Shown: one piece after another, positions 1 to 32,000 of the stretch
How the letters are laid out: each line of letters opens with the position of its first letter
Numbering within the stretch: the stretch's first letter is position 1
Position numbers and translations under genes: made by a program
NCBI RefSeq assembly: GCF_000734015.1
Contig: NZ_CP008796.1
Location: forward strand, 1-32,000
Length of the DNA: 32,000 nucleotides
DNA from: Thermodesulfobacterium commune DSM 2178
GTDB lineage: Bacteria; Desulfobacterota; Thermodesulfobacteria; Thermodesulfobacteriales; Thermodesulfobacteriaceae
Direction of reading: 5' to 3'
Notes under the pieces: generated by a model
What the model saw: only the letters and a program-made list of their open reading frames with translations
Database searches by the model: none
What the model was told of the DNA's origin: nothing

Positions 1-898
1 GGATGAGTGTGTGGAGTTAGGGAAGTTTACGCTTAAGGCGTTTAAGGATTTGGTGTTAAGTAATCCTCAGTATGTGGAGTTGATAAAGGGGGACATTTAC
101 AAGGTGGTGACGAATTATTTGGGAACGGTGGATGAGGCTGGGAAGGTAACCTATTATGATGGTACACAGGTGTTTGTGGACACGAAGGGTAATGAGATAG
201 GTAGGTTTAGTGGTAAGGAGTATTTGGAGTGGATAGCAGAGAGGACGTTGCCGTGGAGTTATCAGAAGGCACCGTACATTAAGAAGTTAGGTTGGAAGGG
301 GATAGTGGATGGAGAGGGAACGAGTTTATACAGTGTGGGGCCGCTAGCGAGGTTTAACGTGGGGAATGGATTTGACACACCTGGTGCGCAGGAGGCGTAT
401 GAGGAGATGGTAGAGTTTTTTGGAGGGAAGCCTGTGCATAACATACTGGGTTATCACTGGGCGAGGGCGATAGAGTTGTTACATTGTGCGGAGAAGGTGA
501 AGGAGCTTGCGTCAGACGAGAGTATCACAGCTCCTGACGTGAGGCAGGAGTTAGGTGAGGCATTAGGAGAGGGAGTAGGGATTGTTGAGGCAGCGAGGGG
601 AACGCTTATTCATCATTACAAGACAGACAGTAAGGGTATAGTAACTGACGCAAACATCATAGTTGCAACCACCCACAACAAAGGGTCTATAAACATAGCG
701 ATCAAGAGGGCGGCAGAGAATTTTATCAAGGAAGGAAAGGTAGATGAGGGAATTTTAAACTTGGTAGAGATGGCTTACAGGCCCTATGACCTTTGTCTTG
801 CCTGTTCTACCCACACCTTACCTGGGAAGTTGCCTGTGCAGATAGACATCTACACCAAGGACGGAGAGCTGGTAAAAAGTTTGAGAAACTTTAAATAA
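1..898 (+). CDS. mvhA: [NiFe]-hydrogenase large subunit, Mvh/group 3c type. C-terminal ~298 codons of a gene that begins upstream of the window; paralog of 4473..5936.
   Basis: The frame is open from nt 2 to TAA at 896-898. It carries the C-terminal Ni-binding motif D-L-C-L-A-C-S-T-H followed by a 27 aa tail of the protease-cleaved type. By hand alignment it has 15 substitutions and no indels against 5039..5936. Confidence 0.9.
   Translation, partial: DECVELGKFTLKAFKDLVLSNPQYVELIKGDIYKVVTNYLGTVDEAGKVTYYDGTQVFVDTKGNEIGRFSGKEYLEWIAERTLPWSYQKAPYIKKLGWKGIVDGEGTSLYSVGPLARFNVGNGFDTPGAQEAYEEMVEFFGGKPVHNILGYHWARAIELLHCAEKVKELASDESITAPDVRQELGEALGEGVGIVEAARGTLIHHYKTDSKGIVTDANIIVATTHNKGSINIAIKRAAENFIKEGKVDEGILNLVEMAYRPYDLCLACSTHTLPGKLPVQIDIYTKDGELVKSLRNFK
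1..898 (+). repeat. Direct repeat copy A (3' part of mvhA), partner at 5039..5936
   Basis: Constant offset of 5038 nt, 15 mismatches in 898 nt, no indels. Identity ends exactly at the stop codon, and the downstream sequences are unrelated. Confidence 0.95.
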
Positions 899-923
899 AA
901 TTCAAATTTTCTGATCTCAATTA

Positions 924-952
924 AGTAGGGGGATCTCCCCCTACTTTCTTTT
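924..952 (+). terminator. Rho-independent terminator after mvhA copy A
   Basis: Stem AGTAGGGGG (924-932) pairs with CCCCCTACT (937-945) around loop ATCT, followed by TTTCTTTT. Confidence 0.7.
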
Positions 953-1065
953 AATCTATTGCTTTTAAAATCTTAAATTAAAACTGACAGGTTTTCAAAT
1001 ACACCTGTTCAAAAAGTGTCATTTAGGATAGCTCTTCATGTGTAAACTGTGTTTTGTATAAATAT

Positions 1066-1150
1066 AAAAAGTAAAAATTTTAAAAAACAAATAAAAATGT
1101 TTAAATTTTTTAGAAAAGTTAAATAAAAAAAGGAAAAAATAAGAAAAAAA
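1066..1150 (+). promoter_or_regulatory. Block of helically phased A-tracts upstream of the hdrA promoter (probable intrinsically bent DNA or UP-like region)
   Basis: A-runs start at 1082, 1093, 1103, 1114, 1125, 1134 and 1144, a spacing of 9-11 nt. The block ends about 15 nt before a TTGACT box. Confidence 0.4.
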
Positions 1151-1164
1151 GCTTTTAAGTCTAT

Positions 1165-1192
1165 TTGACTTTGATTATTAGTATTTTATAAA
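1165..1192 (+). promoter_or_regulatory. Putative sigma70-type promoter for hdrA
   Basis: TTGACT at 1165-1170, a 16 nt spacer, TATAAA at 1187-1192, about 46 nt upstream of the ATG at 1239. Confidence 0.35.
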
Positions 1193-1238
1193 TAAATAAT
1201 GAAGGGACTAATAGAATATCAAAATAAGGGGGTTAGAC

Positions 1239-2144
1239 ATGCCAAAGGTTGGGGTTTATGTATGTCATTGTGGTGAGAACATTAAAGGTGGGCTTAATAT
1301 CCAGGAGTTGGTAGAGTTTGCCAAAACATTGCCTGATGTGACAGTAGTGAGAGATTATTTCTTCATGTGTTCTGACCCTGGGCAGGAGTTGATCAAGAAT
1401 GATATTAAAGAGGGTTTAGTTGACAGGGTGGTAGTTGCTGCTTGTACTCCAAGAACTCATGAGCCTATTTTTAGGGCAGCGGTAGAGTCAGCAGGTTTAA
1501 ACAAGTATTTTTGTGAAATAGCTAACATAAGAGACCAGAATACCTGGGCTCACTGGGGGAAGATTAAAGAGGCTACAGACAAGGCTAAAAGGATCATAAA
1601 AAGCGCGGTAGCTAAGGTAAGATTGGCTGAACCTTTAGAAGACCGTTTTGAACCTATGGAAAAGTCTGTTTTGGTGGTAGGTGGTGGAATTGCAGGTATG
1701 TTTGCTGCTTTAGACTTAGCTAACATGGGTTTAAAGGTTTATCTGGTAGAGAAAAGGCCTTCTATAGGCGGGAACATGGCTATGCTTGACAAAACGTTCC
1801 CGACTATGGACTGTTCGGCTTGAATACTCACCCCCAAGATGGGCGAGGTCGCCCAGCATCCTAACATCGAACTTATCACCTATGCCGAGGTAGAAGATGT
1901 TAAGGGTTATGTAGGTAACTTTGAAGTTACCATAAGAAAAAAAGCCAGGTATGTAGACTGGGATAAGTGTACAGGTTGTGGTCACTGTATGAACATTTGT
2001 CCTTCCAAGGCTCCAAACGAGTTTAACCTTGGTCTGGATAAGAGACCGGCTATTTATATACAATTTCCTCAGGCAGTGCCGAAGTTTCAGGAGGTAATGA
2101 AGCAGACAGCGTTAGCAGAGGTAGCACCGTTTCCACTTGACTAA
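1239..2144 (+). CDS. hdrA: Heterodisulfide reductase subunit A-like flavoprotein with an in-frame TGA (Sec) at 1821-1823. Only ~301 codons, so the C-terminal half of a normal HdrA is missing.
   Basis: RBS AAGGGGG lies upstream. Motifs present: N-terminal VCHCGENI Cys domain, FAD fingerprint VVGGGIAG, conserved block LDKTFPTMDCSA-[TGA]-ILTPKM, inserted ferredoxin CTGCGHCMNICP, then FPQAVP. ORF-track pieces 1239..1823 and 1839..2144 share one frame. HdrA-like sequence ends near 2081 and TAA is at 2142-2144. Confidence 0.8.
1840..1855 (+). promoter_or_regulatory. Putative bacterial SECIS hairpin for the hdrA UGA
   Basis: UGGGCG-AGGU-CGCCCA, a 6 bp GC-rich stem starting 16 nt after the UGA. The loop and closing base read GGUC. 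Confidence 0.55.
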
Positions 2145-2162
2145 AGAAAAAGGAGGGAAGAG

Positions 2163-3065
2163 ATGAAGAGGGTAGGATTGTTTTTAGGATGTAACATACC
2201 GTTGAGGAGGCCGGATATAGAGTATTCGATGAGGTATTTGTTGAAGGAGTTGGGGGTGGAGGTAGTGGATTTAGAGGGAGCGACATGTTGTCCGGCGTTT
2301 GGGACGATGCCATCGGTGGATTTAGTGGGGTGGTGTGTGGGATCAGCGTGGAACATGGCGATAGCAGAGGGTAAGGGATTAGAGGTGATGGTAACGGGGT
2401 GTGGTAGTTGTTATGGGAGTTTGAATGAGGCGAGATATCACATGGAGAAGCATCCTGAGATAAAGGAGAAGGTTAACGAGATACTGGGAAGTGTGGGTAT
2501 GAGGTATGAGGGGAAGGTGAAGGTGTACAACATATACAATTATATATATGATTTTATTGGGTTAGAGGAGTTGAGGAAGGCGGTGAAGTATCCGTTGAAT
2601 GGGATGGTATGTGGGGTGCAGGTAGGGTGTCACAATTTATGGCCGAGCAAGGCGTATCCGGCGAATGATGAGAATACGTTTCAGCCGAGGAGGTTGAGGG
2701 AGATATGTGAGGCGTTAGGAGGGGTAGCGCCGTGGTATAGCATGATGACAGATTGTTGTGGTATGGGTGCGTTGGGTAGTTTAGCGAGGGACAAGTCTTG
2801 GAGTTTGTTTAAGAAGAAGGCGAGTAAGATGATAGAGGAGATAAATCCTGAGGTATTTGTGACGGGGTGTAGTAGTTGTTTGTTGAGGTTTGACAACGAT
2901 CAGGCTCAGATGAAGAAGGAGGGGGTAATAGATTTTGAGGTACCGGCGGTGCATGTGGCGCAGTTGGTTGCGTTGGCGTTGGGGGCGGAGCCGGAGAAGG
3001 CGGTAGGTTTGGCAGAGGTGCCAGTAGACAAGGTGGTAGAAAAAATAAGAGCAGGAGGTAAGTGA
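2163..3065 (+). CDS. hdrB: HdrB-like protein with two CCG (Cys-rich) domains
   Basis: Strong RBS AAAGGAGGG. First domain: LGC ... ATCCPAFG ... TGCGSC. Second domain: VGCHN ... TDCCGMG ... TGCSSC. Confidence 0.85.
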   Translation: MKRVGLFLGCNIPLRRPDIEYSMRYLLKELGVEVVDLEGATCCPAFGTMPSVDLVGWCVGSAWNMAIAEGKGLEVMVTGCGSCYGSLNEARYHMEKHPEIKEKVNEILGSVGMRYEGKVKVYNIYNYIYDFIGLEELRKAVKYPLNGMVCGVQVGCHNLWPSKAYPANDENTFQPRRLREICEALGGVAPWYSMMTDCCGMGALGSLARDKSWSLFKKKASKMIEEINPEVFVTGCSSCLLRFDNDQAQMKKEGVIDFEVPAVHVAQLVALALGAEPEKAVGLAEVPVDKVVEKIRAGGK

Positions 3066-3066
3066 T

Positions 3067-3477
3067 ATGAGTTGGGAGCCAAAGATAGTGGTTATAGCTT
3101 GTAACTGGTGTACCTATGCTGCGGCAGACCTGGCAGGTAGTTTAAGATATAGTTATCCACCTACAGCATATATAGTAAGGGTTCCCTGTAGTGGTAGGGT
3201 AGAGCCTGAGTTTATAGTAGAGGCTTTAAAAACAGGAGCAGACGCTGTGTTAGTGGGTGGCTGACCTCCTGGGGACTGTCATTACCGGTCAGGTAATTAC
3301 AAGGCATTGAGGCGTTTTAAGCTTTTGAAGAGGGTGTTAGAGGAGTTGGGAGTGGAAGGAGACAGGGTGAGGCTTGAGTGGATATCAGGTAGTGAGGGTA
3401 AGAAGTTTGCGGACATAATAACGGAGATGGATGCCAAGGTAAGGGAACTAGGACCAAATCCAATGAAGGGGGTATAG
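3067..3477 (+). CDS. mvhD: Mvh hydrogenase delta subunit (MvhD) with an in-frame TGA (Sec) at 3262-3264
   Basis: RBS AGGAGG. N-terminus IVVIACNWCTYAAADLAG, then VPCSGR. The conserved G-C-x-x-G-D-C-H-Y block reads G-G-[TGA]-P-P-G-D-C-H-Y. The frame continues to TAG at 3475-3477. Confidence 0.85.
3278..3300 (+). promoter_or_regulatory. Putative bacterial SECIS hairpin for the mvhD UGA
   Basis: GU-C-AUUACC / GGUCA loop / GGUAAU-U-AC, starting 13 nt after the UGA. Confidence 0.55.
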
Positions 3478-3480
3478 GAG

Positions 3481-4437
3481 ATGAGTAAGCCTAAGTTAGC
3501 ATATTACCTGGCAGGAGGATGTGCAGGTTGTGATATAAGTTTGGTAGATTTAGCTGATTTTTTGGTGGATGTGGTTAGTGCGGTGGACATAGTGTTTTTT
3601 GCGCCTACACTTGTGGATGTGAAGTATAAGGATTTTGAGGCATTGCCAGATGGGTCGGTGGATGTGGGTTTGTTGACAGGTAACATAAGGAACAAGGAAC
3701 ATGAGCATATGGCGAAGGTGATGAGGGCGAAGTGTAAGGTGTTGATAGCGTATGGTATATGTGCGAGTTTAGGTGGTATCAAGGGTTTGGTTAATTTGTA
3801 TAGTAATCAGGAGTTGTTGGAGAAGGCGTATAGGGATACGTTTAGTACAGACAATCCTACAGGGGAGTTACCGAGTCCCAAGTATGTGGTAGATGGGAAG
3901 TATGAGTTGGAGTTGCCGGAGTTGACGGAGGCCAGAACGTTGGATCAGGTGGTGGAGGTGGATTATTACATAGGAGGGTGTCCGCCGCATTATGAGCATG
4001 TGAAGGCGGCGTTGGTTGCGTTGTTAGAGGGTAAGTTACCGCCGAGGGGTAGTTGGATAACGATGGGGCATGCGGTGTGTGAGGTATGTTCGAGGAACCC
4101 TGTGTTGAGGGGGGAGAAGAAGAAGCCTGTATTAGAGGTTAGGAGGGTGATAGAAGGGGGAGTAGAGGAGGAGGCATGTTTGCTTGAGGCGGGGTATTTG
4201 TGTTTAGGTCCTGTTACACAGGGAGACTGTGGAGCGAGTTGTTTGAAGGTGAACGTGCCGTGTAGGGGATGTGGAGGGCCGATACCAGGGGTAAGGGATT
4301 ATGGTTTGAGGGCGATAAGTGCGATAGCGAGTGCATTGGAAAACGAGGAGTTGGTAGACAGGATAGAGGACCCTGTGAGGTTGTTTTACCGGTATAGTTT
4401 GCCAGGGTCTATGATAGGGAAGAGGCTTGGAAAGTAG
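3481..4437 (+). CDS. mvhG: [NiFe]-hydrogenase small subunit, Mvh type (MvhG)
   Basis: N-terminal GGCAGCDIS motif, further Cys clusters (GGCPPH, CEVCS, CxGPVTQGDCGASC, PCRGCGGP), and its position between mvhD and mvhA. Confidence 0.9.
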   Translation: MSKPKLAYYLAGGCAGCDISLVDLADFLVDVVSAVDIVFFAPTLVDVKYKDFEALPDGSVDVGLLTGNIRNKEHEHMAKVMRAKCKVLIAYGICASLGGIKGLVNLYSNQELLEKAYRDTFSTDNPTGELPSPKYVVDGKYELELPELTEARTLDQVVEVDYYIGGCPPHYEHVKAALVALLEGKLPPRGSWITMGHAVCEVCSRNPVLRGEKKKPVLEVRRVIEGGVEEEACLLEAGYLCLGPVTQGDCGASCLKVNVPCRGCGGPIPGVRDYGLRAISAIASALENEELVDRIEDPVRLFYRYSLPGSMIGKRLGK

Positions 4438-4472
4438 GTAAGAAGATAAAAAACAGAGAGGAGGGGAAGGGT

Positions 4473-5936
4473 ATGCAGAGGATAGAGATAAATCCCATGA
4501 CAAGGCTTGAGGGTCATGGGAAGATAACGATATTTTTGGATGACAAGGGTAATGTAGACAATGCCTTTTTACAGGTAGTAGAGTTTATGGGATATGAGAA
4601 GTTTTTGATAGGTATGCCTATAGAGGAGGTGCCAAGGACAGTAAGCACGATCTGTGGCGTCTGAAGGGGTGTACATTTTATGGCCTCGTTGAAGGCCGCA
4701 GATGAGGTATATGGGGTAAAGCCTACGGAGACGGCGAGGAAGTTGAGGGAGTTGTTTTATTATGCGCATTATGTAGAGGACCACATGGAGATCATATATG
4801 CGTTGGGGTTGCCTGATTTTGTTTGTGGGCCTACGGCATCTCCAGCAGAGAGGAACTTGGTTGGGTTGATTATGAAGGTGGGAGTTGATGTAGGAAGAGA
4901 TGTTTTGAAGAAGAGATTTGCTGCTGTTAGGATCTTTGAGATCCTTGGAGGAAGGCCAAGCCATCCAGTGGCAGCGATACCCGGGGGATGGAGCAAGAGG
5001 CTGAAGGAGGAGGAAAGGCAGGAGATACTGAGGTATGCGGATGAGTGTGTGGAGTTAGCGAAGTTTACGCTTAAGGCGTTTAAGGATTTGGTGTTAAGTA
5101 ATCCTCAGTATGTGGAGTTGATAAAGGGGGACATTTACAAGGTGGTAACGAATTATTTGGGAACGGTGGATGAGGCTGGGAAGGTAACCTATTATGATGG
5201 TACACAGGTGTTTGTGGACACGAAGGGTAATGAGATAGGTAGGTTTAGTGGTAAGGAGTATTTGGAGTGGATAGCAGAGAGGACGTTGCCGTGGAGTTAT
5301 CAGAAGGCACCGTACATTAAGAAGTTAGGTTGGAAGGGGATAGTGGATGGAGAGGGAACGAGTTTATACAGTGTGGGGCCGCTAGCGAGGTTTAACGTGG
5401 GGAATGGATTTGACACACCTGGTGCGCAGGAGGCGTATGAGGAGATGGTAGAGTTTTTTGGAGGGAAGCCTGTGCATAACATACTGGGTTATCACTGGGC
5501 GAGGGCGATAGAGTTGTTGCATTGTGCGGAGAAGGTGAAGGAGCTTGCGTCAGACGAGAGTATCACAGCTCCTGATGTGAGGCAGGAGTTAGGTGAGGCA
5601 TTAGGAGAGGGAGTAGGGATTGTTGAGGCAGCGAGAGGAACGCTTATCCATCATTACAAGACAGACAGTAAGGGTATAGTAACTGACGCAAACATCATAG
5701 TTGCGACCACCCACAACAAAGGGCCTATGAATATAGCGATCAAGAGGGCGGCAGAGAATTTTATCAAGGAAGGAAAGGTAGATGAGGGAATTTTGAACCT
5801 GGTAGAGATAGCTTACAGGCCCTATGACCTTTGTTTTGCCTGTTCTACTCACACCTTACCTGGGAAGTTGCCTGTGCAGATAGACATCTACACCAAGGAC
5901 GGAGAGCTGGTAAAAAGTTTGAGAAACTTTAAATAA
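4473..5936 (+). CDS. mvhA: [NiFe]-hydrogenase large subunit, Mvh type, with an in-frame TGA (Sec) at 4662-4664 inside the N-terminal nickel-binding motif
   Basis: RBS GAGGAGGGG. N-terminus INPMTRLEGHGKI. The RxCGxCxxxH motif reads T-I-C-G-V-[TGA]-R-G-V-H. ORF-track pieces 4473..4664 and 4680..5936 share one frame. The C-terminal motif is DLCFACSTH plus a cleavable tail. Confidence 0.85.
4681..4698 (+). promoter_or_regulatory. Possible SECIS hairpin for the mvhA UGA
   Basis: UGGCCU-CGUUGA-AGGCCG, 5 GC pairs plus one U-G pair, starting 16 nt after the UGA. The loop contains GU but not GGUC. Confidence 0.4.
5039..5936 (+). repeat. Direct repeat copy B (3' part of mvhA), partner at 1..898
   Basis: See copy A. 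Ten of the 15 differences are synonymous and five change residues (G/A, S/P, I/M, M/I, L/F). Confidence 0.95.
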
Positions 5937-5962
5937 GTTGTGTTTCCGTAGGAAGAATTTTT

Positions 5963-5995
5963 AAAAGGGGGCTTTATAGCCCCCTTTTTTATTTT
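5963..5995 (+). terminator. Rho-independent terminator after mvhA
   Basis: AAAA-GGGGGC-TTTATA-GCCCCC-TTTTTTATTTT. Confidence 0.75.
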
Positions 5996-6018
5996 GATAA
6001 GTAGTTTATAATTAAGTT

Positions 6019-6468
6019 ATGCAGAAAAAGGCCATAGTTATAGGAATAGGCAACCCTAACTTTAAAGACGATGGGGTTGGGTATAAGATAGTAGAACAGC
6101 TGGAAGGTTTGGTAGATACTGTTTGTTTGCTTAACACTGACTTAAAGGTAATAGATGTGATGTTGGGGTATGACGTTGCTGTCATAGTTGATGGGGTAAA
6201 GGTAGGGGTTGAACCTGGGACGATAGTCGAGATTGACCCGTTTAAAACCTTTGATAAGGTTTATGCCAGCGGTACTCATAGTCTTACGGTTTTTGAGGTA
6301 ATAAGGATTGGTTATCAAGTTTTTCAAGAGGAAATGCCTAAGGAGATAAAGATCATCGGGGTAGAGGTAGAAGATATAGATACTTTGGATAGAGATTGTA
6401 GCCCTAAGGTTAAGGCAGCCATTCCTAAGGTAGTAGAGATTATCAAAGAATATTTAGGACTAATTTAG
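6019..6468 (+). CDS. Hydrogenase maturation endopeptidase (HycI/FrhD/HyaD family)
   Basis: N-terminus AIVIGIGNPNFKDDGVG, later AVIVDG and SGTHSL motifs. It lies directly downstream of mvhA. Confidence 0.85.
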   Translation: MQKKAIVIGIGNPNFKDDGVGYKIVEQLEGLVDTVCLLNTDLKVIDVMLGYDVAVIVDGVKVGVEPGTIVEIDPFKTFDKVYASGTHSLTVFEVIRIGYQVFQEEMPKEIKIIGVEVEDIDTLDRDCSPKVKAAIPKVVEIIKEYLGLI

Positions 6469-7384
6469 TCAACAGAAACGCAAGGGTTACTGAAGTCGTA
6501 AGTGTAAACACCCAGTTGATACCTATTTTTTTGATCAGGTCTAATTTGATGGTTTTAAATCCTTTGGTGAGGCCAACACCAGTTATCCCACCTATGATGC
6601 AATAGGTGGTTGAGATAGGCATCCCTAATAAAGTAAAAGAAAAAATACATAATCCTGCCCCAAACTGAGCTACAAAACCTGAAAGTGGATCCAAAGAGGT
6701 AATGCCTTTTCCTACGGTTTCTATCACCCTGTGGCTAAGTAAAACAGCTCCCAGAAAGATAAGGGTTGAGGCGATAAAATAGAGGAATATTTTATTTAAG
6801 CTTAATCCTGTATACATCACCGGTCCAAGGACTGTTGCCAATTCATTAGCTCCGGTATTATAAGAGATGAGGGAAGAACTTATTAATAAGAACATCTTTA
6901 AAAGGTTTTCTATCCTAAAAAAAGGCAACCTGGAAGTAACCCTGATCACCAGTTTGTATAGAAAAAAGCTTACTAAACAGGCTATTATAGGTGAGACCAG
7001 CCAGGAAACCACTATCTTTATTAAAGAAAAAACATTAACACTGAGTTTTAGAGCCAAACCACTACCGATAAGGCTTCCTATGATAACCTGATGGGTAGAT
7101 AGAGGAAGTTTTCTCCAGTTGGAAAAAAGTATCAACAATGCCGATAACAGCAGCGAGAGGCTTAAACTAAGGGGGGTGGTTTCTACAAGGGATTTACCTA
7201 CGGTTTTCATCACCTTATCTCCGTTAAGTAAGACTCCAAGAAAAACCAGCACTCCAAAAAGAAGCACAGCCCGTTTAAACCGGATTATTCCTGCTCCGAT
7301 CGAGATACCAAGAGCGTTTGAAGCGTCGTTTGAACCTATACCAAAGGCAATCAAAAGGCTGGCTATGATGGCAATCTCTATCAT
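6443..7384 (-). CDS. pit: Inorganic phosphate transporter, PiT family
   Basis: N-terminal GIGSNDASNALG motif, polytopic hydrophobic protein, and a DUF47 partner gene upstream. Confidence 0.85.
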   Translation of the reverse strand: MIEIAIIASLLIAFGIGSNDASNALGISIGAGIIRFKRAVLLFGVLVFLGVLLNGDKVMKTVGKSLVETTPLSLSLSLLLSALLILFSNWRKLPLSTHQVIIGSLIGSGLALKLSVNVFSLIKIVVSWLVSPIIACLVSFFLYKLVIRVTSRLPFFRIENLLKMFLLISSSLISYNTGANELATVLGPVMYTGLSLNKIFLYFIASTLIFLGAVLLSHRVIETVGKGITSLDPLSGFVAQFGAGLCIFSFTLLGMPISTTYCIIGGITGVGLTKGFKTIKLDLIKKIGINWVFTLTTSVTLAFLLTKLVLNIL

Positions 7385-7397
7385 AGATAAGGGAGGG

Positions 7398-8054
7398 CTA
7401 CCTTAAACTAAGGTCTAACAAATAAAGGTAATCGCTTGCATCCTCTATGACGTCGCTAACAGACACAAGAGCATCAACAAAGTCAGACATAATCTTTCCT
7501 TCCCAGTAGTTAGTAATCTTACAGAGTTTGCAATTTCTTATCTTTTCTGTAAGTTCCAACTTGATTTCATCTACCTTTTTTTCTAAAATTCTTATGGCAA
7601 GATTTTTTTCTCTGATGTTATCTTTAGTCCAGAGTGCCTCAAAGGATTTTATCAGGATCTGACACATCTCCACGTTGATGTGGGCTATCCTTAAACATTC
7701 TTCTTCTATGTTTTTATAGGTTAGTCCATAAAGGTCAGAATTTAAGATGTAGCGATACTCAAAGGCACAAACTTTCATATGGTCAAAAGCTTTTTCGACG
7801 ATCTCGATAAAGTTACAAAGATTAGGTCTTATGTAAGGTAAAAAAGCCCCCTCATAGATGATACCTATGATCTCTCTTTTAAGAGAGTCTGCCTCTCGTT
7901 CAAGGTTTTCTATACAATAGGTTTGTTCAAAACTCTCTTGAAGTAAGGTCTCTTTTAGACACTCTGTAGCAGCACAAAGGGTTTTAAGGTATTCTTGAAT
8001 TTGGGTTATGGCTTTTTTTTCTAACTTTCCTCCACCTAAAAGTTTTTCAAGCAT
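7398..8054 (-). CDS. DUF47 / PhoU-like putative phosphate transport regulator
   Basis: 218 aa predicted helical protein immediately upstream of pit, the usual pairing for this family. The call rests on context and a general resemblance only. Confidence 0.65.
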   Translation of the reverse strand: MLEKLLGGGKLEKKAITQIQEYLKTLCAATECLKETLLQESFEQTYCIENLEREADSLKREIIGIIYEGAFLPYIRPNLCNFIEIVEKAFDHMKVCAFEYRYILNSDLYGLTYKNIEEECLRIAHINVEMCQILIKSFEALWTKDNIREKNLAIRILEKKVDEIKLELTEKIRNCKLCKITNYWEGKIMSDFVDALVSVSDVIEDASDYLYLLDLSLR

Positions 8055-8069
8055 ATCTTTAACCCTCTC

Positions 8070-8483
8070 TTATTTTTTAGCCTGTTCTATTAAAACATTG
8101 TACAAAACATCAAAAAAAGACACTACCCCTATGATTTTTTTGTTTTCATCAGTGATAAAAACACGCGCTATGTTATGTGAGTTCATGATCTCTAAGATTT
8201 TTTCTAAGGGGGTGTCTTGAGGAACACAGAGAACAGGCTTCGAGGCTATGTCACCTATTTTTATCTTATGAGGGTCCAGATTCTTAGCTAATACCTTAAA
8301 AATGATATTTCTTACCGTAACTACCCCATAGGAATCATCATGATTTTTAGGTAAGACTAACAACGACCTTATACGTTTGTCAATCAACCTTTCTATAGCA
8401 TCATAAACTGTAGCGTCTGCAGATATGGTTTCAAGTTTTTTATTCATGATGTCTTTGGCTACTTTTCCCATCTTTCCCCCCAT
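8070..8483 (-). CDS. CBS domain pair protein
   Basis: 137 aa. Two CBS-like halves: IMNKKLETISADATVYDAIERL...SLLV and IASKPVLCVPQDTPLEKILEIM...ARVFITDENKKIIGVVS. Confidence 0.75.
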   Translation of the reverse strand: MGGKMGKVAKDIMNKKLETISADATVYDAIERLIDKRIRSLLVLPKNHDDSYGVVTVRNIIFKVLAKNLDPHKIKIGDIASKPVLCVPQDTPLEKILEIMNSHNIARVFITDENKKIIGVVSFFDVLYNVLIEQAKK

Positions 8484-8607
8484 AGTTTTTAATTATTTAT
8501 AAAATATATTATAAATTGGACAAATAAAAAAATCAATAAAATACTAAGAAAAATTTGGTTTAATAGATAGGACCTTAAGAGGAAATTAAACAGGAAGTTC
8601 TAAAGAA

Positions 8608-8679
8608 TGGGCGGAAGAGGATTTGAACCTCTGACCCCCGGCTTGTAAGGCCGATGCTCTCCCCCTGAGCTATCCGCCC
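8608..8679 (-). tRNA. tRNA-Val (anticodon TAC)
   Basis: The reverse complement GGGCGGATAGCTCAGGGGGAGAGCATCGGCCTTACAAGCCGGGGGTCAGAGGTTCAAATCCTCTTCCGCCCA folds as a cloverleaf: 7 bp acceptor, GCTC/GAGC D stem, TCGGC/GCCGG anticodon stem with loop CTTACAA, and a GTTCAAATC T loop. No CCA is encoded. Confidence 0.9.
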
Positions 8680-8819
8680 GTAAAAAGAATATAGTCTAAA
8701 AATAATATAAAATAGGTTTTTGTCAATAGTTTTTTGGTTAAACTATGTATAAGAAACTATTTTTTGCTTTTGAATAGACCTATAAATGAGAGGATAAAAA
8801 CTAAAAGAGGTTAGGTTAT

Positions 8820-9326
8820 ATGTTTAGAGAAGAGGTTTTTCATCTATTTTTGGTTGAGGCAAGCACCCCTGAGTTAGCCTTCTCTCAGGTGGTAAAGTTT
8901 CTTTCAACCTATCAGTTAGTAAGATATGATGAATTTAAGGTTCTTGAAAAAGAAACCTTAGGTTTAAGAGACCCTGATTTTTGGCAAGCCTTAGAAAAAG
9001 GAATCACAAAAAATTTGGAAGTCTTAAAAGGGTTTATACAAGATTTAAATCAGGAAGGCTATGTTAGTATAAGAGATCTTTTGTTTCTTCCTCAAGGTTA
9101 TCTTAGTAAGATATTTCATCTGATAGCTCATCTTCTGGACGGGTTTTTTGGGATAGATTCTTATTTTTATAACCTGGTTGAAGACTCTCATTTTATAAGT
9201 CCTCAACTAAGGCAAAAGCTCAAAAAAGAGGAAACAGGCTATTTTCTGGTCCCAGTTAAAGCTTATTTTGACGAAAAAATCTATTCTTTTGAAACTATAT
9301 CACCTAAGAAATTTTTTAAAATTTAG
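8820..9326 (+). CDS. Hypothetical protein, 168 aa, no family recognised
   Basis: Long ORF with RBS-like AAGAGG upstream and a hairpin terminator downstream. I could find no recognisable motif. Confidence 0.5.
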   Translation: MFREEVFHLFLVEASTPELAFSQVVKFLSTYQLVRYDEFKVLEKETLGLRDPDFWQALEKGITKNLEVLKGFIQDLNQEGYVSIRDLLFLPQGYLSKIFHLIAHLLDGFFGIDSYFYNLVEDSHFISPQLRQKLKKEETGYFLVPVKAYFDEKIYSFETISPKKFFKI

Positions 9327-9361
9327 AGATATGAAAGGTAGCTTTTTTATCAGATCTTTTT

Positions 9362-9393
9362 CCAGGAGAGGTATTTCTAAGAACCTCTCCTGG
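9362..9393 (+). terminator. Hairpin terminator between convergent genes
   Basis: Perfect 10 bp stem CCAGGAGAGG / CCTCTCCTGG with a 12 nt loop, followed by AAGTTTAGTTTTTT. Confidence 0.5.
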
Positions 9394-9405
9394 AAGTTTA
9401 GTTTT

Positions 9406-10776
9406 TTAGTCCTTAGGTTCTATTTTGTATTTTCCCTTTTCAAAACTCACGTTAGCGTTGAGATAATAGGCCTTAAACCCTGCTCTTTTTAATATGTTAT
9501 AAGCCATTTCAGCCCTAATACCTGTTGCACAATGAATAATGATGGTTTTGTCCTTAGGAATTTCGTTTAATCTTTTTTCAAGTTCTCCCAAGGGGATGTT
9601 TACCGCATGGGGGAAGCTACCTTCTTGAGTTTCGTTTACTTCTCTTACGTCAAGGATGAAGTAGTTAGCAGGTAGGGTAGGAGATTTAAGTAGTTTTTTA
9701 AACTCTTCCACAGAGAAGGTGCCAGGCCTGGGTTTATGAACATAAACTATCTTAGAGGAGGGTTTCCCTACTTCAACCTTACCTCCTGCTTTTTTCCAGG
9801 ACTCTAATCCACCAGGAATGTAGGCTATGTTGGTGTATCCCCAGTTTTTAATGATATCGATAGCTGATAAAGCTCTTTCGTCTTTTTCATCATAAACGAA
9901 GATGGGAGCGTTTTTCTGTTTAGGAAATTGCTTTTTAGCAGCTTTAAGTTTTTCAAGAGGAAGGTTTACTGCCCCAGGTATGTAGCCTTTTTCTGCCAAG
10001 GTCTTAGGCCTCAGGTCTATAAGCACAAAAGATACTCCCTGAGAAATTTCTGAAAGGATGTGTTGAGGTTCTACTGCTACAGGGAGGCCTGCTTTTTTCC
10101 AGGCAGGTATACCTTCTACAAAGCCTTTAACGTTGGTATATCCAAGAGAAGCGGCCACACTGACCGCCGCAGGGGTTAACGCTCAGCGTGGACCTTCACA
10201 ATATACCACAGCTAAAGCTTGCTTATCTTTCAAGACTTCAGGTAGTTTCTTCCCAAACTGAGCCAAAGGAAGGTTGATAGCCCCAGGTATATGTCCTTCA
10301 GCATACTTGGCAGGAGGTCTAACATCTATGATTAACGCTGACTTTTGTTCTACCAGTTTTTTAACCTCTTCTAAACCTATAGTTTTTTCTGCCGGGACCT
10401 TAACCGGAGGTTTTACTGCTATGATAGAGGCATATCTTTTACCGTCTTTTTCTGTATAGACAACCTTTATAGGGGTGCCTTTGTTAAGTTTGTTTAAAGG
10501 TTGGTCCCAGTAAAGCACCTTTACCTTGTCGTCAAAAAACACGTCAAGACTTTGACCGGTATCAAGTTGAAGAAGCCCTGCTTTTTGAGAAATGGAAATA
10601 AGATTACCCCAAAGTTCATTAGGGGCTGAAACTTTGTGACACCCAGGTTGAACACATGAAGGAAGAGCCTGTTTGATCCCTGGCTCTCCTGGAGCAGAAG
10701 TCATCTCCTTTATCCCTATACTTAAACTAAAAAATAAAGAGGAGACTCCTAAGGCTACCAGATACTTTTTGTTCAT
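9406..10776 (-). CDS. Secreted protein with three rhodanese domains and an in-frame TGA (Sec) at 10183-10185. Candidate selenoprotein sulfurtransferase, 456 aa.
   Basis: ORF-track pieces 10183..10776 and 9406..10158 share one frame across a single TGA. The TGA falls inside rhodanese domain 1: VVYCEGPR-[TGA]-ALTPAAVSVAASLGYTNVKGFVEGIPAWKKAGLPV. The downstream piece alone would start mid-domain. Domain 2 has no catalytic Cys (VYDEKDERA) and domain 3 has HCATGIRA. The N-terminus MNKKYLVALGVSSLFFSLSIG looks like a signal peptide. Confidence 0.7.
10151..10170 (-). promoter_or_regulatory. Putative bacterial SECIS hairpin for the rhodanese UGA
   Basis: The minus strand reads GCGGC-GGUCAGUGUG-GCCGC, starting 12 nt after the UGA. 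The loop begins with GGUC. Confidence 0.45.
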
Positions 10777-10813
10777 AAATCCCCCTTGGTGTTTTTTATG
10801 TTTATCTATAAAA

Positions 10814-10841
10814 ATTATAAATAAATTTGTCTAAAAAACAA
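10814..10841 (-). promoter_or_regulatory. Putative sigma70-type promoter for the rhodanese gene
   Basis: On the minus strand: TTGTTT (10841-10836), 16 nt spacer, perfect TATAAT (10819-10814). RBS AAGGGGGA precedes the ATG at 10776. Confidence 0.4.
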
Positions 10842-10883
10842 CCAAGAAACCTATAAATGTGGTGTCTATAGAACCAAGAGGTC

Positions 10884-12413
10884 CTATTCTTGCCAGAGGT
10901 TTTTTTCTAAACTGCGGTATTGGATGGCTTCTGTGATGTGATGTTTTAAGATAATCTCAGATTGTTCTAAATCAGCTATCGTTCTTGCTACCTTGAGTAT
11001 TTTGTGAATGGCCCTTGCAGAGAAACTAAATTTTTCTGCAGCTTTTTCCAAAAACTCCTGAGCCTTAGGTTCTAAGATACAGTATTTTTTGATTTCTTTA
11101 GATTTAAGCTTGGCGTTGGTTTTAAGTTGGGTTCCATAGCGTCTTTCTTGGATTTTTCTTGCAGCTAATACCCTTTCTTTTATTTCTGCTGAGCTAATCT
11201 GAGGTTTGTCTGAGGTTTTTAGTAGGGCCTTGTAGTCTACGGAGGGAACTTGTAAGTGGATGTCTATTCTATCAAGGATTGGGCCTGAGATTTTGTTTCT
11301 ATACTTTTTAACCTCCTGAAAGGTGCACTGACAGGGTTTGGTAGGGTGTCCGTAATAACCACATTTACAAGGATTCATCGCACAAACCAGCATAAACTTA
11401 GAAGGATAGGTTACGGTAAAGTTGGCTCTGGTTATGGTAACCTGTCCGTCTTCTAAAGGTTGTCTGAGGGCCTCTATCACATCTTTTCTAAACTCGGGAA
11501 ACTCGTCAAGAAAAAGCACCCCGTTATGGGCTAAGCTTACCTCTCCTGGTTTAGGATGAGTTCCTCCTCCTATCATCCCAGCCTCAGAGATACCAAAATG
11601 GGGATTTCTAAAAGGACGATGGTTGATAAAAGGTTTTTCAGGGGTTAATAGGCCTGCTACCGAGTAGATCTTGGTGGTTTCAAGTGCCTCTTGATAGGTA
11701 AGAGGAGGGAGTATGGTAGGGAGCCTCTGGGCAAGCATGGTTTTTCCTGCACCAGGTGGCCCTATCATCAACACGTTGTGCCCACCTGCCGCGGCTACCT
11801 CAAGGGCTCTTTTAGCCATCTCCTGACCAAATATTTCTGAGAAATCCTCTTCTAACCTTAGTACCTCAAGGTCAACCTCTTTTTTCGGATGTAAAGGCAC
11901 AGTTCCTTCTCTTAGGTAATCAACCACCTCTCTTAGATGGGTTACTCCTACCACCTTAAAATCACGCACCAGAGAAGCTTCTAAATAGTTATCCAGAGGC
12001 AACACAATCTCGCAAAACCCTAACTCTTTAGCCTTTAACACAGAGGGTAATATCCCTCTTGTACTCTTAACTGTTCCGTCAAGGGAAAGCTCTCCTAAAA
12101 AGGCTTTGTTAGCTAAGGCCTCCTTAGAGATTATTTCCATACCAGCCAGTATCCCCAAGGCCATCGCCAGATCAAAACCACTTCCTTCTTTTTTAAGGTC
12201 TGCAGGAGCCAGGTTTATGGTAATCTTTTTTTGGGGAAAACTAAAACCTGAGTTTTTTAAAGCAGACCTGATGCGTTCTCTACTTTCTTTGATAGAGCTG
12301 TCTGGAAGCCCTACGATGGTAATCCCTGGAAGGCCTCGCGAAAAATCTACCTCGATGTCTACAGGAAAGGCTTCGATACCTAAAACCGTAAAGCTTGAAA
12401 CCTTTACAAACAT
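10884..12413 (-). CDS. comM: YifB/ComM family Mg-chelatase-like AAA+ ATPase
   Basis: N-terminus MFVKVSSFTVLGIEAFPVDIEVD, Walker A GPPGAGKT, and a C-terminal ChlI-like region. The start is set at the second Met because the first Met (12431) lies inside the atpE terminator T-tract. Confidence 0.9.
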   Translation of the reverse strand: MFVKVSSFTVLGIEAFPVDIEVDFSRGLPGITIVGLPDSSIKESRERIRSALKNSGFSFPQKKITINLAPADLKKEGSGFDLAMALGILAGMEIISKEALANKAFLGELSLDGTVKSTRGILPSVLKAKELGFCEIVLPLDNYLEASLVRDFKVVGVTHLREVVDYLREGTVPLHPKKEVDLEVLRLEEDFSEIFGQEMAKRALEVAAAGGHNVLMIGPPGAGKTMLAQRLPTILPPLTYQEALETTKIYSVAGLLTPEKPFINHRPFRNPHFGISEAGMIGGGTHPKPGEVSLAHNGVLFLDEFPEFRKDVIEALRQPLEDGQVTITRANFTVTYPSKFMLVCAMNPCKCGYYGHPTKPCQCTFQEVKKYRNKISGPILDRIDIHLQVPSVDYKALLKTSDKPQISSAEIKERVLAARKIQERRYGTQLKTNAKLKSKEIKKYCILEPKAQEFLEKAAEKFSFSARAIHKILKVARTIADLEQSEIILKHHITEAIQYRSLEKNLWQE

Positions 12414-12421
12414 GTTTATCC

Positions 12422-12470
12422 TAAAAAACAAAAAAGAGGACCATAAGGTTTGGCCCTATGGTCCTCTTTT
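12422..12470 (-). terminator. Rho-independent terminator after atpE
   Basis: On the minus strand: GAGGACCATA / TATGGTCCTC stem with an 11 nt loop, followed by TTTTTTGTTTTTT. Confidence 0.7.
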
Positions 12471-12492
12471 TTATCCTAAACTTATATAGCTG

Positions 12493-12882
<390 letters not shown>

Positions 12883-12950
12883 TTAAAAATTTTAATTTTT
12901 AAATAAAACACTTGCCAGAAGGCTCATAAACCCCCTGGCAAAGCTTCTTT

Positions 12951-13703
12951 TTAATGGTGTTCCTCAACAGCACCGGCAAAGTAAGCCAAACTTAAAAGAA
13001 CAAAAATCAAAGTCTGAATAAGACTTACCAACACACCTAACACCATGATCGGAAGAGGAGCAAAAAACTTACCTGCAAGCATCGTAAGAATCCCAAGTAA
13101 AAGCTCTTTAGATACTAAGTTTCCAAAAAGTCGGACAGAAAGAGAGATAATCCTTCCTATATGGCTAAAAATTTCAGCAGGAAGCATAAGAGGAGCCAAC
13201 CAAGGAATAGGACCTAAGAAGGTCTTAAAATAGGCAAGCCCTTTAAACCTTATTCCTAAGAAATGGTAATAAACGATGGTAATTAAGGTTAAACCAAGGG
13301 TTACGTTAAGATTAGCGGTGGGAGACATAAACCCAGGTATAAGCCCTAAAAAGTTGCAGAAGAGAATGTAAAGGGCATAAAAAACGATCAAAGGAAAAAC
13401 CAAAGGCACCAGGTTAGGGCCATGCCCATCACCGTGAGGTACGTTTTCTTTGGTAAAGTTGTAGAGGGTTTCGATCACAAACTCCCAGAAATTCTGAAAC
13501 CCTTTTGGTATAAACTCCATCTTTCTTGTGCCTATATAGGCTAACACGATAAGCAAAATACACACAAAAAAGCTGTGGACCATGTGAGGAGCAAGCAACT
13601 TGGCCAAAGGCCCATAATGGGCTGCCTCTTCATAGTAATGAAACCCAGAAGGAAGACCAAGCTTTTCTAAAATAAGACACAAAAACAGTATAGGATGTTC
13701 CAT
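12951..13703 (-). CDS. atpB: F-type ATP synthase subunit a
   Basis: Polytopic 250 aa protein with the conserved Arg region ISLSVRLFGN, directly upstream of atpE. Confidence 0.9.
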   Translation of the reverse strand: MEHPILFLCLILEKLGLPSGFHYYEEAAHYGPLAKLLAPHMVHSFFVCILLIVLAYIGTRKMEFIPKGFQNFWEFVIETLYNFTKENVPHGDGHGPNLVPLVFPLIVFYALYILFCNFLGLIPGFMSPTANLNVTLGLTLITIVYYHFLGIRFKGLAYFKTFLGPIPWLAPLMLPAEIFSHIGRIISLSVRLFGNLVSKELLLGILTMLAGKFFAPLPIMVLGVLVSLIQTLIFVLLSLAYFAGAVEEHH

Positions 13704-13714
13704 AACCTGACCCC

Positions 13715-14158
13715 CTAAGTTAATATTTCTTTTTTTTCTTTTTTCATAAACAGGAAAAACTTGATAAAACTATAAACCGTAAGGCTAAGATAAACCAAAC
13801 CAAACGCAGAAATCAAAAAAACAGGGTGAGCCCCAAGATGGGCTATCAAAAAATAAACCACTATGGCAGTTGCCAAAAGTTTAAGATAAATCTTTGCTAT
13901 GTAGACGTGGCGCTCTTTGTTATAGAGATTTTTCTGGTCTGAAGCAAAGATTTCCTGAATTTTTTTTACAAAGTCAATCCCTTCTTTTTTGGTGGTCCTG
14001 AAGTTTAGAAACCCTAAAATCCCACCTGCCAAGAAGGAAAAAGTTTCCACCAAACCACCCCATACTAAATGGATAAAAATCGTCGCAACAACCACCAGCC
14101 CAAGGATTAATCTCTCTGCCTCACCAAAAAACCTTTCAGGACTTACTTCCTTTATCAT
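13715..14158 (-). CDS. atpI: ATP synthase protein I-like small membrane protein
   Basis: 147 aa, four hydrophobic segments, directly upstream of atpB. The call is mostly from context. Confidence 0.5.
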   Translation of the reverse strand: MIKEVSPERFFGEAERLILGLVVVATIFIHLVWGGLVETFSFLAGGILGFLNFRTTKKEGIDFVKKIQEIFASDQKNLYNKERHVYIAKIYLKLLATAIVVYFLIAHLGAHPVFLISAFGLVYLSLTVYSFIKFFLFMKKEKKEILT

Positions 14159-14405
14159 TTTTACCTATGTCCTTTGTCCTCTTCTTGGTATACCAGATAA
14201 GGTTCTTAATCCCCCCTATCGCCCCAAAAATGATAAAGATAGTCGTAATCCACGGGGAAGTCCTTCCATGTAAAAGCTTCTCCTCTATCAGCCAGCCTAC
14301 CACCGCTCCTGCTATCACCGAAGAAACTACAGCAATCCCGATGGTAAAACTTTCGGCTAAAACCTCTAACAAAAATTTAAAAGCACTATCCTTTTTCTCT
14401 TTCAA
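14136..14405 (-). CDS. AtpZ/AtpR-like small membrane protein (F0F1 operon gene 1 type)
   Basis: 89 aa, two hydrophobic helices, first gene of the atp cluster, with a 23 nt overlap on the next gene. Confidence 0.5.
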   Translation of the reverse strand: MKEKKDSAFKFLLEVLAESFTIGIAVVSSVIAGAVVGWLIEEKLLHGRTSPWITTIFIIFGAIGGIKNLIWYTKKRTKDIGKNDKGSKS

Positions 14406-14530
14406 CTTACATACATTTAAAACATAATTTTTAAAAAATCAACCAGCAAAAAACTACAAAATCAGGCGTATTATCAAAAATACAATTGATTTTATGTTTT
14501 TAATTTTATTTTTTATAAAATTTTTTAAGT

Positions 14531-17500
14531 TTACTGGGCTGTTCTTTTACTCGCAAAAAATTCCTTTACCTGTTCGGCAAAAGCCTCTATCCTCATCCTG
14601 GTGCCAAGGGACTTCTGTCCGTCGCAAGGAACGGTAAGCACAGGTAACCTTTTCCCTTCTCCTTCTTTAATCCTTTTTAACAGGGCAGAAACTACATTCC
14701 CTGGCATACAGGCAAAAGGAATAACGTTTACTATTCCCGAAACCCCGTTATGGGTATACTCTACCGCCTTTCCTACAGAAAGCAACACCTCCCCTCCTTC
14801 ATACCTTATGTCCACATACCTTTGGGTAAGCCTCATCAGCTCCTCAACCGGCAACTCTTCAGCTGTGTCAAGAACATCTTTAAAAACAGATATAAACTTT
14901 TCTTCTTCCCACCTCAGGTATCTGCTTTCAAGCACATACCTGAAGTAGGTCTTAAAAAGTCCAAGCCTTTTAGCCCAGTTTTTTGAGGTATAGTTGATAA
15001 AATGGATCCATTCGGTGATAGGAGGAAGCCAGACCTCCAGACCTAAGTCTTCTAAAAAACTGTATAGGTCTTCGTTAGCAAACCGGTTGCTTCTGACATA
15101 GATCTCTCCTACCACCCCTACCTTGGGTTTTTTCCTGGTATCAACTTCTAAACCGGCAAACCGGTTTTTAAGGTCTAAGAGCACAGAAAGGAGATCTTCT
15201 CCTTTTTCTATGGCTTTTTCTATCTGATTAAGACCCTCTTGGTATAACTTTTCTACCTCTTGTTTGTCTTTCGCATATGGTCTTATTTCCCTAAGAAGTT
15301 TATTTAGCACGTCTACCGCTACTATCCCTTTCCAGGCAACCTTCATAAAGTTTCTGCCTAAAAGGTCTAAATCCTGGTAAAAACTCATGTCCTGTTGCAG
15401 AGAATAGACAGGAAGTTTAACGTTTAAGTCTCGTAAGATCTTCTGATGAAGTTTGTTGTACTGACCAAACCTGCAAGGCCCACCGCTGTTTGGCATAAAA
15501 AATACGCTTTTTTCAGGGTCAAAGTCTGGTTGATTTATCAGCTTGATGAGGTCCCCTGTGGTAAGGATGGTAGGATAGCACTCCTTGCCTGAGGTATACC
15601 TTCTCCCAAGCTCAAGGCTTTGTTCGTCTGGTTCTGGAAGCACCTTGGCCTCAACCCCGCAGGCTCTGAAAGCCGCTGCCAGGGCTACCGCATGGTCGCA
15701 CATGTAAGGAATGTAGATGGTCCTTTTTTCTTTGGGGGTTGCCTTAAGGAAAGTAAAACTTCTCTTTAGCTCGTAAGGTTTCACCTTATCCCTGATACTG
15801 TCTACAAAGGCCTCTAATCTTGTTACCACCCCAGCCTCAGCGCTGTGTTCATCTACCTCTATCTCTATGAAAGGTTTACCTCCCATCAGTTCCTCAAAAA
15901 AGTGCTGGATAAAAGAGTCTGGCCCACAAGAGAAGTTGGTAAAAAACACGGGAAAAAGGTTAGGGGTTTCCCTTATAAGATGGGCTGCCAGCAAAAACCT
16001 TTGCCCATATTCCCAGTACATCTCCGAAAGAGGTTCAAAGACCTTTGGATTGTCTAACTCTTCTAAAGGTAGCATGTCTACAGGCAGGCCGACTATACCT
16101 AATTTTTTAATTTTATAGTGTATGCCTAAGTTAGCACCTGGGTCAAAGGCATTGTAAGGCCTTCCTACGATGACAAGCACCACGTCCTCTTTAAACTGAG
16201 ACAAAATCTCTTTTCCTCTCTGTTTTAGCCAGTGATGAAACTCTCTCTGGGCTTCCTCTCCTATCTTCCAGGCCCTTTTAGCCTCTTTTTCTGAGACCCC
16301 AAGCATCCTTGCCAGGTCTTTAACTTCCTGGTTTATCAAAAAAGCAGGACGCCCTAAGTGCAACACCGGATTTATTACCTTTACCCCAAGGTCTTCGAAC
16401 CTGAAGGTTGCAGGACTTATCCAAGGAACGCTCTGTACATAGGGACATACCTTGCCTACCTCAAAAGCCGGATGCTCAGGAGGAAGGTCGGTTATCTGCG
16501 GAAGAAAAAGGGTTTTAACCCCTTTGTCTAAAAGCTCTTTGATATGCCCTATGGCTATCTTTATAGGAAAACAGGGCTCACCTGGGGTTATCTCACAGCC
16601 TACTTTGATGATTTTTTTAGAGGTCTGAGACGAAAGCACCACCTGATAACCTAACTCCTGAAAAAAGGTGGCAAAAAGAGGCAACCACTCATAAAACTGA
16701 AGGATAAGAGGAATACCGATGGTTTTGTCCTGGCTTTTTTCTTTTTCCACAGGTTTTACATAGGAGATAAGCTTTTCAAATCGCTCTAAGGTAAGGTTGG
16801 GGATGTTTTCCTGAGGTTTTCTCTGGTCAACCTCATACTTTTCGCACCTTCCTCCGTAGTAATAAGGGAGAGACCCATCTATCGTTACCCTGTGGATCTC
16901 ACACTGGTTAGGACATTCTTTGCACTCAAAGGCCTGGATCTGATAGTTAACCTTGGTTAGGTCAAACCCTTTAAACCGGGTTTGTCCCCGGGTTTCTTCC
17001 TTAGCAAGAAGGGCTACTCCAATAGCTCCTGTGACCTCATGGTGAGGAGGCACTATCACCGGTTTGCCAAGCACTTTTTCAAAGGCAGCCACCACCCCCT
17101 GGTTAAAAGCCACCGCCCCCTGGAAAAACACCTTTTTCCCTATTCTTCTGTCCTCTACCACCTTATTCAGGTAGTTATGCACTATGGCATAACAAAGCCC
17201 TGCAATCAGGTCTTCCTTAGGGAGGCCTTGCTGCTGGTAGTGTAAAAGGTCTGACTGCATAAAAACAGTGCATCTTTCTCCCAGCTTAAGCGGGGCTGAG
17301 CTCTTTAAGGCGATTTCTCCAAACTTTTCTATCGGGACCCCAAGCTTTACCGCCTGTTCCTGAAGAAAAGACCCTGTGCCTGCTGCACAGGCTTTGTTCA
17401 TCGTAAAGTCTGAGATGGTTCCATTTTCTAAGTATATATATTTAGAGTCTTGCCCTCCTATCTCAAAGATGGTGTCAACTTCTGGGTCTATGAAAAGGGC

Positions 17501-18733
17501 TCCGTAAGCCTGTGCGGTGATCTCATTTCTTACGACATCAGCCCCGATAAAGTCTCCTATCAGGTATCTTCCAGAACCTGTGGTCCCAACACCTTTTACC
17601 ACCACGTTTTCCGGAAGCTGTTTTTTTAACTCTAAAAGGCCTTTTTTGATGCTTTCAAGAGGTTTTCCCTGATGAAGAAGATAAACCTTGGCTATAAGTT
17701 TTCCTTCCTGGTTTATGGCAACAAGCTTGGTGCTTACCGACCCCACATCCACTCCAAGCCATACCTCCTGGGGTTTTCCCGGTGAGGCGGTAGTTTCTAT
17801 CAAAAACCTCTGTTTAAGCCTTTCTGAGATCTCAAGCGACTTAAAAGGTGTTAACACCTCATACCTTGGCGGAGAATAGGTTCTTTCTTTAAGATAGGCC
17901 CTTAAGAGGTCAGACCCTCGATATTCTGATGCGGCTTTACCTTCAAGCCCATAGAGGGCAGCCCCTATCGCCCCCATGATCCTGAAATGCTCAGGTATGA
18001 TAAGCTCATCGTCCTTTAGTCTGAAGATTTCCCTTATCGCCCTTCTTACCCCTAAGTTTGCCGCAACCCCTCCCTGAAAAACCAAAGGAGGAAGGATCTC
18101 CCTTCCCTTGGCCAAGTTGCTTCTCAGGTTTCTGATGATGGCAAAACAAAGCCCTGCGATGATTTCCTGGTCAGGCACCGCTGCCTGCTGAAGGTGTATC
18201 ATGTCAGATTTGGCAAAAACGGTGCATCTTCCTGCTATTCTTGGTACATTTTGAGCCTCTACAGCAAGCCGAGAAAACTCTTCTATCGTATACCCAAGCC
18301 TTGCAGCCTGTTGCTCTAAAAAAGAACCTGTACCTGCAGCACACAGGGTGTTTAACGCAAAGTCCTCTATCTCAGGCACACCCCTTTCATGGGTGATGAA
18401 AATAAGCTTTGAGTCCTCGCCTCCGATGTCTATGATCGTCTTTACCTCAGGATGAAAAAAGGTTGCTGCCTTGGCATGAGCCATCACCTCGTTTACAAAG
18501 GCACACCCAAGGATCTGAGAGATGGTTTTACCAGCCGTTCCGGTGCAGGTAATCCCAGAGAGACTTTCTTTTCCAAACCCCTTTTCCACCTCGGTTAAAA
18601 GCCTTTCTGCCGTTTCTATAGGCTGACCGTGGGTTTTTTCGTATCTCCAGAAAAGAAGGTTTTTGTTGTCATCAAGGACTGCTACCTTGGCTGTCCCTGA
18701 CCCTACGTCAAGCCCTACATATCGTGTCATCAA
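14531..18733 (-). CDS. Giant fusion protein: two BcrAD/BadFG-type (2-hydroxyacyl-CoA dehydratase activase-like) ATPase modules plus a large dehydratase-component-like C-terminal region
   Basis: The motifs GLDVGSGTAKV ... CAAGTGSFLEQQA and GVDVGSVSTKL ... CAAGTGSFLQEQA each occur once (the tandem activase modules). A Cys-rich linker reads FECKECPNQCEIH. The whole 1400 aa forms one uninterrupted ORF. Confidence 0.85.
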   Translation of the reverse strand: MMTRYVGLDVGSGTAKVAVLDDNKNLLFWRYEKTHGQPIETAERLLTEVEKGFGKESLSGITCTGTAGKTISQILGCAFVNEVMAHAKAATFFHPEVKTIIDIGGEDSKLIFITHERGVPEIEDFALNTLCAAGTGSFLEQQAARLGYTIEEFSRLAVEAQNVPRIAGRCTVFAKSDMIHLQQAAVPDQEIIAGLCFAIIRNLRSNLAKGREILPPLVFQGGVAANLGVRRAIREIFRLKDDELIIPEHFRIMGAIGAALYGLEGKAASEYRGSDLLRAYLKERTYSPPRYEVLTPFKSLEISERLKQRFLIETTASPGKPQEVWLGVDVGSVSTKLVAINQEGKLIAKVYLLHQGKPLESIKKGLLELKKQLPENVVVKGVGTTGSGRYLIGDFIGADVVRNEITAQAYGALFIDPEVDTIFEIGGQDSKYIYLENGTISDFTMNKACAAGTGSFLQEQAVKLGVPIEKFGEIALKSSAPLKLGERCTVFMQSDLLHYQQQGLPKEDLIAGLCYAIVHNYLNKVVEDRRIGKKVFFQGAVAFNQGVVAAFEKVLGKPVIVPPHHEVTGAIGVALLAKEETRGQTRFKGFDLTKVNYQIQAFECKECPNQCEIHRVTIDGSLPYYYGGRCEKYEVDQRKPQENIPNLTLERFEKLISYVKPVEKEKSQDKTIGIPLILQFYEWLPLFATFFQELGYQVVLSSQTSKKIIKVGCEITPGEPCFPIKIAIGHIKELLDKGVKTLFLPQITDLPPEHPAFEVGKVCPYVQSVPWISPATFRFEDLGVKVINPVLHLGRPAFLINQEVKDLARMLGVSEKEAKRAWKIGEEAQREFHHWLKQRGKEILSQFKEDVVLVIVGRPYNAFDPGANLGIHYKIKKLGIVGLPVDMLPLEELDNPKVFEPLSEMYWEYGQRFLLAAHLIRETPNLFPVFFTNFSCGPDSFIQHFFEELMGGKPFIEIEVDEHSAEAGVVTRLEAFVDSIRDKVKPYELKRSFTFLKATPKEKRTIYIPYMCDHAVALAAAFRACGVEAKVLPEPDEQSLELGRRYTSGKECYPTILTTGDLIKLINQPDFDPEKSVFFMPNSGGPCRFGQYNKLHQKILRDLNVKLPVYSLQQDMSFYQDLDLLGRNFMKVAWKGIVAVDVLNKLLREIRPYAKDKQEVEKLYQEGLNQIEKAIEKGEDLLSVLLDLKNRFAGLEVDTRKKPKVGVVGEIYVRSNRFANEDLYSFLEDLGLEVWLPPITEWIHFINYTSKNWAKRLGLFKTYFRYVLESRYLRWEEEKFISVFKDVLDTAEELPVEELMRLTQRYVDIRYEGGEVLLSVGKAVEYTHNGVSGIVNVIPFACMPGNVVSALLKRIKEGEGKRLPVLTVPCDGQKSLGTRMRIEAFAEQVKEFFASKRTAQ

Positions 18734-18929
18734 ACACCCCCTTTAAGGGTTTTAAACCTTTTGATTTAAAAATTCTCCCAGTTTAAATTTTAAGTAAATT
18801 TTTTTAAGAGTAAAGTTTTAAAAAGTTTGGTCTTTTGGTGGCAAGTTTTTTGATTGTTTATAAGGCTTAGCGTGGTAAAATAAAGATTTAGACCTTTCGG
18901 GGTGAAATCAGAGGGAAATCGGGGTTAAG

Positions 18930-20225
18930 GTGGAGGCTACAGTTAGGATAGAAAAGGTGGTTTTTGGGGGAGAGGGTTTAGGTAGGCTCTCTGACGGTAA
19001 GGTGCTTTTTGTGCCTTATTCCTTGCCTGGGGAACTGGTTAAGGTTCGGGTGGTTAAGGACTTAGGCGATTATGCCGAGGCTGAGATAGTGGATATCTTG
19101 GAGCCTTCTCCTGACAGAAGGTCTCCTCTTTGCCCATACTATGGGGTTTGCGGGGGTTGTCAGTTTCAGCATGCAACCTATCAAGCCCAGTTAAGCCTTA
19201 AACAGGCCATCCTTTTTGAAACCTTTGTGAGGGCTGGATGGAAGGAGGACATACCATTAGAAGGGGTGGTGCCCTCTCCTAAGGAGTTTTTTTATCGCAA
19301 CAGGCTCAGGCTTCATGTTGAAGCAGATGCCTTTAAGATGGGCTTTGTAAAAAGAAAGTCCCACGAGGTACTAAAAATAGAAAAGTGCTTTCTTGCAGAA
19401 GAGGTTTTAAACAAGGTGCTTTTTGATCTGTATCAAAGTCCTTCCTGGATAAGGCTTTCTGCCTACAGCAAAAGGGTAAAGATAGAGTCTTCTCCGTTAG
19501 AAGGCAAGGCTACCCTGATTTTCTGGACGGCTTTAAAGCCAGGTAAAGAGGACCTAAAAGAGCTTGCCTCACTTTCTAGTCTTAAGGCCTGTTTTTACTG
19601 GATGAAAGGGCGTCATCCAGAAGGCCCTTTCCCAGAAGAGGCCTCTTTTGGTGGAAGAAGACTTTTTAAAGGGTTAGACCACCTGGTTTACTACGTTCAG
19701 CCAGGGGTTTTTGTGCAGACCAACTGGGAGATAAACTTAGCTATCATGGACACCATCAGGTCCTGGCGCCTTGATTACGAAACTGTCCTTGACCTACATT
19801 GCGGGATGGGAAACTTTATCTTAGCCCTGATATCTCCTGAGACCACCAAAGCCCTCGGGGTAGACACAGACCTGAGGGCCATAGAAGACGGGCTTTACAC
19901 CGCCGAGAAAAACGGGATAGACGGAAGGCTTGACCTTCGTCAGATGAGCTCAACTGAAGCCCTATATCAGGCGATAAAACAGGGAGAAAGGTTTGACCTC
20001 GTTTTAGTTGACCCTCCTCGCGGAGGCTGTAAAGAGATCTTGAGGTTTCTACCTGAGGTAAACCAGAGGTATCTGGTTTATGTTTCTTGCGATGCTCCTA
20101 CCTTGGTAAGGGACCTTAAGATCTTAAGAGACCTGGGATATCTTCTTAAGAAGGTTTATCTTTTTGACATGTTTCCTCAGACCTATCATTTTGAGGTGCT
20201 TTGTCTTCTTGAGAGGAAAGGGTAA
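18930..20225 (+). CDS. rlmD: 23S rRNA (uracil-5-)-methyltransferase, RumA/RlmD family (TRAM domain, Fe-S cluster, SAM MTase)
   Basis: GTG start. TRAM-like N-terminus, Cys cluster CPYYGVCGGCQFQH, SAM motif LDLHCGMGNF, DPPRGG, and catalytic region VSCDAPT. Confidence 0.8.
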   Translation: MEATVRIEKVVFGGEGLGRLSDGKVLFVPYSLPGELVKVRVVKDLGDYAEAEIVDILEPSPDRRSPLCPYYGVCGGCQFQHATYQAQLSLKQAILFETFVRAGWKEDIPLEGVVPSPKEFFYRNRLRLHVEADAFKMGFVKRKSHEVLKIEKCFLAEEVLNKVLFDLYQSPSWIRLSAYSKRVKIESSPLEGKATLIFWTALKPGKEDLKELASLSSLKACFYWMKGRHPEGPFPEEASFGGRRLFKGLDHLVYYVQPGVFVQTNWEINLAIMDTIRSWRLDYETVLDLHCGMGNFILALISPETTKALGVDTDLRAIEDGLYTAEKNGIDGRLDLRQMSSTEALYQAIKQGERFDLVLVDPPRGGCKEILRFLPEVNQRYLVYVSCDAPTLVRDLKILRDLGYLLKKVYLFDMFPQTYHFEVLCLLERKG

Positions 20226-20970
20226 TCTCTTTTCCCAGCGCCCAGAGGAGTTGTCTGCAAAAACCCTGGATGATTTTTACCTCCTTTGAGGTAAGCTCAA
20301 GCCTTGAGAGAAATCTCCGGATGTTTGTGTGCCAAAGCACCTTGTTTTCATGAGGGATGTAGTCTATGGCTTCTAAGGTAGCCTCGATTATTTTATACAT
20401 GATGGTAAGTTCTTGCTGGGTTGCAAGCTGAGGTTTTGGGAAGATAGGATTGCTTGCATGCTGAAAGATTTCGTAAAGGATGACTACCACAGCCTGGGCT
20501 ACGTTTAAAGAGGCCTGCTCTGTGGTAGGGATGGTAACTACCTTATCACACAGCCCAAGGTGTTCGTTTGAAAGCCCAAACCTTTCGTTTCCAAAAAGAA
20601 TGGCGACCCTGTTTTTAACCGAAAGCTCACAGAGATAAGGGGCTATTTCCTTAGGGGTGTGATAAACCATCCTTCTTCTGCCAAGCCTTGCGGTGGTTCC
20701 AACCACGTATTGAAAGTCCCTTAACGCTTCCTCAAGGTCCTGAAAGACCTTCATGTTTTCTACTATTGGGAGGCCACCTTTGGTAGCCATGGCCCTTATT
20801 TTTTCCTGGTCAAGGCTTTCAGGGTTTACCACGATCAGGTTTGTCACCCCGAAGTTGGCACAGGCTCTGGCTGTAGCCCCGATGTTTTCAGGATACATCG
20901 GGTTTACCAGCACCACCGCCAAGTTTTCAAGGTTAGCCTTTTCAGGCTTGGCTACAGGACGTACTTGCAT
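20146..20970 (-). CDS. trmJ: SpoU/TrmH-class tRNA 2'-O-methyltransferase, TrmJ-like
   Basis: LAVVLVNPMYPENIGATARA, FGNERFGLSNE and IPT...SLNVAQAV motifs. The start is moved to Met-21 (20970) because the longer ORF overlaps tRNA-Phe. Confidence 0.75.
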   Translation of the reverse strand: MQVRPVAKPEKANLENLAVVLVNPMYPENIGATARACANFGVTNLIVVNPESLDQEKIRAMATKGGLPIVENMKVFQDLEEALRDFQYVVGTTARLGRRRMVYHTPKEIAPYLCELSVKNRVAILFGNERFGLSNEHLGLCDKVVTIPTTEQASLNVAQAVVVILYEIFQHASNPIFPKPQLATQQELTIMYKIIEATLEAIDYIPHENKVLWHTNIRRFLSRLELTSKEVKIIQGFCRQLLWALGKEITLSSQEDKAPQNDRSEETCQKDKPS

Positions 20971-21000
20971 CAGGACCTGAGGAAGAAAGAGATTTGGAGG

Positions 21001-21073
<73 letters not shown>

Positions 21074-21085
21074 GACCTGATATTA

Positions 21086-21114
21086 AACATACCCTAAAAT
21101 TGGACTTTTGTCAA
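21086..21114 (-). promoter_or_regulatory. Putative promoter for tRNA-Phe / trmJ
   Basis: On the minus strand: TTGACA (21114-21109), 17 nt spacer, TATGTT (21091-21086), about 12 nt upstream of the tRNA 5' end. Confidence 0.35.
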
Positions 21115-21426
21115 CTTTTTATCCCCTAAAAACTTACCAAATTTTTGGCAAAAAGTTTTTTTTCTACCCTTGCTCGAGCCTTTCTGTGAAAAATTTTTCC
21201 AGATGCCAGCCATCCTATAGATTGAAAGGTTGAAAAACCCTTAGTTTTGCCCTCCCAAAAGTCTTGCTAAAATTTAGTTTAAGAGTATATTTGGCAAGGT
21301 TTATTCTGAGTAATTTTTCCAAACATATTTTTTTTTAAAAAATATCTTGTAATAACTAAATTTTATATTAAAATAAGCTAAGTATATTTAAATAGATTAA
21401 AACAAACTTAAGAGGGGTGATGGGTT

Positions 21427-21882
21427 ATGTTTAAGCTTTCGACCAAGGGCAGGTATGCGGTAAGGGCGATGTATGAGATAGCCAAGGCTTATCCTAACGG
21501 GGTGACGTTGGAGGAGATTTCTGCCAGTCAAAACATCTCCCGGGTTTATTTGGCCCAGATTTTAAACCGGTTGCGTCAGTCAAGGCTTATCAAGTCTTCT
21601 CGTGGTCCTGGGGGAGGTTATGTTTTAAGAAAGCATCCAGACGAGGTTTCTCTTTATGAGATCCTTGAGCCTCTTGAGGGGCCTGGTTGTATTGCCTCCT
21701 GCATCGACCCGGGAGAGGGGTGTGAGGATGTGGAGGAGTGTGTGGCTTATCCTATCTGGAAAAAGATCGGGCAGTACATCGAATGCTTGCTTAGACAGGT
21801 CAAGCTGGGAGACCTGTTGAGGGTTGAGACTGAGAAGGACAAGAAAAAACTGGTGGAAACGATTACCGCTGGCTGTTGTTAA
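21427..21882 (+). CDS. Rrf2 family transcriptional regulator (IscR/NsrR-like, with a Cys-rich C-terminal half)
   Basis: MFKLSTKGRYAVRAMYEIA ... ISRVYLAQILNRLRQSRLIKSSRGPGGGYVL, followed by several Cys (CIASC, GCEDVEEC). Confidence 0.9.
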   Translation: MFKLSTKGRYAVRAMYEIAKAYPNGVTLEEISASQNISRVYLAQILNRLRQSRLIKSSRGPGGGYVLRKHPDEVSLYEILEPLEGPGCIASCIDPGEGCEDVEECVAYPIWKKIGQYIECLLRQVKLGDLLRVETEKDKKKLVETITAGCC

Positions 21883-21992
21883 GGCCTTGGTTTTGCCGCT
21901 GGTTTTTGAGGTTTTTGAGCCTTAAGTTTTTAAGGTTAGATGCTTCCTTAACCTAAAGAAGCGTTGATAGGGGATTTTTTTGAGGGTGAGAG

Positions 21993-22550
21993 ATGGGTGG
22001 GTGGTTTAATCAGGTTTTTTCTAAGGCTAAGAGGTTAAGTTTTCCGGTAGAGGATAGAAGGGTTTTAGAGGGTCTTTTGCCAGGGGAGCCTGTGGTTATC
22101 TCTGGCTGGGTTCTCTGTGGAAGGGATGCTACTCATCGCAGGATTCTTAAGGCTTTACGGGAGGAAGGGTTTCAGTTTGATTTTACCAACCAGGCGATGT
22201 ATTATGTGGGGCCAACTCCTGCACCAGAGGGGAAGGTGATCGGGGCTTGCGGGCCTACTACCTCAGGCAGGATGGATGCCTACATGGAAGACTTTCTCTC
22301 TCTTGGGGTTGCTGCAACCATCGGAAAGGGTAAGAGGAGCCTTAAGGTGGTTGAGGTTATGAAAAGGTATCAGGCGGTTTATCTTGCCACCTTTGGAGGG
22401 GCAGGGGCCTTTCTTTCTCAGTTTGTAGAAAAACTGGAGTTTATCGCCTGGGAAGACCTTGGGCCAGAGGCCTTCTTCAGGATAAAGGTAAGGGACTTTC
22501 CTACGGTGGTGATAAACACTGTTGCTGGGGAGGACTTTTATTCTTTTTGA
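21993..22550 (+). CDS. Fe-S hydro-lyase beta subunit (class I fumarate hydratase / L-tartrate dehydratase beta type)
   Basis: GRDATHRRI, YYVGPTPAPEGKVIGACGPTTSGRMD, IGKGKRS and LGPEA motifs. 185 aa. Confidence 0.8.
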   Translation: MGGWFNQVFSKAKRLSFPVEDRRVLEGLLPGEPVVISGWVLCGRDATHRRILKALREEGFQFDFTNQAMYYVGPTPAPEGKVIGACGPTTSGRMDAYMEDFLSLGVAATIGKGKRSLKVVEVMKRYQAVYLATFGGAGAFLSQFVEKLEFIAWEDLGPEAFFRIKVRDFPTVVINTVAGEDFYSF

Positions 22551-22657
22551 AGGTAAGGATATATAGCTTTGCGCCTTAAAAGAAGAGGTGTCTTAAGAGG
22601 TTTGGAAAAGGTTTATAAAAAGGTTTAAATCTTTTTGCGAGGTTTTTCTCCCGAGTT

Positions 22658-23443
22658 ATGAGCCAAAGTCAGGAGGAAGAAAAGCAGGCTTTTTTAGACC
22701 CTTACGGTCAGGTTCCCTTTTATCGTACCTTAGTTGCCACAGACCTCTGTAAGTTCCGTGTGGTTTACAAGCAGACAGACCTTCTGGTTCTGGCAGAAAA
22801 GGATTTGAGCTTAGAGGTGGGAAGGATTGTGAGGGAGGTAAGGCTTCCTCTTGAGGGTTATATCCTTGGGCATCCTGAGTTTTTGGTTAGTCTGAGTCCT
22901 TTGCCTGTTGACCCTGAGGCACCTGAGGTGGTTAGGGAGATGCTTTTTGCAGGGAGGGTGGCAGGGGTTGGGCCGATGGCGGCGGTGGCTGGGGTGATTG
23001 CAGAGAGGGTGGGAAGGCTTATCCTGGAGAGAGGGCTTAGCTCTCAGGTGGTGGTAGAAAACGGGGGAGATGTGTTTTTGTGGTTGAAAAAGGAGGCAAG
23101 GGTTTGTTTGTTTGCTGGCATTGATTCTCCCTTTTCTAACAGGGTGTGTGTGGTTGTGCCTGCCAGGTTTATGCCCTGTGGGGTTTGCACCTCATCAGGC
23201 AAGATCGGGCATAGTTTAAGTTTTGGCAAGGCTGACGCTATAACGGTTATCCATAAAAAGGCCTCGATAGCCGATGCCTTGGCCACAGCTCTGGGGAACC
23301 TTCTTAGAGAGGAAGGAGATGTGGATAAGGTTTTAAATCAGGCCAGGAAGGTGGAAGGGATTTTGGGGGTTGTGGGGGTTTTGGGAGAAAAACTTTTTGT
23401 TTGGGGAAAAGGCATAAGGCTTGAACCCCTCAATTTTTCTTAA
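22658..23443 (+). CDS. UPF0280 family protein (ApbE-superfamily-like)
   Basis: YRTLV...FRVVYKQTDLLVLAEKDL, GVGPMAAVAGVIAE, VVENGGDVFL, CTSSGKIGHSLSFGKADA. These motifs match my recollection of UPF0280. No clear RBS. Confidence 0.65.
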   Translation: MSQSQEEEKQAFLDPYGQVPFYRTLVATDLCKFRVVYKQTDLLVLAEKDLSLEVGRIVREVRLPLEGYILGHPEFLVSLSPLPVDPEAPEVVREMLFAGRVAGVGPMAAVAGVIAERVGRLILERGLSSQVVVENGGDVFLWLKKEARVCLFAGIDSPFSNRVCVVVPARFMPCGVCTSSGKIGHSLSFGKADAITVIHKKASIADALATALGNLLREEGDVDKVLNQARKVEGILGVVGVLGEKLFVWGKGIRLEPLNFS

Positions 23444-23573
23444 TCTAAAAATAGATATGGCTAAAAATTTAAGAAAAAAGGTTTATTTTGGCAAAAAAGG
23501 AAGAATGATAAGTATAATAGTTTTTAAAAGATATTTTTTGGGATTATTTAAGGAAAACTTGCTAAAATGCTTC

Positions 23574-23602
23574 TTGACAAAATCTCTTGTGTGTAGTATA
23601 AA
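23574..23602 (+). promoter_or_regulatory. Putative sigma70-type promoter (distal) upstream of the porin gene
   Basis: TTGACA (23574-23579), 17 nt spacer, TATAAA (23597-23602). Confidence 0.35.
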
Positions 23603-23672
23603 GCAAGGTATGGAATGTTATCTGTTCTTTGAAAGGATGTAGGGTTAGGAAGAAGGTTTGGTTTTTACAGGG

Positions 23673-23701
23673 TTGACAAAACGAGGTTTTATGTTTAATT
23701 T
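23673..23701 (+). promoter_or_regulatory. Putative sigma70-type promoter (proximal) upstream of the porin gene
   Basis: TTGACA (23673-23678), 17 nt spacer, TAATTT (23696-23701). Confidence 0.35.
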
Positions 23702-23774
23702 TTAACGAGGTGTTTGTTTTTTAAGGGTTTGAAAGTTAGGGTTTAAAAAAAAGAAAAAATAAAGGAGGTGTGGC

Positions 23775-25076
23775 ATGAAGGTAGCAAGATGGAAGGTTTT
23801 AGGTGTGGCAGGTGCTTTGGTTTTGGGCTATGCCGTTACCACTCAGGCTGCTCAGATCAAGGTGGATGAGGATACCTTTGCAGACTTTGGCTACAACATG
23901 AAGATCATGTATCAGAACTTTGATGAAAGAGGAAAGGGTGACCTTGACGATTGGAAAAAGAATGTTTTTGACATCAAGGATTCTCGTTTTTACATCTCCG
24001 GTCAGGTAAGCAAGATGGTTCAGTTCTATGGGGAGTGGAACGCATCAGGTGCTTATGGAAAAGAGACTTATGGATATGCTAAAGACAATAAGGTAGGTTT
24101 AGCAGAAGGTGGGGTTAACTTTGTGTTTATGCCTGAGCTTCAGGTAAGGGCTGGTAAGGTTAGGGTGCCTTTTACCAGGTATCAGATGACTTCATCCTAC
24201 AGCCTTATCATTCCTACCGACGCCTGGTATGATAAGGGTGGAGCAAATGCTACTGGAATCTTCAGTAAGGATACTGGTGTTGTTGGAGAAGGAAAATATA
24301 TCTCTACCAATCCTTTAGAGCTTATCGGCAGAGTCGATGGTGGTTTGATCGTGCATGGAGACATCGCAAACGGTATGTTTAGGTATAACGTGGGTGTGTT
24401 TAACGAGGATAAGAGAAAAGATGAGGCTTTTAAAGGGTTGCAGTGGGTTGCCAGGGTTGAGTTTACTCCGACTATGCTTGGGTTTGCCCCAGAGTCCACC
24501 ACCTCTCCTCACGGAAAGGTAAGCGACACCTACCTTGGTAAAAAAGACGTCCTTACCATAGGTTTGGGCTACTACAAAGAAAAATTGTATGATGAAGAAA
24601 ATACAACCTATAATGAAAGTTTAGAAGCTGATGGTTGGACCGCAGACCTTTTCTTTGAAAAGAAGTTTGGCTGTTGGGTGCCTAACCTTCAGCTTGGCTA
24701 CATCAAGTTAAACGATAGCCATTTTTATAACGAGACAAATGTATGGAAAAAAGGAGATACCAGTATCTGGTATGCTCAGGGACAGCTTCTCTATGATGCG
24801 GTGGTTGGTTTTGGAAAGCCAGCCCTTGCCATCAGGTATGAAAACGTAGAGGCAGATGGACAATATGACGCTGGAAATATCAAGAAAGACTTTGCCTTTG
24901 ACCGCTGGGGGGTTGCTTTCAACTACTATCTCAAAGGCCAGGCTGCAAGGGTGTCCCTTGGGTTTGACAAGGTAGAATACGACGACGCAGCTAAATTGTA
25001 TCTTGAGTCTCAAACCAAAACCAAAAAAGAAGACTCTATCACCGACTATTACCTCTACATCCAGACGATGTTCTAA
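23775..25076 (+). CDS. Outer-membrane beta-barrel porin, possibly phosphate-selective porin O/P-like
   Basis: RBS AAAGGAGG. Signal peptide MKVARWKVLGVAGALVLGYAVTTQA-AQ, an alternating aromatic/Gly-rich strand pattern, and a C-terminal ...YLYIQTMF ending in Phe. Confidence 0.7.
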   Translation: MKVARWKVLGVAGALVLGYAVTTQAAQIKVDEDTFADFGYNMKIMYQNFDERGKGDLDDWKKNVFDIKDSRFYISGQVSKMVQFYGEWNASGAYGKETYGYAKDNKVGLAEGGVNFVFMPELQVRAGKVRVPFTRYQMTSSYSLIIPTDAWYDKGGANATGIFSKDTGVVGEGKYISTNPLELIGRVDGGLIVHGDIANGMFRYNVGVFNEDKRKDEAFKGLQWVARVEFTPTMLGFAPESTTSPHGKVSDTYLGKKDVLTIGLGYYKEKLYDEENTTYNESLEADGWTADLFFEKKFGCWVPNLQLGYIKLNDSHFYNETNVWKKGDTSIWYAQGQLLYDAVVGFGKPALAIRYENVEADGQYDAGNIKKDFAFDRWGVAFNYYLKGQAARVSLGFDKVEYDDAAKLYLESQTKTKKEDSITDYYLYIQTMF

Positions 25077-25125
25077 AGAGGAAGTTTAACAGGGCAGGCA
25101 AAGGCCTGCCTTACTCTTAAGATTT

Positions 25126-25162
25126 TAAAAAGGGGCAACTTTGGTTGCCCCTTTTTTGTTTT
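25126..25162. terminator. Bidirectional rho-independent terminator between the porin and methyltransferase genes
   Basis: AAAAA-GGGGCAAC-TTTG-GTTGCCCC-TTTTTTGTTTTT. A second smaller hairpin GGCAGGC-AAAG-GCCTGCC lies at 25092-25109. Confidence 0.75.
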
Positions 25163-25195
25163 TAATCCTTTTTTACCTTTTTCTTGATCCCTCTT

Positions 25196-25930
25196 TTAAA
25201 CCCCTTTCAACATCTCCCTTACCTCGGTGGTGTAAGGGCCTCCTTTTTCCTGGTAGATAAAAAGAGGAGGTAAGACCAGGGTTTCTTCTCCTGCCTGTTT
25301 TACCGCCTCAACCAGGATAAATCTTGCCTGATCCCCTGGATAGGAATGGACAAACCTTAACACCTTGGGCTCAAGCCTTACCTCTTTAAGACTTGCCATA
25401 AGCTCAGCTGTCCTTAAGGCGGTAAAGATTAAATACAACCTACCCCGGTTTTTTAAAACCCCTGCCACAGCCTTTAAAAACTCCTTTAGCCCTGCCCTGG
25501 TCTCCCTTTTGGCAAGGTTTTTAAGTTCATCTGGGCTTTGTCTTCCACATCCAGGTTTGAAATAAGGTGGGTTTGAAAAAACCACGTCAAAAACCTCTTT
25601 TCTGAAGGGATTTCTGGCGATGTTTCCCTTTAACGAAAAAAGCGAGTTTTCTAAAAGATTTAGCTGTGAGTTTAGTTTTAAGCACTGCAAAAATAGGGGG
25701 TCAAGCTCAAGGGCAAAGATTTTGGCTTTAGGTTGTTTCAGAGCTGCTATCAGGGAGACGATGCCAGAGCCTGCTCCAACCTCAAGGGCTTTTTCACCAG
25801 GTTTTAGCTTAAGGAAATGTGCTAAAAGCAGGGCATCTATCCCAAACCTGTAGCCCTTTTCTGGCTGATATAGCTTGAGTTTACCCTGGAAAAATGGAGT
25901 AAGGGTTAGTCTTTGCCCAAGGTTTCCCAT
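25196..25930 (-). CDS. SAM-dependent N6-adenine-type methyltransferase, tRNA1(Val) m6A37 (YfiC/TrmN6)-like
   Basis: GYRFGIDALLLA, SAM motif ALEVGAGSGIVSL, and catalytic VFSNPPYF. Confidence 0.7.
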   Translation of the reverse strand: MGNLGQRLTLTPFFQGKLKLYQPEKGYRFGIDALLLAHFLKLKPGEKALEVGAGSGIVSLIAALKQPKAKIFALELDPLFLQCLKLNSQLNLLENSLFSLKGNIARNPFRKEVFDVVFSNPPYFKPGCGRQSPDELKNLAKRETRAGLKEFLKAVAGVLKNRGRLYLIFTALRTAELMASLKEVRLEPKVLRFVHSYPGDQARFILVEAVKQAGEETLVLPPLFIYQEKGGPYTTEVREMLKGV

Positions 25931-27048
25931 AGGAGTTTTACCACCTGATTGTGAAAGAGTGTTCCATGAGAGGTCAGGCTAACCCTGTTTCCCTTTCTTT
26001 CTATCAACCCTTTTTCGATAAGATTTTTTAGAAGCCATGGGTCCAGGTAGTAGCCAAACTTTGCGGTCAGGTTCCTGAGATTAATTCCTTTTTTCAGTCT
26101 CAGTCCCATGAAAACATACTCTTTGGCAAAATCAAGGGGTTTCAGGAGTTCTAAAGGGGTCAAGGGGAGTTTTTTTTCTGTAAGTAGGGTTTCTATATAA
26201 ATTTTAAGGTCCTTAGGGTTTTGCCATCTTAAGTTTGCCATTCGGGAAACAGCAGAGGGTCCGAGACCAACATAGGGCTTTACCTCCCAGTAAAAGAGGT
26301 TGTGTTTGCACTCAAAACCTGGTCTTGCATAGTTTGAGATTTCGTATCTTAAATATCCCTGAGATTCCAGGGTGTGTTCTATAAACTGATAAAAAAGCTC
26401 TACTGGCTTGTTAGGGGAGAAAGCAGAAAAAGGGGTCTCGTGCTCAAGGGTGAGTTCGTAAAAGGAAAGATGGGTGGGAGAAAAGCTCAGGGCCTTTTTT
26501 ATCTCCTCCTCTAAGGTTTTTAGTCCCTGGCCTTTCCATCCGAAGATAAAGTCTATGGAGAGGTTTGGGAAAAGGGAGGCAGCGGTTTCAAGGGCTTTTA
26601 AGGCGGTTTTTAGGTTGTAGGTCCTTTGCAAGGTTTTTAACCCCTTTTTTGAAAGGCTTTGCACTCCCAAACTCAGTCGGTTAAATCCAGTTTTAAGAAA
26701 TCCCTTTATTTTCTCAGGGGTTAGGGTGTCTGGGTTTGCCTCTAAGGTGAGTTCAACCGGGGTAAATTTAAATTGAGAGGAGAGAAACTCAAAGAGTTCC
26801 TGATAAAAACCATGCGAAAGAAGAGAAGGCGTGCCTCCTCCTGCATAAAAAGTGGTAATTTTAATCTCAGTTCCAGAAAGTTTTTCAACAAAGTCTTTAA
26901 GATATAGAACCTCGGTTTTTAAGGCGTGAAGATAGGTTTTTTCCTCTTCCTCTGAGGGAACATGTGGCAGAGAATAAAAGTCGCAATAAGGACACTTTTT
27001 TACACAAAAGGGAACGTGCAGATAAAGGGCAACCCTGATAAAAGCCAT
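25906..27048 (-). CDS. hemW: Radical SAM heme chaperone HemW (HemN-like, oxygen-independent coproporphyrinogen oxidase family)
   Basis: LYLHVPFCVKKCPYCDF radical SAM motif, YAGGGTPS, 380 aa. Confidence 0.85.
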   Translation of the reverse strand: MAFIRVALYLHVPFCVKKCPYCDFYSLPHVPSEEEEKTYLHALKTEVLYLKDFVEKLSGTEIKITTFYAGGGTPSLLSHGFYQELFEFLSSQFKFTPVELTLEANPDTLTPEKIKGFLKTGFNRLSLGVQSLSKKGLKTLQRTYNLKTALKALETAASLFPNLSIDFIFGWKGQGLKTLEEEIKKALSFSPTHLSFYELTLEHETPFSAFSPNKPVELFYQFIEHTLESQGYLRYEISNYARPGFECKHNLFYWEVKPYVGLGPSAVSRMANLRWQNPKDLKIYIETLLTEKKLPLTPLELLKPLDFAKEYVFMGLRLKKGINLRNLTAKFGYYLDPWLLKNLIEKGLIERKGNRVSLTSHGTLFHNQVVKLLWETLGKD

Positions 27049-27168
27049 CAGGTTTTTCCTTTTTATTATAGGCTACCCTTTTAGTTTAGCAAGGCTTTGG
27101 GAGAGAGGCTTTTTAGATTTTTAGCCTTGCTATTTTAAAATCGGCAAAAAGGTTATAAAATAGAAAGG

Positions 27169-28269
27169 ATGAAGACCTTTTTTCGGTATCACCTTAGAGA
27201 ATATCTGTTTTATACTTCTGTTTTTTTCTTTCTTTTTAGTGTTATCATCACCCTGGTAAAGGGCATCTTTGGGCTTCAGAAGTTTTTTGAGCTAAACCCC
27301 AGTTTAAAAGAGGTGTTTTTAAACTTTGGGCTCCTTTTTCTTCAGCTTACCTCTTTTATCTTGCCTCTTTCTGTTTTTTTAGGGGTGATGTTTGGGGTCC
27401 ACAGGTTTAAAGAGGACCGGGAGCTTTTGGGATTTTTTAGTCTGGGGTTCAGGTTTAGCGATTTTCTGAAACCTTTGTGTGTGTTTATGCTTTTAGGTTT
27501 TGTGCTGCTTTTTTTGGCCCATTTCTGGCTGGTACCTTATGCCAAAAAGCTACAGAAAACGATGAGGTTTGAACTTACCAAAAGGCAGTTTGAAGAGCCT
27601 TTGCCAGAAAAACGGGCTATCCCTCTGGGAGAAAACCATGTAATCTATGTGGAAAAGGCAAAAAAGCAGGATAAAGCACACGAGTTTGAGAGGGTGTTTC
27701 TTGTGGAAAAGGGGGCTGAAAAAAAGCAGGTTTTTTTGGCAGAAAAAGGAAGGTTAGAGCCTAAGGAAGGGGTTTTTACCCTTTATCAGGGGGAGGGCTT
27801 TTCTCTGGGTAAGGACAAAACGGTTGAGGTTTTCAGGTTTGGGGAGTATCAGTTTTTTTTGGTGGTAAAAGAAGGTGAGCAAATGGTTGAGTTTGGAAGG
27901 GGGGAGCTTAGTTTTCCAGAGCTTAAGGCAAGGTTAAAGGAGGTTGAGAAAAACAGGGGTCAGTGGTTTAGATATCTTACCGAATACTGGGACAGGTTTT
28001 TCTATCCGTTAAGTTTGTTTCTGGTGGTTTTTCAGGGGTTTTTGGCGGCCTTTTTTATGAAAACCCACAACCGGTTTCTGGTGTTTTTCACCGCGGTAGC
28101 CCTTTATGTGGTGTTTTATGTGGGGTATCAGCTGTGCCATTCTCTGGCAGAAAACGGAAGGGTCTATCCGGTGGTAAGTTTTCTGGTGTTTTATCTGGTG
28201 TTTGGGGTTCTGGTGGGGTTGGAGGCCTGGTTTTTGTTTAAAAAGAAACGTCATCAGGTTTACCTATGA
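27169..28269 (+). CDS. lptF: LptF/LptG family LPS export permease
   Basis: YjgP/YjgQ-like topology: three N-terminal TM segments, a central soluble beta-jellyroll-sized region, and three C-terminal TM segments. It is translationally coupled to a paralogous downstream gene. Confidence 0.7.
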   Translation: MKTFFRYHLREYLFYTSVFFFLFSVIITLVKGIFGLQKFFELNPSLKEVFLNFGLLFLQLTSFILPLSVFLGVMFGVHRFKEDRELLGFFSLGFRFSDFLKPLCVFMLLGFVLLFLAHFWLVPYAKKLQKTMRFELTKRQFEEPLPEKRAIPLGENHVIYVEKAKKQDKAHEFERVFLVEKGAEKKQVFLAEKGRLEPKEGVFTLYQGEGFSLGKDKTVEVFRFGEYQFFLVVKEGEQMVEFGRGELSFPELKARLKEVEKNRGQWFRYLTEYWDRFFYPLSLFLVVFQGFLAAFFMKTHNRFLVFFTAVALYVVFYVGYQLCHSLAENGRVYPVVSFLVFYLVFGVLVGLEAWFLFKKKRHQVYL

Positions 28270-29369
28270 GGCTTAAGCCAAGGACTTATCAACTTTATGT
28301 ATGGCAAGAGGTTTTCAGGGTTTCTCTGGTGTCACTCTTTATCTTTCTTGGTTTTTATCTGGTGATAGATTTTTTTGAGAGGTTAGGGGATTTTCTTAAG
28401 TTTGGCAAACCCTTTTATTTGTTTGGAAGGTATGTCTTCTGGAAGAACCTGGTTAACCTTTATGAGGTTTTTCCGTTTGTGGTAGGGCTTTCTGGGGTGT
28501 TAACCCTTTTTATCTGGGCTAAGACCAACGAGCTTATGGGGTTTCTTTCCTTAGGTGTGGCTAAGGGGGTGTTGCTAAGAGAGACAGGAAAGGCCCTTTT
28601 AGGCATAGGAATTTTGGGAGGGGTGTTTCTTAACCTTGTTTTGCCTTATGCCACGTTTAATGCCCTTTATACCTGGGAGTATAAGATTGCTGGCAAAAAG
28701 AAACAGCAGGTGGTTTTTGGAGACCAGATTTTTTTTACAGGGGATGACTGCTATCTGATAGCCAAACCTCTTGAGCCCAAAGGGGAATACCTGGGGGAGA
28801 TTACGGTTGTGGTTTATGATAAGGATAAAAGGGTTTTAAGTCTGCTCTGGGCAGCAAGCGGATATTATAGTCAGGGAAGGTGGGTGTTGAAAGAGGTGGT
28901 GCAACAGAGGAGGGAAAAGGGGTTTTCTCCTGAGTTTTTGCCTCAGGCTTCTTACCGGTTTTCCTTTGAGCCTGACACCTTAACCACGGTAAAAAAGCCT
29001 GTCTATTTTCTTTCTATCCCAGAGCTTATAGAAAGGGCAAGGTTTTTAGCCAAGATAAACAGCCCTTATCAGGAGGTGGTGGCTGAGCTATTTCTTAAAG
29101 GGTTCTATTTGTTTGTGCCTTTTTTACTTGCGGTGTTTTCTGTTTTTGCCTTTTTAAAGTTTTTTGTGCCAAACGACTGGAAAAAGGGGGCCTTTTTAGG
29201 CATAGGGCTTTTCTTTTTGAATTTGGTGTATTTTCTGTTTTTTCAGACCTTGCTTAGAAAGGGGTTTATGTTAGGGATTCCGGCGCTTGTTGTCTGGGGT
29301 TTAGCTGGTCTTTTTTGGTATTTTTGGCAGGCTTATCTTGTTTTTTTGAAAAAATCTGGTAAAAATTAG
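28266..29369 (+). CDS. lptG: LptF/LptG family LPS export permease
   Basis: Same architecture as the preceding gene, with a 4 nt ATGA start/stop overlap. Confidence 0.7.
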
Positions 29370-29397
29370 AGAAAATCTTGCAACAGGAGGGCTTTTT

Positions 29398-29634
29398 ATG
29401 TCTATAGAAGAAAAGGTGATTGACATCATCGCTCAAAAACTTAATCTTTCTAAAGATCAGGTCAAACCAGAGGCTTCTTTTATCGAGGACTTAGGGGCTG
29501 ATTCCCTTGATTTGGTAGAGCTTGTTATGGCTATGGAAGAGGCCTTTGGTATGGAAGTGCCTGACGAGGATGCCGAAAAGTTAAGAACCGTGCAGGATGT
29601 TATAGACTATGTAAAGGCCAAGGTAGGAAACTAA
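29398..29634 (+). CDS. acpP: Acyl carrier protein
   Basis: The [18 protein letters not shown] motif contains the phosphopantetheine-attachment Ser. 78 aa. Confidence 0.95.
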
Positions 29635-29653
29635 AAATTTTAGGGGATTAATC

Positions 29654-30895
29654 GTGAGAAAAAGGGTAGTAGTCACCGGTCTTGGGACGGTTAACCCTCT
29701 TGGGATAGGGGTTGAAGAGACCTGGAAAAACATCAAGGCAGGTAAATCTGGTATCGGCAGGATTACCAAGTTTGATCCGTCTTCTCTTCCCAGCCAGATT
29801 GCTGGTGAGGTAAAGGGATTTAAACCAGAAGAGTTTATGTCTTCCAAGCTGGTATCTCGTATAGATACCTTTATTCAATATGCTTTGGCCTCAGCCAAGA
29901 TGGCTTTAGAGGATGCAGGTCTTCCTTTAGAGGACCTTGGGCCTGAGGTGGGTTCAGTTATCGGGGTAGGGATGGGTGGAGTAGGTCAGGTAGAATATTA
30001 CACCCGTATTTTTGACGAAAAGGGATATAAAAGGGTGAGTCCTTTTTTTATCCCGATGATCATACCTAACATGGCAGCAGGTCAGGTGGCCATCAACTTT
30101 GGGGCCAAAGGGCCTAACCTTGCGGTGTGTACCGCCTGTGCAGCAGGCAACCATGCGATAGGAGAGGCCTATCGTTTGATAAGAGAAGGGCAGGCAACCA
30201 TCATGATCTGTGGGGGGACAGAGAGCATGATCACCCCCTTGACCATAGCAGGTTTTTCGGTGATGAAGGCCCTTTCTACCAGAAATGATGAGCCTGAAAG
30301 GGCTTCCCGGCCTTTTGATGCTAGTAGAGATGGGTTTGTAATTGCAGAAGGATGTGGGATTTTAGTCCTTGAGGAGCTTGAGCATGCCTTAAAAAGAGGG
30401 GCCAAGATATATGCAGAGCTGATAGGCTATGGGTTAAACGCAGATGCCTATCATATGACCGCACCTTCTCCTGACGGCGAAGGGGCGGCAAGGTGTATGG
30501 AGCTTGCGTTAAAGGACGCAGGGATTTTGCCTCAACAGGTAGACTACATAAACGCCCATGGCACAAGCACACCCCTTAACGATGTGGCAGAGACCAAGGC
30601 CATCAAAAAGGTTTTTGGTGAGCATGCCTATAAACTTATGGTTTCTTCCACCAAGTCTATGACAGGACATCTTCTTGGGGGTGCTGGAGGGCTTGAGGCG
30701 GTTTTAACGGTTATGGCTGTTTATGAGGGGGTGGTACCTCCTACGATCAACCTTGAAAACCCAGACCCTGAGTGTGACCTCGACTATGTGCCTAACCAGG
30801 CAAGAAAGGCAGACATCAGGATAGCCATGTCAAATGCCTTTGGTTTTGGAGGCACCAACGCCACGCTGGTTTTTAAAAAATGGGAGGGAAAATAA
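29654..30895 (+). CDS. fabF: 3-oxoacyl-ACP synthase II
   Basis: GTG start. RVVVTGLG, active-site ACAAGNHAIG, HGTSTPLND, GHLLGGAG and FGFGGTNA motifs. Confidence 0.95.
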   Translation: MRKRVVVTGLGTVNPLGIGVEETWKNIKAGKSGIGRITKFDPSSLPSQIAGEVKGFKPEEFMSSKLVSRIDTFIQYALASAKMALEDAGLPLEDLGPEVGSVIGVGMGGVGQVEYYTRIFDEKGYKRVSPFFIPMIIPNMAAGQVAINFGAKGPNLAVCTACAAGNHAIGEAYRLIREGQATIMICGGTESMITPLTIAGFSVMKALSTRNDEPERASRPFDASRDGFVIAEGCGILVLEELEHALKRGAKIYAELIGYGLNADAYHMTAPSPDGEGAARCMELALKDAGILPQQVDYINAHGTSTPLNDVAETKAIKKVFGEHAYKLMVSSTKSMTGHLLGGAGGLEAVLTVMAVYEGVVPPTINLENPDPECDLDYVPNQARKADIRIAMSNAFGFGGTNATLVFKKWEGK

Positions 30896-30899
30896 ACCG

Positions 30900-31343
30900 A
30901 TGAAGATTGCCATTGCCTCAGACCATGCAGGGTATTTTTTAAAAGAAAAGATAAAAGATTTTTTAGCCAAAGAAGGGCATGAGGTGGTAGATGTAGGGTG
31001 TTATTCTCATGTGGCGGTGGATTATCCTGAGTATGGGGTCAAGGGAGTAGAAAAGGTGCTACAGGGTGAGGTGGAAAGGGCTATCCTTATCTGTGGGACA
31101 GGGATAGGGATGAGTATTGTGGCCAATCGGTTTTTTGGGATAAGGGCTGCCCTTTGTCATGAGCCCTTTTCTGCCAAGATGGCAAGGCTTCACAACGATG
31201 CCAACGTGCTTGTCCTTGGCGGAAGGATGATTGGGGACGGGATGGCGGTGGAGATCGTTAAAACCTTTTTAGAAACACCCTTTGAAGGAGGAAGACACGA
31301 GCGCAGGCTCGAACTTATAGAAAAACTTAAGAATCTTAGATGA
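30900..31343 (+). CDS. rpiB: Ribose-5-phosphate isomerase B
   Basis: MKIAIASDHAGYFLKE, ILICGTGIGMSIVANR. The start is placed at the internal ATG at 30900, just after the fabF stop. Confidence 0.9.
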   Translation: MKIAIASDHAGYFLKEKIKDFLAKEGHEVVDVGCYSHVAVDYPEYGVKGVEKVLQGEVERAILICGTGIGMSIVANRFFGIRAALCHEPFSAKMARLHNDANVLVLGGRMIGDGMAVEIVKTFLETPFEGGRHERRLELIEKLKNLR

Positions 31344-31717
31344 ACCTACTTGGTATAGGGGTAGACTTAGTATACTTACCAAGGATAGAGAAAATTTATT
31401 CTGCCTATCCAAAACGTTTTTTAGAAAAGGTTTTTCATCCTAAGGAGGTATCTTTAGCGTTAAAACGCAAAGATACCCCTGTCTATTTAGCTTCATGCTT
31501 TGCGGCTAAGGAGGCCTTTTACAAGGCCTTAGGTGGGTATCAACCCTTTGTCTGGCAAGAGATAAGCCTTCTTAGAGACCCTCAAACAAAAAAGCCGTTC
31601 ATAGAGATAGAAGGCAGGGCTTTAGAGGTTTTTAGAGAAAGAGGTGGAAGGGATTGTCTGGTTAGCCTTTCTCATGAAAAGGATTATGTGGTATGTATGG
31701 TAGTAATAACTGGATAG
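31340..31717 (+). CDS. acpS: Holo-ACP synthase (4'-phosphopantetheinyl transferase)
   Basis: GIGVDLV, FAAKEAFYKALG, SLSHEKDYVVCMVV. 125 aa. Confidence 0.9.
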   Translation: MNLLGIGVDLVYLPRIEKIYSAYPKRFLEKVFHPKEVSLALKRKDTPVYLASCFAAKEAFYKALGGYQPFVWQEISLLRDPQTKKPFIEIEGRALEVFRERGGRDCLVSLSHEKDYVVCMVVITG

Positions 31718-31732
31718 GAGAGGGGTAGGGTT

Positions 31733-32000
31733 ATGCAGGTGGTAAAGGCCTCTGAGATGAAGGCTCTCGACGAATGGTTTATAAAAGAGGTAGGGGTTCC
31801 GGCTGAGGTGTTGATGGAAAGGGCGGGGCTTTCTGTGGCTGAGGCTATTTTTGAGGCCTATCCGGTAGAAACCTACGGCAGTGTGCTTGTGGTGTGCGGG
31901 CCAGGAAATAACGGTGGAGACGGGATGGTATGTGCCAGGCACCTGGTAAACCTTGGCTATGAGGTCGAGGTGGTACTTCTTGCAGAAAAAGAAACCTATC
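31733..32000 (+). CDS. nnr: NAD(P)H-hydrate epimerase/dehydratase, N-terminal (YjeF_N) part; runs off the window
   Basis: ATG at 31733. LMERAGLSVAEAI and VVCGPGNNGGDGMVCARHL motifs. The frame is open to the window end, so it is absent from the ORF track. Confidence 0.8.
   Translation, partial: MQVVKASEMKALDEWFIKEVGVPAEVLMERAGLSVAEAIFEAYPVETYGSVLVVCGPGNNGGDGMVCARHLVNLGYEVEVVLLAEKETY

Follow-up and report, generated by a model that had tools for sequence, protein, structure and literature searches.

A predicted selenocysteine codon at the bridging-ligand column of the group 3c hydrogenase subunit MvhA in Thermodesulfobacterium commune

Does the TGA codon within the hydrogenase gene mvhA of Thermodesulfobacterium commune DSM 2178 terminate translation, or is it read as selenocysteine, and which ligand of the active site would then carry selenium? 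The question arises in the first 32,000 nucleotides of contig NZ_CP008796.1, referred to here as the window; all coordinates are window positions, and the genes, motifs and hairpins discussed lie on the plus strand. NCBI, like other gene calls, annotates two proteins at this place, WP_200870709.1 (63 aa, "hypothetical protein") and WP_200870710.1 (418 aa, "Ni/Fe hydrogenase subunit alpha").

A single reading frame with one UGA in a nickel-binding motif

A sequence-only reading of the window had claimed that the two pieces of mvhA share one frame and are separated by a TGA alone. Translation agrees: the open reading frames 4473..4664 and 4680..5936 are in the same frame, the TGA at 4662-4664 is the sole interruption, and the rest of the gene is free of frame disruptions. 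Read through, mvhA is a single gene of 487 codons (4473..5936) for a large subunit of the group 3c [NiFe]-hydrogenases, and the sequence around the site becomes PRTVSTICGV-[TGA]-RGVHFMASLK. The closest solved relative of the product is MvhA 5ODC_F (E=7e-108, residues 2-484), and 9SW2_F is a second structural match (2e-98). The Pfam match is NiFeSe_Hases and the top NCBIfam model is VhuA, the score of which (382.6 bits) lies below the equivalog cutoff of 800, so that we regard mvhA as a member of the family and not as a curated equivalog. Both nickel motifs, similarity over the full length and an operon with mvhG, mvhD and hdrABC characterize the product as an MvhA/VhuA protein of group 3c.

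The N-terminal nickel-binding motif, T-I-C61-G-V-U64-R-G-V-H68 (4647..4676), aligns with RICGICQVAH of 5ODC_F. In full agreement with the earlier claim, the UGA takes the place of the second cysteine of RxCGxCxxxH. The C-terminal motif, D-L-C-F-A-C-S-T-H (5826..5852), which is followed by a 27-aa extension, retains both cysteines as had been stated, and it is likewise all-cysteine in every TGA-type ortholog. MvhA thus carries an N-terminal CXXU motif (C61-G-V-U64), while C-F-A-C stands where a canonical [NiFeSe]-hydrogenase has UxxC, with selenocysteine at the first C-terminal cysteine. The counterparts of residue 64 are Cys64 of 5ODC_F and, at a constant offset of +15, Cys79 of Escherichia coli HyaB. 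According to a 2026 survey (PMC13582414), the second N-terminal cysteine is the ligand that bridges nickel and iron, and selenocysteine in an N-terminal CXXU motif is predicted to bridge the two metals as well. The alignment therefore fits the suggestion that selenium, if the codon is decoded, would occupy a different and possibly bridging position, and we infer that selenium would bridge nickel and iron in MvhA.

Conservation of the UGA and of a hairpin downstream of it

The comparison of orthologs that the sequence-only reading had proposed revealed TGA in the same codon column of 13 distinct orthologs obtained independently from isolates and metagenomes, and TGT or TGC in all remaining homologs examined as DNA. 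The carriers belong to Thermodesulfobacterium, Thermodesulfatator, a Thermodesulfovibrio-like clade and two distant group 3c lineages, one of which is Dehalococcoidia-like. These data bear directly on the idea that the TGA marks a pseudogene or stems from a sequencing or assembly error. A decaying copy might be suspected since the operon in the window has suffered a 1668-bp deletion in hdrA-hdrC, described below, and an intact cysteine-type paralog adjoins. However, the identical TGA is present in 24 independently assembled contigs encoding exactly the same protein and in 12 more distinct sequences that represent other genera and samples, the frame is otherwise unbroken, and strong purifying selection acts on both sides of the codon (dN 0.01-0.19 versus dS of 0.5 or more, with values of 0.013-0.08 versus 0.5 to saturation for mvhA; dN/dS far below 1). 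We regard the probability of decay or error as practically negligible.

The TGA could also be taken at face value. Translation would then end at 4664, a separate 418-aa protein would be made from the ATG at 4680, 15 nt past the stop, and the two pieces would assemble in the manner of Methanococcus VhuA/VhuU. Split large subunits do occur in nature, NCBIfam holds a VhuU model, and the annotation of two proteins matches this arrangement. Nevertheless, the ATG at 4680 is lost in most TGA-type orthologs, being ACA or ACG (Thr) in those from Thermodesulfatator and the Thermodesulfovibrio-like clade and CTG in locus L039, and the GTG chosen as a start by gene callers in orthologs corresponds to GTA (4671) in the window, which is not a start codon. 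No start codon 3' of the UGA is conserved among the TGA-type orthologs, and a terminator scan of the window found no terminator-like site in the stretch that separates the UGA (4664) from the ATG at 4680. A break at this codon would deprive both pieces of one of the four metal ligands, and it would leave unexplained a covarying hairpin and a synonymous constraint found in TGA-type genes only, both described in the following paragraphs. The split gene, which had been named as the outcome that would speak against selenocysteine, is rejected on two grounds: the ATG lacks conservation, and termination at this codon would cost the enzyme a metal ligand. We consider it very improbable.

The hairpin is located where the sequence-only reading had placed it, 16 nt past the TGA. 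This SECIS-like element (4681..4698), UGGCCU-CGUUGA-AGGCCG, consists of a 6-bp stem with arms at 4681-4686 and 4693-4698 and a 6-nt loop (4687-4692); the spacer covers 4665-4680, and the hairpin itself codes for Met-Ala-Ser-Leu-Lys-Ala-Ala. In a covariation test, all six stem pairs were paired in 11 of 11 distinct TGA sequences (100%). Four of the six pairs are invariant and the evidence from covariation comes from the other two, with pair 2 being GC or AU (6:5) and the closing pair 1 being CG, UG or UA. None of 500 shuffled controls matched the observed pairing and covariation values, and slid registers paired to only 14-50%. The loop varies (CGUUGA, CAGUGA, CGGCGA and similar) and is devoid of a strict motif.

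TGA-type and cysteine-type genes differ clearly in this region. All 13 TGA types have hairpin energies of -7.8 to -9.3 kcal/mol, as opposed to +2.2 to -4.2 kcal/mol in 9 of 10 cysteine types; among the latter, the hairpin is degraded in all but one recent paralog. In the TGA set, synonymous-codon identity reaches its gene-wide peak at residues 68-77 (0.81 versus a mean of 0.46 elsewhere), while it is flat in the cysteine set (0.45 versus 0.44). Single-sequence folds of 4656-4730, 4659-4723 and 4659-4710 were no better than those of shuffled sequences (z -0.20 to +0.34), and the minimum free energy of longer stretches favours another helix (CCUCGUUG/…GAUGAGG), which is itself unconserved. Support for the putative SECIS element is comparative; a single-sequence fold alone gives no evidence. 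A search of Rfam yielded no relevant family for the hairpin and one chance match below threshold, a flavivirus stem-loop.

Several further candidates were considered and dropped. A lower stem CAUUU/AGAUG (4674-4678 with 4700-4704) is broken in loci L028 and L033, and the lower stem GUCUG/CAGAU proposed by RNAalifold, which would include the UGA, vies with it for the same 3' strand. Glycine at position U+2 is present in 13 of 13 TGA types (RGV or PGA) but also in 55 of 139 cysteine-type homologs and was discarded as a correlate of selenocysteine. One hit of the metagenome pattern scan, L031, proved to be a chance match outside of any hydrogenase.

A UGA in the column where homologs have cysteine, combined with a conserved stem-loop at a fixed short distance, is characteristic of selenoprotein genes of the SelB/SECIS type, and both elements are present here. 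It also speaks for recoding that TGA otherwise serves as an ordinary stop in T. commune, ending 6 of the 27 long open reading frames of the window, including hdrB (2163..3065; TIGR03288, Pfam CCG) of the same operon. On the basis of these sequence comparisons we conclude that, very probably, mvhA is one gene and the UGA at 4662-4664 is recoded as selenocysteine at residue 64, in the column of the bridging ligand.

The operon, its all-cysteine twin and decoding of the UGA

The genes are arranged in the order hdrA-(hdrC)-hdrB-mvhD-mvhG-mvhA-protease, and mvhA is not the only one with an in-frame UGA. hdrA (1239..2144) contains one at 1821-1823 (DCSA-U-IL), matches positions 1-286 of 777 of the HdrA2 model and is fused to the tail of hdrC; relative to locus L001, hdrA-hdrC has lost 1668 bp in frame, leaving a truncated hdrA. 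Given this truncation, the Sec-type operon may be partly defective in the window. A further UGA resides in mvhD (3067..3477; Pfam FlpD, E=1.8e-52) at 3262-3264 (VGG-U-PPGDCH), where the cysteine paralog reads VGGCHPGDCH, and the mvhD TGA is also found in the isolate T. hveragerdense DSM 12571. Both UGA columns correspond to cysteine columns listed as known selenocysteine sites (PMC13188914). Each of the two codons is followed by a hairpin with a 6-bp stem, GU in the loop and the same +16 nt spacing as in mvhA: UGGGCG-AGGU-CGCCCA at 1840-1855 in hdrA, which is conserved in L012, L027 and L029, and AUUACC-GGUCA-GGUAAU at 3281-3297 in mvhD. The remaining genes are mvhG for the hydrogenase small subunit (3481..4437; NCBIfam VhuG, Pfam Oxidored_q6) and, behind an intrinsic terminator-like hairpin 3' of mvhA (5963..5988, with an 11-bp stem and a T run behind it), a gene for a hydrogenase maturation endopeptidase (6019..6468; TIGR00072 with 89.6 bits at a cutoff of 47.45, Pfam HycI), which is predicted to process the C-terminus of MvhA.

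Upstream, the window begins within a second operon. Positions 2..898 hold the 3' part of a paralogous cysteine-type mvhA, the last gene of a cysteine-type hdrACB-mvhDGA operon that ends with a terminator at 923-946; the region of its C-terminal motif (VEMAYRPYDLCLACSTH) matches that of T. commune AIH04800.1. The full tandem of cysteine-type and Sec-type operons is visible in L001, where the cysteine-type mvhA encodes 487 aa and has TGT at the column in question. The two operons are about 95% identical in DNA, the two MvhA proteins share 96% identity, and local divergence between them peaks at the ligand codon. Across strains, every mosaic of cysteine and selenocysteine at the three sites occurs. 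The upstream all-cysteine operon probably provides a selenium-independent backup, by analogy with vhc for vhu in Methanococcus, and we infer that the two operons are regulated in dependence on selenium.

If the UGA is recoded in the usual bacterial way, SelB with GTP and Sec-tRNASec would bind the hairpin at 4681-4698 and bring selenocysteine to the ribosome, giving a 487-aa MvhA with Sec64 instead of the second cysteine of the N-terminal motif. Insertion of the NiFe(CN)2CO centre would be followed by cleavage of the C-terminus, presumably by the adjacent endopeptidase. In the resulting active site, a selenolate would bridge nickel and iron, while the usual C-terminal selenium position would remain cysteine, and MvhA together with MvhG, MvhD and HdrABC would form an H2-oxidising, electron-bifurcating complex in this thermophilic sulfate reducer. 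Complete selABCD sets have been reported for Thermodesulfobacteria and Thermodesulfovibrio genomes carrying selC* (PMC5389517), and this report, like the clustering of three UGA genes in a single operon, lends indirect support to a selenocysteine machinery in T. commune. The window and 18 loci, a small fraction of any genome, contain neither a tRNA-Sec nor selA, selB, selC or selD.

The presence of selC* raises the question of whether the UGA might be decoded wholly or partly as cysteine, so that the product would be a [NiFe] enzyme, alone or mixed with a [NiFeSe] form. tRNASec-like selC* tRNA-Cys genes occur in Thermodesulfobacteria and Thermodesulfovibrio, and the form with a UCA anticodon reads UGA as cysteine in a test system (PMC5389517); the strain mosaics indicate that both residues are evidently tolerated at the three sites. 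However, the UCA anticodon, CysRS* and SelB* were described for subgroups of Desulfobacterales and Syntrophobacterales and not for Thermodesulfobacteria (PMC5389517), selC* was not found in the window or the 18 loci, and the existence of a separate cysteine-type operon argues against the UGA gene as a supplier of the cysteine form. Decoding as cysteine is thus highly unlikely. A variant in which residue 64 is facultative also appears unlikely, if slightly less so. Here, selenocysteine would be inserted via SelB and the hairpin when selenium is present and cysteine via the selC* tRNA-Cys when it is scarce, one gene would give rise to both enzyme forms, and a latent SECIS element in the Ala-Ser-X-Lys-Ala codons would allow lineages to move repeatedly between cysteine and selenocysteine. 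This would fit the strain mosaics as well as the independent occurrence of TGA plus hairpin in the Dehalococcoidia-like lineage. Selenocysteine insertion remains our preferred reading of the UGA in mvhA.

To our knowledge, the biochemistry and structures of [NiFeSe]-hydrogenases all concern selenium as a terminal nickel ligand; we know of no natural enzyme with selenium at the Ni-Fe bridge that has been purified, the only proxy being an engineered E. coli variant that performs poorly. T. commune offers a tractable natural case, with a cultivated thermophilic host, an enzyme class with solved structures and an adjoining all-cysteine paralog as a control. The system could help to find out why selection favours selenium at a particular ligand position, and whether selenium tunes the bifurcating Mvh-Hdr complex. 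As the gene is annotated in two pieces, surveys of hydrogenases and selenoproteomes miss the CXXU class of MvhA.

Comparison with known selenium-containing hydrogenases

The canonical [NiFeSe]-hydrogenases of Desulfomicrobium baculatum and Desulfovibrio vulgaris (Hys, Group 1a) and of Methanococcus (Vhu/Fru, Group 3) likewise use UGA for one nickel-ligand cysteine and are accompanied by a cysteine isoenzyme, and recoding in the canonical bacterial enzymes depends on a SECIS hairpin within the coding region, where T. commune mvhA has its putative one. They differ in the position of selenium: canonical enzymes have selenocysteine as the first cysteine of the C-terminal motif, a terminal nickel ligand, whereas T. 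commune MvhA has cysteine there and its predicted selenocysteine in the N-terminal motif. In Methanococcus voltae and M. maripaludis, vhu/vhc and fru/frc form pairs of Sec and all-cysteine operons as in T. commune, and HdrA and VhuD/MvhD are selenoproteins too. The predicted ligand position of selenocysteine in T. commune differs, however, the SECIS element is located in the 3' UTR in Methanococcus while the putative one of the bacterial T. commune lies in the coding region, and only in the latter organism do the operons form a tandem with about 95% DNA identity. The closest solved structure, MvhADG-HdrABC of Methanothermococcus thermolithotrophicus (5ODC), has the same gene partners; it represents an archaeal enzyme with cysteine at all four ligand positions, in contrast to the bacterial MvhA with its predicted Sec64. 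MvhA2 of D. autotrophicum has been described as containing selenocysteine at an unspecified position, and a 2026 selenoproteome review lists MvhA with a C-terminal UxxC motif only.

The only experimental model of selenium at the position of MvhA residue 64 is the equivalent C79U variant of HyaB in E. coli Hyd-1 (Evans et al. 2021, PMC8020662). It showed 13% of native activity, gained no O2 tolerance and was almost inactive at 10% O2 (PMC8020662), so that no catalytic benefit of selenium is evident from this poor performance. The variant is, however, artificial and belongs to an O2-tolerant uptake enzyme of Group 1d, while T. commune MvhA is a natural, cytoplasmic, bifurcation-linked Group 3c protein that would have co-evolved with selenocysteine.

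N-terminal CXXU motifs have been noted twice before. The review by Baltazar et al. (2011) is reported to list three such sequences, two of Group 1 and one of Group 3, and the 2026 survey describes 27 CXXU-type Group 4 sequences, with Groups 1-3 excluded (PMC13582414); both deal with sequences only. Those sequences have selenocysteine in the same column as MvhA, are predicted to be of the bridging type from sequence only, and their genes are often wrongly annotated as truncated or split. The CXXU proteins of PMC13582414 are membrane-bound Group 4 enzymes, whereas T. commune MvhA is an Hdr-linked member of Group 3c. The Group 3 sequence from 2011 could belong to the clade described here. N-terminal CXXU placement is thus rare but already reported, while its clade-wide conservation in MvhA, the shared SECIS-like element and the tandem operons are documented only here.

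Reading frame and annotation of mvhA

The hydrogenase large-subunit gene mvhA consists of two open reading frames on the forward strand (4473..4664 and 4680..5936) that lie in one frame, with the TGA at 4662-4664 as the sole interruption. Within 4620-4700, the codons ACG ATC TGT GGC GTC precede this TGA and AGG GGT GTA CAT TTT ATG follow it, continuing with GCC TCG TTG AAG GCC GCA. Translation yielded a read-through product of 487 amino acids and bore out what the sequence-only reading had proposed: the two pieces are parted by the TGA only, the TGA takes the place of the second cysteine in the N-terminal nickel-binding motif (T-I-C61-G-V-[UGA64]-R-G-V-H68), and the C-terminal motif retains both cysteines (Y-D-L-C-F-A-C-S-T-H). 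Public annotation treats mvhA as two proteins, since both pieces are identical to separate RefSeq entries, the 418-aa piece to WP_200870710.1 and the 63-aa piece to WP_200870709.1, a "hypothetical protein". Equivalent 63-aa "hypothetical proteins" are found in Thermodesulfovibrio, e.g., WP_201783818.1 and WP_281754521.1.

When cysteine was put at residue 64 of the query, the closest solved relative proved to be 5ODC_F, MvhA of the Mvh-Hdr complex from Methanothermococcus thermolithotrophicus (E=7e-108, residues 2-484), followed by other group 3 large subunits. VhuA is the top NCBIfam model with a score under the equivalog cutoff, and MvhA is therefore a family member rather than a curated equivalog. 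Neighbouring genes are hdrA, hdrB, mvhD, mvhG and a gene for a maturation endopeptidase. The enzyme is a group 3c, Hdr-linked hydrogenase.

A split gene with a separately translated 418-aa product starting at ATG 4680, which the sequence-only reading had kept in play, did not withstand comparison: the ATG is a threonine codon (ACA/ACG) in most TGA-type orthologs and CTG in one distant homolog (L039), the GTG used by gene callers elsewhere is GTA in the window, and a stop at codon 64 would strip a metal ligand from both fragments. A pseudogene or sequencing error was rejected on the grounds that the TGA occurs in 24 contigs with the exact protein and in 12 other distinct sequences, with dN values of 0.013-0.078 (codons 1-63) and 0.07-0.19 (codons 65-180) at dS from 0.5 to saturation. 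An altered genetic code was likewise dismissed, as TGA is the stop of 6 of the 27 long open reading frames in the window, that of hdrB included. We consider it very probable that mvhA is a single gene with a selenocysteine codon.

Conservation of the TGA and the downstream hairpin

DNA covering the codon-64 column came from four sources: contigs on which a truncated homolog is encoded, a scan of genomes, a pattern scan of metagenomes, and representatives listed as C-terminally "truncated". Whether orthologs carry cysteine or TGA, as the sequence-only reading had asked, has a mixed answer. Thirteen distinct sequences have TGA there. TGA types occur in Thermodesulfobacterium (the window, L007, L036), in Thermodesulfatator (L011, L015, L012, L016, L033), in a clade whose 63-aa N-terminal fragments are assigned to Thermodesulfovibrio by NCBI (L027, L029, L030, L034, P0137-P0140) and in two far more remote group 3c genes, L037 (with Dehalococcoidia neighbours) and L039. 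TGT or TGC is found in the Cys paralog on the related contig L001, in T. hveragerdense, two other Thermodesulfobacteriota MAGs, four Desulfurobacteriaceae/Thermovibrio (Aquificota) genomes and two archaea. Neighbour joining placed the four Cys forms of Thermodesulfobacteriota inside the TGA clade, which suggests that Sec was replaced by Cys several times. The C-terminal Cys-x-x-Cys is kept in all TGA-type genes.

The hairpin noted 16 nt downstream of the TGA was confirmed at 4681-4698 (18 nt, UGGCCU-CGUUGA-AGGCCG) and is SECIS-like. Across 11 aligned, distinct TGA-type sequences, all 66 pair cells hold standard pairs; pair 2 is G-C in six and A-U in five, and the closing pair is C-G (7), U-G (3) or U-A (1), so that covariation rests on two variable stem pairs. 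None of 500 column shuffles came up to the alignment in pairing or covariation score; pairing fell to 14-50% when the 3' arm was slid by 1-3 nt. When pairwise codon identity was restricted to codons with an invariant amino acid, the TGA set showed a mean of 0.46 outside residues 65-79 and a peak of 0.81 at residues 68-77, the top 8-codon window of the gene; the Cys set was flat in the same stretch (0.45 vs 0.44). Hairpin energies were -7.8 to -9.3 kcal/mol in 13 of 13 TGA types and +2.2 to -4.2 kcal/mol in nine of ten Cys types, the sole exception being the recently duplicated Cys paralog with its identical "fossil" hairpin. Single-sequence folds of the mvhA region were not distinct from shuffles, and neither candidate for a lower stem is conserved.

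The hairpin is encoded by codons for Ala-Ser-X-Lys-Ala, a peptide kept in Cys types too, whose genes already have 2-6 of the 6 stem pairs. We infer that this codon region may constitute a latent SECIS that eases Cys-to-Sec switches. The distant genes L037 (106-1698) and L039 (116-1648) read RICGV-TGA-PGAHH and share the same TGA, a GGCCU/AGGCC stem and equal spacing. The nearest relatives of L037 are Dehalococcoidia proteins, and among the matches listed 118 of 118 other relatives span the whole query, which indicates uninterrupted, Cys-type genes. This pattern suggests an independent origin or transfer of the TGA in L037 and L039, possibly aided by the latent SECIS.

Operon setting and selenocysteine machinery

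The full context of mvhA is visible in L001, a 154-kb metagenomic contig that matches the window at about 99% identity (99.0-99.2% across aligned blocks). It carries two tandem operons: an all-Cys operon hdrA-hdrC-hdrB-mvhD-mvhG-mvhA (L001 1-4551) and, downstream, a Sec-type operon with one TGA each in hdrA, mvhD and mvhA, followed by a protease gene. The two are 95.4% identical in DNA over the common part of ~3.9 kb (hdrC end to mvhA) and resemble the vhc/vhu pairs of Methanococcus. In the window, the Cys-type mvhA is represented by its 3' part (2-898), and strong terminator-like hairpins close the Cys-type (923-946) and the Sec-type operon (5963-5988). The promoter of the Sec-type operon presumably lies in an AT-rich spacer of 340 bp (899-1238).

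The Sec-type mvhA differs from the L001 Cys paralog by 6.5% overall. Divergence peaks at codon 64 with 11 differences in 30 nt and is followed by 31 nt without any difference, hairpin included (gene nt 172-232, window 4644-4704 compared); the Cys copy thus keeps a fossil SECIS. We infer that gene conversion homogenises the copies and that selection keeps the ligand codon distinct.

UGA codons also occur, each at a Cys column, in hdrA (1821-1823, DCSA-U-IL; hairpin 1840-1855, loop AGGU) and mvhD (3262-3264, VGG-U-PPGDCH; hairpin 3281-3297, loop GGUCA). Both hairpins, which serve as an internal control for mvhA, have a 6-bp stem, the 16-nt spacer seen in mvhA and a loop starting at nucleotide +26, and both are kept in other TGA-type loci. 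The HdrA and MvhD families are described as known selenoproteins in a 2026 review (PMC13188914). Judged from sequence, hdrA and mvhD are two more predicted selenoprotein genes in the same operon. Across strains, the residues in HdrA/MvhD/MvhA read UUU, CUU, CCU or UCU, and MvhD-U also occurs with MvhA-C. Such mosaics were seen in L002, L005, L013, L027, L029, L034 and L036; the order is Cys, Cys, Sec in L005 and L034, and T. hveragerdense combines mvhD-TGA with mvhA-TGT. Some may stem from collapsed or chimeric assembly of near-identical tandem operons.

A 1668-bp deletion (junction ~2081-2084; L001 5738-7405; 4-bp microhomology) joins Sec-type hdrA in the window (1239-2144), without a change of frame, to the final ~20 hdrC codons, with the loss of roughly two-thirds of hdrA and almost the whole of hdrC. 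Both genes are intact in the related contigs L001-L005, and the deletion could be a real strain-level event or an assembly artefact. Unrelated to mvhA, 14531-18733 on the reverse strand holds a 1400-aa open reading frame whose L001 counterpart has BcrAD/BadFG ATPase domains, DUF2229 and a faint HGD-D match, an unusually large activator/dehydratase-like fusion.

Neither a sel gene nor tRNA-Sec was found in the 32-kb window or the related loci examined. Sec machinery is supported indirectly by three UGA genes with matching hairpins in one operon, by the mvhD TGA of the isolate T. hveragerdense DSM 12571, and by the published statement (PMC5389517) that all selC*-containing genomes, Thermodesulfobacteria and Thermodesulfovibrio among them, have complete selABCD. 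The same source reports selC* genes, i.e., those for tRNASec-like tRNA-Cys, in both groups, and such a tRNA might, with low probability, put Cys at UGA64. However, the UGA-reading form is described there for other orders, and a separate Cys-type operon exists beside the Sec-type operon.

Ligand position and relation to known [NiFeSe] hydrogenases

MvhA residue 64 shares its alignment column with the second RICGIC cysteine of 5ODC_F and, at a constant offset of +15, with Cys79 of E. coli HyaB, in line with the bridging position that had been considered. Cys68 of the D. gigas enzyme is a bridging ligand, in agreement with the prediction for CXXU motifs. For Sec in such N-terminal motifs, a bridging role between Ni and Fe has been predicted (PMC13582414). 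Homology thus strongly argues that selenium would bridge the two metals in MvhA.

The defining trait of canonical [NiFeSe] enzymes, Sec in place of the first cysteine in the C-terminal motif, is absent from MvhA. In the literature searched, no link between Thermodesulfobacterium and a selenocysteine hydrogenase of the N-terminal type was found, and the 2026 review of prokaryotic selenoproteomes lists MvhA/VhuA/VhuU with UxxC alone (PMC13188914). The variant as such was already in print: Baltazar et al. 2011 recorded N-terminal CXXU in three sequences (two from Group 1, one from Group 3), and a 2026 survey (PMC13582414) gives 27 CXXU-type sequences in Group 4, leaving out Groups 1-3. Natural bridging-Sec cases are termed "purported" by Evans et al. 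2021 (PMC8020662), where engineered Hyd-1 C79U had 13% of native activity and O2 tolerance was not improved. The Sec position in mvhA is unusual, and the system lends itself to experiment. The locus is a well-supported addition to a rare, already recorded but uncharacterised kind, to which our analysis contributes clade-level TGA conservation, a common SECIS geometry, an all-Cys C-terminal motif, the tandem arrangement of a Cys-type and a Sec-type operon, and the mis-annotation of mvhA.

Follow-up and report, generated by a model that had tools for sequence, protein, structure and literature searches.

Positions 9406 to 10776 of the minus strand, in the 32,000-nt stretch of Thermodesulfobacterium DNA that was analysed (the window), very probably hold a single gene for an exported selenoprotein of 456 residues, in which an in-frame UGA is read as selenocysteine (Sec) and is followed by a conserved hairpin. 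The predicted layout of this protein comprises a signal peptide, a heme-type motif, an OB-fold barrel, a rhodanese domain with a Cys-x4-Sec pair, a dead rhodanese domain and a canonical rhodanese domain; read from sequence, it makes the protein a concrete candidate for periplasmic sulfane-sulfur redox chemistry. The family is widespread among anaerobic sulfur-cycling bacteria, and at least 64 species from lineages that respire sulfate, thiosulfate or sulfur retain its Sec form. The candidate is timely, as the joint reduction of polysulfide by heme, Cys and Sec has newly been demonstrated by experiment in Geobacter MccSep (PMC13510729).

Two minus-strand ORFs, 10183..10776 and 9406..10158, lie in one frame that opens with the ATG at 10776..10774 and reaches the TAA at 9408..9406; the sole interruption is the TGA at 10185..10183, and translation through this codon yields a product of 456 aa. 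The context of the TGA is VVY-C-E-G-P-R-[TGA]-A-L-T-P-A-A-V-S-V-A-A-S-L-G-Y, with the Cys codon at 10200..10198. Pfam Rhodanese matches the read-through protein three times (E 1.7e-51), and its best stretch, residues 136-229, corresponds to profile positions 3-102 of 102 and runs across the TGA at codon 198. The GTG from which the 250-aa downstream ORF would start falls within this same domain 1. The preliminary description of this DNA had put forward the shared frame with its single TGA, the position of this TGA inside a rhodanese domain five residues past the catalytic Cys, the mid-domain start of the downstream ORF and the presence of three rhodanese domains, and all of these claims are borne out. 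Comparison with T. hveragerdense gave pN/pS values of 0.08 for the part before the TGA and 0.15 for the part after it, which points to purifying selection on both halves flanking it.

The codon column was followed across 79 homologous loci from different species, to which the window adds a further TGA locus: TGA stands in 64 of them and TGC or TGT in the remaining 15. TGA forms were found in Thermodesulfobacteriaceae, Thermodesulfovibrio/Nitrospirota, Desulfomonile, Syntrophaceae, Desulfarculaceae and Geobacteraceae. Full-length homologs measure 445-470 aa, and in those from the databases Cys is at least 90% conserved at the Sec column; the full-length Cys forms, of which there are hundreds with Y-C-x-G-x-x-C-x-[LM]-S-P, are single proteins of 450-470 aa. 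The family loop can be written Y-C-x-G-x-x-[U/C]-x-[LM]-[ST]-P. The check proposed at the outset, whether homologs carry Cys or TGA at this column, therefore returns both, as expected of one gene with a Sec codon that is matched by Cys in its homologs. The recurrence of TGA in 64 species of several phyla excludes a sequencing error and a strain-specific mutation. That the TGA is a true stop, separating genes of 197 aa and 250 aa or marking a pseudogene that arose by nonsense mutation or sequencing error, is highly improbable: public annotation has exactly these two proteins and a GTG is available to start the second, but this reading is at odds with the recurrent TGA column, the downstream start inside a rhodanese domain, the purifying selection on both halves of one frame, the single-protein Cys homologs and the conservation of the hairpin. 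All-against-all clustering of the flanking ORFs at 80 loci found no recurrent neighbour beyond clade-level housekeeping synteny in at most ten loci; since no neighbour is conserved, the gene context allows no operon-based or functional inference.

The hairpin at 10150..10168 folds with -10.9 kcal/mol, and an equally good fold was obtained in 0 of 200 shuffles. In the family alignment, its pairing is realised in 79.8% of cells, compared with 33-46% for slid controls, 39 cells are changed on both sides, and the observed value was matched by 0 of 500 shuffles. Core pairs are retained in 57-62 of 62 sequences, pair 27:39 is found as CG, UA, UG and GC, and the loop G (alignment column 32) is at least 90% conserved. 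The local fold is more stable in Sec than in Cys forms (mean -11.1 versus -6.2 kcal/mol, p 2.7e-6). The TGA forms, in short, preserve the hairpin through compensatory substitutions, and the Cys forms have a weaker version of it. A GCGGC/GCCGC hairpin 12 nt past the UGA, as described initially, can be drawn, but it is not the conserved structure: the columns paired in the family alignment obey i+j=66 rather than 63, and the conserved register begins 14 nt past the UGA. Other local folds are available, since the minimum free energy structure of a longer segment has the UGA itself paired to the region of the 3' arm. An Rfam gathering scan of the window returned only two tRNAs, and no model matches this hairpin or those of hdrA and mvhD.

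Three further Sec-type genes lie in the window, 5-9 kb from the rhodanese gene, with the contexts DCSA-U-ILTP (hdrA-like), VGG-U-PPGDCHY (mvhD) and ICGV-U (NiFe-hydrogenase large subunit). Each of their UGAs is followed by a hairpin at 16-17 nt, which agrees with the likeness to the hdrA and mvhD hairpins noted earlier. None of selA, selB, selC and selD was found in the 32,000-nt window; the three other genes with canonical Sec sites imply that the genome possesses the Sec machinery. SelB carrying Sec-tRNA(Sec) would bind the hairpin at 10150..10168 and selenocysteine would be inserted at the UGA, and the same genome would decode UGA likewise in the hdrA-like, mvhD and NiFe-hydrogenase genes. 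Near-cognate decoding of the UGA, with a standard residue (Trp, Cys or Arg) inserted, could draw on the window's lack of a Sec machinery gene and on a metagenomic relative (L081) with CGA (Arg) at the Sec codon; the hairpin of this relative is intact, which suggests that Sec may be dispensable there or that the assembly is in error. Such a reading is very improbable in view of the restriction of the column to UGA or Cys codons across the 79 loci, the signature of Sec/Cys exchange, of the conserved hairpin, with a distance and loop G typical of bacterial SECIS elements and a weaker counterpart in Cys forms, and of the canonical HdrA and MvhD Sec sites in the same window. The TGA at 10185..10183 almost certainly encodes selenocysteine.

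Table 1. Features of the rhodanese selenoprotein gene and its predicted product (window coordinates).
Feature	Position	Strand	Basis
Complete selenoprotein gene (very probable): 456 codons plus TAA, one in-frame UGA (Sec)	9406..10776	-	Translation, three Pfam Rhodanese domains, 445-470 aa homologs, pN/pS
Shine-Dalgarno-like AAGGGGG, 4 nt 5' of ATG 10776..10774	10781..10787	-	Sequence inspection
Signal-like peptide, ~residues 1-24 (MNKK plus hydrophobic stretch)	10705..10776	-	Sequence; homolog signal peptides
C41-V-Q-P-G-C46-H47, Cx4CH variant of the c-type heme attachment motif	10636..10656	-	CxxCH/Cx4CH in 72/80 family members
Five-stranded OB-fold beta-barrel, ~residues 54-121	10414..10617	-	AF2 model, pLDDT >90 over barrel
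Rhodanese domain 1 (residues 136-229), loop C193-E-G-P-R-U198	10090..10371	-	Pfam best stretch; PDB alignments
TGT, Cys193, catalytic-position Cys of domain 1	10198..10200	-	Invariant in A3 (C188, P0005 numbering); PDB rhodanese alignments
UGA, Sec198 (almost certain)	10183..10185	-	TGA 64/79, TGC/TGT 15/79; Cys in nearly all full-length database homologs
SECIS-like hairpin GGCGGUCA-GUG-UGGCCGCU, begins 14 nt 3' of UGA	10150..10168	-	Folding and family alignment
Rhodanese domain 2 (~residues 240-336), catalytic position without Cys (IFVYDEKDE)	9769..10059	-	Pfam/NCBIfam stretches, alignment A1
Rhodanese domain 3 (~residues 357-440), canonical loop H-C416-A-T-G-I-R-A, Cys codon 9529..9531	9457..9708	-	NCBIfam stretches 357-439

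The canonical C-x-x-G-x-R loop is present in domain 3 only, where C416-A-T-G-I-R has the form of an active-rhodanese loop, a Cys opening a six-residue C-x-x-G-x-[RT]; the HC[AS]TGxRA loop is kept in nearly all loci, and C416 and R421 each show conservation of at least 90%. Domain 2 contains no Cys at all. In domain 1, the catalytic Cys of canonical CRxGxR loops is matched by Cys193, and the loop is one residue shorter than the canonical one, the Sec following the Arg. Domain 3 would be a persulfide-forming rhodanese site of the classical kind, domain 2 is predicted to be catalytically dead and domain 1 may act as a Cys193-x4-Sec198 redox pair.

An N-terminal signal-like peptide had been recognised from the start, and homologs indeed have typical signal peptides ending in A-x-A ahead of a conserved KP..C..CH segment; the protein would be exported via this peptide. 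Two features were overlooked in the preliminary description, the OB-fold N-domain and a heme-type motif, CxxCH/Cx4CH. In alignments A3 and A4 the motif never varies in its two Cys or its His, and the 8 of 80 family members that lack it are truncated or have a mis-called start. The protein combines an export signal with a CxxCH-type motif of invariant Cys, Cys and His, a combination expected of a c-type cytochrome, and we infer that the mature form would hold one c-type heme on the C-x4-C-H ahead of the OB-fold barrel. According to the AF2 model and its structural matches, the N-domain forms an OB-fold barrel and does not adopt the class I cytochrome fold; the best PDB matches of the barrel are CusF (2vb2/1zeq, TM 0.63-0.70 on target) and cold-shock domains, and the CxxCH segment is of low confidence in AF2 models. 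No conserved distal Met or second His ligand was found in the family alignment. A Foldseek search of the whole model against the PDB returned only generic multi-rhodanese proteins (TM ~0.2), and literature searches for a heme-rhodanese fusion found nothing relevant.

A possible, though doubtful, mechanism can be drawn from these motifs. Sulfane sulfur of polysulfide or thiosulfate would be captured as a Cys persulfide, which Sec198 would attack, freeing sulfide and making a Cys-S-Se-Sec bond; this bond would be re-reduced by electrons that arrive via the heme from the periplasmic cytochrome pool, and the opposite direction could run in sulfur oxidisers. Going further, the family might represent an unrecognised type of periplasmic sulfur oxidoreductase, in which a single heme, covalently attached to an OB-fold module, and the Cys-x4-Sec selenenylsulfide of a rhodanese site directly exchange electrons, the Cys or Sec possibly lying near the heme iron or ligating it, and sulfane sulfur that the rhodanese domains have captured is reduced to sulfide or sulfide oxidised; we regard this as unlikely. 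If true, such an enzyme would parallel, on a rhodanese scaffold, the heme/Cys/Sec chemistry of MccSep.

Alternatively, a genuine selenoprotein could serve as a non-redox carrier whose Cys/Sec loop passes sulfane sulfur or selenium, as persulfide or perselenide, in the periplasm, much as Sud does with polysulfide sulfur, with CxxCH as a metal or structural site rather than a heme site. This reading, which we consider somewhat unlikely, is consistent with the rhodanese fold and the canonical loop of domain 3, with the detectable relationship of Sud (1qxn) to that domain, with a metallochaperone, CusF, as the best structural match of the N-domain, and with the lack of an evident distal heme ligand. 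Moreover, rhodanese is reportedly able to carry selenium as a perselenide (Ogasawara et al. 2001, cited in PMC5877670). It fits less well with the C-(2 or 4)-C-H and its invariant His, a spacing that c-type heme attachment tolerates and that is unexpected for a CxxC redox or metal site, and with a Sec beside a Cys, which is typical of redox pairs; in addition, TsoB links this loop, in its UxxxxU form, to a DsbD-like conduit for reductant. A Sud-like periplasmic role had been proposed earlier, but the heme-type motif and OB-fold N-domain render a plain sulfur carrier incomplete as a description.

The preliminary description placed rhodanese-related sulfurtransferases among the predicted bacterial selenoproteins, and a 2026 review (PMC13188914) does tabulate five forms of rhodanese selenoprotein. 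Of these, form 1 (PF00581, motif UxxS) is represented by WP_010941598.1 of Geobacter sulfurreducens and was predicted by Zhang and Gladyshev 2005 (PMC13188914, PMC9312934). Like form 1, the present family has one Sec, within a Pfam rhodanese domain, followed by x-x-S/T (U-A-L-T in the window, U-x-[LM]-S in most relatives), and a Geobacteraceae relative (L078) has the TGA; the reviews make no mention of a heme motif, OB-fold N-domain, three-domain layout or Cys-x4-Sec pairing, the comparison being one of motif descriptions only. One homolog of the Cys form, P0019, has been given 'sulfur transferase selenocysteine-containing protein' as a transferred name. Judged by the UxxS motif and this transferred name, the family is most likely rhodanese-like selenoprotein form 1. 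Protein searches with the L078 product and P0019 had no G. sulfurreducens entry among the matches listed, and no NCBIfam model names this three-rhodanese selenoprotein family. The initial claim of a new selenoprotein is thus doubtful, as form 1 fits the Sec context, and holds in so far as the gene is unannotated in Thermodesulfobacterium.

Among other selenoprotein families, TsoB is a UxxxxU rhodanese fused to a DsbD-like electron transporter (PMC13188914; NCBIfam NF045694, representative WP_332113227.1, Haft & Tolstoy 2025). Of the selenoprotein-specific NCBIfam models it is the one whose rhodanese part best fits domain 1 (residues 134-241, E 2.2e-19). The Sec pair of TsoB has the x4 spacing of Cys193 and Sec198, so that TsoB appears to use both positions of this loop; together with the DsbD-like fusion this fits a redox-active pair at exactly these positions. 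The window protein, in contrast, lacks the DsbD-like membrane domain, contains one Sec rather than two, and adds a heme motif and two further rhodanese domains. TsoB membership was rejected, with a score of 69 against a cut-off of 805, a match to the rhodanese part only and one UGA. The LYCAU type (NF041203, CxU) also places Sec close to the catalytic-position Cys, in a single rhodanese domain, but two residues past it rather than five; membership was likewise rejected (score 66.7, cut-off 115; C-x4-U, not C-x-U), as was that in the ExtH rhodanese-like lipoproteins (NF040901; 15.9 bits, cut-off 200).

Three characterised or structurally solved proteins offer further comparisons. Sud of Wolinella succinogenes (PDB 1qxn) is a periplasmic rhodanese fold that handles sulfane sulfur for anaerobic respiration and is related to domain 3 (E 3.8e-6), but it consists of one domain with one Cys, forms a homodimer and lacks Sec, heme motif and tandem domains. 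BH2092 of Bacillus halodurans (PDB 3nhv, 3o3w) is a solved rhodanese with a C-W-G-P-A-C (C-x-G-P-x-C) loop that matches domain 1 (E 1.6e-9); it differs in being a single-domain Cys form, a structural-genomics entry without a function in its name. MccSep/ExtKL of Geobacter sulfurreducens shares with the window protein, where these features are predicted, a periplasmic location, c-type heme, catalytic Cys, essential Sec and sulfur chemistry in similar organisms. Its sequence and fold are unrelated, however: it is a cytochrome with five hemes that lacks rhodanese domains and in which the Cys is a ligand of a heme iron. The resemblance would be a functional analogy only.

RefSeq splits the Thermodesulfobacterium gene into a 197-aa protein, WP_051754391.1, and a MULTISPECIES entry of 250 aa with the same sequence as the downstream ORF of the window. 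With the gene recorded as two fragments, the selenoproteome and the periplasmic sulfur-handling proteins of Thermodesulfobacterium are under-counted. Correction of the split annotation would be of immediate value there and, apparently, in many metagenome-assembled genomes, for which the database entries of the family are truncated.

The minus-strand gene for the read-through rhodanese protein is open from start to stop apart from one in-frame TGA (codon 198), as the preliminary description had it, with correct coordinates. Translation across this codon yields 456 aa, with AVVY-C193-E-G-P-R-[UGA198]-A-L-T-P-A-A-V-S-V-A-A-S-L-G-Y at the junction. Pfam finds three Rhodanese domains in the product (E 1.7e-51), and the UGA lies inside one of them, since the best stretch (residues 136-229) takes in positions 3-102 of the 102 in the profile, nearly all of it. 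In RefSeq and GenBank the gene is broken into two entries, each called 'rhodanese-like domain-containing protein'; WP_051754391.1 (197 aa) and a 250-aa MULTISPECIES Thermodesulfobacterium entry match the window ORFs with 100% identity, and the GTG start that gene callers assign to the 250-aa ORF falls within rhodanese domain 1. The split in RefSeq probably arises because NCBIfam has no model naming this rhodanese selenoprotein family. The gene is likewise split in the records of T. hveragerdense and T. thermophilum (97.7% DNA identity to the gene of T. thermophilum DSM 1276), and many metagenome entries of 185-233 aa resemble truncation at the UGA.

Features of the rhodanese gene, its surroundings and the other selenocysteine codons in the window
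Feature	Position	Strand	Remark
Start codon ATG	10776..10774	-	preceded by AAGGGGG 10781..10787
In-frame TGA	10185..10183	-	sole interruption of frame
Stop codon TAA	9408..9406	-	ends read-through frame
RefSeq/GenBank entries	10186..10776; 9409..10158	-	gene annotated as two
Signal-like peptide	residues 1 to ~24	-	relatives have classical signal peptides
Heme-type motif C-V-Q-P-G-C-H	residues 41-47	-	CxxCH/Cx4CH in relatives
SECIS-like hairpin	10150..10168	-	
Inverted repeat	9362..9393		
Mg-chelatase-like ATPase gene	10884..12431	-	ComM/YifB type
ORF, 168 aa	8820..9326	+	convergent
ORF, 433 aa	23775..25076	+	
hdrA-like gene	1239..2144	+	UGA 1821..1823 in '...MDCSA-U-ILTPK'
mvhD/FlpD	3067..3477	+	UGA 3262..3264 in 'LVGG-U-PPGDCHY'
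NiFe-hydrogenase large subunit	4473..5936	+	UGA 4662..4664 in 'ICGV-U-RGVH'; Pfam NiFeSe_Hases
Cluster ORFs	1239..2144; 2163..3065; 3067..3477; 3481..4437	+	UGA in first and third

Four independent lines, namely homologs, selection, RNA structure and the other selenocysteine (Sec) codons in the window, all point to UGA198 being a Sec codon, and the gene is very probably a genuine selenoprotein gene. A search of 5.8 billion proteins (E <= 1e-10) returned 1641 relatives, the top-ranking ones mostly being undivided proteins of 445-470 aa laid out like the window product; when they are aligned, Cys stands at the UGA position, within the motif Y-C-x-G-x-x-C-x-[LM]-[ST]-P. A DNA scan with one genome per species gave 284 relatives; 80 of them were retained, and the codon was taken straight from the DNA at the 79 loci having the motif. 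The preliminary description had asked whether homologs carry Cys or TGA here: TGA occurs at 64 loci and TGC or TGT at 15. Carriers of TGA are Thermodesulfobacterium, Caldimicrobium, Thermodesulfovibrio and other Nitrospirota, Desulfomonile, Syntrophaceae, Desulfarculaceae and Geobacteraceae; Cys is encoded in, among others, Burkholderiales/Casimicrobiaceae and some Geobacter. A sequencing error or strain-specific nonsense mutation is ruled out by this TGA/Cys column across species. In comparison with T. hveragerdense, the single frame has a pN/pS of 0.08 before the TGA and of 0.15 after it.

The window hairpin, GGCGGUCA-GUG-UGGCCGCU (-10.9 kcal/mol), was equalled in stability by none of 200 shuffles, and in all TGA forms a hairpin begins 14-17 nt past the UGA. 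Across 62 distinct sequences aligned without gaps (helix columns 24-31 with 35-42), standard pairs fill 79.8% of helix cells, against 33-46% in registers slid by 1-3 columns; two-sided changes occur in 39 helix cells, and the observed values were matched by 0 of 500 shuffles. Pair 27:39 is CG (32), UA (16), UG (11) or GC (2), and the loop carries a G in column 32 that is conserved to at least 90%. The GCGGC/GCCGC pairing originally proposed is out of register with this conserved helix. Mean local folding energy is -11.1 kcal/mol for Sec forms versus -6.2 for Cys forms (Mann-Whitney p 2.7e-6). A longer segment folds with the UGA itself paired; alternative conformers therefore exist. Hairpins also lie 16-17 nt downstream of the UGAs of the hdrA-like, mvhD and hydrogenase genes, which bears out the earlier comparison with the first two. 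Insertion at codon 198 can with high confidence be taken as SelB-dependent; no selA, selB, selC or selD was found within the window.

Among the Cys forms, loci L064 (UCCGCC-AGUCG-GGCGGA) and L038 keep a strong hairpin at the SECIS position, the others having lost it, and this persistence suggests recent Sec-to-Cys conversion in these two. A 67%-identical relative on JGI metagenome contig Ga0370516_045332 (L081) has CGA (Arg) at the Sec column ('CEGPR-R-ALTPGAV') upstream of an intact hairpin, GGGGCUGUCC-GUA-GGGCAGCC; either Sec gave way to Arg very recently here, or the CGA stems from sequencing or assembly.

The signal-like peptide noted from the sequence is present, and we infer export with high confidence. 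Overlooked in that description was the heme-type motif: CxxCH or Cx4CH occurs in 72 of 80 family members (the remainder being truncated or having mis-called starts), with both Cys and the His invariant. By what is established for cytochromes c3, covalent c-type heme attachment accepts a spacing of two or four with an obligatory His, a combination that would be unexpected at a CxxC redox or metal site. With moderate confidence, C41 and C46 can be taken to bind one c-type heme that has His47 as a ligand. AF2 models the N-terminal 107 mature residues as a confident five-stranded barrel (pLDDT >90), with the CxxCH segment disordered; among PDB structures, the barrel most resembles the periplasmic metallochaperone CusF (TM 0.63-0.70 on target) and cold-shock OB folds. 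At single-sequence sensitivity this domain is practically limited to the present family, in matches of 440-470 aa or of ~185-233 aa, the latter being the lengths that truncation at the UGA would give. In a confident AF2 model of a full-length Cys homolog (pLDDT 89.4) the barrel is followed by three rhodanese domains, in line with the architecture first proposed. Alignment of domain 1 with canonical C-R-x-G-x-R loops puts Cys193 at their catalytic Cys; its own loop is shorter by one residue and has Sec198 where the others have a Ser/Thr after the loop Arg. The same loop type, C-W-G-P-A-C, is seen in the solved domain BH2092 (3nhv/3o3w). Domain 2 is without Cys at the catalytic position, and domain 3 has a canonical loop (H-C416-A-T-G-I-R-A) kept in nearly all members.

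The gene stands alone between the ATPase gene upstream and the convergent ORF, which, like the 433-aa ORF elsewhere in the window, gave no Pfam hit at the thresholds applied. A perfect 10-bp inverted repeat with a 12-nt loop, CCAGGAGAGG ... CCUCUCCUGG, probably serves both convergent genes as a terminator; it lacks a T-run and went unflagged in the terminator scan. Clustering of flanking ORFs gave no conserved neighbour across the 80 loci, so that function must be argued from the protein itself. Sec surpasses Cys both as a nucleophile and as a leaving group. Tentatively, sulfane sulfur would be captured as a persulfide by domain 3 and/or Cys193 and resolved by Sec198, freeing sulfide and leaving a Cys193-S-Se-Sec198 bond, which the heme would re-reduce with electrons from the periplasmic cytochrome pool; the net activity would be that of a reductase of sulfane sulfur derived from polysulfide or thiosulfate, and in Cys-form aerobes the reaction could go in the opposite direction. 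The proposal draws support by analogy from TsoB (NF045694), in which a rhodanese domain with Sec at both loop positions (UxxxxU) is joined to a DsbD-like reductant conduit, and from the chemistry of Geobacter MccSep, which reduces polysulfide using heme, Cys and an essential Sec (PMC13510729). A serious rival, likewise of low probability, is a non-redox carrier, either Sud-like or for selenium.

Five forms of rhodanese selenoprotein are distinguished in a 2026 review: form 1 (PF00581, UxxS; WP_010941598.1 of G. sulfurreducens, from Zhang & Gladyshev 2005), forms 2 and 4 (UxxG, Sec at the catalytic position), form 3 (CxU, NF041203) and form 5 (TsoB, UxxxxU) (PMC13188914). The Sec context of the window protein, U-x-x-S/T, fits form 1, to which it most likely belongs; membership of TsoB, the LYCAU family (NF041203) or ExtH is ruled out by curated cut-offs. 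The 'candidate new selenoprotein' was correctly spotted as a selenoprotein but is probably not a new family; the gene would be an unannotated ortholog of a long-predicted, never-characterised one. A Geobacteraceae member of the family (L078) carries TGA, and one Cys-form relative bears the transferred name 'sulfur transferase selenocysteine-containing protein'. We found no paper on the heme motif, OB-fold module or Cys-x4-Sec pairing in this family. What the analysis adds is a measure of how large and how widespread the Sec-form clade is, a corrected SECIS register backed by covariation, the recognition of a conserved heme-type motif and an OB-fold module, and a redox mechanism open to testing.

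The three other Sec codons lie within 3 kb, in one cluster made up of genes for an hdrA-like FAD/4Fe-4S protein, a CCG-domain HdrB-like protein, mvhD/FlpD, and the small subunit and large subunit of the hydrogenase. At 301 aa, ending at TAA 2142..2144, the hdrA-like product is far shorter than typical HdrA. The hydrogenase UGA falls in the N-terminal nickel-ligand motif, 'TICGV-U-RGVH', of CxxU form, and the motif at the C-terminus has Cys throughout ('DLCFACSTH'); in classical [NiFeSe] hydrogenases the arrangement is the other way round. A CxxU form is mentioned for FrhA (PMC1976440). The hydrogenase hairpin, 17 nt past the UGA, is GGCCU-CGUUGA-AGGCC.
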